From contig CBDCJO010000002.1 of NCBI GenBank assembly GCA_965217865.1, positions 2,944,001 to 3,008,000 on the forward strand: DNA of 64,000 nt, written 5' to 3'. A program made the position numbers and the translations under genes. A model generated the notes under the pieces. The model was not told where the DNA came from and ran no database searches. It saw only the letters and a program-made list of their open reading frames with translations. Positions 1 through 64,000 of the stretch are shown piece after piece; positions within the stretch are counted from its first letter, which is position 1; each line of letters starts with the position of its first letter. The DNA is from Candidatus Latescibacterota bacterium (GTDB lineage Bacteria; Latescibacterota; UBA2968; SICM01).

Positions 1-3000
1 GTTGGATCTTCTGTTGTGTATCAGCGGATCGATTTCGATCCATCGGATCCTGAAGCTCCGTCGACATTTTCGCCTGCGAGTTTTCAGGATGTGGTTCAGA
101 ATGTCGGGGTTGATGTTTTTGAGCAGGGGGGGAATGTCACGGGTGTATTGATCCTACCGGGTCCTGCGGATGGGGGTGGACCACAGGGTGATCCGGTTGT
201 GCAAGGCTTGGTGGTCGGGGATGTACAGATCGACTTTAGCCAGAGTCCTCTGAGCGGGACTTTTATGGTGGAGGCCAGGGATGAGCTTGGGAACGTTATC
301 AATGATGCGTCAGGGAACCCTGTTATCGAGACCATCGTGGTAGGGGCTGCGACAGAGTTTCTGGACCCCACGGATCTGGACCCTACGGACCCCGATCAGC
401 CTCCCGGTCCAGCGGATCCAATTGATTTGACGCAGCCTAATATCGAGGTTGGGGTATTTGGGCAGAGGGATCCGAATACGCAGCAGATCGTTGCGGATCA
501 GGTGTTCATCCAACCGGGTCCTGGTGACGGGGGCGAACCACCGGGTCCACCGCTTGTGGAAGGTGTGGTGGTCGGGGATGTACAGATCGACTTTAGCCAG
601 AGTCAGCTCAACGGGATCTTTATGGTGGAGGCCAGGGATGAATTCGGGAACGTTATCAATGATGCGTCGGGAAATCCGGTGGTTGAAACAGTTGTTGTCG
701 AGGCCTCAACCGAGTTTCTGGACCCCACGGACCCCAATCAACCTCCCGGTCCAGCGGATCCAAAGGATTTGACGCAGCCCAATATCGGGGTGGGGGTATT
801 TGGCCAGCGTGATCCGAATACCAATGAGATCATTGCGGATCAGGTATTCATCCAGTCTGTGGATGAGGGTGGACCACCGGGTCCACCGCTTGTGGAAGGT
901 GTGGTGGTCGGGGATGTACAGATCGACTTTAGCCAGAGTCCTCTGAGCGGGACTTTTATGGTGGAGGCCAGGGATGAATTCGGGAACGTTATCAATGATG
1001 CGTCGGGAAATCCGGTGGTTGAAACAGTTGTTGTCGAGGCCTCAACCGAGTTTCTGGATCCCACGGATCCCAATCAGCCTCCGGTTCCAGCGGATCCAAA
1101 GGATTTGACGCAGCCCAATATCGAGGTTGGGGTATTTGGGCAGAGGGATCCGAGTACACAGCAGATCGTTGCGGAGCAGGTGTTCATCCAGCCGGGTTCT
1201 GCGGATGGAGGCGGACCACCGGGTCCACCGGTTGTGGAAGGAGTGGTGGTCGGGGATGTACAGATCGATTTTAGCCAGAGTCCTCTGAGCGGGACTTTTA
1301 TGGTGGAGGCCAGGGATGAATTCGGGAACGTTATCAATGATGCGTCGGGAAATCCGGTGGTTGAAACAATTGTGGTCGAGGCCTCAACCGAGTTTCTGGA
1401 TCCCACGGATCCCAATCAGCCTCCGGTTCCAGCGGACCCAAAGGATTTGGCGAATCCCAATATAGGGGTCGGAGTATTTGGCCAGCGTAATCCGAACACC
1501 AATGAGATCATTGCGGATCAGGTGTTCATCTTGCCCGTCGATGGTCCATCCCCTAGGGATACAGAGCCGCCGCCCGAGCAGATTGTTGCTATTCCTGCAG
1601 ATGGTGGGATGATTGATAAAAGCACCCTGCCCAGCCTGGATAATTTGGGGTTGGAAAATCTCTTTGTGGATATTCCCTCCGGGGCTCTGTCGGCTCCGGT
1701 GGATGTGCGGATCGATGTGCCGGATCCCGCGGATTTCCCCCCGGACCAGGCCGCGCTCGCACTGAAGGCTGTCAGGTTCACGATTGAAGGACACCCGGGA
1801 AGGTTCGATTTTGACAAACCGGTGACCATCGGTATTCCCTATCCGGATGGGATTAATGAAGACGCCTTATCGATGGGAGAGTGGAATCCGATTGACAAAG
1901 TGTGGATGCCCCTTTTCCCTGACGAGCTGTTGGAAACCATTATTGTGGACACAAGGCTCAAGGTGGTCAGCTCCCAGGTGACACACTTCTCGATCTATGG
2001 CGTCCTTCCGGTAGCGGCCGACTTCACTGCGAGTCCGGTCTCGGACCGCATTCCGCTGACCGTGAAGTTTACCGACATCTCCACGGGTCCGGTGACGGAT
2101 TGGTCGTGGGATTTTGGGGACCAGACCACCACCCCGGAACAAAGTGAACAAAATCCGACCCACACCTATACGACCGTGGGTAAGTTTTCGGTGACGCTTC
2201 TGGTCACTGCCCCGCCCGGGGGCGCCTCCAAAACGATACCGGACTTGATCGAGGTTTTGATAAACGATCCTCCGGATATGCCGGTCTCCGTTTCCCCCGC
2301 GGACGGGGCGACAGGCGTCTCCCTTAATCCGACCCTTGAATGGAATCCATCGAGCGATCCAGAGGGAGACCCGATTGTCTACGATGTATTTGTAAACAGT
2401 GACCGGTTCGCGAGCTTAGACGTGAACGAGGGGACGACGCTGGTGGTCGGTCCCTTATCCGAGAACACAACTTATATGTGGCATGTGGTCGCGCGGGACG
2501 ACCGGGGAGGCGAGGCAATTGGAACGACTTCCAGCTTCACGACCGTGGGGGACACCCAGGCTCCTGTGGTCATACGGGATCCAACCGTAGAGGAAATAAC
2601 GGAGAACACGGCAACGGTGTTCTGGGCAGTGGACGAGGAGAGCATCCCACACGTGGAATACCGCGAAAGCGGTGAAAACACCTTTACGGTTTCTTCCCCC
2701 GGATCTGCGGGGACGGGTCAGAAGGTTCCGCTGACCGGCCTGACTTCGGGAGCGACGTACGAATTCCGGGTGATCTCGGAGGATGTCTCACCGAACAAGA
2801 ACCAGGTGACTTTCCCGAAAACTTCGGACCCCCCTCTGACATTTCTGACGCTGGCCGAGGTGGATAACACAGATCCGGAATTCACGGTCCCGGTCTCGGC
2901 CATCCACGTGGGAGAGACGTCCGTGGTCGTATTCTGGGAAACGGATGAGCGCAGCACCACTGAGGCTTCCTACCGGCTTGAGACCGAAACGTCATTCACG

Positions 3001-4971
3001 CAGGCCCCCGCGGGTGAGGACGGCACCGAGCACCGACTTGAGATCCCGGGTCTGACGTCCGGTTCCACGTATATCATCAGGGTGAGGTCCGAGGATGCCA
3101 GCACGAACGATGCTGTGGGACCGGACCTTGAGGTGACGACCGCCCTGAAGGCCATACTGATTCGGGTGTCGAACGTGTCCGTTGTGGGTCGGGATACAGC
3201 CCAGGCCATCATTGCGTGGAGCACGAACGTGCCGGGCAGCAGCGAGGTGGAATACGGTCTGGAATCGAATCTGCGGGTTTCGTTGAAGCAGACGGGACCC
3301 GACGGCGTGCTCGAGCACCGCGTTACGCTGACCAAACTACAACAGGCGACGAAGTATTTCTATCGCACCATCTCGGGAGGGTCCGGGGCAGACACGAGCG
3401 ATGTGTTCAGCTTCAGGACCCGGAATGCCCCTCCGCCAAAGCCGGTGATTACGGAAGGACCTGTGGTGAAGGGGATTGGACAGGACCGGGCGACGGTGCT
3501 CTGGAGGACGAATGTGGTGGGAAACAGCACGGTGACGTTCTCCACGGACCCAACGCTTCCTGCGTCCACGTCACGTGAAGTGATTGATAAGAGTGAGCCG
3601 CGCTTCCGTCTCGATCACTCGGTGACCCTGACGGGTCTTTCGGAAAACACGAGGTATTATTACACGGTCAAGTCGGAAAACATCGCCAGGGTGGAGACTG
3701 TCAGCCCGGTGGGCGACTTCAGCAGCCTGAAAACAAAGGACATCATAAAGCCGTCGTTCCTGTCGGGACCCGCTGTGACGGTCCGGACGGCCGATGGGTT
3801 TACGGTTGCCTGGAGCACGAACGAACTGGCTACAAGTGAACTGTTGTTCGGCCTCGTGGGGACCGATTTCCAATCGAAGACCGAACCGGGCTTCCGACTC
3901 GATCACAGTGTGAGCGTGAGCGGGTTGACGGAGGAGACGGATTATTCATACAAGGTCCGATCCGAAGACCAGGCAATGAACAAGCAGGAGAGCAGTGACC
4001 TCACCGTAAAGACGCTCCCTGGTCAGCAGTTGGACCTTTCATCTCCGGAACTGGTCGGGTCTCCATCCGAAACCGGGACCTCGGACGACGGTACGACGAT
4101 TGTGTGGGTGACGGACGAGCCATCCAACAGCCTTGTCAATTACGGGACGACGGCGGGTGACCTGTTGGAGTCGGCGGGCGATCCGCTGACCTTCACCACG
4201 GCACACTCGGTCCCCTTGACGGGTCTGACTGCAACGACCTTGTATCATTACCGGATCACCTCGGTGGACGCGGCTGGAAACCCGACCGTATTTCCCGCCC
4301 CGCCGAACACGCAGACGTTCACGACAAAGGACAAACCCGACCTGACGTCCCCCAACATCTCCGCGCTGGAGGTGGTCAAGGGGTCCGTGACCGATGGATC
4401 GGCGACGCTATTCTGGAAGTCGGATGAACCGAGCGATTCGCAGGTTGAGTATGCACCGGTGCCAGTTTCGGATCTGTCGCAGCTCACGGAACGTTTCGAA
4501 TCGTCCAGGCTGACAACGGAGCACAAAGTGACGCTGACCGACCTGAGTCCGTTGACGACCTATGCGTTCCGTGTGGGGGCCCGGGACCAGGCGCGAAACC
4601 CCAGGACATACAAACCGGACACAGCGCCCTATCCGACTTTCAAAACGCTTGATGTCCCCGACACGAAGTCCCCCTCATTTATCAACGGTACGCCCTTCGT
4701 CAAGGACCCGACGGCCAACACCCTGAAGGTTCTGGTCGATACCGACGAGCCGGCGGACCTGGTGGTGGAATACGGGACGACGGACTACAGCCTCGGCCGG
4801 ATTGAGCAGGGAGACTTTCTAACCTCGCGCATCGTCACCCTGACGGGCCTTAAGCCACAGACACAATACATCGTTCGGGTCAGTTGCCGGGACCGCGCGG
4901 GCAACCCCCCGGCGACGGCGGATGCGACGGAACGTTGCGGACGGTGCATCTGGTTTCCCTGGGTGGGTTGA
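1..4971 (+). CDS. Giant secreted/surface protein, N-terminal part (5' truncated by window): DUF5666-like repeats, ZU5-like domain, PKD domain, FN3 array
   Basis: Frame open from base 1; four ~115-aa repeats; THFS motif; PKD motif WSWDFGD; repeated W.TDE...VEYG...H.V.LTGL...Y.FRV FN3 pattern; reading frame lost near 4925. Confidence 0.85.
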   Translation, partial: VGSSVVYQRIDFDPSDPEAPSTFSPASFQDVVQNVGVDVFEQGGNVTGVLILPGPADGGGPQGDPVVQGLVVGDVQIDFSQSPLSGTFMVEARDELGNVINDASGNPVIETIVVGAATEFLDPTDLDPTDPDQPPGPADPIDLTQPNIEVGVFGQRDPNTQQIVADQVFIQPGPGDGGEPPGPPLVEGVVVGDVQIDFSQSQLNGIFMVEARDEFGNVINDASGNPVVETVVVEASTEFLDPTDPNQPPGPADPKDLTQPNIGVGVFGQRDPNTNEIIADQVFIQSVDEGGPPGPPLVEGVVVGDVQIDFSQSPLSGTFMVEARDEFGNVINDASGNPVVETVVVEASTEFLDPTDPNQPPVPADPKDLTQPNIEVGVFGQRDPSTQQIVAEQVFIQPGSADGGGPPGPPVVEGVVVGDVQIDFSQSPLSGTFMVEARDEFGNVINDASGNPVVETIVVEASTEFLDPTDPNQPPVPADPKDLANPNIGVGVFGQRNPNTNEIIADQVFILPVDGPSPRDTEPPPEQIVAIPADGGMIDKSTLPSLDNLGLENLFVDIPSGALSAPVDVRIDVPDPADFPPDQAALALKAVRFTIEGHPGRFDFDKPVTIGIPYPDGINEDALSMGEWNPIDKVWMPLFPDELLETIIVDTRLKVVSSQVTHFSIYGVLPVAADFTASPVSDRIPLTVKFTDISTGPVTDWSWDFGDQTTTPEQSEQNPTHTYTTVGKFSVTLLVTAPPGGASKTIPDLIEVLINDPPDMPVSVSPADGATGVSLNPTLEWNPSSDPEGDPIVYDVFVNSDRFASLDVNEGTTLVVGPLSENTTYMWHVVARDDRGGEAIGTTSSFTTVGDTQAPVVIRDPTVEEITENTATVFWAVDEESIPHVEYRESGENTFTVSSPGSAGTGQKVPLTGLTSGATYEFRVISEDVSPNKNQVTFPKTSDPPLTFLTLAEVDNTDPEFTVPVSAIHVGETSVVVFWETDERSTTEASYRLETETSFTQAPAGEDGTEHRLEIPGLTSGSTYIIRVRSEDASTNDAVGPDLEVTTALKAILIRVSNVSVVGRDTAQAIIAWSTNVPGSSEVEYGLESNLRVSLKQTGPDGVLEHRVTLTKLQQATKYFYRTISGGSGADTSDVFSFRTRNAPPPKPVITEGPVVKGIGQDRATVLWRTNVVGNSTVTFSTDPTLPASTSREVIDKSEPRFRLDHSVTLTGLSENTRYYYTVKSENIARVETVSPVGDFSSLKTKDIIKPSFLSGPAVTVRTADGFTVAWSTNELATSELLFGLVGTDFQSKTEPGFRLDHSVSVSGLTEETDYSYKVRSEDQAMNKQESSDLTVKTLPGQQLDLSSPELVGSPSETGTSDDGTTIVWVTDEPSNSLVNYGTTAGDLLESAGDPLTFTTAHSVPLTGLTATTLYHYRITSVDAAGNPTVFPAPPNTQTFTTKDKPDLTSPNISALEVVKGSVTDGSATLFWKSDEPSDSQVEYAPVPVSDLSQLTERFESSRLTTEHKVTLTDLSPLTTYAFRVGARDQARNPRTYKPDTAPYPTFKTLDVPDTKSPSFINGTPFVKDPTANTLKVLVDTDEPADLVVEYGTTDYSLGRIEQGDFLTSRIVTLTGLKPQTQYIVRVSCRDRAGNPPATADATERCGRCIWFPWVG
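175..1530 (+). repeat. Four near-identical ~340-360 bp coding repeats
   Basis: gtggtcggggatgtacagatcga(c/t)tttagccagagtc recurs near 211, 568, 904 and 1246. Confidence 0.95.
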
Positions 4972-7539
4972 ATTTAAACACGTCCTATCGGTTCCGGGTC
5001 GAGTCGAAGGATGCGGCCGGAAACACGGGTAAATCGGGGGCCCTGCTGACCAAGCCTGTTGCGGGCCTCGCCCTTCAGCCCCCGGGGGGAGAAGGGAGCT
5101 TTGTGACCCCGCCAACCCCGGACACGAGCCCGCCGGTAATCCTGTCGGGGCCGACGCTGGTGGCTTCCACTTACGTCGCTAACGATAGATTGGGAGACGG
5201 ACGAGGCCTCGGACAGCTTCTCGGAATATGGGGTCGGCGAGACCGACAGCCGGATCGAGGACGGGGCGCCGGTTACGAAACACCGGATGGTTTTGACCAA
5301 GCTTTCTTCCGGGACCACCTACCAGTTTGTGGTGGGGTCCACGGATCCGTCGCGCAACGGCCCTGCGCTGAGCAAGCAGGCGGTGGGTTCCACATCGGTG
5401 GAGGTGGACGTGACACCCCCGAAGATCGTGGGCGATGCCGAAGTTTCGTATAAGAGTGACAATCAGGCGGTGATCAATTGGGAGACGGACGAGCCGGGCA
5501 GCAGCGTGGTGGAGTTCGGAACGGAAGGGGCCCTGGATCTGGTGCAGACGATACCGGATCCTGTGAAAGAGCATCGGGTGGTTTTGACGAACCTGTTTGC
5601 GGATTCGACTTACACCTTCCGTGCGGGGACTATTGACGTTTCGAACAACGGGCCGACCTGGTCGGCCACGGACACGTTCCGGACCGATCCGACCCCGGAC
5701 ACGACACCGCCTGAGATCGAGGACGATCCGGAGGTATCCGCGATCACCGACCAGACGGCAATTGTAACGTGGCATACGGACGAAGCTTCGGACAGTGGGG
5801 TGGAGTATGGGACATCTTCTTCCGCCCTGGACTTTAACGCCGGGTCTGCGGAAGCATTGGAAGAGCACCGGGTGGTACTGACGAAGCTGACGGCGTCCAC
5901 TCCCTACTTTTTGAGAGTCAGCTCCGTGGACCGCGTTGGCAACGGTCCGGCCGTCAAACCTTCTGGGGGGGGGACGGTCTCGTTCACGACAGAAGCGGCG
6001 CCGGATACGATCGCCCCCGCTGCCGTTCAGTCCCTGCTGGGCCGGGCGGGAAGCGGGAGTGCTTTGCTTAGCTGGCAGGCCAACACGGAGGCCGATTTGA
6101 CGGGGTATAACCTGTATCGGGCAACGGGAACCGACCCGCTTTCCCTTATCGCCTCAAATCTGGTTGAGGCGACTTTTCGGGACGAGGGCTTGACAGATGA
6201 GGTGGCCTACAGGTATTCGGTGACAGCCCTGGACGGGTCCGGGAATGAAGGTTCATTCTCGGAGGAGGCAACAGTGACGCCCTCGGGCGAGAACATCCCC
6301 ACGGCACCCGTCTTCCAGGAGTCCCGGGGAGAACCTTTGACCCCGATATTTGTGGTGAAGAATGCGACGAGTTCCGGGGGAACACCGCTGACGTACACGT
6401 TCCAGGTGTCCACACAGGAGGGCTTTTCCGATCTGGTGGATTCGGCCACGGAAGTCCCGGATGGGAACGAGTCGGCCGGAGCGGGCTTAACGGCGTGGAC
6501 GGTTACAGTCGAACTGACGGACGGGGCGACCTATTATCTCCGCGTGCGAGCAAACGACGGGGCGTTCGATGGCCCCTTTATGACAGCGCAGGAAATTGAA
6601 GTTGATGCAACTCCGATTGTTCGGCTGGGAGACTTCAACAATGACTTCGTTGTGGGTCTGGATGACTTCTTCCAATTCGCCGTGGAATTCGGGCAAGACG
6701 CGATTGGTGAGAAGGCGGTGTTGGACTTAAGCGGAAACGGCAAGGTCGATTTAGATGACTTCTTCACTTTTGCGGGTCTGTTCGGGACGGAATATGAGAA
6801 TCCCGGCGGTTCCAAACCGGCCGTGGCCTCCTCGATCCGGACCGATCCTTCGGTTCGGGCAACCTTCAAAGCGGTTTCGGGGTTCCCGGCGATGGGGGAA
6901 GAATTCACGGCGAGTATTAATTTAGAAGGCGCCGATGGTCTAAAGGGTTATGGGGTACGAATCGAATTCGATCCAGATCGGCTCCTGCTTATGGGGGTGG
7001 AACAGCTAGAAGGCGAACTGGCCCATGTCATCAGGCTGGGTGCGAATGAGGTAGTTGTCCTGAACTTTGGCGAAGGGATTGTCGGTCGTGTCACAGATCC
7101 TGAAAGAGAAGGCGAGGTGAGACTGGCAAATCTTCGCTTCCGCGTGACAGGACCCTCTCGTGAGGCCCCTGCCCAGGTGTCGGATCTGATCGTTTTAGAC
7201 GGGCAAGACCAGTTGCGCACCCCTGAAGCGCATGGCTTTGCGAGGCTCACACTGGTGCCGGATCAGGTGGTGATGCTGCACAATTACCCGAACCCGTTCA
7301 ATCCTGTCACGACGATCCGGTTCGGGATTCCCGAGGAAGCCCGTACTTCGATTATGGTCTACAACATCCTGGGTCAGCAGGTGGCGGTTCTGGTCGATCA
7401 GATACAGCCTGCTGGCTATTATACGGCCGCGTGGGATGGCCGGGACAGCCAGGGAAGGCGGATGGGGTCCGGGGTCTATCTGTATCGGATAAAGGTCGGC
7501 AAGGTGGCCGTTGTGAAAAAGATGCTTTTGTTGAAATGA
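4926..7539 (+). CDS. Continuation of the giant protein: FN3 repeats, EF-hand/dockerin-like motifs, cohesin-like domain, FlgD-Ig/T9SS-type C-terminal sorting domain
   Basis: Frame +3 gives TVHLVSLGGLNLNTSYRFRVESKDAAGN; from ~5172 frame +1 gives TSLTIDWETDEASDS and runs into ORF 5287..7539; GDFNNDFVVGLDDFFQF and DLSGNGKVDLDDFF; C-terminal NYPNPFNPVTTIRF...WDGRD..G...GSGVYLYR...KKMLLLK. Confidence 0.85.
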
Positions 7540-7696
7540 GAAAAAATTCCTCCCCCACCTTCTCCCTGGAATACAGAATACAGAAGTCAAGAGCCAGAAG
7601 AAGATCAAAAACCAAGTCGACTCAGTCCGGGGGGGAAAATAGGTTGCGAAAAGTCAAACATTCTGACTCCTGAATTCTGTTTTTCCTTCCCAACTC

Positions 7697-8554
7697 CTAT
7701 TCCCTCCAGGTCAACCCCGCACGCAGGACTGCTGCGTCCAGGGAAGCTTTAGCCTTCGGAATATGCTCGTCTGAAAGATGCTCGATCAAGACGAAGCCGT
7801 CCGGGCATGCGCTTTCGAATCTCCGGAGGAAAGTCTCCTGATCCAGGCGACCGTCCCCGATGGGGACCTCCCGGATATGGAGGACGAGTCTGTCTTCCAC
7901 TTCGACGTCTTTCGCGTGGGCACTGACGACGTATGGGCCGAGGTTGTCGAAGATCCGGTCGATCAGCGCAGTTGAATCATACACATCCCCAAGGGTTCCG
8001 AAGAAGTTGACCGGATCAGCGTTGAACCCGAGGGCAGGGGAGTCAACCCGCTCGATGACTTCTCTCACCCGTTCGGGCGAATCGAGGGACGAGACGACGT
8101 GCCCTTCGATGCCCAGTCGCACGCTCTCTGCTTCGGCTGCGAGGACGATCTCCTTCAGGCTTTGCACGAGACGATCTATGGTTTCGGGGCTCCTGTTATC
8201 CGGGTGCGGACACCAGGGTCCGTTCGGGCTGAGTCCCCCCGGACGCACAAAGAGGTAAGCGGCATCCAACCGGCGGGCGACACGGCACATCCTTTGAACG
8301 CTTTTTATTCCCCTGTCGCGGAGCACCTTGTTGGGGTCGACCAGACTTTCATATCGTGCGTTCGCCTGAGCCGTCCGGAGGCCGGCGTTGCCCAGGACGG
8401 ATTTCAGGCGATCCAGGACGGGTTCGTCCGCATCGAGTGGGTCATCAAAGAAGCAGCTGACCCCGGTAAAACCCGACTCTCTGATTTTGGCTGCAATCCC
8501 ATCATCCACTGCAGTCCATCCGCCTGGCATCATTCCTACAACCCCAACTCTCAC
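7697..8554 (-). CDS. Sugar phosphate isomerase/epimerase (xylose isomerase-like TIM barrel)
   Basis: LGIEGH, NADPVN, HAKD and IEH metal-ligand pattern; likely GTG start at 8554 after GGAGG. Confidence 0.85.
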   Translation of the reverse strand: MRVGVVGMMPGGWTAVDDGIAAKIRESGFTGVSCFFDDPLDADEPVLDRLKSVLGNAGLRTAQANARYESLVDPNKVLRDRGIKSVQRMCRVARRLDAAYLFVRPGGLSPNGPWCPHPDNRSPETIDRLVQSLKEIVLAAEAESVRLGIEGHVVSSLDSPERVREVIERVDSPALGFNADPVNFFGTLGDVYDSTALIDRIFDNLGPYVVSAHAKDVEVEDRLVLHIREVPIGDGRLDQETFLRRFESACPDGFVLIEHLSDEHIPKAKASLDAAVLRAGLTWRE

Positions 8555-8759
8555 CTCTGCCTCCAGTCTAAAATGTCCTTGTGACTTCCAACCGGGAGTC
8601 CTATATTTAGCCGGCACAAAAAAAGTGAAGCGTATCTCGTGATAGCGTGAAACGTAGGAAATGGCTCTTACGAGATACAATTCAGGAGATACGAATTTTT
8701 AAAAGAGATACGCTTCAAGAGTTTAGCAGTCCGCGAAAAGTTAAGAGGAGAGAGGGGCG

Positions 8760-9701
8760 TTGTCAACTCTATCAGTCGTTGTCGTCAATCACAATACACG
8801 TGACCTGCTTCGAGATTGTCTCGGGTCCGTTGTGGCGGATGGGGCGGGAATCCCGATGCAGATCGTGGTCGTGGACAACGGGTCCTCCGACAATAGCGGG
8901 GCGATGGTACGCGCGGAATTTCCCGCCTCGATTCTGATAGAGAATATCTCGAACCACGGTTTTTCCAAGGCTAATAATCAGGGACTGAAGGCATCGAATT
9001 CGGATTTTGTCCTGTTTCTCAATAGCGACTCTCGACTTCAGAAGGGTGCATTAAAGGCGCTTATTGATTTTATTCAATCAAGCCCTAATGTCGGGATCGT
9101 TGGTCCCCGGGTCTTGAATGGTGACGGCTCGCTCCAGCTTTCCTGCGGAATTTCCCCTACTGTCTGGACTGAAGTGTGTAACAAGCTCCTCCTTCATATC
9201 CCTTTTCCTTTTTTTAAAATGGGTAGCTGGGCACACGACGAAACCCGCGAAGTTGGATGGGTGAGCGGGGCGTGCATGTTCGTAAGGAGGGAAATGCTTG
9301 AACAAATCGGATACCTGGACGAGGGGATGTTCATGTACTATGAAGATCTTGATATTTGCTTCCGAGCAAGGCGTTCGGGGTGGAAGGTTTCTTATGTCCC
9401 AGGAGGACAGGTCATCCACCTGGGCGGCCGGACCTCTCAGGTGAAGTTCGGCCCGATGTTGATCGCCAGCGTCAGAAGCAGTTTCTATTTTTTTCGGAAA
9501 CATTACGGGGAAGGCGCTGTTAGTCTCCTTCGTCTGGTCACCCTCCCGGAGATGGCGCTTCGTTCTTCGATATGGGGGGCACTGGCCATGATTTCTCCTC
9601 GAAGACGAAAAGAGGCCTTTGAACGGCTCCGATCCTACAGGACGATACTCCTACGCACGTTGAGGGACCGAAACTACTGGCGTCCGGCGAGTGAACCGTG
9701 A
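8760..9701 (+). CDS. Glycosyltransferase family 2 (WbbL-like)
   Basis: VVVDNGSSD, N.GFSKANN, FLNSD, WVSGACM, FMYYEDLD. Confidence 0.93.
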   Translation: MSTLSVVVVNHNTRDLLRDCLGSVVADGAGIPMQIVVVDNGSSDNSGAMVRAEFPASILIENISNHGFSKANNQGLKASNSDFVLFLNSDSRLQKGALKALIDFIQSSPNVGIVGPRVLNGDGSLQLSCGISPTVWTEVCNKLLLHIPFPFFKMGSWAHDETREVGWVSGACMFVRREMLEQIGYLDEGMFMYYEDLDICFRARRSGWKVSYVPGGQVIHLGGRTSQVKFGPMLIASVRSSFYFFRKHYGEGAVSLLRLVTLPEMALRSSIWGALAMISPRRRKEAFERLRSYRTILLRTLRDRNYWRPASEP

Positions 9702-9884
9702 AACGGCAGCCGGTAAAGAAATAAAATAAGGTGTTAGTGATTGAAGTCTGGAGATCTGAATACCGCGCTTTTGGTATGAATATCGAACTGAAGTTCCTTG
9801 AGGGTTATCACGTAGGCTTGATAAGTCCTTTTTTTATTTCCGGCCGCTGACACAGGGTGTATTCCCTCTCGATCTCGATCCTTC

Positions 9885-10913
9885 ATGCCCCAGGGCCTAT
9901 TTTCCCCCTTCACCATCGGTCTCATCACCGCTTCCCTGTTGACTCCCCTTGTCAGCAAGGTCGCCATCGGTCTGGGTAAGGTCAGTCTCCCCAACCTGTC
10001 GGTGGATGGGCACACCCGGGCAACCCCCTACTTGGGCGGGTTTGCGATATTTTGTGCAGCCTTTCCGTTTATCCTGCACCTTCAAAATTCGCTCTGGACC
10101 GCAGGCGTGGTCTTGATGACACTCGTTGGGTTGGTGGATGACCTCGCGGTCCTTTCTCCGATCCGGAAGTTGCTGGGTCAGGTTGCTGCCTCGGGGATTG
10201 TCGTGTGGGGAGGGGTTCGACTCGAGGTGTCGGGCCTCGTTCCTCTCGACATCGGGTTAACGGTGATCTGGATGTTGTGGATCGTGAACGCGTTCAACGT
10301 CACGGATATGATGGACGGTCTGGCGGCCGGAGTCGGCGGGATCGCCAGCCTGGGGTTCGCCCTCGCTCTGGTCTGGGTGGGGTCAAGGGAGTCCTCTGTG
10401 ATTGCGGCGGCGCTCAGCGGTGGACTATTCGGATTTCTCGTCCACAACTTTCATCCCGCACGATCCTTTATGGGCGATACCGGGAGTTTATTCGTGGGGT
10501 GCCTCCTGGGAATCCTTGGGGTGGTCCTGGCGGGAGAACGCTCCGTCATCATTCCCGTGATTTTGCTGGGACTCCCCCTTTTCGAAGCGATATTCCTGGT
10601 CGTGGTTCGATGGCGACAGGGACGCCGATGGTACCTGGCCAGCCGGGATCACACGGCACAGCGGCTGGTTCAATCGGGCTGCTCAATCCGAGAGGCCGTG
10701 CTCATCCTTTACGGTGCCGGTCTCTTGTGCGGTTCGGCCGCCCTTTTTGTGTTTCGCATGCCTATTTCGGGAATCTACGCTACGATGTGTGTGGTGCTTA
10801 TGGTCGCCATGATAGCAGGCTGGAGGTTGAGTAAAGTAAAGATGAAGAACCAAAATGAAGAACCAGAATTGAAAAATGAGTCGGCGGGCTCGCATGGACC
10901 ATTCGGTTTGTAA
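9885..10913 (+). CDS. Undecaprenyl-phosphate N-acetylhexosamine-1-phosphate transferase (WecA/TagO/MraY family)
   Basis: TPYLGG, GLVDD, NAFNVTDMMDGL, NFHPARSFMGDTGS; multiple TM helices. Confidence 0.92.
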   Translation: MPQGLFSPFTIGLITASLLTPLVSKVAIGLGKVSLPNLSVDGHTRATPYLGGFAIFCAAFPFILHLQNSLWTAGVVLMTLVGLVDDLAVLSPIRKLLGQVAASGIVVWGGVRLEVSGLVPLDIGLTVIWMLWIVNAFNVTDMMDGLAAGVGGIASLGFALALVWVGSRESSVIAAALSGGLFGFLVHNFHPARSFMGDTGSLFVGCLLGILGVVLAGERSVIIPVILLGLPLFEAIFLVVVRWRQGRRWYLASRDHTAQRLVQSGCSIREAVLILYGAGLLCGSAALFVFRMPISGIYATMCVVLMVAMIAGWRLSKVKMKNQNEEPELKNESAGSHGPFGL

Positions 10914-10916
10914 CCG

Positions 10917-12422
10917 ATGACTTTTTTTTCGCCGCCTTCATATCCTCCCACACTGACGGGGCGGATGGCGCGAGGTGTCAAGTGGGCCGGTGCTGCCCAG
11001 ACCGTGGACTACATCGTCACGATCGTTTCACTATCGATCCTTGCCCATCTTTTGAGTGCAGCCGACTTCGGGGCTCAGGCCGCAGCGGCCGCTGTCGTGG
11101 GTATACCGATAATGATCGGCGACCTGGGGTTTGGTAATGCACTGATTCAATCCCCTTCCCTGGTCCGGGGGAACGTCCGGTGGGCGTCTCTGATCTGTAC
11201 AGGGTCGGGACTTTCGCTGGGATTTCTGCTCCTTTCCCTTTCGTCCCGGATCGGATTGTTCTTTCAGGTTGGAGAGCAGGTCGGGGATCTGCTCGATATT
11301 CTGTGGCTCTGTGTTCTCTTTCACCCTCCGGGAGCGATTCCGCGGGCGTTAATGACCCGGAGGATGGACTTCAAGCGTCTTGCTGTGATCGATGCGGCAT
11401 CGGCACTGATGTCCGGTGTCACCGCGGTTTTTCTCGCTATGACGGGGGAAGGGGCCCGGAGCCTTGCTTGGGGATATGTCGTCCGGGTTGCGAGTTCATC
11501 AGCCATTTCGTGGATTTGTTTTCCGAGCATCCCGGCACAAGAAGGTGAAAGGACAACCGTTCGAGCCCTCATGAAGTTTGGGCTCAGGTCGAATGGGGCC
11601 GGGATCCTGAACTACCTCTCGGCAAACATCGACTACTTCCTGATCGGACGATACCTCGGACAAACCTCCCTGGGGGTCTACTACCTGGCCTACCAGCTCG
11701 TGTCGCTCGCCTATTTCAGGTTCGTCTCGATTTTACTGAAGGTTCTCTTCCCGGCCCTGTCGTCGATTCAGGATGACCTGGACAGGTTAAAGCGTGGCTA
11801 CCTCCGGGCCATCCGGGGGATCGCTCTTTTTGCGTTCCCGATTCTGACGATCCTGGGTGCCCTGGCGGACCCGATTGTGGCCGTCTTTTATGGTGCGGAT
11901 AAACAAGCTGCATCTTTGCTCGTTCAGATTCTCTGCATCATGGGAATCTGCAAGTCGGTCGGGGGGGCCGTGGGCCCGATCTTTCTGGCAAGGGGAAGGG
12001 CGGATTTCGCATTATTCTGGAATCTTTTTGCTCTGATAACCACGGGATCGGCCGTGATGATCGGCATCTCTTACGGAACCGTAGGTGTGGCGTTGGGGAT
12101 CGGCTTGAACTCCCTGCTGCTCCTTACGATCTCCGAGGGGCTGGTTCATCGCCTTATACCCCTGGATTTCCAGACTTATTTAAAGGCCTTGATCCCTAGG
12201 TTGTTTTCAGCAATCGGGGCGGGACTCGCGACAAGTTTCGGGATTGTATTTGCGGTTCCTCACCTTTCATCGACAGCCACCCTAATATCTGGTGCTATTT
12301 TCGGAGGAATCCCCTATATGTTGTTAATCCGTGTTCTCGATCGAAAGGCCTTTTCAGAAGCCCGTGAGTTCCTGTACTTGCTGGGGTTGACCCAGACAAG
12401 TAGGAATGGTAATTCGACTTGA
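10917..12422 (+). CDS. wzx: Wzx/WzxC-type polysaccharide flippase
   Basis: LSAADFG, DLGFGNALIQ, RRMDFKRLA, NIDYFLIGRYLG..SLGVY; many TM segments. Confidence 0.9.
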   Translation: MTFFSPPSYPPTLTGRMARGVKWAGAAQTVDYIVTIVSLSILAHLLSAADFGAQAAAAAVVGIPIMIGDLGFGNALIQSPSLVRGNVRWASLICTGSGLSLGFLLLSLSSRIGLFFQVGEQVGDLLDILWLCVLFHPPGAIPRALMTRRMDFKRLAVIDAASALMSGVTAVFLAMTGEGARSLAWGYVVRVASSSAISWICFPSIPAQEGERTTVRALMKFGLRSNGAGILNYLSANIDYFLIGRYLGQTSLGVYYLAYQLVSLAYFRFVSILLKVLFPALSSIQDDLDRLKRGYLRAIRGIALFAFPILTILGALADPIVAVFYGADKQAASLLVQILCIMGICKSVGGAVGPIFLARGRADFALFWNLFALITTGSAVMIGISYGTVGVALGIGLNSLLLLTISEGLVHRLIPLDFQTYLKALIPRLFSAIGAGLATSFGIVFAVPHLSSTATLISGAIFGGIPYMLLIRVLDRKAFSEAREFLYLLGLTQTSRNGNST

Positions 12423-12533
12423 CATCTTCATTGATTTTCTTGTGTGTTGGCGTTATATTTATTCGTTTTTGACATTTAGGGCGAATTTCGCCCGGTTTAA
12501 GATCACCTCCCGGCCAGAGCCGTTAAAACTTCG

Positions 12534-13658
12534 ATGCGTCTCCTTTTTTTGATGCCCTATGGTCGGATGGCGGCCAGCAGCAGGACGCGTGTGTATCAAT
12601 ACCTCCCATACCTGGACAGGATGGGGATCCGGTATGATATCCTGACTGCATTTTCCGACTCCCGGATCCGTGAGATCACGCTCCCGCTCCTGCACCGATG
12701 GGGACGGAAGGTCTTTTACTATATCGAGGGATGGTTCAGGATGCTCCGGCTTGGATGGAGAATCTTAAACCGCGCCCGAATGTATGACATCCTGTTCATC
12801 CAGCGGGTGATCTTCCCTACCCCGATCCCATTGCTTCTCCGCTGTATGAAGGCCCCGGTTGTTTATGATTTTGACGACGCGATTTTCACAACCGACATCA
12901 CGGAACGAAATTTTGTCAACCGCATCGTCCGATGGCGGAACGGGCGAAAATTACCGGCCATGTTGAAGAGCGCCTCTCACGTGGTCGTGGAGAACGAATA
13001 CACCAGGGCGTACGCGGAACGCTACTGTCCTAACGTTACGACGATCACTGGACCGATCGATACAAACCGGTATTGTCCTTCTGAGAAGAACGGATCTTCA
13101 AACGGCAGCCTGACGCTTGGATGGATCGGTAGTCCGACCACTGAGAAATACCTGGAAGCGATCAGAAGACCCCTCGAAGCGGTGGGACGTCGGTTTCCGT
13201 CCGTTCGGCTCCTCCTGATCGGCGCTCCTAAATTCAAGGTCCGAGGGCTTCCGACCGAGCATCGGGGATGGGACGTGGACAGGGAGGTGGCGGACCTCCA
13301 GGGATTTGACATCGGATTGATGCCCCTTTCCGACGATGCGTGGACGCGCGGAAAGGGGGGCTACAAATTGTTGCAATACATGGCTATAGGTATTCCCGCG
13401 ATCGCGAGTCCGGTGGGGATCAATCGCGTTCTGGTGGAGGATGAGGTGAACGGTTTTCAGGCAAACTCGGAGCAGGAGTGGACCCATCAACTGTTTCGCC
13501 TGATCGAGGATACAGATCTCCGGCGGCGCATGGGGGAAGAGGGACGTCGGAGAATGGAACGCGACTACGCCCTTTCGGTGAGCGCGGACCGGCTGATTGA
13601 GGTATTGAAGTCGACTTGCCCAGATCGATCCGCATCCTCCGCATCATCGACCGGCTGA
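12534..13658 (+). CDS. Glycosyltransferase family 4
   Basis: ASSRTRVYQY, YDFDDAIF, GWIGS, FDIGLMPL, GKGGYKLLQYMA.G.P. Confidence 0.93.
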   Translation: MRLLFLMPYGRMAASSRTRVYQYLPYLDRMGIRYDILTAFSDSRIREITLPLLHRWGRKVFYYIEGWFRMLRLGWRILNRARMYDILFIQRVIFPTPIPLLLRCMKAPVVYDFDDAIFTTDITERNFVNRIVRWRNGRKLPAMLKSASHVVVENEYTRAYAERYCPNVTTITGPIDTNRYCPSEKNGSSNGSLTLGWIGSPTTEKYLEAIRRPLEAVGRRFPSVRLLLIGAPKFKVRGLPTEHRGWDVDREVADLQGFDIGLMPLSDDAWTRGKGGYKLLQYMAIGIPAIASPVGINRVLVEDEVNGFQANSEQEWTHQLFRLIEDTDLRRRMGEEGRRRMERDYALSVSADRLIEVLKSTCPDRSASSASSTG

Positions 13659-14776
13659 ATGTGGGGGGGCCAGCCCAGCACGTCTCGCTTCTGACGAGTC
13701 GATTGGAGGACATGGGATACAAGACGATCCTCGTCAAAGGTTCCGTGGCCCCAGGCGAGATCGAGATGAGGGACGTTATCGTCGAGACAGGCATTCGACC
13801 GGTCTCAGTCCCGACGTTGGGTCGCGCGTTGTCGTGGCAGGACGATCTTAAGTCTCTGGTTTTTCTTTATAGGACCATTCGACGGTTCCGGCCGGACATC
13901 GTTCATACGCATAAGTCCAAGGCTGGCCTTTTGGGAAGGCTTGCCGCCCTACTGGCGGGTGTCCCGGGGATTGTCCATACGTTTCACGGTAACGTTTTTC
14001 ACGGTTACTTCGGTCGAATCAAGTCAAGGCTCGTTGTCCTTGTCGAACGGCTGCTGGGAGGCGTAACCGATCGTATCGTGACGCTGAGTCCGAAACAACG
14101 AATAGAGATCCTGAGTTATCGTATTGCATCACCGGATCGTGTAAAGAGCATCCCTCTCGGACTGGTTCTGGATCGCTTTCGCAGATGCGACGGTCTTGGG
14201 GGAGATTTTCGGGCGGAACTGGGGGCCCCAGGTGATATTTCACTCGTGGGCCTGGTCGGACGACTTGTTCCGATCAAGGGTGTACATGTCTTTCTAAAGG
14301 CCGCGGCGAACCTTCTGACACGGTTCCCCCGGGTCTGTTTCGTGGTTGTAGGAGATGGAGAAAGGAGGGAAGCGTTAGAATCTGAGGCCAGGAGTTTGGG
14401 GATCGAAGGTTCCGTCAGATTCATGGGATACCGGAGGGATACGGATCGGATCTACGCCTCTCTGGACCTGTTCGTACTGTCGTCCTACAATGAGGGGTTG
14501 CCGGTGACGATTATTGAGGCCTTGACGGCCGGGTGCTATGTGGTGGCCACAAACGTTGGCGGCGTATCTGACCTGATAACTAACGAACGTGTCGGTATGA
14601 TTGTTGAACCCGGAAATCCGGAGAGCCTTTCCGAGGCGATGGGCCGCGCCTTATCGGAGCATCGGATTCCTCCGGAATCCGATCGGGATGTTATGTGTCG
14701 ACGATACGGAATTGATAGGTTGACGGCTGACCTGGATTGTTTGTATCGCGGACTGGTTTTTAAACGCAACGCGTAA
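13616..14776 (+). CDS. Glycosyltransferase family 4
   Basis: RLNVGGPA, HTHKSKAG, VGRLVPIKG, EGLPVTIIEA, TNVGGV. Confidence 0.93.
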   Translation: MPRSIRILRIIDRLNVGGPAQHVSLLTSRLEDMGYKTILVKGSVAPGEIEMRDVIVETGIRPVSVPTLGRALSWQDDLKSLVFLYRTIRRFRPDIVHTHKSKAGLLGRLAALLAGVPGIVHTFHGNVFHGYFGRIKSRLVVLVERLLGGVTDRIVTLSPKQRIEILSYRIASPDRVKSIPLGLVLDRFRRCDGLGGDFRAELGAPGDISLVGLVGRLVPIKGVHVFLKAAANLLTRFPRVCFVVVGDGERREALESEARSLGIEGSVRFMGYRRDTDRIYASLDLFVLSSYNEGLPVTIIEALTAGCYVVATNVGGVSDLITNERVGMIVEPGNPESLSEAMGRALSEHRIPPESDRDVMCRRYGIDRLTADLDCLYRGLVFKRNA

Positions 14777-14808
14777 AAAAAGGATGCCTTTCGGGAGGGC
14801 AGAGGCGT

Positions 14809-15774
14809 ATGCGAGTGTTGATCACGGGCGGCGCAGGGTTCATTGGATCCCATCTGGCAGAGCGGCTGCTGGAAAGAGGCGATGAGGTCGGCGTAATCGA
14901 TAATCTGTCGACCGGCAGCTTTTCCAACATCAGCCATCTGGAGGGCAATCCCCGGTTCAAGATCATTATCGATACGGTTCAAGACGAGAAGGTGCTGAAG
15001 GATCTGATAAAAGATTGCGATATCATTTATCATCTCGCCGCGGCGGTCGGTGTACAGTATATTATCGACAACCCGCTGGAATCTCTGATCAACAACATTC
15101 GGAGCACGGAGATCATCCTGGAGTTGGCAAATGCAGAAAAGAAGAAGGTCGTCCTGGCCTCCTCCTCCGAGATCTACGGTAAGAAGAACGGCAAGGTTCC
15201 TTTCCGTGAGGATGATGACCGAATTCTCGGGCCACCGACGGTCACCAGGTGGAGCTATTCCACGTCCAAGGCCGTGGATGAGCTTTTGGCTCTTGGCTAC
15301 TGGCGTGAGAAGAAGCTGCCTACCGTTATCGTCCGGTTCTTCAATGTGATCGGGCCACGACAGATCGGTCGATATGGTATGGTCGTCCCCAGGTTCATCA
15401 AACAGGCTCTTCTCAACCACCCGATCACCGTCTATGGAGACGGAGAGCAACGCCGTTGTTTTACGGATATCGACGATGCCCTGGACGGTCTTGTCGCACT
15501 CGCCGAACATCCCGATGCGGTGGGTGGAATCTTCAACCTCGGATCCAATTTCGAGATCAGCATCAAGGATCTGGCCAACAAGATCAAGACGATGGCCGAA
15601 AGCTCGTCCCAGATCAAGTTTGTGCCTTACGCGGAGGCACACGCCAACGGGTGGTACGAGGACCTCCGATACCGAGTTCCGAATCTGGATAAGATAAAGT
15701 CCTTCATCGGGTATGATCCGAAATATAACCTGGATTCCACCCTCAGGAAGATCATTACATTTTATGAAGCATAG
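14809..15774 (+). CDS. NDP-sugar epimerase/dehydratase (extended SDR)
   Basis: TGGAGFIGSHL, HLAAAVG, ASSSEIYG, YSTSK, RFFNVIGPRQ. Confidence 0.93.
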   Translation: MRVLITGGAGFIGSHLAERLLERGDEVGVIDNLSTGSFSNISHLEGNPRFKIIIDTVQDEKVLKDLIKDCDIIYHLAAAVGVQYIIDNPLESLINNIRSTEIILELANAEKKKVVLASSSEIYGKKNGKVPFREDDDRILGPPTVTRWSYSTSKAVDELLALGYWREKKLPTVIVRFFNVIGPRQIGRYGMVVPRFIKQALLNHPITVYGDGEQRRCFTDIDDALDGLVALAEHPDAVGGIFNLGSNFEISIKDLANKIKTMAESSSQIKFVPYAEAHANGWYEDLRYRVPNLDKIKSFIGYDPKYNLDSTLRKIITFYEA

Positions 15775-15887
15775 AAAAAAGGCTCGGCGTCGGGAGTCGT
15801 AAGTTGAAAGCTATGGGTCGGAAGCTTAGGGCCAGTGTCCCCGTCCTCAATGTCTGATTTTTCATCCGAAACTTCAAGGAGTCGCTC

Positions 15888-16025
15888 GTGAAACGAACTT
15901 TTCAACCCAGCAATCGAAGCAAGAAGAACACACACGGATTTCGTAAGAGGATGAAGAGCCCCGGCGGCCGAAATGTTCTCAATCGAAGGAGAGCAAAGGG
16001 ACGGAAGCGGGTCTCGGTCCAATAA
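15888..16025 (+). CDS. rpmH: 50S ribosomal protein L34 (not in ORF track)
   Basis: GTG start after AAGGAG; translates [45 protein letters not shown]. Confidence 0.97.
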
Positions 16026-16115
16026 AGGACCGTATATCGTGAATCGTATCTCGTACGAGTTCAAGATTGATTTTTGGGCTTCACCCTTCGCGCGATACGC
16101 TTCACGGCTTTTTTT

Positions 16116-17228
16116 ATGCGCATCGATCGTATCGAGATCTATTATGTCAGCATGCCGTTGATCTACCCGTGGAAGACGGCCTATGGTGAAGATGCTGACA
16201 TCCACTCCGTCCTTTTCAACCTGATCTCCGGAGACTATGATGGCTGGGGTGAGTCCACTCCATTTTTCGCACCGACCTATTCCCCCGAGACGGCATCCAC
16301 GGTCTTTGTTCTCAATCAGGAGGTCTTCTGTCCAAGGCTCGTCGGCCGGGATTTCGAATCTGCGGACGCGCTGCTCGATGACCTGAACCTCTTCAAGGGA
16401 AACCCGTTCGCAAAAGCGGGTCCCGAGTCCGCCTGGTGGGACTTGAAGGCGAGGATGGACGGTCAACCGCTCGGGCGACTTTTCGGTATCCAGAAATCGC
16501 GGGTCGAGGCAGGATCGGACTTCGGAGTTCAGGACACTTTGGACATGCTTCTGGAGAAGATTCAGGGGGCGATCGACCATGGCTTCAAGCGGACCAAGCT
16601 GAAGGTTCGACCCGGATGGGACCTGGAGATGCTGCGGCTGGTCCGAAGCACATTTCCAGGACACACCTTCCATATTGACTGCAACTCCGGTTACTCCATG
16701 GAGGATCTACCTTTTTTCAAGCAGGTGGATAAGCTTGAGTTGGCGATGATCGAACAACCGTTGTTTCACCGCGATCTGATAGATCACGCCGAACTTCAAG
16801 CCCAGCTGGAAACCCCTATCTGCCTGGACGAATCTATCACCTCGATGCGGGATCTGGAAGTGGCCCTGAAATTGAAGTCGCTTCGCTATCTGAATATCAA
16901 GCCGGGCCGCGTTGGGGGTTTCTCCGTGGCAAAATCCCTGCACGATCGTGCCGCCGATGCCGGAATTCCGTGCTGGATAGGAGGTATGCTGGAGAGCGGC
17001 ATCGGGGCGGGTCTCAACATCGAACTGGCCGGCCTGAGCAACTTCACTTATCCAGCAGACCTCTTTCCCTCCGCTTTCTTCTACCGTCGGGACCTCACGG
17101 AGCCGGAGTTGGAGCTGAATCCCGACTGCACGTTCAGCACATCGACCGTCCCCGGAACCCCATATCGGCCCGACATGGAACGGGTCGAGGCGGCCACCCT
17201 CCGCAAGGCGGTTGTCGAAAAGCAGTGA
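16116..17228 (+). CDS. menC: o-succinylbenzoate synthase / N-succinylamino acid racemase (enolase superfamily)
   Basis: GWGE, KLKVRPG, IDCN, MIEQPL, CLDESI, NIKPGRVGG, WIGGMLESGIG. Confidence 0.85.
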   Translation: MRIDRIEIYYVSMPLIYPWKTAYGEDADIHSVLFNLISGDYDGWGESTPFFAPTYSPETASTVFVLNQEVFCPRLVGRDFESADALLDDLNLFKGNPFAKAGPESAWWDLKARMDGQPLGRLFGIQKSRVEAGSDFGVQDTLDMLLEKIQGAIDHGFKRTKLKVRPGWDLEMLRLVRSTFPGHTFHIDCNSGYSMEDLPFFKQVDKLELAMIEQPLFHRDLIDHAELQAQLETPICLDESITSMRDLEVALKLKSLRYLNIKPGRVGGFSVAKSLHDRAADAGIPCWIGGMLESGIGAGLNIELAGLSNFTYPADLFPSAFFYRRDLTEPELELNPDCTFSTSTVPGTPYRPDMERVEAATLRKAVVEKQ

Positions 17229-17387
17229 AACGGGAGAGCCCATTCCCTCCAACCCCGCCGAAAATCAGAAATCAGAAATCAGAATTCGGAAGTCAGGAGC
17301 CAGAAGGCAGAAGAAGATGATAACCGAAGCCGTGAAGAAGTGAGTGTGCTGCCGGAATCAGTAGGCTTTTAAGATAAAGGTTGTTCT

Positions 17388-17888
17388 GTGAAAGTAGAAG
17401 GCACCAATACGATCAAGGCAACTGCAGAGCGCGTATATCAGGCGCTTACCGATCCGGCCATTCTCCAGAAGTGTATGCCGGGCTGCGAAAAATTGGAGAT
17501 TGTTGAAGGGGACCAGTACGAGATCGTCTTGAGCGTGGGGGTGGGCGCGATCAAGGGAAAATACTCGGGATCTATTCGGCTGGAGGAAACGACACCACCG
17601 TCGCACTTTCGGATGATCGTGGATATCCGGGGTAAGATGGGCTTCGTGAACGGGTCCGGCTCGGTGGACCTTACATCTCAGGAGGAGGAAACGACCGTCG
17701 GATATTCGGGAGACGTTCAGGTAGGCGGTCCGGTGGCCGCGGTGGGACAGCGGATGCTTCATGGCACGTCCCGGATGATTGTGCGGCAGGTGTTCGGGGC
17801 CGTCGAGGCTGAAGCGATGGCCCTTCCGGGTGCGGAAGTCCAACATGGCGTTGTTCGTGATCTCCTTCGAACGGTGAAAAAGCCGTGA
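17388..17888 (+). CDS. coxG: CoxG/SRPBCC family protein
   Basis: VYQALTDPAILQKCMPGCE, GVGAIKGKYSG, VGGPVAAVGQRML. Confidence 0.85.
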   Translation: MKVEGTNTIKATAERVYQALTDPAILQKCMPGCEKLEIVEGDQYEIVLSVGVGAIKGKYSGSIRLEETTPPSHFRMIVDIRGKMGFVNGSGSVDLTSQEEETTVGYSGDVQVGGPVAAVGQRMLHGTSRMIVRQVFGAVEAEAMALPGAEVQHGVVRDLLRTVKKP

Positions 17889-17927
17889 AATGATAGCCGT
17901 GAAATGTATGGAATCATAACATATTCA

Positions 17928-17952
17928 GGGCGATCTCAGGATCGCCCGTTTT
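17928..17952 (+). terminator. Intrinsic terminator after coxG
   Basis: gggcgatc-tcag-gatcgccc followed by gttttaattt. Confidence 0.6.
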
Positions 17953-18013
17953 AATTTAAATTAGTTTGGCGTTCCAATGATGAGGTCGGTCAAAGTTCCA
18001 GATATCTAGTTTC

Positions 18014-19339
18014 ATGTTCCAAAAGAGTTTGGCAAATATGACGAAGACCGCACAGAAAATCCTCGATCGGCTGACGGGCCCCGGCGAGCTCGGCGGCCAA
18101 TCACTGCCGAAGAACTTCGTAATGCCCGCGTACGATGGTTTCAGCCTAGCGAACATTCCCGTCACTGTGCTCGAACATTTCGGCGTGAAAGGACCAGGGA
18201 CCCCGCCTCTGGACCCGGAGGTCATCGGCGACCGGTTGAAGGGATCACGGAAGGTTGTTGTACTCCTTCTGGATGCCCTTGGCTATCTTCCCCTGATCAA
18301 GCAAATGGGGACGGATCGCGCGTTGGGCTTAAACGATCTTGCGCGTCGAGGGCGTTTCGTTCCCCTAACCTCTGTGTTTCCGTCCCAGACATCGGTGACT
18401 CTTATGTCTCTTGCGACCGGCCTCCTCCCTTCGGAGCACGGGGTGACGGGATACAGGATGTATCTTCCGGATCGCGGCGTTGTGGCCAACATGATTCGCC
18501 TCAGTCCGGACTCGGATGAACGGTCGAATCGGTTGATGTTGGACAACCCGGGGGGTAAATCTCTTCTTCGGGCCCCCACCGTACACGAAAGGCTGACCCG
18601 GGCAGGGATCGCGTCCTATTGTCTTGTTCAGGACCCGATATACGGCAGTGGTCTTTCCAAGATACTCTATCGGGGGGCGACCGGAACCCTTCCTTTTATC
18701 AACTCCTCAGACATGTTTGTCCAGATCCGCAGGCTCGTCGAAACCGATCCGGAGACGCCAGCCTGCATCTGGGCGTACTGGGGGGCGCTGGATACGATCC
18801 AACACGCCTACGGCACCTGGGTCGAAGAGTCGGCGGCAGAGGTTCGGAATATCGCTTTTTCCCTTCAAAAAGAATTACTGGACCCCTTGCGGCGATCGAA
18901 GACCTCCGGGGCAACCCTGATCTTGACCTCGGACCACGGTCATATCCAAGTGAAACAGGAGGATGTGATCCTGACATCGAGGCTGGGAAGGCTGAAAGGG
19001 GCAATGGTCGTACCTCCGACCGGGACGGGGAGGTCGGTCTATCTGCACCTGAAGGATGGATCGGTTCCCGACGTGCTTAAATATTTGAGAAAGACTCTAG
19101 CCGATCGTGCCGTGGTGATCGAATCCCGCGTAGCCCTCTCAGAAGGTCTGTGGGGGCGAGGACGGCCGATGCCCGAGATGCCGGGCCGCGTAGGGGATCT
19201 CACTTTGTTGATGCGGGACTCCTGTGTGCTGTTCTATCCCTATACGACGAAGTTCAAGCCAACCGGTGTGACGGGCGGACGGCACGGGGCATTGCACAGG
19301 GATGAGATGCTGATTCCGTTCTTTTGCGCGAAGATGTAA
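18014..19339 (+). CDS. Alkaline phosphatase superfamily nucleotide pyrophosphatase/phosphodiesterase
   Basis: LLLDALG, SVFPSQT, DTIQHAYG, TSDHGH, GRHG; start may be 18038. Confidence 0.85.
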   Translation: MFQKSLANMTKTAQKILDRLTGPGELGGQSLPKNFVMPAYDGFSLANIPVTVLEHFGVKGPGTPPLDPEVIGDRLKGSRKVVVLLLDALGYLPLIKQMGTDRALGLNDLARRGRFVPLTSVFPSQTSVTLMSLATGLLPSEHGVTGYRMYLPDRGVVANMIRLSPDSDERSNRLMLDNPGGKSLLRAPTVHERLTRAGIASYCLVQDPIYGSGLSKILYRGATGTLPFINSSDMFVQIRRLVETDPETPACIWAYWGALDTIQHAYGTWVEESAAEVRNIAFSLQKELLDPLRRSKTSGATLILTSDHGHIQVKQEDVILTSRLGRLKGAMVVPPTGTGRSVYLHLKDGSVPDVLKYLRKTLADRAVVIESRVALSEGLWGRGRPMPEMPGRVGDLTLLMRDSCVLFYPYTTKFKPTGVTGGRHGALHRDEMLIPFFCAKM

Positions 19340-19387
19340 ATCCGTGAACGGCAAATGGGGAACAAAGGTTTTTAGGAGGACATTACA

Positions 19388-20488
19388 ATGAACCCGATCG
19401 AGGTACAGCATCTTCCGGTGATGCCGCAGAAGCAGGATTATGGAATCGGTATCTGTGGAACGGGGGGGATCGTGAATGATGCTCATCTGCCGGCGTACCG
19501 GAAGGCGGGATTTAATGTGGTGGGGGTATTCGACGTGAGCCGAGAGGCGGCTGAGCGTACGGCGGCCAAGTTCGAGGTTCCCCGGGTGTATGACAGCCTG
19601 GAACAACTGGTTTCCGACAAACGCGTGGAGATCGTGGATGTCGCGGTGCCTGCGACAGAGAACCAGCAGATCGTCGGGGTCGTTGCCGAGACGGGGAAGC
19701 CGATGATGATTCAAAAGCCTCTTGCTGAGGACTGGGATACCGCACGGGAGACTGTTGCGCTGATCGACCGTCACGGCGTGTCCGCGGCGGTTACCCAGCA
19801 GATGCGTTGGGAGCCCGGGATCCGGGCGACTCATGACCTGATCGAGCGAGGTCTTCTGGGGGAACTGTTCAACATCGCGGTACTCATATTCGTGGACACG
19901 CCGTGGCACCTGTGGGGTTGGCTGATGGAGAAATCTACCATCGATGTGCTCTATCATTCGATTCATTACCTGGATTCGATCCGCTTTCTCGTCGGAAGCG
20001 AACCCGATTCTGTGTTTTGTGATGGAATGACGAAACCGGGGTACGAGACGAAGGGAGAGACGCGCCTTTGCCTTCATCTCTCTTTTGCAGAGACGGCCTC
20101 TAACCTCAGGGCCACGATTCTGACGAATTCTCACGTCTCTTACGGCCTTGAAGGACAGCAGGCCGATTTTCGAGTAGAAGGCACAGAGGGCGCCGCGATT
20201 CGCAAGTTAGGCCTGCTGATGAACTATCCGAAGGGAATCCCGGACGGATTCCGATTCACGAGCCGCCGGCTCGGGGAGTCGACGTGGGTGGATGTGGCCT
20301 TTGCAGAGACGTGGATTCCGGATGCGTTTGTAGGGCCGATCTCCTCGATGATGCGGACTCTGAATGGAGAGATCGATCATCCTGATACAGATGTACACGA
20401 TCATCTGGAAACACTTCGGGTCGTGTTTGCAGCTTATGAGTCGATGAGGACGGGAAGCGTTGTGAGGGTGGGGGGGTATGGGGGGTAA
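19388..20488 (+). CDS. Gfo/Idh/MocA oxidoreductase
   Basis: GICGTGGIVNDAHLPAY, IQKPLA, HSIHYLD. Confidence 0.92.
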   Translation: MNPIEVQHLPVMPQKQDYGIGICGTGGIVNDAHLPAYRKAGFNVVGVFDVSREAAERTAAKFEVPRVYDSLEQLVSDKRVEIVDVAVPATENQQIVGVVAETGKPMMIQKPLAEDWDTARETVALIDRHGVSAAVTQQMRWEPGIRATHDLIERGLLGELFNIAVLIFVDTPWHLWGWLMEKSTIDVLYHSIHYLDSIRFLVGSEPDSVFCDGMTKPGYETKGETRLCLHLSFAETASNLRATILTNSHVSYGLEGQQADFRVEGTEGAAIRKLGLLMNYPKGIPDGFRFTSRRLGESTWVDVAFAETWIPDAFVGPISSMMRTLNGEIDHPDTDVHDHLETLRVVFAAYESMRTGSVVRVGGYGG

Positions 20489-20591
20489 GGTGTAGGGAGT
20501 TATAGAAATTCAAAGGCAAAACGTGGGTTGAAAATGATATTTCAGGAGCCCTCAATTTGGAGAATGATTGGAAAAGGGGAAGGGGTTTGAT

Positions 20592-21836
20592 ATGGCACTA
20601 AAGCTGATCGGCCGCCAATTCGTTGGTTTTGAACGGGCGTTTTTGAGACAGGCAAAGACCTTCGTCGAAGCAGGCGGGACCGAGGTTGTGACGGAGTTCC
20701 TTGAGGTCGAAGATCTTTACGACCGGATGGTGTCCCGGAAGGGCTGTCTGGCCGCCGATTTTGACCTGATTCTGGCTGTCACAGACTGGTATCCGACGCT
20801 AATCGCACAGGGAGCCCTGGTCCCGCTGGATCCATTGCTTAAAGCGGATCCGCCGCAGGATTGGGAAAGGGGGGGCTGGACGGAAAGTATGTTGACGCTC
20901 CAACGGGAGGACCAGCCCTCGGGTTCGGGCGGAGGGATCTACGGCCTGCCTTATCATGACGGCCCGGAGATGTTGATATTTCGCAGGGACCTGTTCGAAT
21001 CGGAAAGGGAACAGAAGGATTTCGAGGACCGCTTCGGCCGGGCGCTGGAACCTCCGAAGACGTGGGGTGATTTTCTAGAGGTTGCAAAGTTCTTTACACG
21101 TCCCGACGAGGGACTCCACGGTACCATCCAGGCCGCTTTCCCGGACGCTCATAACATTATTTATGATTTCTTTCTTCATCTTTGGACGCGCGGAGGAGAG
21201 GTCCTGGATTCCTCCGGCAAGCCAGCGTTTCAAAGCCAGATCGGGGTGCAAGCGCTCACTTTCTTGAAAGATTTGGTGCACACTCACCGCGTGACGCCCG
21301 CGGACTGCGCTGAGATAGACAGTGTGGAATCCGGAACAAGATTTGCGGCGGGCAATGTGGCGATGATGGTAAACTGGATGGGATTCGCCGCGTTTGCAGA
21401 TTTGGATGAAAGCAGCAGGGTTCGGAAGAAGGTGGGCGGAGGGCTTGTTCCAGCGGGCGAGGGACCCGGGGGGGCCGGCTGCAGCCTGAATATCTACTGG
21501 TGTCTTTCTATTCCTGCGGGATCTCGGGACCCCGAGAATGCTTACCGGTTCATGAAGTGGTGCGCCCGCCCGGATATGGACCTGATTACCTCCGAAGAGG
21601 GCGGGACGGGTGTGCGAAGAAGCACGTGGCGCACGTGTGCGGAACAGGGGGTTGCGGGGTATGCAGAGATGGAGGCGCTGCACGATCACGCGCGTCATCT
21701 CCCACGGGTACCCGCATTCGGTGGGATGAGCGAGATCCTGAACGAACATTTGGACAAGGCTCTGAACAAGGGCGCCGATGTTGAAACGGAATTGCGGCGC
21801 GCGGCTGAGCGGTGCGGGGAACTGCTTAAATATTGA
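20592..21836 (+). CDS. Sugar ABC-transporter substrate-binding family protein, no evident signal peptide
   Basis: YGLPY...LIFRRDLF, PPKTWGDFLEVAKFF, FAAGNVAMMVNW. Confidence 0.85.
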   Translation: MALKLIGRQFVGFERAFLRQAKTFVEAGGTEVVTEFLEVEDLYDRMVSRKGCLAADFDLILAVTDWYPTLIAQGALVPLDPLLKADPPQDWERGGWTESMLTLQREDQPSGSGGGIYGLPYHDGPEMLIFRRDLFESEREQKDFEDRFGRALEPPKTWGDFLEVAKFFTRPDEGLHGTIQAAFPDAHNIIYDFFLHLWTRGGEVLDSSGKPAFQSQIGVQALTFLKDLVHTHRVTPADCAEIDSVESGTRFAAGNVAMMVNWMGFAAFADLDESSRVRKKVGGGLVPAGEGPGGAGCSLNIYWCLSIPAGSRDPENAYRFMKWCARPDMDLITSEEGGTGVRRSTWRTCAEQGVAGYAEMEALHDHARHLPRVPAFGGMSEILNEHLDKALNKGADVETELRRAAERCGELLKY

Positions 21837-21985
21837 GGATTGAATATTTGATATTGATTCGGAGCCTGAGCTGAGCGAACGAAGTGTGCCGAAGGCGCCT
21901 ATAAAGAGGCTGCTTAAATTTTCACCCGATATCACGTGACTTGATGTCACCCGAAGATTTTAATTGTCAACTTGAAGTCTCACCT

Positions 21986-22948
21986 ATGAAAATCCTGATC
22001 ACGGGCATCACAGGACGAATCGGGGCAAATCTCGCGAAGGCCCTTTTGAATGAAGGACATCAGGTCCGGGGTCTCGTTTGGAAAAAGGACCTCAGGATCG
22101 AGAAGCTCCAGGGGCTGGGTGTCGAATTGCAATACGGCAGCGTGACTGAACCGGAGGATGTGGGTCTCGCGGTGGATGGGGCGGCGGCGGTCTACCACCT
22201 GGGGGCGGCATTCCAGGGAGGCGGGCCGTTTACGGCGGCCGACTATTTTGAGATCAACGTCCGGGGTACGTTCAACGTGCTTGAGGCAGCAAGACAGGAG
22301 AAGGGCTTTCGGCAGTTTCTGTTCGCCAGCACGGATGCGGTCTATGAGAAGTACGTGCCCGGGGGGATGGAAGAACCGATACGCGAAGACTTTATTGCCG
22401 TCCGGCCGCGAGGCTGTTATCCTCTTTCCAAGTCACTCGGGGAGGATCTTTGCAAGGGTTACTGGCGAACGTACGATACCCCGATCACGATTCTGAGGTT
22501 TTGTTACGTGGCGGGCGCCGGAGAGATTCTCGAATTTAAACCGTTTTATTTAGCACAGGCACCGGATGGCCGGAAACAGGATGAGGTGCGGCTAGTGGTG
22601 CTTAAGGATTCGAACGGGAGGCCTTACAAAAAGCATATCGCGGATGTGCGGGATATCGTTCAAGGATGTCAGTGCGCCTTGGAGAAATCTGAGGCGATAG
22701 GTGAGGCGTTCCAACTGGCAGGTCCCCGGCCCTTTACGTGGGATGAAGCCGTACCCCATCTCTCAGAGGTCCTGGATATTTCGTACACCGAGGTGATATC
22801 CCCGGAGGTGCCCACTTTTTATGAATTCGATCTTTCGAAATCGCGAGATCTGTTAAATTTCCAACCCCAATATGACATTATTCGGATGATCGATGATGCT
22901 GTGGCCTTTCGAAATGGGGAGGAGATCGGTGTTTTGAGGACGGATTGA
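21986..22948 (+). CDS. NAD-dependent epimerase/dehydratase
   Basis: ITGITGRIG, NVRGTFNVLEAA, FASTDAVY, YPLSK. Confidence 0.9.
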   Translation: MKILITGITGRIGANLAKALLNEGHQVRGLVWKKDLRIEKLQGLGVELQYGSVTEPEDVGLAVDGAAAVYHLGAAFQGGGPFTAADYFEINVRGTFNVLEAARQEKGFRQFLFASTDAVYEKYVPGGMEEPIREDFIAVRPRGCYPLSKSLGEDLCKGYWRTYDTPITILRFCYVAGAGEILEFKPFYLAQAPDGRKQDEVRLVVLKDSNGRPYKKHIADVRDIVQGCQCALEKSEAIGEAFQLAGPRPFTWDEAVPHLSEVLDISYTEVISPEVPTFYEFDLSKSRDLLNFQPQYDIIRMIDDAVAFRNGEEIGVLRTD

Positions 22949-22986
22949 TGTGGTTCAGGGATTTATTTGGAAATCCATAAAATTGT

Positions 22987-23016
22987 TTGAAAAGTGCATC
23001 CGAAATGGTGTATACT
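22987..23016 (+). promoter_or_regulatory. Putative sigma-70 promoter
   Basis: TTGAAA-18 nt-TATACT. Confidence 0.45.
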
Positions 23017-23234
23017 ATGGAGAGCACCCTCGCCCGGGATGGCGGGGGTCTTCCAATCAAGCGGAAAGAGTAAGAAACTGTTACAATCATCTGTGTTTGA
23101 AAGGAGGCGGATTTCGATGAGGGAGCAAATCCGAGACAGTAAAGACGGCATATCGCATCCGCCTCTAGAGAGGGATTGACGGATCTTCCGACTTTTGGAT
23201 CTTTGACATAGTTCTGGATGCAGATCCTCTGGAG

Positions 23235-23265
23235 CCGCGGGTGAGCTACGCCCGGCGGTTTTTTT
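23235..23265 (+). terminator. Terminator/attenuator upstream of the sigma-4 gene
   Basis: ccgcggg...cccggcgg imperfect stem followed by T7. Confidence 0.6.
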
Positions 23266-23308
23266 GTTGCCTTGATGAAATCCAATTCCGGAGGAGAGCA
23301 ACGGTTCT

Positions 23309-23719
23309 ATGTATAATCCTGATTTTTGGGAGATCCCAATCGATAACGCGGAATTAGAACAGTTTCCGAACGAGGCCGGTGCCTGGTTCGAATCCGGGGA
23401 GGAACGGGGGGGACGATATGGATGGGAGGACCAGGTCCGTAACCTGATTGCTTTGCTGATGGATAGGATCTCTGAGTCGTTGACGCAGAGACAACGGGAG
23501 GCGATCGTTTTATACTTTCTCCACCGGAAGACCCAGCAGGAGACGGCGGAAATCCTAGGGATTTCGAGGCGGGTCCTCGGTCAACACCTCTTCGGGATCT
23601 TCCGGAACGGCAAACGGGTCGGTGGGGCCATCAAGAAGATCCAAAAATTATGTTCGAAACGGGGAATCGATATCCCGGGCAGGCATGTGAATGCCGGATC
23701 TCATGATCCGGTCTGCTGA
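23309..23719 (+). CDS. Stand-alone sigma-70 region 4 HTH protein
   Basis: LTQRQREAIVLYF..KTQQETAEILGISR; GGAGGAG RBS; no region 2. Confidence 0.8.
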   Translation: MYNPDFWEIPIDNAELEQFPNEAGAWFESGEERGGRYGWEDQVRNLIALLMDRISESLTQRQREAIVLYFLHRKTQQETAEILGISRRVLGQHLFGIFRNGKRVGGAIKKIQKLCSKRGIDIPGRHVNAGSHDPVC

Positions 23720-23882
23720 CGGTTGGAGACCCCGAGTGGGTTCGAACCGGCCGTCGGCAGCATCCCGCGAAGAGCTGCCGCGGAAGCGAATCGCGAAAAT
23801 CAGAAAGGAGGTGGTTGCATGCAGTCAACCACAAGGAGGTGGGTCGTCTGATCTGATCAGGCGATTCATCTCACACAGTGGA

Positions 23883-23918
23883 CCCGGACGCCTCTACCAG
23901 AGGTGTCCGGGATTTTTT
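23883..23918 (+). terminator. Strong terminator, possibly bidirectional
   Basis: cccggacgcctct-acc-agaggtgtccggg followed by atttttt; between convergent genes. Confidence 0.8.
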
Positions 23919-23934
23919 ATGGGTATTAAGCTCC

Positions 23935-25354
23935 TCAATACCCTCGATTCCCCGGGATCACGCCGAGTTCCTCTCGAAGTTGCGTGCATTTCCGTTCCCA
24001 CGCATCGATCCGATCCTGCATCTGGCATACCCAGGAAGGCTCCGATCCGGAACCATCGTTCAATACGTTGCACAGTTCTTTGGGATCGATCCTCAGATCG
24101 TAGGCTTCGTCTCCGTACTGATCGTCACGCAGATAAGAATAATCGGCGGTGCGGCCCGCCTGAACCAGGCTCTTTCGCCGACCCGACTCGAAAGTCCCTG
24201 TGGGTAAGGTGGTCTTAAGTTGCCCGTGGTAGTCTCCAACTTGGGCGAATACGCAGTCGTGCAACGGGTCTTCCGTCCCCTCTTCGATCCATTCGATGAG
24301 ATCCTTACCCTGCGCGTAGTGCGGAATCTCAAGATCGGCGATGCGCAGCATCGTGGTGAAGCAATCGACGGTGCTGACGAGGCCGTCGATGCGTCTGTTA
24401 CGCGGTGCGTTTGATCCAGTGGGTGCGGCGATGATAAGCGGTACGTGAGTCAGGCATTCGTATGGCACTTCGCATTTCTCGAAGAGGCCTTTCTCGGACA
24501 TAAAGTCCCCATGGTCTGACGCGAAGACGATCCACGTATCGTCCAACAACCCCTTTTTGGACAGGATCTGGTAAAGACGCTCCATCTGTGTGTCGACATA
24601 GGCGATCATGCCGTAGTAGACCGCTACGATTTTTTTCAGATCGTAGTCGTTCGCAGAAGATAGGCTTATCTCCTCCAGCGCCTGAAGCTGCCAGGCCGGC
24701 CTACCCGGGCCACCCCCCTTGGTTCGGCAGTTTTATCCCGGCAGGATCGACCAGGGAGTCGAATGGGGGCGGGACAAAATATGGCGGGTGCGGGTCGTTG
24801 AAAGATATATGAATGAAAAACGGGGCTCCGGCCTTGACCGCATCGTCGATCATCTCGACGGCCCGGTTTCCCAGGATGGCCGAATGGCCCTGGTCGGCAG
24901 GACAGTTCAATCCCCCGGCCGACCAGCCGCAGTCGCTGCGTCCGTGGGAGTACTTATACTCCAGGGCTTCGTGGAGTTCGCCCGCTTCCCTTAGGTCGGC
25001 CTGGACGTGCCACCCCCGACCCAGGTCGCGTCCCTGTTCGAAGTGGCCGGCTGCTGCCGTGTAATAACCATCCGCAGCGAATAGCTCAGGGAGTTGGGGC
25101 AGATTCCACGGCGCTTTGTTCTGCCAGCACGTGACCTGGTGCACGAGCGGATATACACCTGTCATGACAGATGCCCGGCTCGGGGTGCAGATGGTACTGG
25201 CGGTATAAGCTTGGCCGAAGGTGATTCCCTCGGCGGCCAGTCTCTCGGTGAAAGGGCATGAAATTAAGGGATTGCCGTATACACTCGTGGCCGACGCCTT
25301 CTGCTGGTCAGCAGTTAAATAGAGGATGTTGGGACGCGGATTTGTGTGGGCCAT
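23935..25354 (-). CDS. Sulfatase (Cys-type formylglycine), split by one frameshift at ~24715
   Basis: RPNILYLTADQ, CTPSRAS, DPHPPY, YYGMIAYVD, SDHGD; removing one base from the C6 run at 24713-24718 fuses the two ORFs. Confidence 0.88.
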
Positions 25355-25461
25355 GGATCACGCTCTACCGGTATGGAAATGGCAAAGTGCAAAGTAAACA
25401 ATGAAAAATGATCGTCCTTTTGCCTGTTCTTCCCTATGAGGCCATCCCAGAGGAAACGGGG

Positions 25462-25767
25462 TCAATTTTCATTTTTTACAATTTTTCCCCTGGCTTGAGA
25501 GGCAAAACCGGAGACATTGTGGATATGGACGTGGTCCCCTGCGTGAATGTCATCAGCGGCTCTTCCGATCCTATGGCCGAACTTGATCACGTTATCTCCC
25601 TTGGGGATGTCCCGGAGGGCGATTTTGTGACCGGCCGGTATGGTCGTGTTTGCCTGAATACGGGAACGCTTGGATCCAAGGACGATTTCCGTGGAATCCC
25701 CGGGATCCAGGGGATCGACGCTCATGGCGACGTTGTCATCTGGATGGATGGCGATGGACAGGTGCAT
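25462..25767 (-). CDS. SAF-domain small subunit of a UxaA/SuyA-family dehydratase/sulfo-lyase
   Basis: HPDDNVA, IPAGHKIAL, VIKFGHRIG, GDHVHIHNV. Confidence 0.9.
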   Translation of the reverse strand: MHLSIAIHPDDNVAMSVDPLDPGDSTEIVLGSKRSRIQANTTIPAGHKIALRDIPKGDNVIKFGHRIGRAADDIHAGDHVHIHNVSGFASQARGKIVKNEN

Positions 25768-25768
25768 G

Positions 25769-26959
25769 TCAGAAGATGTCGTAGCGGATAGAGATCTCCT
25801 GGACACCGATTCGTCCGAGGACCTCAGTGGCGGTAAGCCGTCCCGAAGCGGTTCGTCTCACCAGGTTGAAGATCTCTTCACCAAGCTGGTCGACGGATTT
25901 CTCTCCTCTTGCGATGGGTTCGGCATCGAAGTCTGCGGCGCTTGTGACCTCCCGTGCGTATCGGGTGCTGCTGATGATCTTCAGGAGGGGCAAAACGGGA
26001 AAGGCGGTGTCCGTGCCCATCATGATGGGCGTACGGTTGGTGGGCCCGGAACCTGAGGTGCCGATCACAAGCTGTGTCCCGGCCGCGGCGGCTCCACTGA
26101 ACACCCGGCTTGAGCCCGCGGGGGAATCCATCATGTGGAGGCCCGGAACGGACGGCGCCTGACCGTATTCCAGCATCCCTTTAATCGGATGCGACCCAGC
26201 CTTTATGATGGCACCAAGACTCTTTTCTTCCAGAGTGGTGAGGCCCGACGCGATGTTGGCGGGCACGGGGTCGGCCCCTCCGATGTCGAGGCCGAGGGCT
26301 TCGATTCTGTTCCTGAGATCCTGGACCAATTCCTGGATCTGGTTAGCGATCTCCGGCGTCGCGGCCCGCTCGATCAGCAGGTGTTCGGCCCCGATAATTT
26401 CCGGGGTCTCACACAGGAGAACCGTTCCTCCGGCATCGATCAGCCGGTCCATGGCCGCCCCGCATGCGGGATTTGCAGTGAGGGCGGAAAGAGTGTCAGA
26501 ACCCGCGCATTTGACTGCGACGGTGAGATCTCCCTCGGCACAGGGTTCGCGATTCTTCTCGGAGAGATCCTGGGTCATTTTCGAGGCCAAGCTCACCCCT
26601 TCCTCCACGGCGCGGTAGAGGCCCCCGAGTTTGTCCACATCGAGGTATTCGACAGGTTTTCCTATGGCACCGAGGCCGTCCAGGATCCGATCTGTTGGGA
26701 GCATGCCGTAACCGATATCCACCAGGACTGCGGCGCCGACATTCGGGTTTCGAATCCAGCCCCTGAGTACCCGGACGATACGGTCCTGATCCGGGGCGAG
26801 ATGACCGATTCCCTGTTTGTAGAGGAGGGGGACCGCACCGGAAACCTCATCGGCGATGCGTGAGACGATGGGATTGACGGCCACTTCGACAGATATAATC
26901 GCGACGTGGTTGCGGATGCCGGGAGGTCCGATTTCGCGGTGGTAACCGAGGAAGCCCAT
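25769..26959 (-). CDS. UxaA/GarD/SuyB-family large subunit
   Basis: GIRNHV, NPNVGA, KCAGSD, ANPACG, ETPEIIGAEH, NIASGLTTLEEKSLG. Confidence 0.9.
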   Translation of the reverse strand: MGFLGYHREIGPPGIRNHVAIISVEVAVNPIVSRIADEVSGAVPLLYKQGIGHLAPDQDRIVRVLRGWIRNPNVGAAVLVDIGYGMLPTDRILDGLGAIGKPVEYLDVDKLGGLYRAVEEGVSLASKMTQDLSEKNREPCAEGDLTVAVKCAGSDTLSALTANPACGAAMDRLIDAGGTVLLCETPEIIGAEHLLIERAATPEIANQIQELVQDLRNRIEALGLDIGGADPVPANIASGLTTLEEKSLGAIIKAGSHPIKGMLEYGQAPSVPGLHMMDSPAGSSRVFSGAAAAGTQLVIGTSGSGPTNRTPIMMGTDTAFPVLPLLKIISSTRYAREVTSAADFDAEPIARGEKSVDQLGEEIFNLVRRTASGRLTATEVLGRIGVQEISIRYDIF

Positions 26960-27343
26960 AACGATGAGAGACAACTAACGAAAGATAGAATAGATAAATA
27001 TCTTGGAAGTGAAAAATCTGCGAGAACGCGTTATGGATTTTAACGCTTCACGGAAGGGATAATGAAGATAAGCTATGTATTATCATATAGATTTATACTT
27101 CGAATCGGTTTCGATAGAAAAATTCGAAGGAATATACCTATTTTCAACCGGCTCAATCAAGCAATTTTTACCGTCACTTTCACTGTCGAGTAATATAAGA
27201 GATGGATCAGGGGGGCCGGCAATCGAAGAGGTGATTGGGAAAGGAAAAATTTGGGTTGACAGAATCCAATGCGCCATCGAATTTGTGAGAAGTCCGCAGC
27301 TTCGGATTTCGTGAATCGGGGTCAGAGGGAGAAGCCGAATTAG

Positions 27344-30034
27344 ATGATCACGCAAGAGTTGGAGATCCACGCGCAGGAACGGGGGGGGAAAATCGCCCTT
27401 CAGTTGCGAGGTGAGGACGGCACCGAACAGTTGACCTATAGTGACCTGTGGGGGCGCGTCCGCTCAGCCGCTACTTGCCTGAGCGTTTCGGGGATTTCCA
27501 AGGGGGATCGGGTTGTGCTCTGTGCCGAAAACAGCCTAGAATGGATCATTGCCTATTTGGGGATTCACTTTTCCGGGGCTGTCGTGGTTCCGATAGACGC
27601 GCAGTACGGGATTTCAGAACTGAATAACCTCCTGGAGTTCTCCCGGCCGAAGGCGATGATATTGGACGAAGCGAGGATCGACCAGGCGAGCCTGCGTGAT
27701 AAATCTTTGGTATGGGCCGTGCGGGAACTTTGTCGTCTCTCGACAACCCCGGAATCTTCGGGATTGGACAAAAAATTTGAACCGTATGTCCACGACCCGG
27801 AAGATGTGATGTCCATTGTGTTCTCGTCGGGCACCACGGGAAATCCGAAAGGGATTCAGTTGACGTGTGGAAATATCAACAGCAATATCCATGGAATTGT
27901 GAAAGGAATCTGCATTTCTCCAAGTGACAATATTCTCAATATTCTCCCCCTCCACCATACCTATTCAAATACGTGTGCATTGTTGGCCCCCCTGATGGTC
28001 GGGGCCACCGTCACCCTCTCCTTCTCCCTGAAGGGGTCCGATATAGTTGAAACGATGCAGAAGACCGGCGTGACCATTCTCCCGGGAGTACCCCAACTGT
28101 TTACCCTTTTTGACAGAGCCATTTTCCAAAAGGTCGAAGGATTGGGGATGGTCGGAAAAAGTCTTTTCTGGATATTATACGCCCTATCGAGGTGGGTCCG
28201 TATCGCAACGGGAATCCGCATCGGAAAATTGTTTTTCAAAAAGATTCATCGTCAGTTCGGAAAGCGGTTTCGAATGTGTGTAAGCGGGGGGGCAAAGCTG
28301 GATCGACAGGTTTCCGAGCGATTCCTGAACTTGGGCATCCTGATTCTGGAAGGCTATGGTTTGACGGAAACCTCACCCGTAATTTCTTTCACCCCCGTGT
28401 CGAAACCGAGACCGGGTTCCGTCGGGTGGCCGCTTGAGGAGGTGGAGGTGAGGATCGATCGACCGGATAGAACCGGTGTCGGGGAGATCTGTGTGCGGGG
28501 ACCCAATGTCATGAAAGGATACTTCCAGAACCCTCAGGCCACCGAGGAGGTCCTGCGTGAAGGTTGGTTTCACACCGGAGATTTAGGATATATCGATTCG
28601 GATTCGATGATTCGAATCACCGGTCGGGCAAAGGAGGTCATCGTCCTCCCCTCAGGAAAAAACATCTATCCTGAGGAGGTAGAGGGCCATTACGAGAATA
28701 CTCCCCTTGTGAAAGAGGTTTGCATCCAGCCGATAGCATCGAATGATGGAATGGTCGTGGGACTGCGCGCGATCGTAGTGCCCGACGCCGAGGAGATGGC
28801 CGCCCGAAAGGTCGTGCAGCCCCGCATGCGAGTGCGGGATGAATTGGCCAAAAAAGCAGGGACGCTCCCGAGTTATCTCCGGATCGGAGACCTGGTCCTT
28901 TACGAGGGGCCGTTTCCCCGGACCCGTCTGGGAAAGTTGCGACGCAGTATGATTGCAGACCATGTTTCCCTGAAGAGGTCTTCTGTATCCGTTTCGGGCG
29001 ACCCCGAAATCTCATATGAACAGAAGACAATGATGACCCATCCATCGGTTGAGCGGTTTCTCGGGCGATTCGAAGAAGTGACTGATATCAGAGGGCCCTT
29101 TACACCCTCTCAGGATCTGGAGATCGATCTGGGGTTGGACTCGCTCACCCAGGTTCAGGTCTCCGCGTTGCTCGAACAGGAGTTCGGGGTGGTGATTCCG
29201 GATGATCAAGCGGCTTCGGTCAGAACGATCGGAGATCTCCTCGATCGGATCCTATCGGGCGAGGATCAGGCGTTGGAGGAATCGGATGGAAGGAAAGGGC
29301 GGTTGCGTCGGGAAGATGCCTACGATTGGCAAAGGAGGCTCTCCGAACCGTCCCGACGCCCCCTGGATGTCCAATTTAATATAAGGCGTGGGATTTTTGG
29401 GCGACTCTCGGTCCTGGTGGTGAAGGTTTTTACCTTGGCTTTAGCCCTGTTCGCCCATCAAACCAGACTTGTAGGGAGGGAAAGGCTTCCCGGGACGGGT
29501 CCCTTTCTGATTTGCCCCAATCACCAGAGTTATATCGACCCCCTTTTGATCTATGCCCTTTTCCCGACCCATGTGGTCCAACGGATCTTCTTTGTGGGGT
29601 TCGCAGAGTTCTTTCGGAAGCCTCCGTTGTCCTGGTTGATTCGATTCGGCAGAGTCATTCTGACGGGAGGCGCGGGGATGATTGAGGAGTCTCTCAGGCT
29701 TTCCTATCAAGGGCTCGTAAAAGGGATGGTGGTTTGTACCTTTCCGGAAGGGGGTCTCTCGACCACGGGAGAGGTGGGGAAGCCTTCAATCGGCGCGGGA
29801 ATCCTTTCCGTCGAGGCAGGGGTTCCGATCGTGCCCGTCCTGATTCAAGGAGCTGTTAATTCGCTCTCCAATTTGCGTCCCGGATTCAGGTTCTGTAAAA
29901 TTCGCATCGTGGTCGGTTCTCCCCTTTGGCCCCCTGCCCATAGGGAAGGGACAGAAACCCATACATATCAAGAAATGGTCGACAGGTGGTACCGGGCCAT
30001 CCGAACCATGAAGGGAGAGAAAGAGGGTAGATGA
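27344..30034 (+). CDS. Long-chain acyl-AMP/CoA ligase - ACP - PlsC acyltransferase fusion
   Basis: FSSGTTGNPKG, EGYGLTETSP, TGDLG, DLGLDSL (phosphopantetheine Ser), NHQSYID, FPEG. Confidence 0.92.
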   Translation: MITQELEIHAQERGGKIALQLRGEDGTEQLTYSDLWGRVRSAATCLSVSGISKGDRVVLCAENSLEWIIAYLGIHFSGAVVVPIDAQYGISELNNLLEFSRPKAMILDEARIDQASLRDKSLVWAVRELCRLSTTPESSGLDKKFEPYVHDPEDVMSIVFSSGTTGNPKGIQLTCGNINSNIHGIVKGICISPSDNILNILPLHHTYSNTCALLAPLMVGATVTLSFSLKGSDIVETMQKTGVTILPGVPQLFTLFDRAIFQKVEGLGMVGKSLFWILYALSRWVRIATGIRIGKLFFKKIHRQFGKRFRMCVSGGAKLDRQVSERFLNLGILILEGYGLTETSPVISFTPVSKPRPGSVGWPLEEVEVRIDRPDRTGVGEICVRGPNVMKGYFQNPQATEEVLREGWFHTGDLGYIDSDSMIRITGRAKEVIVLPSGKNIYPEEVEGHYENTPLVKEVCIQPIASNDGMVVGLRAIVVPDAEEMAARKVVQPRMRVRDELAKKAGTLPSYLRIGDLVLYEGPFPRTRLGKLRRSMIADHVSLKRSSVSVSGDPEISYEQKTMMTHPSVERFLGRFEEVTDIRGPFTPSQDLEIDLGLDSLTQVQVSALLEQEFGVVIPDDQAASVRTIGDLLDRILSGEDQALEESDGRKGRLRREDAYDWQRRLSEPSRRPLDVQFNIRRGIFGRLSVLVVKVFTLALALFAHQTRLVGRERLPGTGPFLICPNHQSYIDPLLIYALFPTHVVQRIFFVGFAEFFRKPPLSWLIRFGRVILTGGAGMIEESLRLSYQGLVKGMVVCTFPEGGLSTTGEVGKPSIGAGILSVEAGVPIVPVLIQGAVNSLSNLRPGFRFCKIRIVVGSPLWPPAHREGTETHTYQEMVDRWYRAIRTMKGEKEGR

Positions 30035-30151
30035 TAATTGAAGATTGAAAGCCCGCAGAGTATTGACTCGAGCTCACTATCCGTTAACTGGAAGTTTGGG
30101 AAATGGGGAGTGGGAGATTGGAACCTGAAACCGTTTCTAAGAGGATGAACG

Positions 30152-31120
30152 ATGAAAGCGATCCGCATTCACGAACATGGGGGGCCTGATGCCCTCCGCT
30201 ACGAAGACGTCCCGGATCCAAAACCCCGAGATGGTGAGGCCTTGGTAAAATTAGAGGCCATCGGGCTGAACTATATCGATACCTACCATCGAACGGGCTT
30301 GTATCCGTTGGGGTTGCCTTTTATTCCGGGTCTTGAGGGGTCGGGGATCGTGGAGTCTGTCGGCAGCGGTGTGTCCGAGGTAGCTGTTGGGGACCGGGTG
30401 GCGTATGGTTCGGTGCCAAATTCGTATGCGGATTTCGTCGTGGCCCCCGGGGAAAAGCTTGTTCGACTCCCCTCGGATTTGGATACGAAAACCGGAGCCG
30501 CGGCAATGTTACAGGGAATGACGGCTCACTACCTTGCGCACGCCACCTATCCGTTAAAGAGAGGGGACACCGCCCTTGTACATGCTGCGGCGGGCGGGGT
30601 GGGGCTTCTTCTTGTTCAGATGGCAAAACGGTGCGGCGCACGGGTGTTCGGCACGGTCTCCACGGAAGACAAGGCCAAATTGGCGCGAGAGGCAGGGGCC
30701 AATGAGGTGATATTATATTCTGAACAAGACTTCCTTTCAGAAGTCAAACGGTTAACGGACGGACGGGGTGTGGACGTTGTTTACGACTCGGTGGCCAAAA
30801 CGACTTTTGAGAAGAGTCTAGACTCGTTGAGACCCCGAGGATATCTGGTGCTATTCGGACAGTCGAGCGGACCCGTTCCTCCCATCGATCTGATTATCCT
30901 GAGTCAAAAGGGCTCGTTGTTTATTACCCGTCCGTCCCTGGGGAGCTATACGTCCACACGTGAAGAGCTCCTACATCGTGCGGAAGACGTCCTGGGGTGG
31001 GTTTCATCAGGGGAACTGAAGCTGCGAATCGGTGAGACGCTTCCTCTTTCAGAGGCCGCGGAAGCACATCGTCGACTGGAAGGTCGAAAGACCACGGGGA
31101 AGGTGTTGTTGATACCCTGA
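30152..31120 (+). CDS. qor: NADPH:quinone oxidoreductase (zeta-crystallin family)
   Basis: [39 protein letters not shown]. Confidence 0.93.
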
Positions 31121-31170
31121 GAAGGACTGTTGTTAGTGAGGGTGGGCTCCGACCCCCGAGGATCCGGAAG

Positions 31171-31968
31171 TTACTGGGTTTTCGAATCGTTTAATTCCCA
31201 GTCGTAGTCGAAATAACGAAACATTACATCAGGGTGGGCTTTCAGGAAGTCCCGGTCAACATCCGGAAGGTGAAGGGAGAGGTAGTCTGTGATGCGGGCT
31301 TCATCGACCCCTTTTGAACGGATGTACCAACCCGTAAAATCCTCTTCGAACCACTTAAAGATTTCAGAAAGGTGTATTTCCGCCGTATCCCGGTCGATGC
31401 GAACGTTTCGCTGTTCCCGTACGAAAAATCGAATCTCCTCCTCCAGCCGATCATCCAGGTCTTCGGGTCTAAAGGCCTTCCGGGGCAATCGAGGACATCC
31501 GATTGCCCCGCAGTTGATCGCGGCGTGGATTCGAGGGTCCTGAAACACCCTCCGGAGGATTTCGTGCTCGATATCGTTCAGGGTATAGAACTTTCCTCCC
31601 GCTTTAAAGTCGATCCTGCTGAAAAAGCCTGATAGAATCTTGATGTCTTTGACGCTTTTTACCGGATAGTGATCGACCACCCCTTTGAGGACGAATGCGT
31701 TGTAAGCGTTGATCCAGTATGCCATGCTGTCAGACTGCGTCGGAAACCGTACGGGATGGTTCTCGGGGCTAACCTGTCCGAGCAGCCGGACATAGGCTTG
31801 AAGATCCTGTGGATGTGCTTTTAACCCAGTGTAGTCCACGCGTCCGTTATCGTCGACATAGGAACCCAGCACGCGATCCATGGCTGAATGATCGAAAGGC
31901 TCAAGGGAACCTGAGGAGGTCCACGTCAGGACGGTGAGCGATAGAAAAATCGTGATTCGTCTCGGCAT
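31171..31968 (-). CDS. DUF547 domain secreted protein
   Basis: GRVDY, AYWINAYNA, DPRIHAAINCGAIGCP, IFKWFEEDF, YDWELN; signal-peptide-like N-terminus. Confidence 0.9.
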   Translation of the reverse strand: MPRRITIFLSLTVLTWTSSGSLEPFDHSAMDRVLGSYVDDNGRVDYTGLKAHPQDLQAYVRLLGQVSPENHPVRFPTQSDSMAYWINAYNAFVLKGVVDHYPVKSVKDIKILSGFFSRIDFKAGGKFYTLNDIEHEILRRVFQDPRIHAAINCGAIGCPRLPRKAFRPEDLDDRLEEEIRFFVREQRNVRIDRDTAEIHLSEIFKWFEEDFTGWYIRSKGVDEARITDYLSLHLPDVDRDFLKAHPDVMFRYFDYDWELNDSKTQ

Positions 31969-32094
31969 TGGATTCCACCAGCACATTGCAGATTGAGGAG
32001 CTATGAATTTCGGAATTGGGAATGTGGATTCATGTTCTTATTGTTTTCAATCCGTAACCAGAATGAATATATGATATCTCATATGCGGGCAAGC

Positions 32095-32125
32095 AAAAAA
32101 AACCCGACGATCGAGGATCGTCGGG
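32095..32125 (-). terminator. Intrinsic terminator of the sigma factor gene
   Basis: cccgacgatc-gag-gatcgtcggg perfect 10-bp stem with an A8 run on its left (U-tract on the minus strand). Confidence 0.85.
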
Positions 32126-32156
32126 CAAAGTGCATTCATGGAGTATAATCGGGGGG

Positions 32157-33038
32157 TCAAGCCTCGGTCAAATATCCCCTGATCCGGTTGACCCTGCTGG
32201 GATGCTTCAGGGCGTTGAGGGCTTTGTCCCGGATCTGCCGGATTCGCTCTTTGGTCAATCCGAGGCGTTTGCCGATCACCTCAAGGGTCATCGAATCTTC
32301 CCCGGTCAGACCGAAATAGAGGGTGAGGACCTCTGCCTCTCGAGGGGATAGTGAGGCGATGGCGGTCTCCAACTCCTCTGAAAGAAGCTGCTTCATGATG
32401 GCTTCATCCGGGGGTGTCTGGCCCTTGTCTTCAAGGATGTCGAGCATGTTTGCGTCGACCGTATCCCTGGCGGGCGCGTCGAGTGACAGATGCCAGCGGG
32501 AGGCATGTAGGATGTCCCGGACCTGGCGGATGGAGAGCCCACTTTCTTCTGCAATCTCCTCGGTAGAAGGCTCCCGGCCCAGACGTTGTTTCAGGTTTCG
32601 GGAAAGGCGGTCAAGTCGACACAGATGTTTGACCTTGTTAACCGGCAATCGCACCATTCGGGCCTGTCCGGCGAGGGCGGCCAGGATGCTCTGGCGGATC
32701 CACCAGACGGCGTAGGTCGTGAACTTGACCCCAACGCTTTCGTTAAATCTACCGGCGGCCTGGACAAGCCCCAGATTCCCCTCGCCGATGAGATCCTCCA
32801 GGGGGAGGCCACGTCCCTGATACTCTTTGGCGATGGTGATTACGAACCGGAGGTTGGATTCGACCATCTGATCAAAGCTACCCTGATCGCCCATCCGAAT
32901 ACGACGGGCGAGAGACGCCTCCTGCTCCTGCGTCAGGAGGTCATTGGGCGAGATGTCTTTCAAATAGAGGTCGAGGGCGGAGCGATCCTCCCGACCGACC
33001 TGAGAAACATCGGGTTCGACGGCATAGGCTACTGGCAT
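32157..33038 (-). CDS. Sigma-70 factor, short RpoD/SigA type lacking region 1.1
   Basis: SNLRFVITIAKEY, DLIGEGNLGL, KFTTYAVWWIRQSI, VRLPVN, TKERIRQI. Confidence 0.93.
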   Translation of the reverse strand: MPVAYAVEPDVSQVGREDRSALDLYLKDISPNDLLTQEQEASLARRIRMGDQGSFDQMVESNLRFVITIAKEYQGRGLPLEDLIGEGNLGLVQAAGRFNESVGVKFTTYAVWWIRQSILAALAGQARMVRLPVNKVKHLCRLDRLSRNLKQRLGREPSTEEIAEESGLSIRQVRDILHASRWHLSLDAPARDTVDANMLDILEDKGQTPPDEAIMKQLLSEELETAIASLSPREAEVLTLYFGLTGEDSMTLEVIGKRLGLTKERIRQIRDKALNALKHPSRVNRIRGYLTEA

Positions 33039-33237
33039 AAGATCTCCCCCAGTTTTGCGGGTGGTGATCGAAGATGGACTGTTTTATTTCCCGGCCCTTC
33101 CCGCCCGGAAGGAACCGACAGCCATACTTATTGCAAAAGATATACCACCAGGGTACCGATTCGATGTGATCCCCGTCACGGGGAAAAAGACACACCGCCA
33201 AAGGTCCAATGGAGGTTGCTGGGGAGATTAATGCAGT

Positions 33238-33469
33238 GGTGATTATATACTTGATAAAGTCATGATAGTGATGAAGGCTCTGTCTACTCAAACAATCTGT
33301 TGGCAGTCCCCATGCCGACAAATATAGAAACAGGACATCAAAAATCAGGTAAAGAAATCGCTCGAATCGGACGATCTCCGGCCAAAGGACGGGGCATTCT
33401 GCGAAACTTTCGCAAAAAACTCAACATTTTGGGATAAAGCAAATAGCCTTTGTCAAGTATATAATTCCC
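33238..33469. mobile_element. 232-bp MITE copy 1 (IS1595 family, ISNwi1-like ends)
   Basis: TIRs GGTGATTATATACTTGATAAAG / CTTTGTCAAGTATATAATTCCC; inverted near-identical copy at 44538-44769; no TSD here. Confidence 0.9.
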
Positions 33470-33863
33470 AAAGATATAGCTTTGTCGGGGAGAAGGTGAA
33501 AATATGGGGAAATTTGTTGAGGATTTGATGTGGGGACAAATTATATGGTAGCCGATGAATGGGGTGTTCATCGACGCGTAAGCAAACAAAATAATAAATG
33601 TAAATTCGTTTGTCAACAACTTTGTCAGACTCTCGGTCAAAAATTCATAGCCGTTTCATCTGAAAATCGAAATGGCGATGAATTCATGCTGCAACCTTGA
33701 CCGTCCAAGTAGAAAAAAATTTCCGCCCTGAAGGAAGGAACGGAGCGGTCTGCCCTTGTTTGTGATGGGGGTCACATGATGTTTTGATTGGAGAAAGAGG
33801 GGATTAAAAACAGAGAGGAAGGGAGGGTTTTGGGTGCCGGGGTGACACCGGTCCTCAAAAAAA

Positions 33864-36338
33864 CTAGAAGTTGGTCTGAATGCCCGCGGTGAAGCTGCGC
33901 GGAAGACCCGGCCGGACTCCGGCCGGACGCCGGGCGACGATGTATGTCCGATCCGTCAGGTTCCGAACCCTGACGAAGAACTTGGCGTTTGAAGAGATGG
34001 CCGCCTCGCCCGAGGAATCGATTACCAGATGCGCATCGGTGCTTTCCGAGGAGGTGAAAACACCCGCACCGGCCTTCGTGCGCATCCTTCCGACATAGTT
34101 GGCCTTCAGATTGATTCCCCATCGGTGGCCTTCCAGTCCGATGCTGGAAGAAAGCTGATGGGAGGGCAGATAGGGAAGCCCAAACCCGGCGGTCACCGTT
34201 CCCCAGGGACCGAAGTCACTCTTGAAGTCGTTCTTGAAATCCGCAGATGTATAGGTGTAGGCGAAACGGAGAGGAATGGAATACTGTACAGCTTTTCCGA
34301 AATCGTATCCTATCGAGAGTTCCAGGCCTTTTACATCGACCTCCCCCCCGTTGAACAGGTCTCCCTGACTTTGGCCGCCGGCCGAAGCCAGGTCCGACCC
34401 AAGAAGATTGTCATAGTCGTTGAAGAAGACGACCCCGTATGCTTCCAAGGCTTTCTCCTGGACCCGTATGCCCCATTCATAGTTGATGCTTTCTTCGGGC
34501 TTGGTCTCCTTCTTGGAGCCGGGGGGAGAAAATCCCTTGTGAACCCCTACGAAGGTGTTGAAGCCTGGTGTGAATTTATAGTTCAGGCCCATGCCGGGGA
34601 TCCAAACGCTCACATTGTTCTGGCGGGTGCTCATTGACGAACCGGTACGGCCCGGATCGGCCACTCCGTAGTCCTTCCGCTCGATTCGAATGTCCTCGAA
34701 ACGGAGGCCGGGAATGGCCGTAAAATTGCCAAATGCCAGTTGGTCCTGGATGAAGATCGCCCAGGCCTTGGCCGACTCGATCCGGTTGCTTTCCGTCCCC
34801 CTCGTGCCGGACTTTGTGAGCTTCATCACGCGGTTATCCATTCGAAATTTGTCGACCCACTGGAATCTGTCCATTTCGTCCTGATGGTAACGAATGCCGA
34901 TTTCCAGTTCATTGGATATCCCACGGCGGCCGTACCGAACACCGAGAATGGATTGGATCCCCTGAGAATAATATTCGCGATTGTTGGCTTTCACCTCGAG
35001 CGCATCGTCATTGGGGCTGGTCGTTCCCGTCACGATCGAATATTCCGCCCCAAAGGTTTCAGGGTCCGCAAGGATACTGGAGATGCGCTGACCCTTCCCC
35101 CCAGACGTGACCTTGACCTTGTCCAGTTTGTACCAGTTGCGCTTGAACTCGTTCCGGTAAAAAGTCGTCGTGATGTCCAGGACGGGGTTGGGCAGGACAA
35201 AATAACGGGCCTGGAATTGGCGGTGCTGTGCGTCCAACCGGTCATTCTGTGATGCGGCGTAGCGCCGATAGGGGTTCTGGTTGAAGTCCGCATCGGTCAG
35301 CCCAAGATAAGTCTGGTTTGAGATTTCATCCGTCTGGCCGATTTTGAGGGTCAGCTTTTGATAGAACCGATCGTCCGGATCCGTATTCACCCGGAACTTG
35401 ACCATGTAGTCTTTTTTATCAAAACCGGTATCTCCTCCGCCGTCGAGCTTTTTAAAACCATCGACATTCGTCAGATAAGTTTCCGCAAGCCAACCAAAGT
35501 TCCTGTAGGAGTCACCTAATTTCGCCTGGACCTGCCGCTCCCCATCCTGCCCAACGGTCAGGTTGAAACGTCCTCCGAGTGTGTAGGGGATCCGAGCGGA
35601 GATCAGATTTAAGGCCCCTCCGGTCGTGTACGGACCGTACTTGATCTGACTCGAACCCTTCCGGACTTCGACCCCCTCCATGCGACCGGGGGTCGGAAAG
35701 TAGTAGGCCGCTGGGGCGGCATAGGGGGCCGGGGCTATCAGGACCCCGTCCTCCATGAGCGTGATCTTCTCGCTGCGCTCAACACCTGTACCGCGCATGC
35801 CTATATTGGGACGAAGGCCGTATCCGTCCTCCTCCTGAATATTGATTCCGGGGATTTCTCGGAGGACCCGGTGGATGTCGTTGTCTCCGTGCCTCCCCAG
35901 GGACTCCGCACCGATATAATGGGCAGAACCTGGGATTCCCCCGATCTTGTTAGGGTCCCCGACCACGGTAACACGGAGCTCCGAAAGCTCAATAGGCTGA
36001 ACCTGAAGGATCAAGGTGAGCGTTATGTCTTCATTTTTCCCGACCACAATAATTTGACGAGCGGTCTGAAATCCGATTCGGCTGAAGAGCAGTGTGTAGG
36101 TTCCCGGAGGGACGGGGTGGATAGAAAATCCGCCCGATTTGGATGTCACTGCCCCGAAGGAGGACCCTTCGATCGAAACGTTGACATTGCTGAGGGGGGT
36201 TCCCTCTTGTGACGTAACGGTTCCCTCAATCCGTGAGACGGACTCCCCGGCTTGAACGAGGAGCGGTGTGCTGAATAGAGACAAGGACAAGGAGACCAGA
36301 ACCGAAGAAATAGTTAGACCTCCCGGAAAAAGTTGCAT
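33864..36338 (-). CDS. TonB-dependent receptor (FecA-like) with N-terminal CarboxypepD_reg-like domain
   Basis: PGINIQEEDGYGLRPNIGMRG, EVRKGSSQIKYGP, NLTDRTY, C-terminal Phe. Confidence 0.93.
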   Translation of the reverse strand: MQLFPGGLTISSVLVSLSLSLFSTPLLVQAGESVSRIEGTVTSQEGTPLSNVNVSIEGSSFGAVTSKSGGFSIHPVPPGTYTLLFSRIGFQTARQIIVVGKNEDITLTLILQVQPIELSELRVTVVGDPNKIGGIPGSAHYIGAESLGRHGDNDIHRVLREIPGINIQEEDGYGLRPNIGMRGTGVERSEKITLMEDGVLIAPAPYAAPAAYYFPTPGRMEGVEVRKGSSQIKYGPYTTGGALNLISARIPYTLGGRFNLTVGQDGERQVQAKLGDSYRNFGWLAETYLTNVDGFKKLDGGGDTGFDKKDYMVKFRVNTDPDDRFYQKLTLKIGQTDEISNQTYLGLTDADFNQNPYRRYAASQNDRLDAQHRQFQARYFVLPNPVLDITTTFYRNEFKRNWYKLDKVKVTSGGKGQRISSILADPETFGAEYSIVTGTTSPNDDALEVKANNREYYSQGIQSILGVRYGRRGISNELEIGIRYHQDEMDRFQWVDKFRMDNRVMKLTKSGTRGTESNRIESAKAWAIFIQDQLAFGNFTAIPGLRFEDIRIERKDYGVADPGRTGSSMSTRQNNVSVWIPGMGLNYKFTPGFNTFVGVHKGFSPPGSKKETKPEESINYEWGIRVQEKALEAYGVVFFNDYDNLLGSDLASAGGQSQGDLFNGGEVDVKGLELSIGYDFGKAVQYSIPLRFAYTYTSADFKNDFKSDFGPWGTVTAGFGLPYLPSHQLSSSIGLEGHRWGINLKANYVGRMRTKAGAGVFTSSESTDAHLVIDSSGEAAISSNAKFFVRVRNLTDRTYIVARRPAGVRPGLPRSFTAGIQTNF

Positions 36339-36437
36339 TTGATGGTTCTCCTGAGCTTTTATAGAAACGGATTGTAAAAAACGGGAATTATCCCTTTGTG
36401 GTTTTGTCGCGGGTTATTGAGAACTGCGAAAGGTGCA

Positions 36438-36456
36438 ATTGAGACTCATTCTCAAT
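36438..36456. promoter_or_regulatory. Fur-box-like 9-1-9 operator
   Basis: ATTGAGACT-C-ATTCTCAAT, ~100 bp upstream of the TonB receptor. Confidence 0.7.
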
Positions 36457-36572
36457 AAGCGGCATGAACATAAGGAAACCAATTTGGTTTGTCAACTCCT
36501 TTTTTGGAACTTGCGGTACGGGAAAAATACGATAAGGTTTTAATTCTTATGATAATAGGCCATCGGAAAAAA

Positions 36573-36603
36573 CTTATTGAGATTGAGACTCAATCTCAAT
36601 AAG
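36573..36603. promoter_or_regulatory. Perfect 15-1-15 palindrome, extended Fur-like operator
   Basis: CTTATTGAGATTGAG-A-CTCAATCTCAATAAG. Confidence 0.7.
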
Positions 36604-36946
36604 GTCAAAGACAAATCATAGAAATGCCAATCTTTTCTGATATAACCCCTGACTTGGTGGAGAGTTGGGTTTAATTTCCTATGTTAATCGTATGCAGACC
36701 CTACGCCAGAAATTCAAAAGAACGCCTAAGGTTTATATTGTAGGATCTAAATGGCAGATTTTTCAATGGTATAAATCCTATTCATTTTGAGAACGGTCCT
36801 GTTCGGTCGAAAAATAATCTCCCATGTTGGGACATGACTGACTGTCACATAAGGCGAGCCCCATGTCTCAAAGGGTCAGGCTCAGGCTAAAAGGATTTGA
36901 CATCCTGGCCTTGTTTCGTATGCTGATGGAAATGGGTTCCAGACTT

Positions 36947-37564
36947 ATGAAAGCAACGAACAATAAGAACCGTGGACTCCACGCGGCTGTCTTCCTGGAT
37001 CGGGACGGAACCCTAAACGAAGACCCCGGGTTCATCAGCAGGCCGGACGAGCTGATTCTTTTTCCAGGGGTGGTGGAAGCGGTACGGTCCCTGCAAGAGT
37101 CGGGTTACCTTGTTGTTGTGGTGACCAATCAATCCGGGATTGCGCGGGGTTACTTCACGGAGGGGGATCTCAAAGCCGTCCATCGGAAATTGAGGGATGA
37201 GATCGTTGCGGGCGGCGGAAGTCTTGATGGAATCTATCATTGCCCCCATCATCCGATTGCGGGGGAAGGGGTACTTACGCGTTCATGCTCCTGCCGAAAA
37301 CCCGCGCCCGGCATGATTTACGAGGCGTCAAAAGATCTTAAAATCGATCTGAAAAGATCGTTTATGGTCGGAGATAAGCTTGAGGATCTCGAGGCGGGAA
37401 GATGCGCGGGGTGCCGGACCGTTCTGGTCCGAACCGGCCTGGGGGAAGAGGCACTGAAGGAGGTCAATCGAAAGGGAGGTACACAACCCGACAAGGTCGT
37501 GATGACCCTGCAGAACGCGGTCCGATGGATCAGAGGTCAGGGGATTGAAGATATTGAAGATTGA
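36947..37564 (+). CDS. gmhB: D-glycero-D-manno-heptose 1,7-bisphosphate phosphatase (HAD)
   Basis: FLDRDGTLN, VVTNQSGIARG, CPHHP, CSCRKPAPGM, MVGDK. Confidence 0.9.
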   Translation: MKATNNKNRGLHAAVFLDRDGTLNEDPGFISRPDELILFPGVVEAVRSLQESGYLVVVVTNQSGIARGYFTEGDLKAVHRKLRDEIVAGGGSLDGIYHCPHHPIAGEGVLTRSCSCRKPAPGMIYEASKDLKIDLKRSFMVGDKLEDLEAGRCAGCRTVLVRTGLGEEALKEVNRKGGTQPDKVVMTLQNAVRWIRGQGIEDIED

Positions 37565-38094
37565 GGATTGAAGATTGGAGCGAGAACCATAGGACCACAA
37601 GAAAGCCCTGAGTGTTCAAATATTCAATTTTCAATGAAGTTTGGGGATTGAAGATTGGGAATCGGAGGTCAGAGGGCAGAGGTCGGAAAAGTCAAGAGAA
37701 AGGCAGGATCGGGGGCCAGAGGTCAGGGGATAATCAAATCGAGTGGCACAAACAAATTTTCCACTCGCGTGGAAAATTGAATGAAAACATTAATTATTTG
37801 ATATATATGAAGTTAGTGTGACTTAAAATCGGAAAAATAAAGTCGAGCCTCTTGATTCTGACATCGGAAAGCAGGTGCAATTGGCAGCGGCAGAAAATGC
37901 ATAGGCAGGGGTCGGAGGTAGGAAAAGCCGTCAAAAGTGAAACGTGAGCGGGAAAAGCGGTTGCAGTGGCAGGAAAAGCCAGGGGTCAGAAGTCGGGGGA
38001 AAGGAAGGCTCAGATATTCAATATTCAATGAATTCGGGACTGAAGATTGGAAGAGGCAGAGATCCCGATTTTAGTCGGTAAGCAGAGTCAGGGG

Positions 38095-38754
38095 TTATGT
38101 GGACGATTGTTGGCTCGGCGCAGCCAGAAGGCCCTTTTTTTGCTCCGCTTCGTCGGCAGCTATGATTGCCCGAACATTCAGGGCTTTTTTCATCATCAGG
38201 CTTATCGTCGCCTGATGGTTAAATCCGCAGGGGAACCTCAACCGGTCGGTCGAGTCGTCCACCCGTTCCATCCCCAACAGTTTGGCGAGACCTGCGGAGT
38301 AGGTTTTCACGCGTCTTTCCAGTCCCTCTGGTTGACCGTCTGCGCTCACGGTGTAGGTCCAATGCCCTTCACCATCCTGTTCGGGGTCTACCACGAGGTT
38401 CCGGCCCGTCTTTTTTTCGTAGACGGTCAAAGGTCCGGGTTCTGTAGGGGTCGCCGGATCGAGCATGACAACCTCGTTAAATACCCTCTTGATCGCTATT
38501 TCGTGCAATTCCCAGCAGGGAAACCGGACGACATGACCGGGCCCGGCAAATGGTTCCAAACCTCCTAAAGCCGTCAACAAGTCGGAGCAGTTTTTCAACC
38601 GATCGTCAGCACCCGGTGCCTTGCTGTAGGTATTGAGTGTGAACAGGTGGCCCTCCTCACTCTCCCGTACGTGAAGGGCGATGGAGATCTCCTGATAGTA
38701 TTTGTCCATCGAGATGAGGTCGATATATCGGCCCAGGTTCACGATCCGACTCAT
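38095..38754 (-). CDS. Hypothetical protein with internal duplication (two RFPCxxxH motifs)
   Basis: Clean 219-aa ORF with GGAGA RBS; RFPCWELH and RFPCGFNH. Confidence 0.75.
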   Translation of the reverse strand: MSRIVNLGRYIDLISMDKYYQEISIALHVRESEEGHLFTLNTYSKAPGADDRLKNCSDLLTALGGLEPFAGPGHVVRFPCWELHEIAIKRVFNEVVMLDPATPTEPGPLTVYEKKTGRNLVVDPEQDGEGHWTYTVSADGQPEGLERRVKTYSAGLAKLLGMERVDDSTDRLRFPCGFNHQATISLMMKKALNVRAIIAADEAEQKKGLLAAPSQQSST

Positions 38755-38883
38755 GGGTTATCTCCGGTTTTTAAACTGCTTATATTCCTATATTTGCATC
38801 ATCGTTAAAAGGTATGCATGGATGTCTTCCCGTGTCAAGCTTTTTTCAAAACCGGGGTCAAGCAGGACATCTTTTCGTTATGA

Positions 38884-39798
38884 TTAGAGACAGATTCGTG
38901 AAAGGAACTCCGGTACGCCCCGGATTCCGAGTTTCAGTCTGAACAAGGCCCCCGACCCCGGGCCTTGTTCCTCTTTGTTGTTTCCACCGATTGTGGTGAC
39001 GTAGATTTCGTCCAGATTTTCACCTCCGAATGTGAGGCTGGAGACAATCCGGGCGGGAAACCGGATGACTATGTCTTCCATCCCTTCCCTGGAGTATCGA
39101 TACAAAGCGGAATCCCCGGCACGGGCAGACCAGATAAAACCGTCGGCGTCAACAGTCATCCCATCCGGAAAGCCATGGCCGTCCGGAGTCTCAACGAACA
39201 CACGCCTGTTGGAGATGGCTCCGGTTTCCGCCTCGTAGTCGAACAGGTAGATCTTCAAGACCATGGAGTCGGTGAAGAACATCCGCTTGCGATCGGATGT
39301 GAAGGCCATCCCGTTCGGGGTGCAAAGGCCATCCAGAATTTGGGTGATGGACCCATCGGGGTCCAGTCGGTATAACCTTCCAAGTCGCTCTCCGGCCAAT
39401 GCCCGTTTTTCATTCATGGGCATGGTCCCGCAAAAGACCCGCCCCGCCGGGTCGGCAATGACGTCGTTGAAGCGATTCTCCTCTTCCCCGGGGATCTCCT
39501 CGATGACATAACGCAATTTCCCCTCCCGCAAGACCGCCACCGATCCCTTCTCCATAAACAGGAGGAGCCCCCCGTCCTCCTGAATCGTAAATCCTCCGAT
39601 CCAGTCGACCTCGTAGAAAAGGTCGTGTTTTCCCGTGGCCGGATCGAACCAGTAGAGCCTACCGTTCGGGATGTCTACCCAGTAGAGTCGCTTTTCCATT
39701 GAGTGCCACAGGGGACCTTCGCCCGTATCATTCCGATAGTCGGCAATCAGTTCAGGTTCCAAAGGTTTTCTCCTGGTGTTAGAATCTCTTGAAATCAT
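38884..39798 (-). CDS. SMP-30/gluconolactonase family protein
   Basis: GEGPLW, RFNDVIADPAGR, PNGMAF, PDGMTVDADG, TFGG. Confidence 0.93.
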   Translation of the reverse strand: MISRDSNTRRKPLEPELIADYRNDTGEGPLWHSMEKRLYWVDIPNGRLYWFDPATGKHDLFYEVDWIGGFTIQEDGGLLLFMEKGSVAVLREGKLRYVIEEIPGEEENRFNDVIADPAGRVFCGTMPMNEKRALAGERLGRLYRLDPDGSITQILDGLCTPNGMAFTSDRKRMFFTDSMVLKIYLFDYEAETGAISNRRVFVETPDGHGFPDGMTVDADGFIWSARAGDSALYRYSREGMEDIVIRFPARIVSSLTFGGENLDEIYVTTIGGNNKEEQGPGSGALFRLKLGIRGVPEFLSRICL

Positions 39799-39838
39799 GA
39801 ATATATCGGGGATTCGTTCAACAATCAGGGAAACGGGG

Positions 39839-40342
39839 TTAGATTGCTTCGGAAGAAAAGTTGGGGCCGCCTGAAGGGGGAAGCTGCATCAGTTCGATGG
39901 TTATCCCGTCCGGGTCACGAAGGTAGCATGCTCGGCCTCCTTCATAGGGTCCGATTGGGATGACGACGGGCTCCGAACTCCGGAATTCCACGCCCTGTGC
40001 TTGGAGACGTGCATACACCTCATCGAGATCGTCCACAATGAGACATAGATGTGCATTGCCTGCGTTGTAAGTTTCCATGTCCACCAGGGCCCCCGGGGGT
40101 TTACGATATTCAATAAGTTCGAGGATCAGGCCGCTTTCGTCGAGGTTAAAAAACGCAGCGTCGAGTTCGATGTCCTCGTAGCCGACGAGGTTCCCGATAT
40201 AACCTTCCCGGTAGAGCCTTTTCATGAGAGGTTCACTCTGTAGCAGCATTTGATAAAAACGAATAGCCCGTTCGAGGTTCGAGACCGTGAACCCAACGTG
40301 ATCCAGACCGGACTTTCCGCTCACGATCCTATGGCTCGGCAT
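39839..40342 (-). CDS. VOC/glyoxalase family protein
   Basis: DHVGFTVSNLERAIRFY, LELIEY, HLCLIVDD, RDPDGITIEL. Confidence 0.92.
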   Translation of the reverse strand: MPSHRIVSGKSGLDHVGFTVSNLERAIRFYQMLLQSEPLMKRLYREGYIGNLVGYEDIELDAAFFNLDESGLILELIEYRKPPGALVDMETYNAGNAHLCLIVDDLDEVYARLQAQGVEFRSSEPVVIPIGPYEGGRACYLRDPDGITIELMQLPPSGGPNFSSEAI

Positions 40343-40390
40343 CCCTTACCTTTCATGTCAGCGACCTAGCCTTGATTAGGGCGAAAGTCC

Positions 40391-41446
40391 TCAATCCCAC
40401 CTCCGCAATGAATCAGAAGCCGCGAGTCCAGCGTCCTGCCCGAGGGCGAAGGCCGTAGCGATTAGGTTTCGTTCGCCGGACACGATGTCCCCCGCGGCGA
40501 ACAGCCCCTTGATTTTATTCCCTTTTGAATCGAGGAGCCCTCGATCCCTGTCCACCACGATCAAACCTTCTCCGTCCTTCTGATAGTCCCATCCTTCCAG
40601 GAAGCGCGTGTTGGGCTTCAGACCTTCGTCTACCAGAAACCCGTGAAAGAAGCGTTCCTTCCCACCCTCCAGCTCAAGGCCGAGGAGATCGGTTCCTTTG
40701 CCGATGTGGCGAATGATCTTCTCCTCGACGATTTCGATTCCCCTTTCGCGGACCTTCCCAAGGACTTCCGACGACATTCCGTTTGGTCTTCCGTTGGTAA
40801 GGATGGTGATCTTGTGGGTAAAATCCTGGGCCCCAACTGCAGCCTCATAGATATAATCGCCCACGCCCAAGATGGCCAAAGACTCGTCTACGTGCAGGTG
40901 TCCATCACATCGTATGCACGTGTGCCATCCGCGAGCGTTTCCAGCATACCGGAAGACAGTTTTGTGGCGACGATACATCCGTTCCGCAGATTCATCCACC
41001 TCAATATCAGGCCAGACATCCTCAAAACCGGTTGCGATCACAATCGTTCTTCCGTAAAAGTGTTCAACTTTTTTCTCCTCCGCCCGTAGCGGCGATACCG
41101 AGGTCTGGAGGTCAAAGGGTCCGTCTTCATTCCGGGACAACTTCAGGACCATGCCCCCCCGGTAGTCGATCCCAACCATCCGCGACTCCCCGGCGATCGT
41201 GACCCCCTTGACAGGACGTTCCGCCACCCACTCGTGCAGCCGTTTGATCAGTTGAGGGCCGGTCAGACCCTCGAAGATGGGGACGTCTTCAAACCGGACG
41301 CTTTTGGACCAGTATGCTCGACCTTTTTTTTTGCTGATTGGTCCGGAATCCAGGATCAGGGCGTGCCGCATCTGATGGGCGACGCTGACGGCAGCCTGAC
41401 ATCCGGCGGGTCCGGCCCCTATGACCATGACATCATATATATCCAT
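40391..41446 (-). CDS. Thioredoxin-reductase-like FAD/NAD(P) disulfide oxidoreductase
   Basis: VIGAGPAG, IATG, CIRCDG (CxxC), GLFAAGD. Confidence 0.85.
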   Translation of the reverse strand: MDIYDVMVIGAGPAGCQAAVSVAHQMRHALILDSGPISKKKGRAYWSKSVRFEDVPIFEGLTGPQLIKRLHEWVAERPVKGVTIAGESRMVGIDYRGGMVLKLSRNEDGPFDLQTSVSPLRAEEKKVEHFYGRTIVIATGFEDVWPDIEVDESAERMYRRHKTVFRYAGNARGWHTCIRCDGHLHVDESLAILGVGDYIYEAAVGAQDFTHKITILTNGRPNGMSSEVLGKVRERGIEIVEEKIIRHIGKGTDLLGLELEGGKERFFHGFLVDEGLKPNTRFLEGWDYQKDGEGLIVVDRDRGLLDSKGNKIKGLFAAGDIVSGERNLIATAFALGQDAGLAASDSLRRWD

Positions 41447-42749
41447 AACGCTCGAGGACGACTCGCTTGGGTCAAAAAGAGAAAAAGCCCGAATACGGGC
41501 TTTTGGACAGGGTAGCACCTAAACTTCCAGGGTAAAGCCGGGGCGAACGAGTGCCCCAAGGTTATCCTCGATAATAACGCTCATCGTTCGATCTGAAGAC
41601 CGTTCTATATGTCAACACACGAGACCCGGTCCCTGGGACGTTATCTCGTTTTGGAGACTTTTCCGCGTGAACCCCGGTCCATGAACGGTTTGGATACCGG
41701 TCCCCAGGCCTCCCCACACGACACTGCTGTTTTCCGGACTGTCGATTGTCAAAGGCTTTGACCGAATGGCCAGGTATGATGGCCGAATCTTCTCCCATTT
41801 GGCGGCCTGGGCCTCTCGGGAAGCCGAGGCTTTTTCTTTAAGAAGACTCAGCATAGAAATGATTCCCTCCCTTGTCTTGATTTCCCTCATGGAGAGGACT
41901 TCAAATATCTCTCTGGGTGAGAGTTCGTAGGCATCCTTGCCGCGGATATTGAAACCCTTTCCAGTCAGGTAATTTACGAGCGACTCGCGCTTCAAGTTCT
42001 GTGCAACTCGTTCGTCGTCGACTCCGAAGGCGTCGACGACATCTTCTTTGCTCCGATCATTGACCAGTTCATTGAGTGTTTCCCCTGATTCCCGCATCAC
42101 CTTCCAGGGTGACCACTAACTTCCTCCAGAAGCGGCGATTCGGTCGACTGTTTCCCGGAGTACGACCCTTGTTCGAGCGAGTCGTTGCTCCCTGGAGGAT
42201 GGGGCAGCGGCGTCCTGGCGGGCTCGCTCAAAATCCTCGAGTTCGGTTTCGCGGATGACGGTTTCGTCGAGAGACTCGGGCATGGGTTCGATTTCCATCT
42301 CGGGTTTTGCAGCTTCTGGTTCAACCGGCGGGGTTTCCATGGCCATATCCGGCTCCAGGATCTCCGGGGGTTCTGATGTCAGGAATTCAGGCATTGGAAA
42401 AACGGAGGTCAAATCACCGGTCCTGTTCAACTTCTCTTTTGCCCAGATCGCCCAGATACAGATGCCGACCAGGAAGAGGGCTAAAACGCCTAAAAGCATC
42501 CTCTTTTTCCTGGGCTTTCTCGGGATTAACCTTCCCTCTTCGGCCAATCTCTTTTGTGCCCCGCGGGCAAGGTCGGGGGATCTCCAGATGGGAGAAGATC
42601 CTTTTCGGGTTGGTTCACTGAGGATCTCCGCGGCGGTTGGATCGGATTCCACCCGGCTCCTTTCGGATCTCGTACCCGTCGCCCCGACTGCCCCGGCGGC
42701 GACCATGCTCGCGATTTCCGCCCTTTTTTCGTCCCCAAAGGATGGTTCT

Positions 42750-43215
42750 TCTTCGTCGTCTTCGAAGAGGTTTTCGATGTCTTCGGGTTCGTCCTCAGCG
42801 ACGGCGGCCAGGTCGTCATCCTGGTCGGGTTCTAATTTGTCAGATTCGTCGTCTTCGAAGAGGTTTTCGATGCCCTCCTCGGGTTCGGCCTCAGCGACGG
42901 CGGCCAGGTCGTCATCCTGATCGGGTTCTAATTTTTCGGATTCGTCGTCTTCGAAGAGGTTTTCGATGTCCTCCTCGGGTTCGGCCTCAGCGACGGCGGC
43001 CAGGTCGTCATCCTGATCGGGTTCTAATTTGTCAGATTCGTCGTCTTCGAAGAGGTTTTCGATGTCCTCCTCGGGTTCGGCCTCAGCGACAGCAGCGGCA
43101 AGGTCCCCTTCCTGGTCGGGTTCTAATTTGTCAGATTCGTCGTCCTCGAAGAGGTTTTCGATGTCCTCCTCGGGTTCGGCCTCAGCGACAGCAGCGGTCA
43201 GGTCCCCTTCCTGGT
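42750..43215 (-). repeat. ~5 tandem 96-bp coding repeats (AAVAEAEPEEDIENLFEDDESDKLEPDQDDDL)
   Basis: cggccaggtcgtcatcctg at 42901 and 42997 gives a period of 96. Confidence 0.95.
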
Positions 43216-44537
43216 CAGCATTCTCTTCAAAAGGAGCAGCCGTGTCCACGTCAGGTACAGCTGCCAACGTTGCAATGGGCTCTTCTCCGATCGATTCCGC
43301 GGGGGAAACATCAGGGGGTTGAGCCTCTCCCGCCAGGATTAGTTCCGCTTGACGGACTTTGAGGAGATTTTTAAACTTAATCGGGATCTGAAAATCCACG
43401 TCGATGACACTCATGGGCTGGACGAAATAATCGGAAGCCCCGAGGCGCATGGCCTTCTCGATATTTTCGGTGGAGGTGCTGTTCACCAGGATCGGAATCT
43501 GACTCAGCGATGCGTCGGAAGCCGCTTCTTCAATCAATTCGAAACCGTCCTGCGAAGCGATATCCAGGTTCAACAGGGTGATACCGATATCCCCCTCTCG
43601 GAGTTTATCGAGTGCCTCTTCGCCGTTCTTGGCATCAGTGAAAGCGTATTGTTCTGTTTCAAGGACCCCTTTGAAAAGAGCAAGGTTATCTTCGTTATCA
43701 TCGATGAAAAGGATTCGGGTTTCGGATCTCTTGAAGGTTCCCTGAATCAGGTGATTTCAGATCCCGATTTAGCTCACGGAAATCGTCTATGATGCGATCG
43801 TCCACCAGTTCCTCGACGGGTGTGCCGTCATCCTTCAGGCCTCCCTCAGGGATCGCGGGGGCATACGATTCAGGCTCCTTATCACTATCCAATCCGATTG
43901 TTGGGAGCAGGGCATCGACCGAATCCGCTACTTCCAATTCCTCGATGTCCTCTCCGGAAGCATCGGCTTCTTCCACCTGCTGCTCAGAATCAGGTTCCTG
44001 TTCGGGTGACTCCGATTCCGTAAGGATCGTACCCTCCTGATCTGGAGCCCCATCGTCCAGGACCACTTCGGTACCCTCCGGAAGGGTATCGAACTCTTTT
44101 GCCTCCTCGGATCCTAAGACGTCCCCCTCGATATCGTCCCCGGCTTCCGCCATGGGTTCAACCGGTGCATCGAGCGGTTCGTCCGGCTTCTCCCCTGTTT
44201 CCTCCTCCGCAATCAAGTCGGCCTCGGCTTCCTGGGTATCGACTTGAACGGAAACAGGATCGTCCGCTGTCGTCTCAATGACGGCTTCATCCCCGATTTC
44301 TTCTCCCTCTGGGGTAACATCAGGAACTTGAGCCTCCGAACCCACCTCAGCATCCGATTCCCCTTCTTTCTCCTCCTCCTCCAAGATCGGGTCAGACGCC
44401 TCTCCTTCCCCGGCCCCTTCAGTTTTTGGGGTTTCGGGGGGTGCCAACCCCGGGTCCCCGGACTCCATGAGGGAGATCATCTGGGAGAGTTCCTGGTCAT
44501 CTTCCGACTCTTCCTGGTTTTCTCCGTCTGTACCATC

Positions 44538-44769
44538 GGGAATTATATACTTGACAAAGGCTATTTGCTTTATCCAAAAATGTTGAGTTTTTTGCGAAAG
44601 TCTCGCAGAATGCCCCGTCCCTTGGCCGGAGATCGTCCGATTCGAGCGATTTCTTTACCTGATTTTTGATGTCCTGTTTCTATATTTGTCGGCATGGGGA
44701 CTGCCAACAGATTGTTTGAGTAGACAGAGCCTTCATCACTATCATGACTTTATCAAGTATATAATCACC
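44538..44769. mobile_element. 232-bp MITE copy 2 with 8-bp target-site duplication
   Basis: GTACCATC at 44530-44537 and 44770-44777; TIRs GGGAATTATATACTTGACAAAG / CTTTATCAAGTATATAATCACC. Confidence 0.95.
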
Positions 44770-45126
44770 GTACCATCCTCCTGGAAGGTAGCAAGAAAGG
44801 AGTCCAGATCCTGGTTTTCTTCATCGGGTTTGGACTGTCCGTCGACTGTTCCCTTCCCTTTTTCAGCTTCTTCCTGGCTCGATGTCACGTCGTCCCGATT
44901 ATTTTGACTAGGTTGCTCGGCCACGTCTGATCACCTCAATCCCGATTCTTCATAAGGGCATTAATCGCCTGATCCAAAATTAGGCAATCCCAGGTTATGG
45001 ATCGTAATCTCGACCGCAAACCCTAAAGCCCGATTTCGGAATGACTTACCTCACCGAAAGATATATCGGCGTTTTTTGATAAGAACTTGAGTAATGAGAT
45101 TTTAGACATCCCTCCTCAAAGGATTT

Positions 45127-46737
45127 TCAACCTGGGCGATCTAAATGATTATCCGGTGAGCTCGACCCCGTACCCCCGTCTTTTTTTGCGTTATGGTCAC
45201 GTCCCAGGAATGTATTTCCCCACGCGGAGGTCCCTCGGAGAGATCCGTCCCGGAAAACCGGGGGTCGGCGGAGCATCTTTTCTTCCTCTCCATAGGCCTT
45301 GAGTCGGTCATATGCAAGGGCCCATATGCACTCCTTTTCACCCACTTCACACGTTCCCTGTCGCGTTCCCCCGCATGGTCCGTTACGCTGGTTTTTCGCG
45401 CACTGGGATTCCGGGCAGAGGTAAGCGATATCGGGAAGTGAACAGTCCCCGCAATCCCGGCAGTCGAATGCTATGGCTTTTGCGGCATATTCGGCCGCGT
45501 GTGTGATGGCTTTTAAGCGTTTTCCTCCGTTTTCGATCTTTGTGAAGACACGTTTTCCGATCCGAAAGCCCAGCGAGTCTTTTTCGAATACGCGGTGGTG
45601 GAAAAACCGGTTGAACTTATATCCTTTCGGGATCTTAGATCGAGCGGCCTTCAGCGAGGTCTCCTTCTTGGATGCCAGATAGGTGCGATTGATCTGAGTC
45701 GAATTCAGGCCGGTCCGGTTGTCGGGTTCAAAATAGTAAAATTCCCCGGGCTGAGGGAAGGAAATATCCTTCGCAAAAATTCTCCAATCCTCCGGACCGA
45801 ACGATTCTTCGATCTCCATAATTTTCCGATAGTCTCTGAAAGCAAGGTGCCCTCCCAGATAGACCCCCCGATATCCGATGCCTCGTGCGATGGCGATCTG
45901 TTTTGCCGCGAATTCCAAGAAGAATCCCTTACCCTTATCCCGGGAGGCCCCCTGTTTTTCGACAAGTTCCATGAGTTTTGGGCTCACGATGCATCCGGGG
46001 ATCGCGCCCTGGTGGAAGAACCGGGCTGCGACCCGGCTCAGGACATAGACATTGGCGATGACCGGAACACTCATCCCCTTGAGCGCCATATATTGCAGGA
46101 GTTCATCCAATTTGCGGGAATCAAAGCCGATTTGGGTAATCACAAACGCGGCACCGCTGGCGATTTTTCGTTCGAGCTTAAAATACTGAGGCATTAATTC
46201 CCGTTCGTGCAGTTTAAACGGGGAAACCACGGTGCCGAGGAAAAAATTGGTCCGGTCGAGAAGCTCCACACTTCCCCGTTTGGGGCCTTCGACCCGCATG
46301 CCCCGGTTCATTTCACTGAGCATCTCGAGCAAGCCGACCGAATCGATGTCGAAAACCGGTGCAGAATCGCCCTGGTATCCCCCTATGGGGTAGTCGCCCG
46401 ACAGGGTGAGGATGTTGTTGAAACCGGCGCTGGCCAACGTCCACGCCCGGCTCTGCAAGGCGTTTCTGCTCCAATCTTTACAAGATAGATGAATGATGAT
46501 CTCCTGACCGCGGGAGATCAGATCCGTCCCCAGAGTGTCGGGGCTCAACATGGCGTTTCCGCCGGGGTTGTCCGTGATGCTGAGGGCGTGGATCCGGTCG
46601 TATTCGACGAGACGACGGGCCAATTCTAGGACCTTTTTCCCCCTTTTTTCCAGAATGATCCCCCGGGTGGTCACCAGTTCAACGCAAAACACGAAGGTGT
46701 CGGTCCGGGTCAAGTGCTCTTTAAAAGAAAGGTCCAT
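45127..46737 (-). CDS. metF: Methylenetetrahydrofolate reductase with fused C-terminal Cys-rich MetV-like domain
   Basis: ITDNPGG, HLSCKD, LSGDYP, KIASGAAFVITQ; CRDCGDC, CPESQCAKNQRNGPCGG, CEV, CIW. Confidence 0.9.
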   Translation of the reverse strand: MDLSFKEHLTRTDTFVFCVELVTTRGIILEKRGKKVLELARRLVEYDRIHALSITDNPGGNAMLSPDTLGTDLISRGQEIIIHLSCKDWSRNALQSRAWTLASAGFNNILTLSGDYPIGGYQGDSAPVFDIDSVGLLEMLSEMNRGMRVEGPKRGSVELLDRTNFFLGTVVSPFKLHERELMPQYFKLERKIASGAAFVITQIGFDSRKLDELLQYMALKGMSVPVIANVYVLSRVAARFFHQGAIPGCIVSPKLMELVEKQGASRDKGKGFFLEFAAKQIAIARGIGYRGVYLGGHLAFRDYRKIMEIEESFGPEDWRIFAKDISFPQPGEFYYFEPDNRTGLNSTQINRTYLASKKETSLKAARSKIPKGYKFNRFFHHRVFEKDSLGFRIGKRVFTKIENGGKRLKAITHAAEYAAKAIAFDCRDCGDCSLPDIAYLCPESQCAKNQRNGPCGGTRQGTCEVGEKECIWALAYDRLKAYGEEEKMLRRPPVFRDGSLRGTSAWGNTFLGRDHNAKKDGGTGSSSPDNHLDRPG

Positions 46738-46770
46738 CTGGATTCCCCAGGCAGGATAAACAGTATCAAA

Positions 46771-48384
46771 TCATTTGAACATCGGCTTGAACATGCATCC
46801 CTCGACAAACACGTCAAAAAAATCAGGCGTGGTCTCCAATTCCACGTGCTGAATTCGGCCGACCAGGCGTTCAACCCCCTCCCTCTTAACTTTCGACAAA
46901 AGCATCGCGGTAGCTCCCTCGACGGAGGTGTTGCCAACCTTTTCGACCTTTTCCTCAAGAAAGTTTGGGATAAAGCCGATCCGCATGGCGTTCCTCAAAT
47001 CTATGAAGTTTGCAAAACCCCCTGCCAGGTAGAGTTTATCGATCCCTTCAAGGCCGACGTCATAGTTCCTCATAACGATCCGTTGCCCGCAATAGTTAGC
47101 GGCCTTGGCTTGGGCGAGGTTGCTCACATCCTCTCTCGAAAAGGTAATTCTCCGCTCCGGGTCAACTACAAATTTGTCCATATCGTCCGGGAAGGCACCC
47201 AGTTCATTCATTTTATCGTTGTTTACAAGCTCGGCCAACAGGTCGATCAAACCCGACCCGCAGATGCCTTCAGGGGGTCGATCACCGATGGTCCGATAGC
47301 GGACACTGCCGTTGCTCAGGGATATCGACTGAATGGCCCCATCATATCCCGGCATGCCGAAGGTAATCAAGCCTCCTTCAAAGGCTGGTCCGGCGGGACA
47401 GGAGGCGGCCATCATATGGTCCGAATTTCCGATGACGACCTCAGTGTTAGTCCCGATGTCCACGAGCATGACGATGTCTTTCTCCCGATCCATTCCCACA
47501 GCAAGGAGATCAGCGGCAACATCCGCCCCAACGTGACATCCGATCAGGGGGCCGCTGTAGACATTCGCCTTCGGATGGATGCGGAGGCCCAGGGCTCGAG
47601 CTGTTGTGGTCAGGGTGGTAGAAGTCCTTTTTCCCTCGTCCATTTCGTGTTCAACGATCGACTTGTAGGGTTTCTCTCCGATCGTCTGCACGTCCAGGTT
47701 GAAGAAGATATCCCTCATTGTTGCATTTCCGACAACGACGGCTTCATAGATCTCACCACGAGGGATTCGAACTTTTCGACACATCTCCCGGATTTCGTAG
47801 TTCAGACCGCTGATGATCGCCTGATGTAACTCTCCCCTATAGATCCCGGAGTCGTAGGAGATGCGGTGCATGATATCGCTGCCACCAAAGCGCTGGGGAT
47901 TTTCGAAAGAGCTGGTGTAGAGATGGGTCCCGTTCTCCAGGTCCAAAAGGTTCATGACGACAGTCGTCGTCCCAACATCTATCGCTAGTCCAAAGATCCC
48001 GTCCCGGTAGTGGTCGATATCCCGTTCTGCACATATCACCCGATCGCCTTGCCTTTTGACATTGGGATCGAGTTCAATACCCCTCTTTGTCCCCGCGGAA
48101 AGGATTTGGGGATTGCGTCGAAGGACGGAAAAATGGATGTCGCAATCCGTCGAGGTTACTGTGGCCTGGCAGGCCAACCGATACGGCTGCTGGAGAAACC
48201 GCTCCGCTTCGCTCGGCGGGGAGATATTCTCCCCCCCAGATGTCACTTCGACGATGCATTCGTGACATTGTCCGGTCCGGCCGCACGAGGTGGGAACCTT
48301 TATCTGCAGGTCGTCCGCATAGTCAAAGAGGGTTTTTCCTGCAGTAAGTTCGGCCTTTTGGTTTCCGTGAGAAATCGTCGCCAT
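46771..48384 (-). CDS. ASKHA-type reductive activator of corrinoid proteins (RACo/AcsV) with N-terminal 2Fe-2S domain
   Basis: SCGRTGQCHEC...RLACQ; AIDVGTTT, NPQRFGGSDIMHRI, VDIGTNTE, PAGPAFEG, GICGSG, LAGGF. Confidence 0.93.
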   Translation of the reverse strand: MATISHGNQKAELTAGKTLFDYADDLQIKVPTSCGRTGQCHECIVEVTSGGENISPPSEAERFLQQPYRLACQATVTSTDCDIHFSVLRRNPQILSAGTKRGIELDPNVKRQGDRVICAERDIDHYRDGIFGLAIDVGTTTVVMNLLDLENGTHLYTSSFENPQRFGGSDIMHRISYDSGIYRGELHQAIISGLNYEIREMCRKVRIPRGEIYEAVVVGNATMRDIFFNLDVQTIGEKPYKSIVEHEMDEGKRTSTTLTTTARALGLRIHPKANVYSGPLIGCHVGADVAADLLAVGMDREKDIVMLVDIGTNTEVVIGNSDHMMAASCPAGPAFEGGLITFGMPGYDGAIQSISLSNGSVRYRTIGDRPPEGICGSGLIDLLAELVNNDKMNELGAFPDDMDKFVVDPERRITFSREDVSNLAQAKAANYCGQRIVMRNYDVGLEGIDKLYLAGGFANFIDLRNAMRIGFIPNFLEEKVEKVGNTSVEGATAMLLSKVKREGVERLVGRIQHVELETTPDFFDVFVEGCMFKPMFK

Positions 48385-48520
48385 CGTTTCCTGGTGCGTT
48401 TCCAGCCTTTCTCTAAAGCGAAAAAAAGAAGGGCACCTCTCAAACACCGGGGAGACCCGGATATTTCAGGATCTGGTGCCCTGGATCTGTGCCTTTTTTC
48501 ACGAAAAGCGAATGAGAGAA

Positions 48521-48817
48521 CTAAACGGTGGGAGCACTCGAGGGTCGGTCGCGATCGGAGGGATCGATTTGCGGGGAATCGACCTCCCAGGCACTCCGGT
48601 AGTTCAGGTTATCGTCGCTGCTACAGACCTTCAGTTCGTCCGGTTCAGCGGGTGGACGCTGATACCGACATTTGAAGTGGGCGGTGCAACGGTCCTCGGC
48701 ATTTTTATAAGGACAGCGAAGAAGGGAGTCCTCGTCTGCTTGTGTGACGATCTCGGCCAGGATCTCGTTAAGCATTTCCAGGCTTCGGTTGTGTCGAGCC
48801 TTATCTTGTCCCGCCAT
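48521..48817 (-). CDS. Small 4-Cys hypothetical protein
   Basis: Starts 4 nt after the corrinoid gene stop; RCPYKNAEDRCTAHFKCRYQ...VC. Confidence 0.7.
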   Translation of the reverse strand: MAGQDKARHNRSLEMLNEILAEIVTQADEDSLLRCPYKNAEDRCTAHFKCRYQRPPAEPDELKVCSSDDNLNYRSAWEVDSPQIDPSDRDRPSSAPTV

Positions 48818-48821
48818 CTTT

Positions 48822-49574
48822 TTACGCCTCCGCGGGGACGTCCCTCTCTTCCATGAACGCTTTGGCTTTGGCTACGCACTCCAGGGCGTCCTTCCCGTAA
48901 GCGTCGGCGCCCATCTCGTCAGCAAACTCCTGCGTCACCGGCGCGCCGCCGACCATGATTTTTACGTCGTCCCGGAGTTCCTCGTCGATGAAGGCCTGAA
49001 TGGTTTTTCCCATGTTCGGCATTGTGGTGGTCAGGAGCGCGGACATTCCCATGATCGGGGCTCCGGTGTCCTCGATGGCCGCGATGAACTCATCGGGCTT
49101 GGTATCGACGCCGAGATCGATCACTTCGAAACCGGCTCCGCGCAGCATCATGATGCACAGGTTTTTCCCGATATCGTGAAGATCACCCTTTACCGTGCCC
49201 ATGACGACCTTTCCCAGGGGTTCGATTCCGGACGCGGACAGGATTGGATCGATGTGGGCCATGCCGGCCTTCATCGCCCGGGCGGCAACAAGCACCTCGG
49301 GGACGAAGATGATGTTATCCCGAAACTTCACCCCTACGATGCCCATGCCGGAGATCAGACCCTCATCCAGCACATCCTGGGCATCCACCCCCTCGTCGAG
49401 GGCCTGCTTGGTCAACCGGTTCACGTCGTCTTGTTTCCCCTTGATCAGACTATAGGCGATGTCCTGCATCAGTGGAGAGACCCCGCTGAACAATTCGGCG
49501 AACTTTTCTTTCTCGTCCGGCCTGTCGACGTATTTATCGATCTCCTGCTGAATACCTTCGTTCGTAATCGGCAT
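48822..49574 (-). CDS. Stand-alone corrinoid (B12-binding) protein, cap plus Rossmann domain
   Basis: GLISGM..VG..F...IFVPEVL; [13 protein letters not shown] (DxHxxG); SALLTTTM; VGGAP. Confidence 0.95.
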
Positions 49575-49601
49575 CGTTCACTCCATAATAGCGTTCAGGG
49601 C

Positions 49602-50480
49602 TTATCCACGCAGCACGTTTGCGATCTCGCGGATGTGGGAAGGGGTGGTTCCGCAGCAACCCCCAACGATCGTGGCGCCGGCATCGACGAGGGTCCGGAA
49701 GTGCGGGGCCATCCATTCAGGTGTTTCCGGGTAGATGATCTGTCCTTTCCGGATGACCGGAATTCCGGCGTTGGCGTGGATCAGGATGGGGGCGTCAGCT
49801 ATCTTACGCATCTCCCGGACTAACTCTATCTGATAGAGGATGCCGTTGCCACAGTTCGAGCCCACCACATCCGCGCCTGCTTCGAGCAGACCCTGGACGG
49901 CGGCCTCCGGGGTCACACCCATCATTGTGAAGTTTCCCCGGGGACCTTTGTCAAAGGTCATGGTCGCCATGGCCACGCAATCGGTATGCTCTTTCGTTGC
50001 CCTGACAACCAGGCAAGCTTCCTCGAGGGATGTCATCGTCTCGGCACAGATGGCGTCGGCACCCCCTTCTCCCAGAGAAGTCACCTGCCTGACGAATCCC
50101 CGATACATTTCCTCTTCGCTTACCTCGCCGAGCGGTTCCAAAAACTCACCCGTTGGTCCGACGGAGCCGATGACGTAGTGTTCGGAGGGGGCCGCATCCC
50201 GGACGTGCCGTGCGGCGAGTCGGTTCAAATCTTCAAGCCGGGCTTCGTGGTTGTACTTTTTGAGCATGAACGGGTTGCCGCCGAAGGAGTTGGTCTCCAT
50301 CATATCGGCCCCGGCAGCGAAATATTCGGCGGCCATATTCTGAATGGTTTCGGGATGGGAGAGGTTCCACTCCTCGGGGCACCCCCCCGGCTCCAGGCCG
50401 CTGACCTGAAGGTAGGTTCCGGTCGCGCCATCCGAGATCAGGATTTCGCCCGTATTTATCCGGTCAAGAAGAGATGCCAT
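49602..50480 (-). CDS. Stand-alone homocysteine S-methyltransferase domain
   Basis: [39 protein letters not shown] (Zn ligands). Confidence 0.93.
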
Positions 50481-50489
50481 GCCAGTCTT

Positions 50490-51527
50490 TCAATTGGCGT
50501 GCTCTGCGTGCCAGTCTTTGACCGCCTTCGGTATCTCGACCAGGTTTTCCAGACGGGTTCTAAGGGGGATGGCGCATTCAGGGGCCACCAACTCCACGCC
50601 TGCATCGAGACATCGATCCACCTCTTTCCTCACATGTTCTGGATTTCGGGCGTAGAGGGTCTCCGGGTTATTCACGTTGCCCACGAGGGAGATTTTACCA
50701 TCGGTGATCTCGTGCGCCTCCCGAGGATCGTTCTTCGAGTCGAAGTGGAAGCATTCCATTCCCGTGCTGGCGATATAGCCCATCCGGTCGAGGGTGTTTC
50801 CACAGATGTGGAGAATAATCGGACATTTGATCCTATCGTGGAATTCCACGTGCAGGTCCTGGAGATAATCCCTGTAGTACTCGCCGCTCACCAGATCGCC
50901 GGTGGCGTGGTCCGGGAGGGTAAGGGCATCGGCCCCCGCCTCGATCTGTGCGTTCCCGAAGGCGATCGTCGATTCCTTCATCCGGTCCAGGCAGAGCTTG
51001 GTCCGGTCGGGATCGTCGTAGGACATCAGGAGAAAAGGCTCCACGCCGAAGCAATGATAGCCGAGGGACCAGGGCCCCATGGTCTTTCCGATGATGGCAA
51101 CCTGGTCCCCGTAATCGCGTTTGAGGATGCGGATGGCCTCGAGGACGCACTTTGTGTCGTTATGGGTCAGGAGATCCTTGGGGATCTTGATATCGTCGGG
51201 TTCTTTCCAAATCGGGTTGTTCATCCGGACCGTGGGCCAGTTGTCCTTTTCCTCCCACTGGATTTCACAGCCCAGGGCGGAGGACTCCTGGATGATCGTG
51301 AAGACGGGCATGATGCTGTCGAAGCCGAGTTCAGTATATCCCGTGGCCGCCAGACGGGCCATCTTTTCCGGGTCCCGGTTTGCATCGGGGAACGGGGCTT
51401 CAACCATGTCCATCAGTTCAACAGTGGCCACCGAGGTTGGATTTGAGCAGGGCGTTCTGTCCACCGGTTGCCGGTTGAGAGCGGCCAATACACGATCGCG
51501 AGGTTTCATGGTCTCAGTAAAGGGCAT
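50490..51527 (-). CDS. MtaA/CmuA-family (URO-D fold) methylcobamide methyltransferase
   Basis: MKPRDRVLAAL, GPWSL, AQIEAGAD, ILHICG (HxC), VGNVNN, APECAIP. Confidence 0.92.
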   Translation of the reverse strand: MPFTETMKPRDRVLAALNRQPVDRTPCSNPTSVATVELMDMVEAPFPDANRDPEKMARLAATGYTELGFDSIMPVFTIIQESSALGCEIQWEEKDNWPTVRMNNPIWKEPDDIKIPKDLLTHNDTKCVLEAIRILKRDYGDQVAIIGKTMGPWSLGYHCFGVEPFLLMSYDDPDRTKLCLDRMKESTIAFGNAQIEAGADALTLPDHATGDLVSGEYYRDYLQDLHVEFHDRIKCPIILHICGNTLDRMGYIASTGMECFHFDSKNDPREAHEITDGKISLVGNVNNPETLYARNPEHVRKEVDRCLDAGVELVAPECAIPLRTRLENLVEIPKAVKDWHAEHAN

Positions 51528-51823
51528 CCCATCATCTCCGGTTAAAAAGGGTCCGCAGGTCCCTTCGGGAAGGGTTATCTAGAGGTAAGGAAGAAGATAA
51601 CAATATTTTAACCAGATTTCAAGGCACATGTCGTATGAAAAAAAGGCCGATTTGATGATATTTGATCTTCGTGATAAGTTTTGGTATATTCAATTGGATG
51701 GAGTAAAAACGTCTAAATCGAATGAATTAAACCGGATTCCATCTCCTGAACGCCTCCTTTCTCGATTTAAAAGGGTCCGGAATTATCATTCAGTGCCCAC
51801 TTCAAGCTCCAATTCAGGAAAAT

Positions 51824-53617
51824 ATGCCAAGAAGCGCGGTTATTTCGTTGATTCTCTGTGCGGGGGCCATCGTAACTCCCCTGTGTGCCTGGGCGGGGGA
51901 GGTCGCGTTTTTGAAGGCGGACCAGATCAAACCCGGCATGGTGGGGATCGGAAAAACGGTGTTCCGAGGAACCAAGATCGACACATTCGATGTTGAAGTC
52001 GTCGATGTGATGCAGAATGCATTGGGCCCCAAAAAGGACCTGATCCTCGCCCGGTTGTCGGGGGGGCCTTTACCGCTCGAAAAGACGGGCGTGATCGGAG
52101 GGATGAGCGGGAGTCCTGTCTACATCGAAGGTAAGTTGATCGGGGCCGTCGCTTACGCGTGGGGTTTTTCGAAAGAGCCCTATTGCGGGATCACACCGAT
52201 CCTGGAGATGCTCGATGCGATGGACGAGGCCACATCCGAAAGAAACCTGCGATCGGGAAGAAGGCGAAGCGATTTTAGGGTGAAGCAGGGCCGTGGCAGG
52301 TTCGTGGCGGAGTGGCGGGGAAACGCGATCCGACCTGTTTCAATGCCTCTGTCTGCGGGGGGGTTCGATCCGAAAGCCGTAGATCAGTTGCGGGCCGAGC
52401 TGGAACCCTATGGATTTTTTCCTATGCAGGGGGGAGGGGAAACGGAACCATCGAACCCCAGAGGTTCTTTCGAAGCCGGGTCTGCCCTCGGAATTCAACT
52501 CGTCCGGGGGGACCTCAGTTTAACGGGAATTGGCACGATGACGTTTCGAGATAAGGATCGGGTCGTGGGTTTCGGGCATCCGATGTTTCACGGTGGGCGG
52601 AGCAGCCTCCCGATGTCCTCCGCAGTGATTTACGGGGTGATTCCCAGCCAGCTTCTTTCGTTCAAACTGGGAGCCGCGTCTCACCCCCAGGGTTCGATCG
52701 TGGACGACAGGGCAACCGGAGTGATGGGCGTAGTGGGGAGACCCGCGCCCATGGTCCCGATGGAGGTAAGCGTCAAGACAGGACAGAGGACGGGGACCTT
52801 CCGTTTCGAGATCGTCGAGCATCCCGATCTAACACCCATTCTTACCCGGATCACCGTTTTGAGCACCCTGCTCTCCGCCGGTAAAGGGAGCGGTGAAATC
52901 ACGACCCGCACCCGTATTCAGATCCGCTTGGATGGGCATGCCGACGTGGTTCTGGAGAACACCTATTCGGGGGTGGGCGCCCTTTCCGGAATTGTCAAAG
53001 AGCTCGTTGATCCCGTAGTCGCTCTGATGCACAATCCTTTTCAGGACCCCCCGATCGTGGGTTTGCGGATCAAGGTCGAGGTCGAAGAACGTCTTCGTAC
53101 GGCAACCTTGGATGGGTTAGAGATCTCCAAGGCCAGGTACCGGCCCGGGGATGTGATTCGGTTTGAGACCCTGGCAAGGCCGTATTATGGACCTGAACAG
53201 CGAACCTCAGGCCAGATCAGTATTCCCATTCACGCCCCCGATGGCCCTTTGACTTTGCGGGCGGGAAGCGCGGAGGCCCTCGAAAAACTCGAAATCAAAC
53301 GCGCTCCGGGCCGTTACGTCCCTCAAAGTTTTGACCATCTTCTCAAGCTTATTTCTCAGAAGGAGAGAAACGACGACCTGATCGTTGAGCTGGTCTCAAA
53401 AGGTCGAGGTATAACCGTCGAGGGGGAGGAGTTTCCATCCCCACCTTCCTCGGTCCTTTCCGTCTTAAAAATGTCCCGTCATGCAGGGTCAACCGACGGG
53501 GTGAAGGGGACGGTCCTTTCGCGCCTCCGCATCCGAACGGGCTTCGTCCTTTCCGGAAAACAGGAGGCCAAAATTTTCGTTGAGCGGGATGAACGAGCGG
53601 GGAAACCGAAAAAATAG
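51824..53617 (+). CDS. Secreted SpoIVB-like peptidase S55 protein
   Basis: Signal peptide; IKPGMVG.GKTVF.G; GVIGGMSGSPVYIEGKLIGAVAY; GFGHPMF. Confidence 0.9.
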   Translation: MPRSAVISLILCAGAIVTPLCAWAGEVAFLKADQIKPGMVGIGKTVFRGTKIDTFDVEVVDVMQNALGPKKDLILARLSGGPLPLEKTGVIGGMSGSPVYIEGKLIGAVAYAWGFSKEPYCGITPILEMLDAMDEATSERNLRSGRRRSDFRVKQGRGRFVAEWRGNAIRPVSMPLSAGGFDPKAVDQLRAELEPYGFFPMQGGGETEPSNPRGSFEAGSALGIQLVRGDLSLTGIGTMTFRDKDRVVGFGHPMFHGGRSSLPMSSAVIYGVIPSQLLSFKLGAASHPQGSIVDDRATGVMGVVGRPAPMVPMEVSVKTGQRTGTFRFEIVEHPDLTPILTRITVLSTLLSAGKGSGEITTRTRIQIRLDGHADVVLENTYSGVGALSGIVKELVDPVVALMHNPFQDPPIVGLRIKVEVEERLRTATLDGLEISKARYRPGDVIRFETLARPYYGPEQRTSGQISIPIHAPDGPLTLRAGSAEALEKLEIKRAPGRYVPQSFDHLLKLISQKERNDDLIVELVSKGRGITVEGEEFPSPPSSVLSVLKMSRHAGSTDGVKGTVLSRLRIRTGFVLSGKQEAKIFVERDERAGKPKK

Positions 53618-53717
53618 GTCCAGAAAATAGTTCCAGGGTTCAGGTAAATTGAAGAGGAATCAAGGGTGGGTGGATGGCGGTGCGACCTGGAATCCGTCGA
53701 ATTGGAGAGCGAACGGG

Positions 53718-54608
53718 ATGAGTCGCAAAGCGTTGAATGAGGAACAGATCGAGCACTACCGTCGTGAAGGATACCTGGTGTTGCCGGAATTCTTCGGGAG
53801 AGACGTGCTGGAGCGGATCGACCGAACAATCGACCAGATAACGGAAGATGCCCTCCGGAAGGAAGATTACCGGGACATCCTCGAGGCCGAACCGCAGCCG
53901 CTTAATGGGCGTGCCGTCGCCAGGCGAATCTACAATCCGTTCGACATTCACGAGGAATTCCGGAAAATGGCCATGGATGAAAGGCTCCTGGATTGCGTGG
54001 AGTCGATCGTCGGGCCGAACATCAACATTCACCACAGCAAGCTCAATATGAAGCCGCCCCGGGTGGGGTCCGTCGTCGAGTGGCATCAGGATCTGGCCTA
54101 TTTCCCCCATACAAATGACGATCTGATTTCGCTTCTCGTTTACCTCGATGAGGCCACTGAGGAGAACGGCTGCCTTCGAGTCCTTCCCCGTCATCACACA
54201 CACTTTTTTGAACACGACACACCTGAGGGCAAATTTGCGGGAATGATCACCGAGAATCTGGAGAACGGTCGTTTCGGAAAACCCGTGAAACTGGAAGCCC
54301 TGGCAGGAAGCGTTATTTTCATGCACTGCATCACCCCGCACAGTTCTCTGCCGAATCGTTCGGACAAATCCAGGCGAACGCTCATCTTCGAGTACCGTGC
54401 AGCGGATTCCTTCCCGATCTATTTCGGCGATCAAACGAAAAAAATCGAGTCAAAATCTCGCCTTGCCCGAGGCAAGCCTTCCCGGTTTGCGCGGTTCGGC
54501 GGACCGAACCCCCTGATCCCCAACCTTGAAAGGCGCGTCTCTTCGCTCTACGATTTACAGACGGAATCCAAGGCTCGCCTGGCTGCGCAGGGGAACCCTT
54601 CGCGATGA
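53718..54608 (+). CDS. Phytanoyl-CoA dioxygenase family Fe(II)/2OG oxygenase
   Basis: YRREGYLV, WHQDLAY (HxD), ENGCLRVLP, PHSSLPNRS..RR. Confidence 0.92.
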   Translation: MSRKALNEEQIEHYRREGYLVLPEFFGRDVLERIDRTIDQITEDALRKEDYRDILEAEPQPLNGRAVARRIYNPFDIHEEFRKMAMDERLLDCVESIVGPNINIHHSKLNMKPPRVGSVVEWHQDLAYFPHTNDDLISLLVYLDEATEENGCLRVLPRHHTHFFEHDTPEGKFAGMITENLENGRFGKPVKLEALAGSVIFMHCITPHSSLPNRSDKSRRTLIFEYRAADSFPIYFGDQTKKIESKSRLARGKPSRFARFGGPNPLIPNLERRVSSLYDLQTESKARLAAQGNPSR

Positions 54609-54646
54609 GCGTGGACCGGGGGGGGGGGTAACGCGACCACGAAGAC

Positions 54647-55417
54647 GTGGAATATGGTTCTTCCCCTCAAGAAGGCCTCCTGAGCGGGTTCGCACTCGGG
54701 GAACGAAGCGTGAAGGAAAGCCCGCAAGAACATCTGCTGTTCCACGCCCCGCTGACGGATTCTCTCAACGCATCCTTCTCAGCGGGTGACGGCATGGCTC
54801 TCATCTCCCCGAATGGATCGGACCCATCGTTCGAGGATGACGGGATCCGAGCGGGCGCAAATTTTGCCCGAGACACCTGCGTCACCTATGCGGTGGAGGA
54901 GAATTTCAATCGCCAGGAAGGCACGGTGTTGTTGTGGTTCAAACCGGACTGGGATGCGCAGGAATTTCAGGATGATCTGGGTCGCATCATCTGGGACGTT
55001 AGAATCGTTCACGGGAGCGTCGTAGCGGACGATCCATCTCAGCGCTGGGCGCTGGTATTTCCAAACCCATCTGGAAAAGGCCGAGGACGCCGAAGCGACA
55101 GCACGTTCGGCTGCTGGCGTTTCTGCGTGGAAATCAATCGCAACTGCTTCGTGATCGGGACCCGGGAGCCCAGAAAGGACAGCCGCACAAGGCAGGCCGT
55201 GTTCGGGACACAACAGGAATTCAAAGCCGGCCAATGGATGCACCTGGCGGTGGGGTGGAACTCCGATACGGGTGTCATCTGGGTGAACGCCCTCGAGGAC
55301 CGAAGGGAAAAGCTAGAGGAGGGGCTGCCGGATCGCCCTCTCCCGGAGCGCTTGCAGCTGGGGGCGGTAGACCTGCTTCGAAACGGCTCTGATTCTTCAA
55401 GATCGTTCGACCAATAA
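54647..55417 (+). CDS. Hypothetical LamG/concanavalin-like protein, possibly C-terminally truncated
   Basis: EGTVLLWFKPDW and GQWMHLAVGWN resemble LamG strands; real start may be the GTG at 54710. Confidence 0.55.
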   Translation: MEYGSSPQEGLLSGFALGERSVKESPQEHLLFHAPLTDSLNASFSAGDGMALISPNGSDPSFEDDGIRAGANFARDTCVTYAVEENFNRQEGTVLLWFKPDWDAQEFQDDLGRIIWDVRIVHGSVVADDPSQRWALVFPNPSGKGRGRRSDSTFGCWRFCVEINRNCFVIGTREPRKDSRTRQAVFGTQQEFKAGQWMHLAVGWNSDTGVIWVNALEDRREKLEEGLPDRPLPERLQLGAVDLLRNGSDSSRSFDQ

Positions 55418-55433
55418 AGGTGAAATCGTCATT

Positions 55434-57509
55434 ATGAAACGTTATATCATCTTCTGTATCGGATCGATCCTCGCCATGTCCGGCGGCCGGGACGCCATGG
55501 GCGTATCACCGATGATCTGGCGGGACGATACATTCAAAGAGTTTGAGAAGGGGGAAACCAAAGGCGTCTCAGTGGCGGCGGATGGAAGCATATCCCTTTC
55601 GCCGACGCTCGGTGAATACGCCGACACGGAGGCCTTGCACGTCTGGTCCCTTGCCAGGGATAGAGACGGAGTCCTTTATGTCGGGACCGGAAATCGGGGA
55701 GAGGTCTTCAAGGTGAGCCTGGGAAGCGTCGACCTTCTGGGCGCTCTTCCCGGTGCTAAGATGGTCCACGCACTTGCAGTTGACCCTTCAGGCACGGTCT
55801 ACGCGGGGGTGTCTCCGGGAGGTGCGATCTATAAAATTCCGCCAGGGAAGACCCCGGCCTTTGTATGCAGCACGGGGACCCGATATGTCTGGGCTCTGAC
55901 CTTTACAGGTGAGGGGGAACTCTATGCCGCCACCGGGGGGGCGGGAAAAATTCTTCACATATCACCCGATGGGAAGATCCGGGAGGTGGGTTCATCTTCG
56001 GACGAGCACATTGTGGCCCTGGTCTCTGGGACCGATGGGGGGCTGTACGCGGGGACGGAAGGAAGCGGGCTCGTCTATCGGATCAGCAGGGAAGGTCGGA
56101 TGCAGGTTCTCTACGATTCTCCGGGGAAAGAAGTCAGGGGTCTGGCACTTTCACGGAGGGGTGTCCTTTTTGCCGGGTCGATGACCGGAGCCCTTCGTCT
56201 TGAAGAGGGGAAGATTAAACCCCAAATTTCGAAGTCCGGAAGCCAGGGATCAGGTGAAGGGTCGGATCTCTACCGCATATCCCGGTCAGGGTCCGTCCTT
56301 CATTTGTGGGCGTCCGATCAGCCTCTCTTGCTTTCGATGTTGATCGATGAAGAGGACAATCTCCTTGTGGCAACGGGGGATAGAGGAATCCTGTATCGGG
56401 TGGGTACGGATGGTGAGGCCGCCGTGGTGACCCGGTTCGAAGAGGGCCCCCCGCTTGTATTGATCAATGGAAGTCCCGGAGAGGTCTTCATCGGTGCGGG
56501 CAGTTCTGGAAAGGTCTTTCGAATGTCGAAGGAAGCAGAGACCGAGGGGTCGTTGACTTCCCATCGGTATGATTTTGGGACGACCGCCCGGTGGGGGAAG
56601 GTCTCGTGGCGGGCTGGGTTACCTGTGGGCACCGCAGTGGTCCTCCAGACCCGGTCCGGGCACGTGGAATCGTCGGACGAAGGTTGGAGCGGATGGTCAT
56701 CGGAATTGAAAGATCAATCAGGGAGCCAGATCGAGAGTCCCCCCGGGAGGTTCCTCCAATATCGGGCTCGTCTAACCTCGACGAAGCGCGGGGTCTCACC
56801 GGTCCTGAGAGAGGTGTCCTTGGCAGGGCTCCAGGAAAATCTGAGGCCGGGGATCACTTCCCTCGAGGTGATCGTTCCCGGGCGAAGCACCCCCTCTCCG
56901 GATCGGCTAAAGCAGGGGAATCCAAAAGGCGGTGGTGACCACGGTTCGAAACCGATTGAGAAAAGGAACGTGCAGATCCAGTGGGCCGCGAAGGACCCCA
57001 ACCACGACGAACTTTCTTTTTCGATCTTCGTGCGGGGTGTCGACGAATCGACGTGGCGTCTCCTCGAAAAGGATTTGAGGACGACCTCTTATTCCTGGGA
57101 CACCGAGTCGACACCTGACGGGACCGCACTGGTGAAGGTTGTCGCATCGGACCGTCTGCACAATCCGGAGCCGTTGGCGTTGTCTGTTGAGAGATTGAGC
57201 GAGCCCTTTGAGGTGGACAATACGCCGCCATCAGTTATATTTTTAAAAGCGCTAAAGATTGAAACCGGGGTATTCCGGGTGTCGGGAAGCGCTTCCGACG
57301 CGACGAGTCCGTTGAAGAGCGGAGATTACGCGATTGATTCAGGGGAGTGGAACATGTTCTTCCCGGCCGACGGCATCTTTGACTCAAGAGAAGAGAGGTT
57401 CGGGTTCAAGGTGAACGACCTCCCTCCGGGAGAGCACGTTGTTTTGGTTCGGATCACCGATGGCCTCGGGAATATCGGTGTCGGAAAGACCATGATCCGG
57501 ATGGACTGA
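55434..57509 (+). CDS. Secreted beta-propeller protein with C-terminal FN3/Ig-like domains
   Basis: Signal peptide; repeated D..G.LY.GTG..G.VY blades; W.A.DPN.D.L; VDNTPP. Confidence 0.85.
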   Translation: MKRYIIFCIGSILAMSGGRDAMGVSPMIWRDDTFKEFEKGETKGVSVAADGSISLSPTLGEYADTEALHVWSLARDRDGVLYVGTGNRGEVFKVSLGSVDLLGALPGAKMVHALAVDPSGTVYAGVSPGGAIYKIPPGKTPAFVCSTGTRYVWALTFTGEGELYAATGGAGKILHISPDGKIREVGSSSDEHIVALVSGTDGGLYAGTEGSGLVYRISREGRMQVLYDSPGKEVRGLALSRRGVLFAGSMTGALRLEEGKIKPQISKSGSQGSGEGSDLYRISRSGSVLHLWASDQPLLLSMLIDEEDNLLVATGDRGILYRVGTDGEAAVVTRFEEGPPLVLINGSPGEVFIGAGSSGKVFRMSKEAETEGSLTSHRYDFGTTARWGKVSWRAGLPVGTAVVLQTRSGHVESSDEGWSGWSSELKDQSGSQIESPPGRFLQYRARLTSTKRGVSPVLREVSLAGLQENLRPGITSLEVIVPGRSTPSPDRLKQGNPKGGGDHGSKPIEKRNVQIQWAAKDPNHDELSFSIFVRGVDESTWRLLEKDLRTTSYSWDTESTPDGTALVKVVASDRLHNPEPLALSVERLSEPFEVDNTPPSVIFLKALKIETGVFRVSGSASDATSPLKSGDYAIDSGEWNMFFPADGIFDSREERFGFKVNDLPPGEHVVLVRITDGLGNIGVGKTMIRMD

Positions 57510-57536
57510 ATAAAACGATAAAGGCTGAATCGGAAG

Positions 57537-58649
57537 ATGGGGTGTGGAGATGACACATATATGCGGCTTGCCCTCGATCTGGCTCAAAAAGGCATGGGCA
57601 CCACGAGCCCGAATCCGATGGTGGGCGCTGTGGTCGTTCAGGGGAATGTCATCGTGGGGCGGGGCACCCACGAACGACCAGGGGGGCCGCACGCCGAGGT
57701 CGGGGCTGTTGAAGAGGCGGGAAACCGGGCGGAGGGATCGACCCTTTACGTGACCCTGGAGCCCTGTTCGTCCAAGGGTCGGACGGACCCCTGCGTGGAT
57801 CTGATTCTGTCCAGGGGGATCGCCACGGTCGTCTGCGCGATGGTGGATCCGGACCCCCGCGTCTCCGGACGCGGGATTGAACGGCTCCGAGAGGAAGGCG
57901 TTCAAGTCACGGTCGGGCTTATGGAGGCCGAAGCACAACGGCTCAATGCGTTCTATGTAAAGCACAGGACGACGGGGGTTCCGTTCGTCATTCTCAAACT
58001 TGCCCAGACCCTGGATGGTCGGATCGCAACATCGGCGGGTGATTCCAGGTGGATCACGGGGGAGGCCAGTCGGAGGCAGTCACACCTTTTCCGTAGTCAA
58101 GTTGACGGGGTCATCGTGGGCGCAGGTACGGTTCGGGCGGATGACCCACTCCTGACGGTTCGCCATGTCCCCGGTACTGACCCCGCCCGGATCGTCGTCG
58201 ACAGCAAATTGAAGACTCCGCCTACCGCCCGTGTGTTTGGGAGGGGAAGGGTCATTGTCGCAACCACGGAGGACGCGGACGAAAATCGGTCCCGAGAATT
58301 GGAAGAAGGGGGGGCGGAGATATGGCGACTCCCATCGGCGGACGACCGGGTCGACCTCCGAGAACTGATGCACCATCTGGGCAGGAGGGATTTTTTGAGC
58401 GTGATGATCGAGGGGGGTGGGACGATCGCGACATCGGCGCTCAAGGCGGGAATCGTGGACCAGGTGAAGATCTTCATCGCATCGAAGTTGATTGGGGGCG
58501 GAGTCGATTCGGTCGGAGATCTCGGGATCGAAAAGATCGCAGATGGGATCCGGTTGGCAGACGTTGAGATCGAACGCATCGGGGACGATATTTTGTATAC
58601 CGCCATGGTTGATAGAGGTGATGCAACTCATGTTCACGGGCCTTGTTGA
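57537..58649 (+). CDS. ribD: Riboflavin deaminase/reductase
   Basis: TSPNPMVGA, HAE, TLEPC...TDPC, LDGRIA, SRWITG, IEGGG. Confidence 0.96.
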   Translation: MGCGDDTYMRLALDLAQKGMGTTSPNPMVGAVVVQGNVIVGRGTHERPGGPHAEVGAVEEAGNRAEGSTLYVTLEPCSSKGRTDPCVDLILSRGIATVVCAMVDPDPRVSGRGIERLREEGVQVTVGLMEAEAQRLNAFYVKHRTTGVPFVILKLAQTLDGRIATSAGDSRWITGEASRRQSHLFRSQVDGVIVGAGTVRADDPLLTVRHVPGTDPARIVVDSKLKTPPTARVFGRGRVIVATTEDADENRSRELEEGGAEIWRLPSADDRVDLRELMHHLGRRDFLSVMIEGGGTIATSALKAGIVDQVKIFIASKLIGGGVDSVGDLGIEKIADGIRLADVEIERIGDDILYTAMVDRGDATHVHGPC

Positions 58650-59274
58650 AGAGGTGGGCACGGTCCGCCGGAAAGAGGGGCGGGAGGGTTTTCAACGGAC
58701 GATTGTGGCCGCGAGTCCGCCTTTTCTGGATCACCTGAGGGTCGGGGACAGCGTTAACGTGGACGGTGTCTGCCAAACGATCGTAGCATGCGGCCCCCAG
58801 GGATTCTCATTCGAATCGATCGAGGAGACGCTACGCCTAACGACGCTGGGGAATTTAAAGGCGGGCGACCGGGTGAACCTTGAAAGATCTCTCCGTGCAG
58901 GGGATCCTCTCGGGGGGCACCTTGTTGCCGGGCACGTGGATGGGATCGGCCGTGTCGCGGATCGATCCGACCGGCTTACGGATTCCGTGTACAGGATCGA
59001 AATCCCAAAGGGACTTGAAAAGTATATCGCCAAAAAAGGGTCGATCGCGGTGAATGGGATCAGCCTGACGGTGGTCGATCTTAATGAGGGATGTTTCACG
59101 GTTGCAATAATCCCTCACACCATGAAAGCGACGAATATTTCGTTACGCCATCCCGGCGATACCGTGAACATCGAGGTGGATATGGTGGCGCGATACATCG
59201 AACGCCTTTTAGGGTCGAGGGCCTCTTCTGAGGAAGGACTCACAAACCGGAAGATGGCGGAGATGGGGTATTGA
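58630..59274 (+). CDS. ribE: Riboflavin synthase
   Basis: MFTGLVEE, GDRVNLER, GGHLVAGHVDG, KGSIAVNGISLTV. Confidence 0.96.
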   Translation: MFTGLVEEVGTVRRKEGREGFQRTIVAASPPFLDHLRVGDSVNVDGVCQTIVACGPQGFSFESIEETLRLTTLGNLKAGDRVNLERSLRAGDPLGGHLVAGHVDGIGRVADRSDRLTDSVYRIEIPKGLEKYIAKKGSIAVNGISLTVVDLNEGCFTVAIIPHTMKATNISLRHPGDTVNIEVDMVARYIERLLGSRASSEEGLTNRKMAEMGY

Positions 59275-59370
59275 AAACGAAAATCGGTTACGATACGTTC
59301 CTCACGCGTTCGGAACGGCTCAGGGCAAGCACGGAACTGATTGAGCGCGCAATTTATTGAGGGCTTCAGA

Positions 59371-60627
59371 ATGCCTCCAAGAAAAACAACGGTGTTTCGG
59401 TTCCATTCCATCGAGGATGCAATTAAAGATATTCGCCAGGGGAAGATGGTCGTGGTGGTGGATGACGAAGACCGGGAGAATGAAGGCGACTTCATCATGG
59501 CGGCCGATAAAGTCACTCCGAAGGCGATCAACTTTATGACCCGGCACGGCCGAGGGATCGTCTGTCTCCCGTCCACGGGCGAACGCTTGCAGGAATTCAA
59601 ACTCGACATGATGGTCAACGAGAACACCGCCCTGCACGGTACCCCTTTCACGGTTTCCATCGACGCCGTGGCGGGAACCTCAACGGGGACCTCTGCGCAG
59701 GATCGTGCGAGGACGATCTCAAAATTTGTGAACCCGAAGGCGGTGCCTCAGGATTTTGCCCGGCCCGGCCATATATTTCCGCTTCGATCCCGGCCGGGGG
59801 GGGTTCTCCGGCGTGCGGGACATACGGAGGCCGCCGTGGATCTCGCTCGCCTTGCGGGCCTCTATCCCGCCGGCGTGCTCTGTGAGATCATGAATGAGGA
59901 CGGTTCGATGAGCCGCCTCCCGGATCTTGTGAAGATCGCCAGTCGGTTTAGACTCAAGATCATCACCATCAAGGATCTTATCGCTTTCCGGCGGCGTTCA
60001 GAAAAACTCGTACATTCTCTTTCCGAGGTCAGATTGCCCACGCAGTTTGGCGCCTTTCGCTTGCATCTCTATGAAAGCGACGTTGATGAACGGAACCATA
60101 TGGCTCTGGTGAAAGGCGATGTGGATGACGGAGATCCCGTGCTTGTCCGGATGCATTCGGAATGTCTTACCGGGGACGTATTCGGTTCGCAGCGCTGCGA
60201 ATGTGGGGATCAGCTTCGGACGGCGATGGATATGATCGAGCGCGAAGGAAGGGGGGCCATCGTCTACATGCGCCAGGAGGGGCGGGGGATCGGCCTCGCG
60301 AACAAGATCAGGGCTTATCAGCTTCAGGACGAGGGTTATGATACGGTGGAGGCCAACCTGAAGCTCGGGTACAAAATGGATGAACGGGATTATGGAATAG
60401 GGGCACAGATCCTGGTCGATCTGGGCATCGAGCGGGTTCGCCTTTTGACCAATAGCCCTGCCAAACGGGTGGGGGTGGAGGCCCACGGCATTCAGATTGT
60501 CGAACGCGTCCCTTTGAAAATCAAACCCAATCCGTGGAACATTCGTTACCTACGCACCAAACGGGAAAAGATGGGTCACATGTTTGAGGAGGGGGATTTG
60601 AAACTCGATAAAGCTAAAAAGAAATGA
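59371..60627 (+). CDS. ribBA: DHBP synthase / GTP cyclohydrolase II
   Basis: [51 protein letters not shown]. Confidence 0.97.
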
Positions 60628-60673
60628 GACACTTGAAAACAAAGACCTTGAAGTGAAAACCAGTTGAGGGATT

Positions 60674-61150
60674 ATGGCAAATATCATCGAGGGTGATTTT
60701 CTTGCAACGGGGGAGATGCGGTTCGGGATCGTGGTCAGCCGATTCAACGAGCTGATCGGATCGAAACTTCTGGAAGGCGCGCTTGACTGTCTTCGACGCC
60801 ACGGGGCGGACGAAGATGGGATTCAAATCGCGTGGGTTCCGGGGGCTTTCGAAATTCCGTTGATCGCTCAAAAGATGGCCGAATCAAAAAAATACAACGC
60901 GGTGATCTGTCTCGGGGCTGTCATTCGGGGCGCAACCCCCCATTTCGAGTATGTTGCGAACGAAGTTTCGAAGGGGATCGCGCAGGTTTCGCTGACCTCC
61001 GGGGTGCCAACCCTTTTCGGGGTCCTGACCACGGACACCCTTGAACAGGCGCTTGAACGTGCGGGCTCAAAGGCAGGAAATAAAGGTTGGGACGCCGCCC
61101 TGGCCGCGATTGAGATGGTGAACCTGTTGAAGCGAATCGATCAGGCCTGA
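60674..61150 (+). CDS. ribH: Lumazine synthase
   Basis: [41 protein letters not shown]. Confidence 0.97.
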
Positions 61151-61197
61151 CACAGTCTCATAGACAGTGAGTTTGTGCAGACACAAAGTCCTCATCT

Positions 61198-61656
61198 ATG
61201 GTCGACCCGAACGGTGACAAGGCGATTTCAGGGCGAAGAAAGGCACGGGAGGCTACGTTGCAGGCCCTGTTCTGGGTGGAAAGCTCAGAAGACCCGTTCG
61301 ATCAAGCCCTGAGCAGGGTCTCGGAAATGGCCCGGCTGAAGGATTCTTCCAGGGTTTTCGCCGTTCGACTGGGCAAAGAGGTGCTGGCACGTCGGGAGGA
61401 CCTGGACGGGGTGATCGCGAGCGTCTCAGAGCATTGGGATATCGAACGTCTTGCCCGGGTCGACCGTACAATCCTCAGGATGGCCTTAACGGAGATGCTC
61501 CGATTTGAGGACATTCCGGTCAAGGTGTCGATTGACGAAGCCATCGAATTGGGAAAGTGTTTCGGGGGGGAAGAGTCCCCGCGTTTTATCAACGGGATCC
61601 TTGACGCAATCATCAAGAGGCACGGGATTGTGAAGGGGCGTCCTGTCCCTTTGTAG
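61198..61656 (+). CDS. nusB: Transcription antitermination factor NusB
   Basis: RRKARE, DRTILR, VSIDEAIEL, FINGILD. Confidence 0.96.
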   Translation: MVDPNGDKAISGRRKAREATLQALFWVESSEDPFDQALSRVSEMARLKDSSRVFAVRLGKEVLARREDLDGVIASVSEHWDIERLARVDRTILRMALTEMLRFEDIPVKVSIDEAIELGKCFGGEESPRFINGILDAIIKRHGIVKGRPVPL

Positions 61657-61678
61657 GAATGGCGCAAAGGGAGGTTCT

Positions 61679-62398
61679 GTGCGGACCGCGATTCTTTCGG
61701 ACATCCACGGTAACCTTGAGGCACTTGAAGCGGTCTTGGCAGAATGCCGGGCGGTTGATATCGACGATTTCATATGCCTTGGCGACGTTGTGGGTTACGG
61801 TGCAAACCCGAATGAATGTGTGGAACGCGTGCAGGGCTTGACCGATTGCGTCATCGGTGGAAACCACGACCATGCCGCCGTGGGCCTTGCGGACCTCGCC
61901 TTTTTCAATTCTTATGCGCGGGACGCAGCCCTCTGGACAGCCAAACAGCTGAGCAAAGAAAACGCCGACTACCTTCGAAACCTACCCCTGACCATCGAAT
62001 CGGAGGAAGCCATCTTCGTCCATTCCACGCCTCACCAACCAGAGGCATGGGAATACGTTTTCAACAGTGAGGACGCGGAAGACTGCCTCGCACAGACCGA
62101 CCGGATGTTATGCTTCGTGGGCCATTCGCACGTGGCCTTCATATGGAAGGCCACAGGGAAGAGCGGCGAGATGGTCCGATCCGCTTTCATCGCTGAAGCC
62201 AGCCGGTTCGTGATAAACGTTGGAAGCGTCGGCCAACCCCGGGATCATGATCCGAGGGCAGCGTTTTCCGTGTGGGACCGATCGGCGAATAAGATTCAGA
62301 TTAACAGGGTGGAATACGACATTTCCAGCGCTCAATCCAGGATTTTGGCCGCCGGTTTGCCGTCCTTCCTGGCCGAGCGTCTCGCATTGGGAAGATAG
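61679..62398 (+). CDS. Calcineurin-like metallophosphoesterase
   Basis: SDIHGN, LGDVVGYG, GNHD, VGHSH, NVGSVGQPRD. Confidence 0.93.
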   Translation: MRTAILSDIHGNLEALEAVLAECRAVDIDDFICLGDVVGYGANPNECVERVQGLTDCVIGGNHDHAAVGLADLAFFNSYARDAALWTAKQLSKENADYLRNLPLTIESEEAIFVHSTPHQPEAWEYVFNSEDAEDCLAQTDRMLCFVGHSHVAFIWKATGKSGEMVRSAFIAEASRFVINVGSVGQPRDHDPRAAFSVWDRSANKIQINRVEYDISSAQSRILAAGLPSFLAERLALGR

Positions 62399-62407
62399 TT
62401 TAGAAGC

Positions 62408-62497
62408 AGAATACAGAATACAGAATATAGAATACAGAAGTTAGAATACAGGAGAAGACCGATCGTCTTTCCGTTCTGTATTCTGACTCCTGAATTC
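62408..62497. repeat. Heptamer (GAATACA-type) tandem repeat with a complementary downstream arm
   Basis: gaatacagaatacagaatatagaatacagaagttagaataca...ttctgtattctgactcctgaattc; same family at 7569-7680 and 17262-17305. Confidence 0.75.
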
Positions 62498-62552
62498 CGG
62501 TGGTAAAGGGGGGTGGGGATGGGGTTTTATTCCTTTTTTGGGGAGATCGCGA

Positions 62553-64000
62553 ATGAGCGGTATTTCGCAATTTTTGACGAAGCTCTTCGGGAGCAAACAC
62601 GAGCGGGACATCAAAAAATTCGCTCCCCAGGTCAAAGAGATCAACGCGGTCTATGGAACGCTTCATGCCCTATCAGACGAGGATTTAAAAGCGAAGACAG
62701 ACGGGTTCAAAGCCCGTCTAAGAGATGAGACATCGGAAAACCGAAAAAACCTCGAGCAGTTGCAACATAGTCTTCTGGAGCAGATGTCGACAGAAGAGCG
62801 GGGCTCACTGGTCGAGGAGGGTGATGCGACAGAGCGTGAGATCATCGAGATCGAGGGGGAGGTCCTCGATGAGATCATGCCAGAGGCCTTTGCGGTGGTC
62901 AAAGAGGTATGCAGGCGGTTCAAGGAAAGGGAGATGTCCTGGGAGCGTGCGGGTGAACGGATTACCTGGCGGGATGTTCCCTACGACGTCCAGCTGATCG
63001 GTGGGATAGTGCTCCATCAGGGAACGATCGCGGAGATGGCAACCGGGGAGGGAAAGACCCTGGTTGCGGCGATGCCGATCTATCTGAACGCCTTGAGCGG
63101 AAGGGGCGTCCATCTGGTAACGGTCAACAACTACCTTGCCCGGAGAGACGCCATGTGGGTGGGCCCGATCTACCTTTCCCTCGGCCTGACGGTGGGCATT
63201 ATCCAGGACCGGCGGATGGACGGAGAGGAGGCTTATCTTCTTGTCGAGAAGGATGGGGACTATAAGATCGAACCCTGCGAGCACAAAGACGCCTATGCCG
63301 CAGACATCACCTACGGGTCGAAGGATCAATTCGGTTTCGACCACCTTTATGACAACATGGCCGTGCGTGTCGAAGAGATTATGCAGCGGCGACATAATTA
63401 CGCGATCGTCGATGAGGCCGACAGCATCCTGATCGATGAGGCGCGAACACCGTTGATCATTTCCGGGCCGGTCCCGGAGTCGACTCATCGTTACGAGGAG
63501 ATGAAGCCCCTGGTCCAGAAGCTCGTTCGCCGGCAAACCGGTGTGGTCAATGGAATTCTTTCGGAAGGCGAGGCGCAGAAAGATGAGGCGGACGAATATA
63601 AAGCAGGCCTCCTGCTCCTTCAGGTTCAAAGAGGGGCACCGAAGAATCGACGATTTATGAAACTCCTGCAGGAGGAGGGAATCAAAAAGCTGATTACCCG
63701 CGTTGAGCTGGACTACATGCGGGACAAACGGATGGGTGAGATCGACGAACCGCTCTACTACAGCATCGATGAGCGGAGCCACGTTGTGGAATTGACGGAG
63801 CGGGGGAGGGAATCCCTCTCGCCGGAGGAGCAAGACTCGTTCGTGCTGCCGGACCTGAGCGTGGAGCTCCAGGAGATCGAGGAGGATGAAGCCCTCTCGG
63901 ATGAGGAGAAGACGGAAGGGCAGGACAAGGCCCATCGCGAACACGCCTTAAAGAGCGAGGCGATACACAACGTACACCAGCTTTTGAAGGCATATTCCCT
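62553..64000 (+). CDS. secA: Protein translocase subunit SecA (3' truncated by window; absent from ORF track)
   Basis: [21 protein letters not shown]; PYDVQLIGG; [11 protein letters not shown]; [19 protein letters not shown]. Confidence 0.96.

Follow-up and report, generated by a model that had tools for sequence, protein, structure and literature searches.

The window analysed here is a stretch of 64,000 nt (positions 2,944,001 to 3,008,000 of contig CBDCJO010000002.1, assembly GCA_965217865.1, Candidatus Latescibacterota bacterium; genome completeness 96%). Positions 45127–51527 are filled by six co-oriented minus-strand open reading frames, separated by intergenic gaps of 9, 27, 4, 136 and 33 nt (Table 1), and the identities given to all six in a first-pass annotation were confirmed by the reading frames and profile matches. 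The promoter candidate (TTGAAA-17-TATCTT with extended TG) is weak, as 7 such sites were found against 3.7 expected from shuffles. The gene set recurs across the best 80 related loci, and the grouping is therefore not due to chance. The cassette makes up most of a widespread B12 methyl-transfer system found in Latescibacterota, Poribacteria, Acidobacteriota and others; here the folate-binding gene of the system sits at another place in the same genome. When the best 80 loci were clustered, neither a transporter nor a gene of a sulfur pathway proved to be widely conserved next to the cassette.

Table 1. Genes and other features of the methyl-transfer system in the window (positions counted from the first nucleotide of the window).
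Feature	Position	Strand	Remarks
MtaA-like (URO-D fold) corrinoid methyltransferase	50490..51527	-	345 aa; PF01208, TIGR01463, NF004889 over cut-off
Homocysteine S-methyltransferase (Hcy-MT), stand-alone domain, MtgE/MetH N-terminal type	49602..50480	-	292 aa; PF02574
Free corrinoid protein, MtgC-like hub, cap + B12 domain	48822..49574	-	250 aa; PF02607 + PF02310
4-Cys protein (C35, C44, C50, C65)	48521..48817	-	98 aa; conserved Cys, no family match
RACo/RamA-type ATP-dependent corrinoid reductive activase	46771..48384	-	PF14574, PF17651, PF00111, Fer2
MetF-MetV fusion (methylene-THF reductase)	45127..46737	-	536 aa; PF02219 + PF12225
Protein X, family not previously described	38095..38754	-	219 aa; linkage to URO-D gene
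Sigma-70-like promoter candidate upstream of URO-D gene	51594..51622	-	consensus match only

The MtaA-like enzyme is a new, functionally uncharacterised input arm of this system and is unusually conserved, with 72–89% identity across eight phyla. Profile searches placed it in PF01208 (E = 9e-68) and in the MtaA/CmuA family TIGR01463 (271.2 bits, curated cut-off 235.4). It was not assigned to MtaA or MtbA proper (methylcobamide:CoM methyltransferases), since the equivalog cut-offs NF040654 and NF041608 were both missed (247 vs 400 and 206 vs 600 bits, respectively). The best solved relative was found to be MtaA (4ay7, E = 8e-53, about 31–33% identity), with a fold match to the MtaA structure 4ay8 at TM 0.83. 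MtaA acts in the thiol-methylating direction. The three ligands of the predicted zinc site, H240-C242-C318 (His-x-Cys...Cys), do not vary in any of the 37 aligned sequences, and a His-Cys-Cys set is described as the mark of S/Se-methyltransferases in this superfamily (PMC10418091). Fusion of the enzyme to a corrinoid domain was found in four database proteins (71–73% and 64–75% identical), and the two also share one open frame in genome G091. Nearly all of the 80 loci have a single URO-D-like gene, a second being present only in L028 and L077.

The Hcy-MT (PF02574, E = 4e-64) has C210, C275 and C276, which together with N237 are invariant in 16 of 16 aligned sequences, and its best PDB match was Thermotoga maritima MetH (1q7m, E = 3.7e-43). 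Across the loci the Hcy-MTs form two clades, about 28% identical, and are not one orthologous group. A stand-alone PF02574 protein was present in 49 of 52 genomes, and the three exceptions (G068, G075 and G110) all have MetH and MeTr, the stand-alone pterin methyltransferase. The corrinoid protein carries a DLHDIG motif at 131; its gene was found in 71 of the 80 loci and elsewhere in the genome for all nine others. RACo was found in 63 loci, and all 14 other genomes tested encode it at a different place; its start is likely ATG 48384, giving 537 aa, the length of the orthologues in G001 and G002. The 4-Cys protein gave no match in Pfam or NCBIfam, and its four cysteines are invariant in 16 of 16 aligned sequences. 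To judge from these sequences and its gene context, it is likely the activase's N-terminal, metal-binding domain in detached form: it occurs in 70 of 80 loci, including 63 of 63 with RACo, and is fused to RACo in 27.

The synteny survey suggested in the first-pass annotation showed that the six genes recur; that annotation had overlooked the tightest partner, protein X. Of the 80 loci, 78 carry a homologue upstream of the URO-D gene, and in 76 of these 78 the distance is within 300 nt. Among 17 distant metagenome loci, X is followed by the URO-D gene in 16 and directly preceded by an Hcy-MT of the window type (51–61%) in 10. In the family of the Latescibacterota genome itself, the two genes do not adjoin. 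Protein X is almost universal in the host's bacterial class (108 of 115 genomes). It measures 211 aa for the family and 219 aa in the window, and has two internal repeats (repeat E = 3e-6), each with an FPCxxxH motif; across 42 sequences, conservation of C80, H84, C176 and H180 reaches at least 90%, and both motif cysteines are absent in two of seven distant homologues. Its homologues are 25–40% identical, diverging faster than the URO-D enzyme (64–77%). Searches of Pfam, NCBIfam and PDB sequences gave no match to protein X. Its AF2 model (pLDDT 91.6) gave no Foldseek match at E ≤ 0.001 and no usable Atlas match, and the best VIA-align result (Z 7.1, rmsd 3.1 over 90 aligned positions, confined to the N-terminal half) was at background level.

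The system had been described as having no pterin-binding methyltransferase, which is true of the window only. A stand-alone MeTr is encoded at 615641–616670 of contig C1 of the same genome (G000), and the end of C1 overlaps the start of C2, the second contig, over 6.3 kb at 99.97%, so MeTr lies on the same chromosome as the cassette. Its orthologue (75–76% identical) directly follows metF-metV in both same-family genomes, in operonic arrangement, and MeTr lies within 42 of the 80 related loci. The suggestion that the URO-D enzyme replaces a missing CH3-THF module does not hold for this genome. Two observations had been named as jointly counting against that suggestion, a pterin methyltransferase elsewhere and a URO-D gene that is not co-conserved; the former was found, yet the URO-D gene is strongly co-conserved. 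The genome search proposed alongside revealed MeTr but no full-length MetH by blastp and no MetH reactivation domain (PF02965). Apart from the MetF-MetV fusion, nothing in the genome matches PF02219, and MetF-V occurs in 40 of the 80 loci, with a 30% paralogue accounting for one of these. Separate corrinoid-, pterin- and Hcy-binding proteins were thus found together with RACo and no MetH SAM domain, as in split methionine synthases. Because the genome lacks full-length MetH, its B12-dependent methionine synthase is likely a split one, made up of MetF-V, MeTr, the corrinoid protein, Hcy-MT and RACo after the published MtgCDE/RamA pattern.

Among 50 surveyed genomes, the MeTr orthologue was present in 23, and the occurrence of MeTr and MetH was largely complementary, with MetH in 25 of 27 genomes without this MeTr vs 8 of 23 with it; the nominal p of 2e-5 overstates, because the set was chosen rich in loci without MeTr, consists of MAGs and includes kin that are not independent. 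The pterin methyltransferase is dispensable where MetH exists. Nineteen of the 50 genomes, all with the URO-D enzyme, have no stand-alone pterin methyltransferase; a stand-alone PF02574 protein was found in all 19, and in 15 (7 of them single-chromosome assemblies) Hcy-MT lies beside the corrinoid/RACo genes. Since the cassette keeps Hcy-MT in these 15, URO-D to corrinoid to homocysteine chemistry survives as the likeliest role. The folate-free route earlier proposed is thus supported at the level of the family but not for this genome.

Among the closest published systems is the Mtg split methionine synthase of Ruegeria pomeroyi, Phaeobacter inhibens and Sinorhizobium meliloti, reported with RamA and MetF2 (PMC12478193, PMC5764234). 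The resemblance extends to the corrinoid protein (48% to S. meliloti MtgC), the pterin methyltransferase (32% to MtgD), Hcy-MT (40% to S. meliloti Bmt/MtgE), the activase (28% to the RamA type), MetF plus MetV, a small PF13769 gene (54% for the family representative), the lack of full MetH and the partial scattering of the genes over the genome. In contrast, tblastn found here neither DUF1638 nor a match to S. meliloti MtgB, and PF06253 had no match in the genome; MtgBCDE glycine betaine demethylase was rejected for want of this MttB-family MT1. The MtaA-like enzyme, protein X and the 4-Cys activase domain are present instead, and MetF and MetV are fused. Methanosarcina MtaA, MtbA, MtsA/MtsB and MtpA/MtpC (10.1101/548461; MtsA and MtpA likened by description) share the URO-D fold, His-x-Cys...Cys, a partner corrinoid protein and occasional methyltransferase–corrinoid fusion, whereas the window enzyme is bacterial and has Hcy-MT and X as its partners, in place of MtaB/MtmB-type enzymes. 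The type 1 mlp clusters of Kountz and Balskus (PMC10418091), for which a methyl-sulfur or methyl-selenium role feeding methionine has been proposed, likewise combine an MtaA-like His-Cys-Cys protein, a corrinoid-binding protein and an activase of the Ram/RACE kind. They are described mainly from anaerobic Firmicutes, unlike the carriers named above, and differ in that the system described here has Hcy-MT and X, and its clusters frequently include a THF methyltransferase. Assignment to type 1 mlp was rejected, since it calls for at least two MtaA-like proteins (two or three in mlp) and the window has one; the mlp feature of no THF methylase within 20 kb holds in the window's genome but fails in both same-family genomes and in 42 of 80 loci. 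With Cmu (CmuA/CmuB/MetF), Cdm (CdmBCA, PMC13222342) and mec (10.1101/2021.08.30.458270), the system shares a URO-D-superfamily methyltransferase, a corrinoid protein, an activase and a THF methyltransferase; MecE and CdmB were compared by description, CdmB being reported as zinc-free and the published mec gene list having no Hcy-MT. CmuA proper (Methylobacterium extorquens CM4) was rejected, as the genes are separate and identity is 24% and 36% in its methyltransferase and corrinoid domains, respectively. A literature search for the whole system found no description of it.

The reading preferred here, held at about even odds, is that of a split methionine synthase with an additional MtaA-like/X arm that would take methyl from a small methyl-thioether (or perhaps a selenoether), place it on the corrinoid and pass it on to homocysteine. 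By analogy with their families, RACo and the 4-Cys domain would drive the ATP-dependent reduction of Co(II) to Co(I), and, as in published MtgCDE, MetF-V would make CH3-THF, MeTr would load the cobalt and Hcy-MT would form methionine. The zinc enzyme would bind R-S-CH3 (dimethylsulfide, methanethiol or methylmercaptopropionate) and methylate Co(I), a step that would be uphill alone and pulled by Hcy-MT, the net reaction R-S-CH3 + Hcy = R-SH + Met being expected to be near-thermoneutral. MtpA is reported to demethylate MMPA with a dG0' of about +20 kJ/mol (10.1101/548461). Excess methyl could enter the folate pool in genomes with both MeTr and MetF-V. MtgD is described as bidirectional (PMC12478193). 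To judge from its gene linkage, protein X probably serves as a subunit that binds substrate or acts as a scaffold. Somewhat less than evenly likely is the folate-free form of this chemistry, a two-thiol transmethylation in which the zinc enzyme and X would pass methyl from DMS, methanethiol, MMPA or methyl-selenide through the free corrinoid protein to homocysteine, freeing a thiol or selenol, in hundreds of uncultured bacteria; the proposal, equally short of even for this breadth, covers sponge-symbiont, marine, groundwater and soil hosts of at least eight phyla. Bmt of P. inhibens is reported to form methionine by direct use of DMSP or betaine, with no need of cobalamin (PMC12366255), and Hcy-MT may therefore not need the corrinoid, which counts against the main reading. 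Against it also stand the clustering result for the 80 loci, which gave no widely shared transporter or sulfur-pathway neighbour, the three genomes without a stand-alone Hcy-MT, the non-orthologous Hcy-MT clades and the separation of X from the URO-D gene in the host family.

The demethylating direction has against it that MtaA runs the opposite, downhill way. A reversed flow, in which the URO-D enzyme would be a terminal methyltransferase whose acceptor is a small thiol, sulfide or selenide, in a detoxifying or synthetic role, is considered unlikely, though it ranks first among the rivals; the methyl source would be CH3-THF through MeTr, or methionine through a reversed Hcy-MT, and the same unlikelihood attaches to this sourcing. 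It agrees with the way the closest solved relative works, with the downhill energetics of methylating a thiol from methyl-corrinoid (10.1101/548461) and with the presence of MetF-V and MeTr in about half of the loci, but the 19 genomes with the URO-D enzyme and no stand-alone pterin methyltransferase would need the MetH folate domain or a reversed Hcy-MT. More doubtful still is a methyl-selenium substrate, whereby methylselenol or dimethylselenide would be demethylated, selenide passing to SelD and methyl into methionine. A related MtaA-like protein is reported to methylate selenide faster than sulfide (PMC10418091), selA is present in the window's genome, and selD was found in 46 of 50 locus genomes, in 12 of 13 same-class carriers vs none of four same-class genomes without X, and in 5 of 8 Opitutales carriers vs 4 of 143 non-carriers. 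However, Bryobacterales showed no enrichment (17 of 19 carriers, 81 of 92 non-carriers), selD is missing from three of the eight Opitutales carriers and from five in a set of 63 carriers, all three other-class non-carriers have it, and the signal is confounded by habitat and kinship; the link of the system to selenium is mixed.

It is improbable that protein X is itself the MT1 that activates the substrate, or else a protein-bound thiol carrier, with the URO-D enzyme downstream and a donor that need not be sulfur. Its tie to the URO-D gene is tighter than that of the corrinoid gene (78 vs 71 of 80) and stays when the rest relocates, and its Cys and His residues are conserved, but the fold searches gave no clear match to a known methyltransferase fold, and its faster divergence and the homologues without motif cysteines argue against this reading. 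Methyl halide catabolism like that of cmuA/cmuB/metF or cdmBCA, with CH3X passing through the corrinoid to THF for MetF oxidation, is slightly more improbable again, and the methyl halide donor is the weakest of the options raised in the first-pass annotation. Membership of TIGR01463 is shared with CmuA and MecE (10.1101/2021.08.30.458270), fusions in the CmuA domain order exist and the layout is MT1-CP-activase-MT2-MetF; nevertheless, the match to the CmuA methyltransferase domain is poor (E = 4e-6, against 8e-53 to MtaA), the zinc ligands predicted here are invariant, unlike the reportedly zinc-free CdmB (PMC13222342), the presence in 53 of 60 relatives looks like housekeeping, and MeTr is dispensable. 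Least probable of all, to the point of being nearly discounted, is that the URO-D enzyme is a methylcorrinoid:homocysteine methyltransferase and a new core methionine synthase; it belongs to the superfamily of the MetE catalytic domains (weak fold matches) and is highly conserved, but each of the 52 genomes already has a homocysteine methyltransferase domain (PF02574), often in the cassette.

The corrinoid hub is of a published kind (2018, 2025), and the input arm is the new part of the system, which is small and soluble. The folate-free form of the chemistry, if true, would amount to a sink in bacteria, so far unrecognised, for volatile compounds of methylated sulfur or selenium. If the arm handles methyl-thioethers or selenoethers, a B12-dependent route would be added to marine sulfur or selenium cycling in abundant uncultured groups, and the protein X family, which is absent from family libraries, would gain a function.

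The six minus-strand ORFs of the cassette, spaced 4–136 nt apart, were found where the first-pass annotation had placed them, and all six of its names (URO-D enzyme, homocysteine methyltransferase (Hcy-MT), corrinoid protein, 4-Cys protein, RACo and MetF-MetV fusion) were correct. The part list was nevertheless incomplete, as it missed protein X, the partner of the URO-D gene, and the statement that no pterin methyltransferase is present was wrong: MeTr, a stand-alone enzyme of 342 aa, is encoded on contig C1. The 4-Cys domain was present in all 63 of the 80 analyzed loci that carry RACo, and, since it is fused to RACo in 27 of the 80, the idea that the 4-Cys ORF is an unknown in its own right was rejected.

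Coordinates of the cassette and of related features (L-number coordinates refer to excerpted loci of the same genome)
Feature	Sequence	Position	Strand	Remark
Protein X	window	38095–38754	-	
Interrupted gene	window	41612–44920	-	one 783-aa ORF in G002, in pieces in the window
Acidic tandem repeats	window	42752–43216		about five, roughly 93–96 nt each, within the interrupted gene
Frame change	window	near 43720–43749		within the interrupted gene
Repeat element	window	44530–44770		
Cassette	window	45127–51527	-	six genes
MetE catalytic-domain (PF01717) ORF	C1	613247–614200 (L006:5248–6201)		stand-alone
MeTr	C1	615641–616670		
Second corrinoid protein and distant URO-D-family protein	C2	1470929–1473283 (L003:9930–12283)		
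Additional PF02574 gene	C2	2651655–2652734		
Additional PF02574 gene	C2	4902326–4903286		split over two frames

PF00809 matched two genes in the genome (G000; 96% complete, 9.3% contamination), a dihydropteroate synthase and the stand-alone MeTr, whose best PDB matches were methyl-THF:corrinoid methyltransferases and which is followed by a PF13769-like small gene. Contigs C1 and C2 form one chromosome, because C1 overlaps the start of C2 by 6.3 kb at 99.97% identity; this overlap, together with a tetranucleotide correlation of 0.987, ruled out C1 as a contaminant. In both genomes of the same family, RACo, MetF-V, MeTr (75–76% identical) and the small gene follow one another in one operon. The splitting of this operon in the window species is real, since contigs from two studies span both new junctions: sequencing-run contigs X1 (44742–47890) and X6 (44770–46588), the former possibly from the source sample, run from metF-V into the following gene with no MeTr between, and also join the C1 MeTr to the NTP-transferase gene upstream of it, which ruled out an assembly error as the cause of the absence of MeTr beside metF-V. 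The genome search proposed in the first-pass annotation thus returned MeTr and no full-length metH; profile and BLAST searches of the genome found no full-length MetH, PF02965 or MttB, and a single MTHFR. As MeTr is present, and operonic in relatives, and MetH, PF02965 and MttB were not found, MetF-V, MeTr, the corrinoid protein, Hcy-MT and RACo likely constitute the B12-dependent methionine synthase of this organism. A split methionine synthase of this plan is shown genetically in P. inhibens (PMC5764234) and R. pomeroyi (PMC12478193).

Several MetE-core-like ORFs also occur in the genome; stand-alone PF01717 ORFs lie near MeTr and in about eight other places, some split by frameshifts, and the one near MeTr apparently lacks the usual HxC stretch. 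Two more PF02574 genes share 22–32% identity with the cassette Hcy-MT, and the same-family genome G001 contains 18 PF02574 matches, an unusual expansion of homocysteine-methyltransferase-like proteins.

The distribution of MeTr and MetH was evaluated in 50 of the 79 locus genomes, a set deliberately enriched in loci that lack MeTr; all are MAGs, and the related ones are not independent. A MeTr orthologue was present in 23, of which 8 had MetH (7 full length, 1 partial). MetH was found in 25 of the 27 genomes without MeTr (24 full length, 1 partial), and another stand-alone pterin methyltransferase in 8 of them. MeTr persists chiefly in genomes without MetH, the pattern expected of an enzyme that serves methionine synthesis. 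All 19 genomes without any stand-alone pterin methyltransferase possess a stand-alone PF02574 protein, which adjoins cassette genes in 15, 7 of them single-chromosome assemblies; in these 15, the two evident partners of the corrinoid protein would, judged by family, both be thiol-activating methyltransferases. Weighing against this, two of the 19 assemblies (G067 and G104) contain neither MetH nor MeTr.

The URO-D protein exceeded the TIGR01463 cut-off (271 vs 235 bits) and fell below the MtaA and MtbA equivalog cut-offs, which sets it apart from MtaA proper. MtaA was its best solved relative both by sequence (E 8e-53) and by fold (4ay8, TM 0.83, for a predicted model of mean pLDDT 73). H240, C242 and C318, invariant in 37 of 37 sequences, align to the MtaA motif, at the positions of the zinc ligands of MtaA. 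At the family level the same three positions are stated to be zinc ligands, and His-Cys-Cys is the mark of S- or Se-methyltransferases in the URO-D superfamily (PMC10418091). Four proteins in which the enzyme is fused to a cassette-type corrinoid protein support a direct partnership of the two. A quick tree of URO-D proteins, with CmuA and the second URO-D protein on saturated branches and without MtaA, MtsA, MtpA, MecE and CdmB, cannot place the clade among characterized enzymes; labels of different phyla intermingle in it, which does not by itself prove transfer.

A GTDB genome scan returned at least 533 related stretches, of which the best 80 loci (79 genomes, 72–89% identical) span Latescibacterota, Poribacteria, Acidobacteriota, Gemmatimonadota, Verrucomicrobiota, Actinomycetota, Chloroflexota and Alphaproteobacteria. 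The closest relative among the matches listed was a Latescibacterota MAG (89%), which makes membership of the genome in that group likely. A long match, at 71% identity or more, was found in 53 of 60 relatives of the genome. Within 10-kb flanks, some ended by contig ends, the 80 loci contained the corrinoid protein (71), RACo (63), PF13769 (46), MeTr (42), GntR (42), MetF-V (40) and Hcy-MT (35, of which 30 belong to a distant clade and 5 are nearer that of the window). Orthologues were encoded elsewhere in all 9 tested genomes lacking the corrinoid gene at the locus and, three contig-end loci being excluded, in all 14 lacking RACo there. G005 and G009, of the same class and without X or selD, carry a more distant URO-D protein (43–45% identity), and their corrinoid and RACo proteins belong to other clades; this appears to be a sister system. 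A second corrinoid protein in G000, 64% identical to that of the cassette, adjoins a distant URO-D-family protein with the motif HxD...N, not His-Cys-Cys; with no activase of its own nearby, this pair may be a second input arm using the common RACo.

Of the 80 loci, 78 have a homologue of X upstream of the URO-D gene, the exceptions being a same-family genome with X elsewhere and a locus at a contig end. Among 17 redundant metagenome loci with distant homologues (25–33%), the URO-D gene came next in 16 and a window-type Hcy-MT preceded X in 10. X was found in 108 of 115 same-class genomes; elsewhere in the phylum, another family had a distant form in both its genomes, and 22 other genomes had none. 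In G116 and G117 (L108) the distant homologue stands alone, without a URO-D gene beside it; a cassette-type RACo (54%) is kept, the match spanning one in-frame TAA. The structure of X was confidently predicted (pLDDT 91.6), with two internal repeats, each containing FPCxxxH. Pfam, NCBIfam, PDB sequence, Foldseek, VIA-align, plasmid tblastn and Atlas searches gave no family or fold above background, a result that does not in itself establish a novel fold. In the window, X lies 6.4 kb from the cassette, a separation that appears to result from rearrangement; the gene adjoining X in the window family is a putative GmhB-like gene.

Between X and the cassette, a gene is broken by a MITE-like repeat element of 232–240 bp, with imperfect terminal inverted repeats and TACCATC at both junctions. 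Eleven other near-identical and two diverged copies occur in the genome, and the insertion is polymorphic between strains, as contigs from runs X3, X6 and X10 lack the element at this position. At the frame change in the same gene, these contigs are one base shorter than the window.

The reading favored here, to which we give about an even chance, is that methyl groups pass from R-S-CH3 through the corrinoid to methionine, on account of the His-Cys-Cys family and the energetics of coupling to homocysteine methylation. The URO-D enzyme would move the methyl group to corrinoid Co(I) in an uphill step, thioether demethylation onto Co(I) being put at about +20 kJ/mol (10.1101/548461), and Hcy-MT would pass it to homocysteine; the net exchange would be near neutral, which would explain two such enzymes on one corrinoid. 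The absence of a stand-alone Hcy-MT in 3 of 52 genomes counts against this route. Additionally, Hcy-MT may not depend on the corrinoid, since Bmt of P. inhibens can use DMSP or betaine without cobalamin (PMC12366255).

The opposite direction, in which the URO-D enzyme methylates a thiol, is unlikely. Methyl-selenide salvage is less probable still: selD occurs in 58 of 63 carriers vs 0 of 4 same-class non-carriers, and in Opitutales in 5 of 8 carriers vs 4 of 143 non-carriers, but in Bryobacterales the ratio is flat (17 of 19 vs 81 of 92), and the selenium link is retained as no more than a rival reading. X is a putative binding partner of the URO-D enzyme, from gene linkage, and a catalytic or carrier role for X as a subunit is quite improbable. 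Methyl halide use, one of the donors first suggested, is a weak and very improbable option, with only 24% identity to the CmuA methyltransferase domain, which also ruled out CmuA itself, and CdmB being described as zinc-free (PMC13222342). That the URO-D enzyme is a new core methionine synthase is given hardly any credence.

The cassette shares its working plan with the MtgCDE hub and differs in its input arm. The S. meliloti mtg locus has the same chassis (48% MtgC, 32% MtgD, 28% RamA and 40% Bmt); the cassette differs from MtgBCDE in having no MttB, and from the type 1 mlp cluster in having one MtaA-like gene. A 3.7 Mb replicon carrying an mtg cluster (CP090106.1, L118) is labeled plasmid pSymB and is chromosome-sized, the label being possibly wrong. 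No description of the cassette or X was found in the literature covered, mostly papers outside subscription journals, and the supplements of PMC10418091 and PMC12478193 may list members. A divergent GntR/FadR regulator lies 5' of X in about 40 of the 80 loci (L009–L085); no close orthologue was found in G000 (best 32%). With the hub known from MtgCDE, the new element would be the MtaA-like input arm with X, and the ligand of the GntR/FadR regulator could name the substrate of the cassette.
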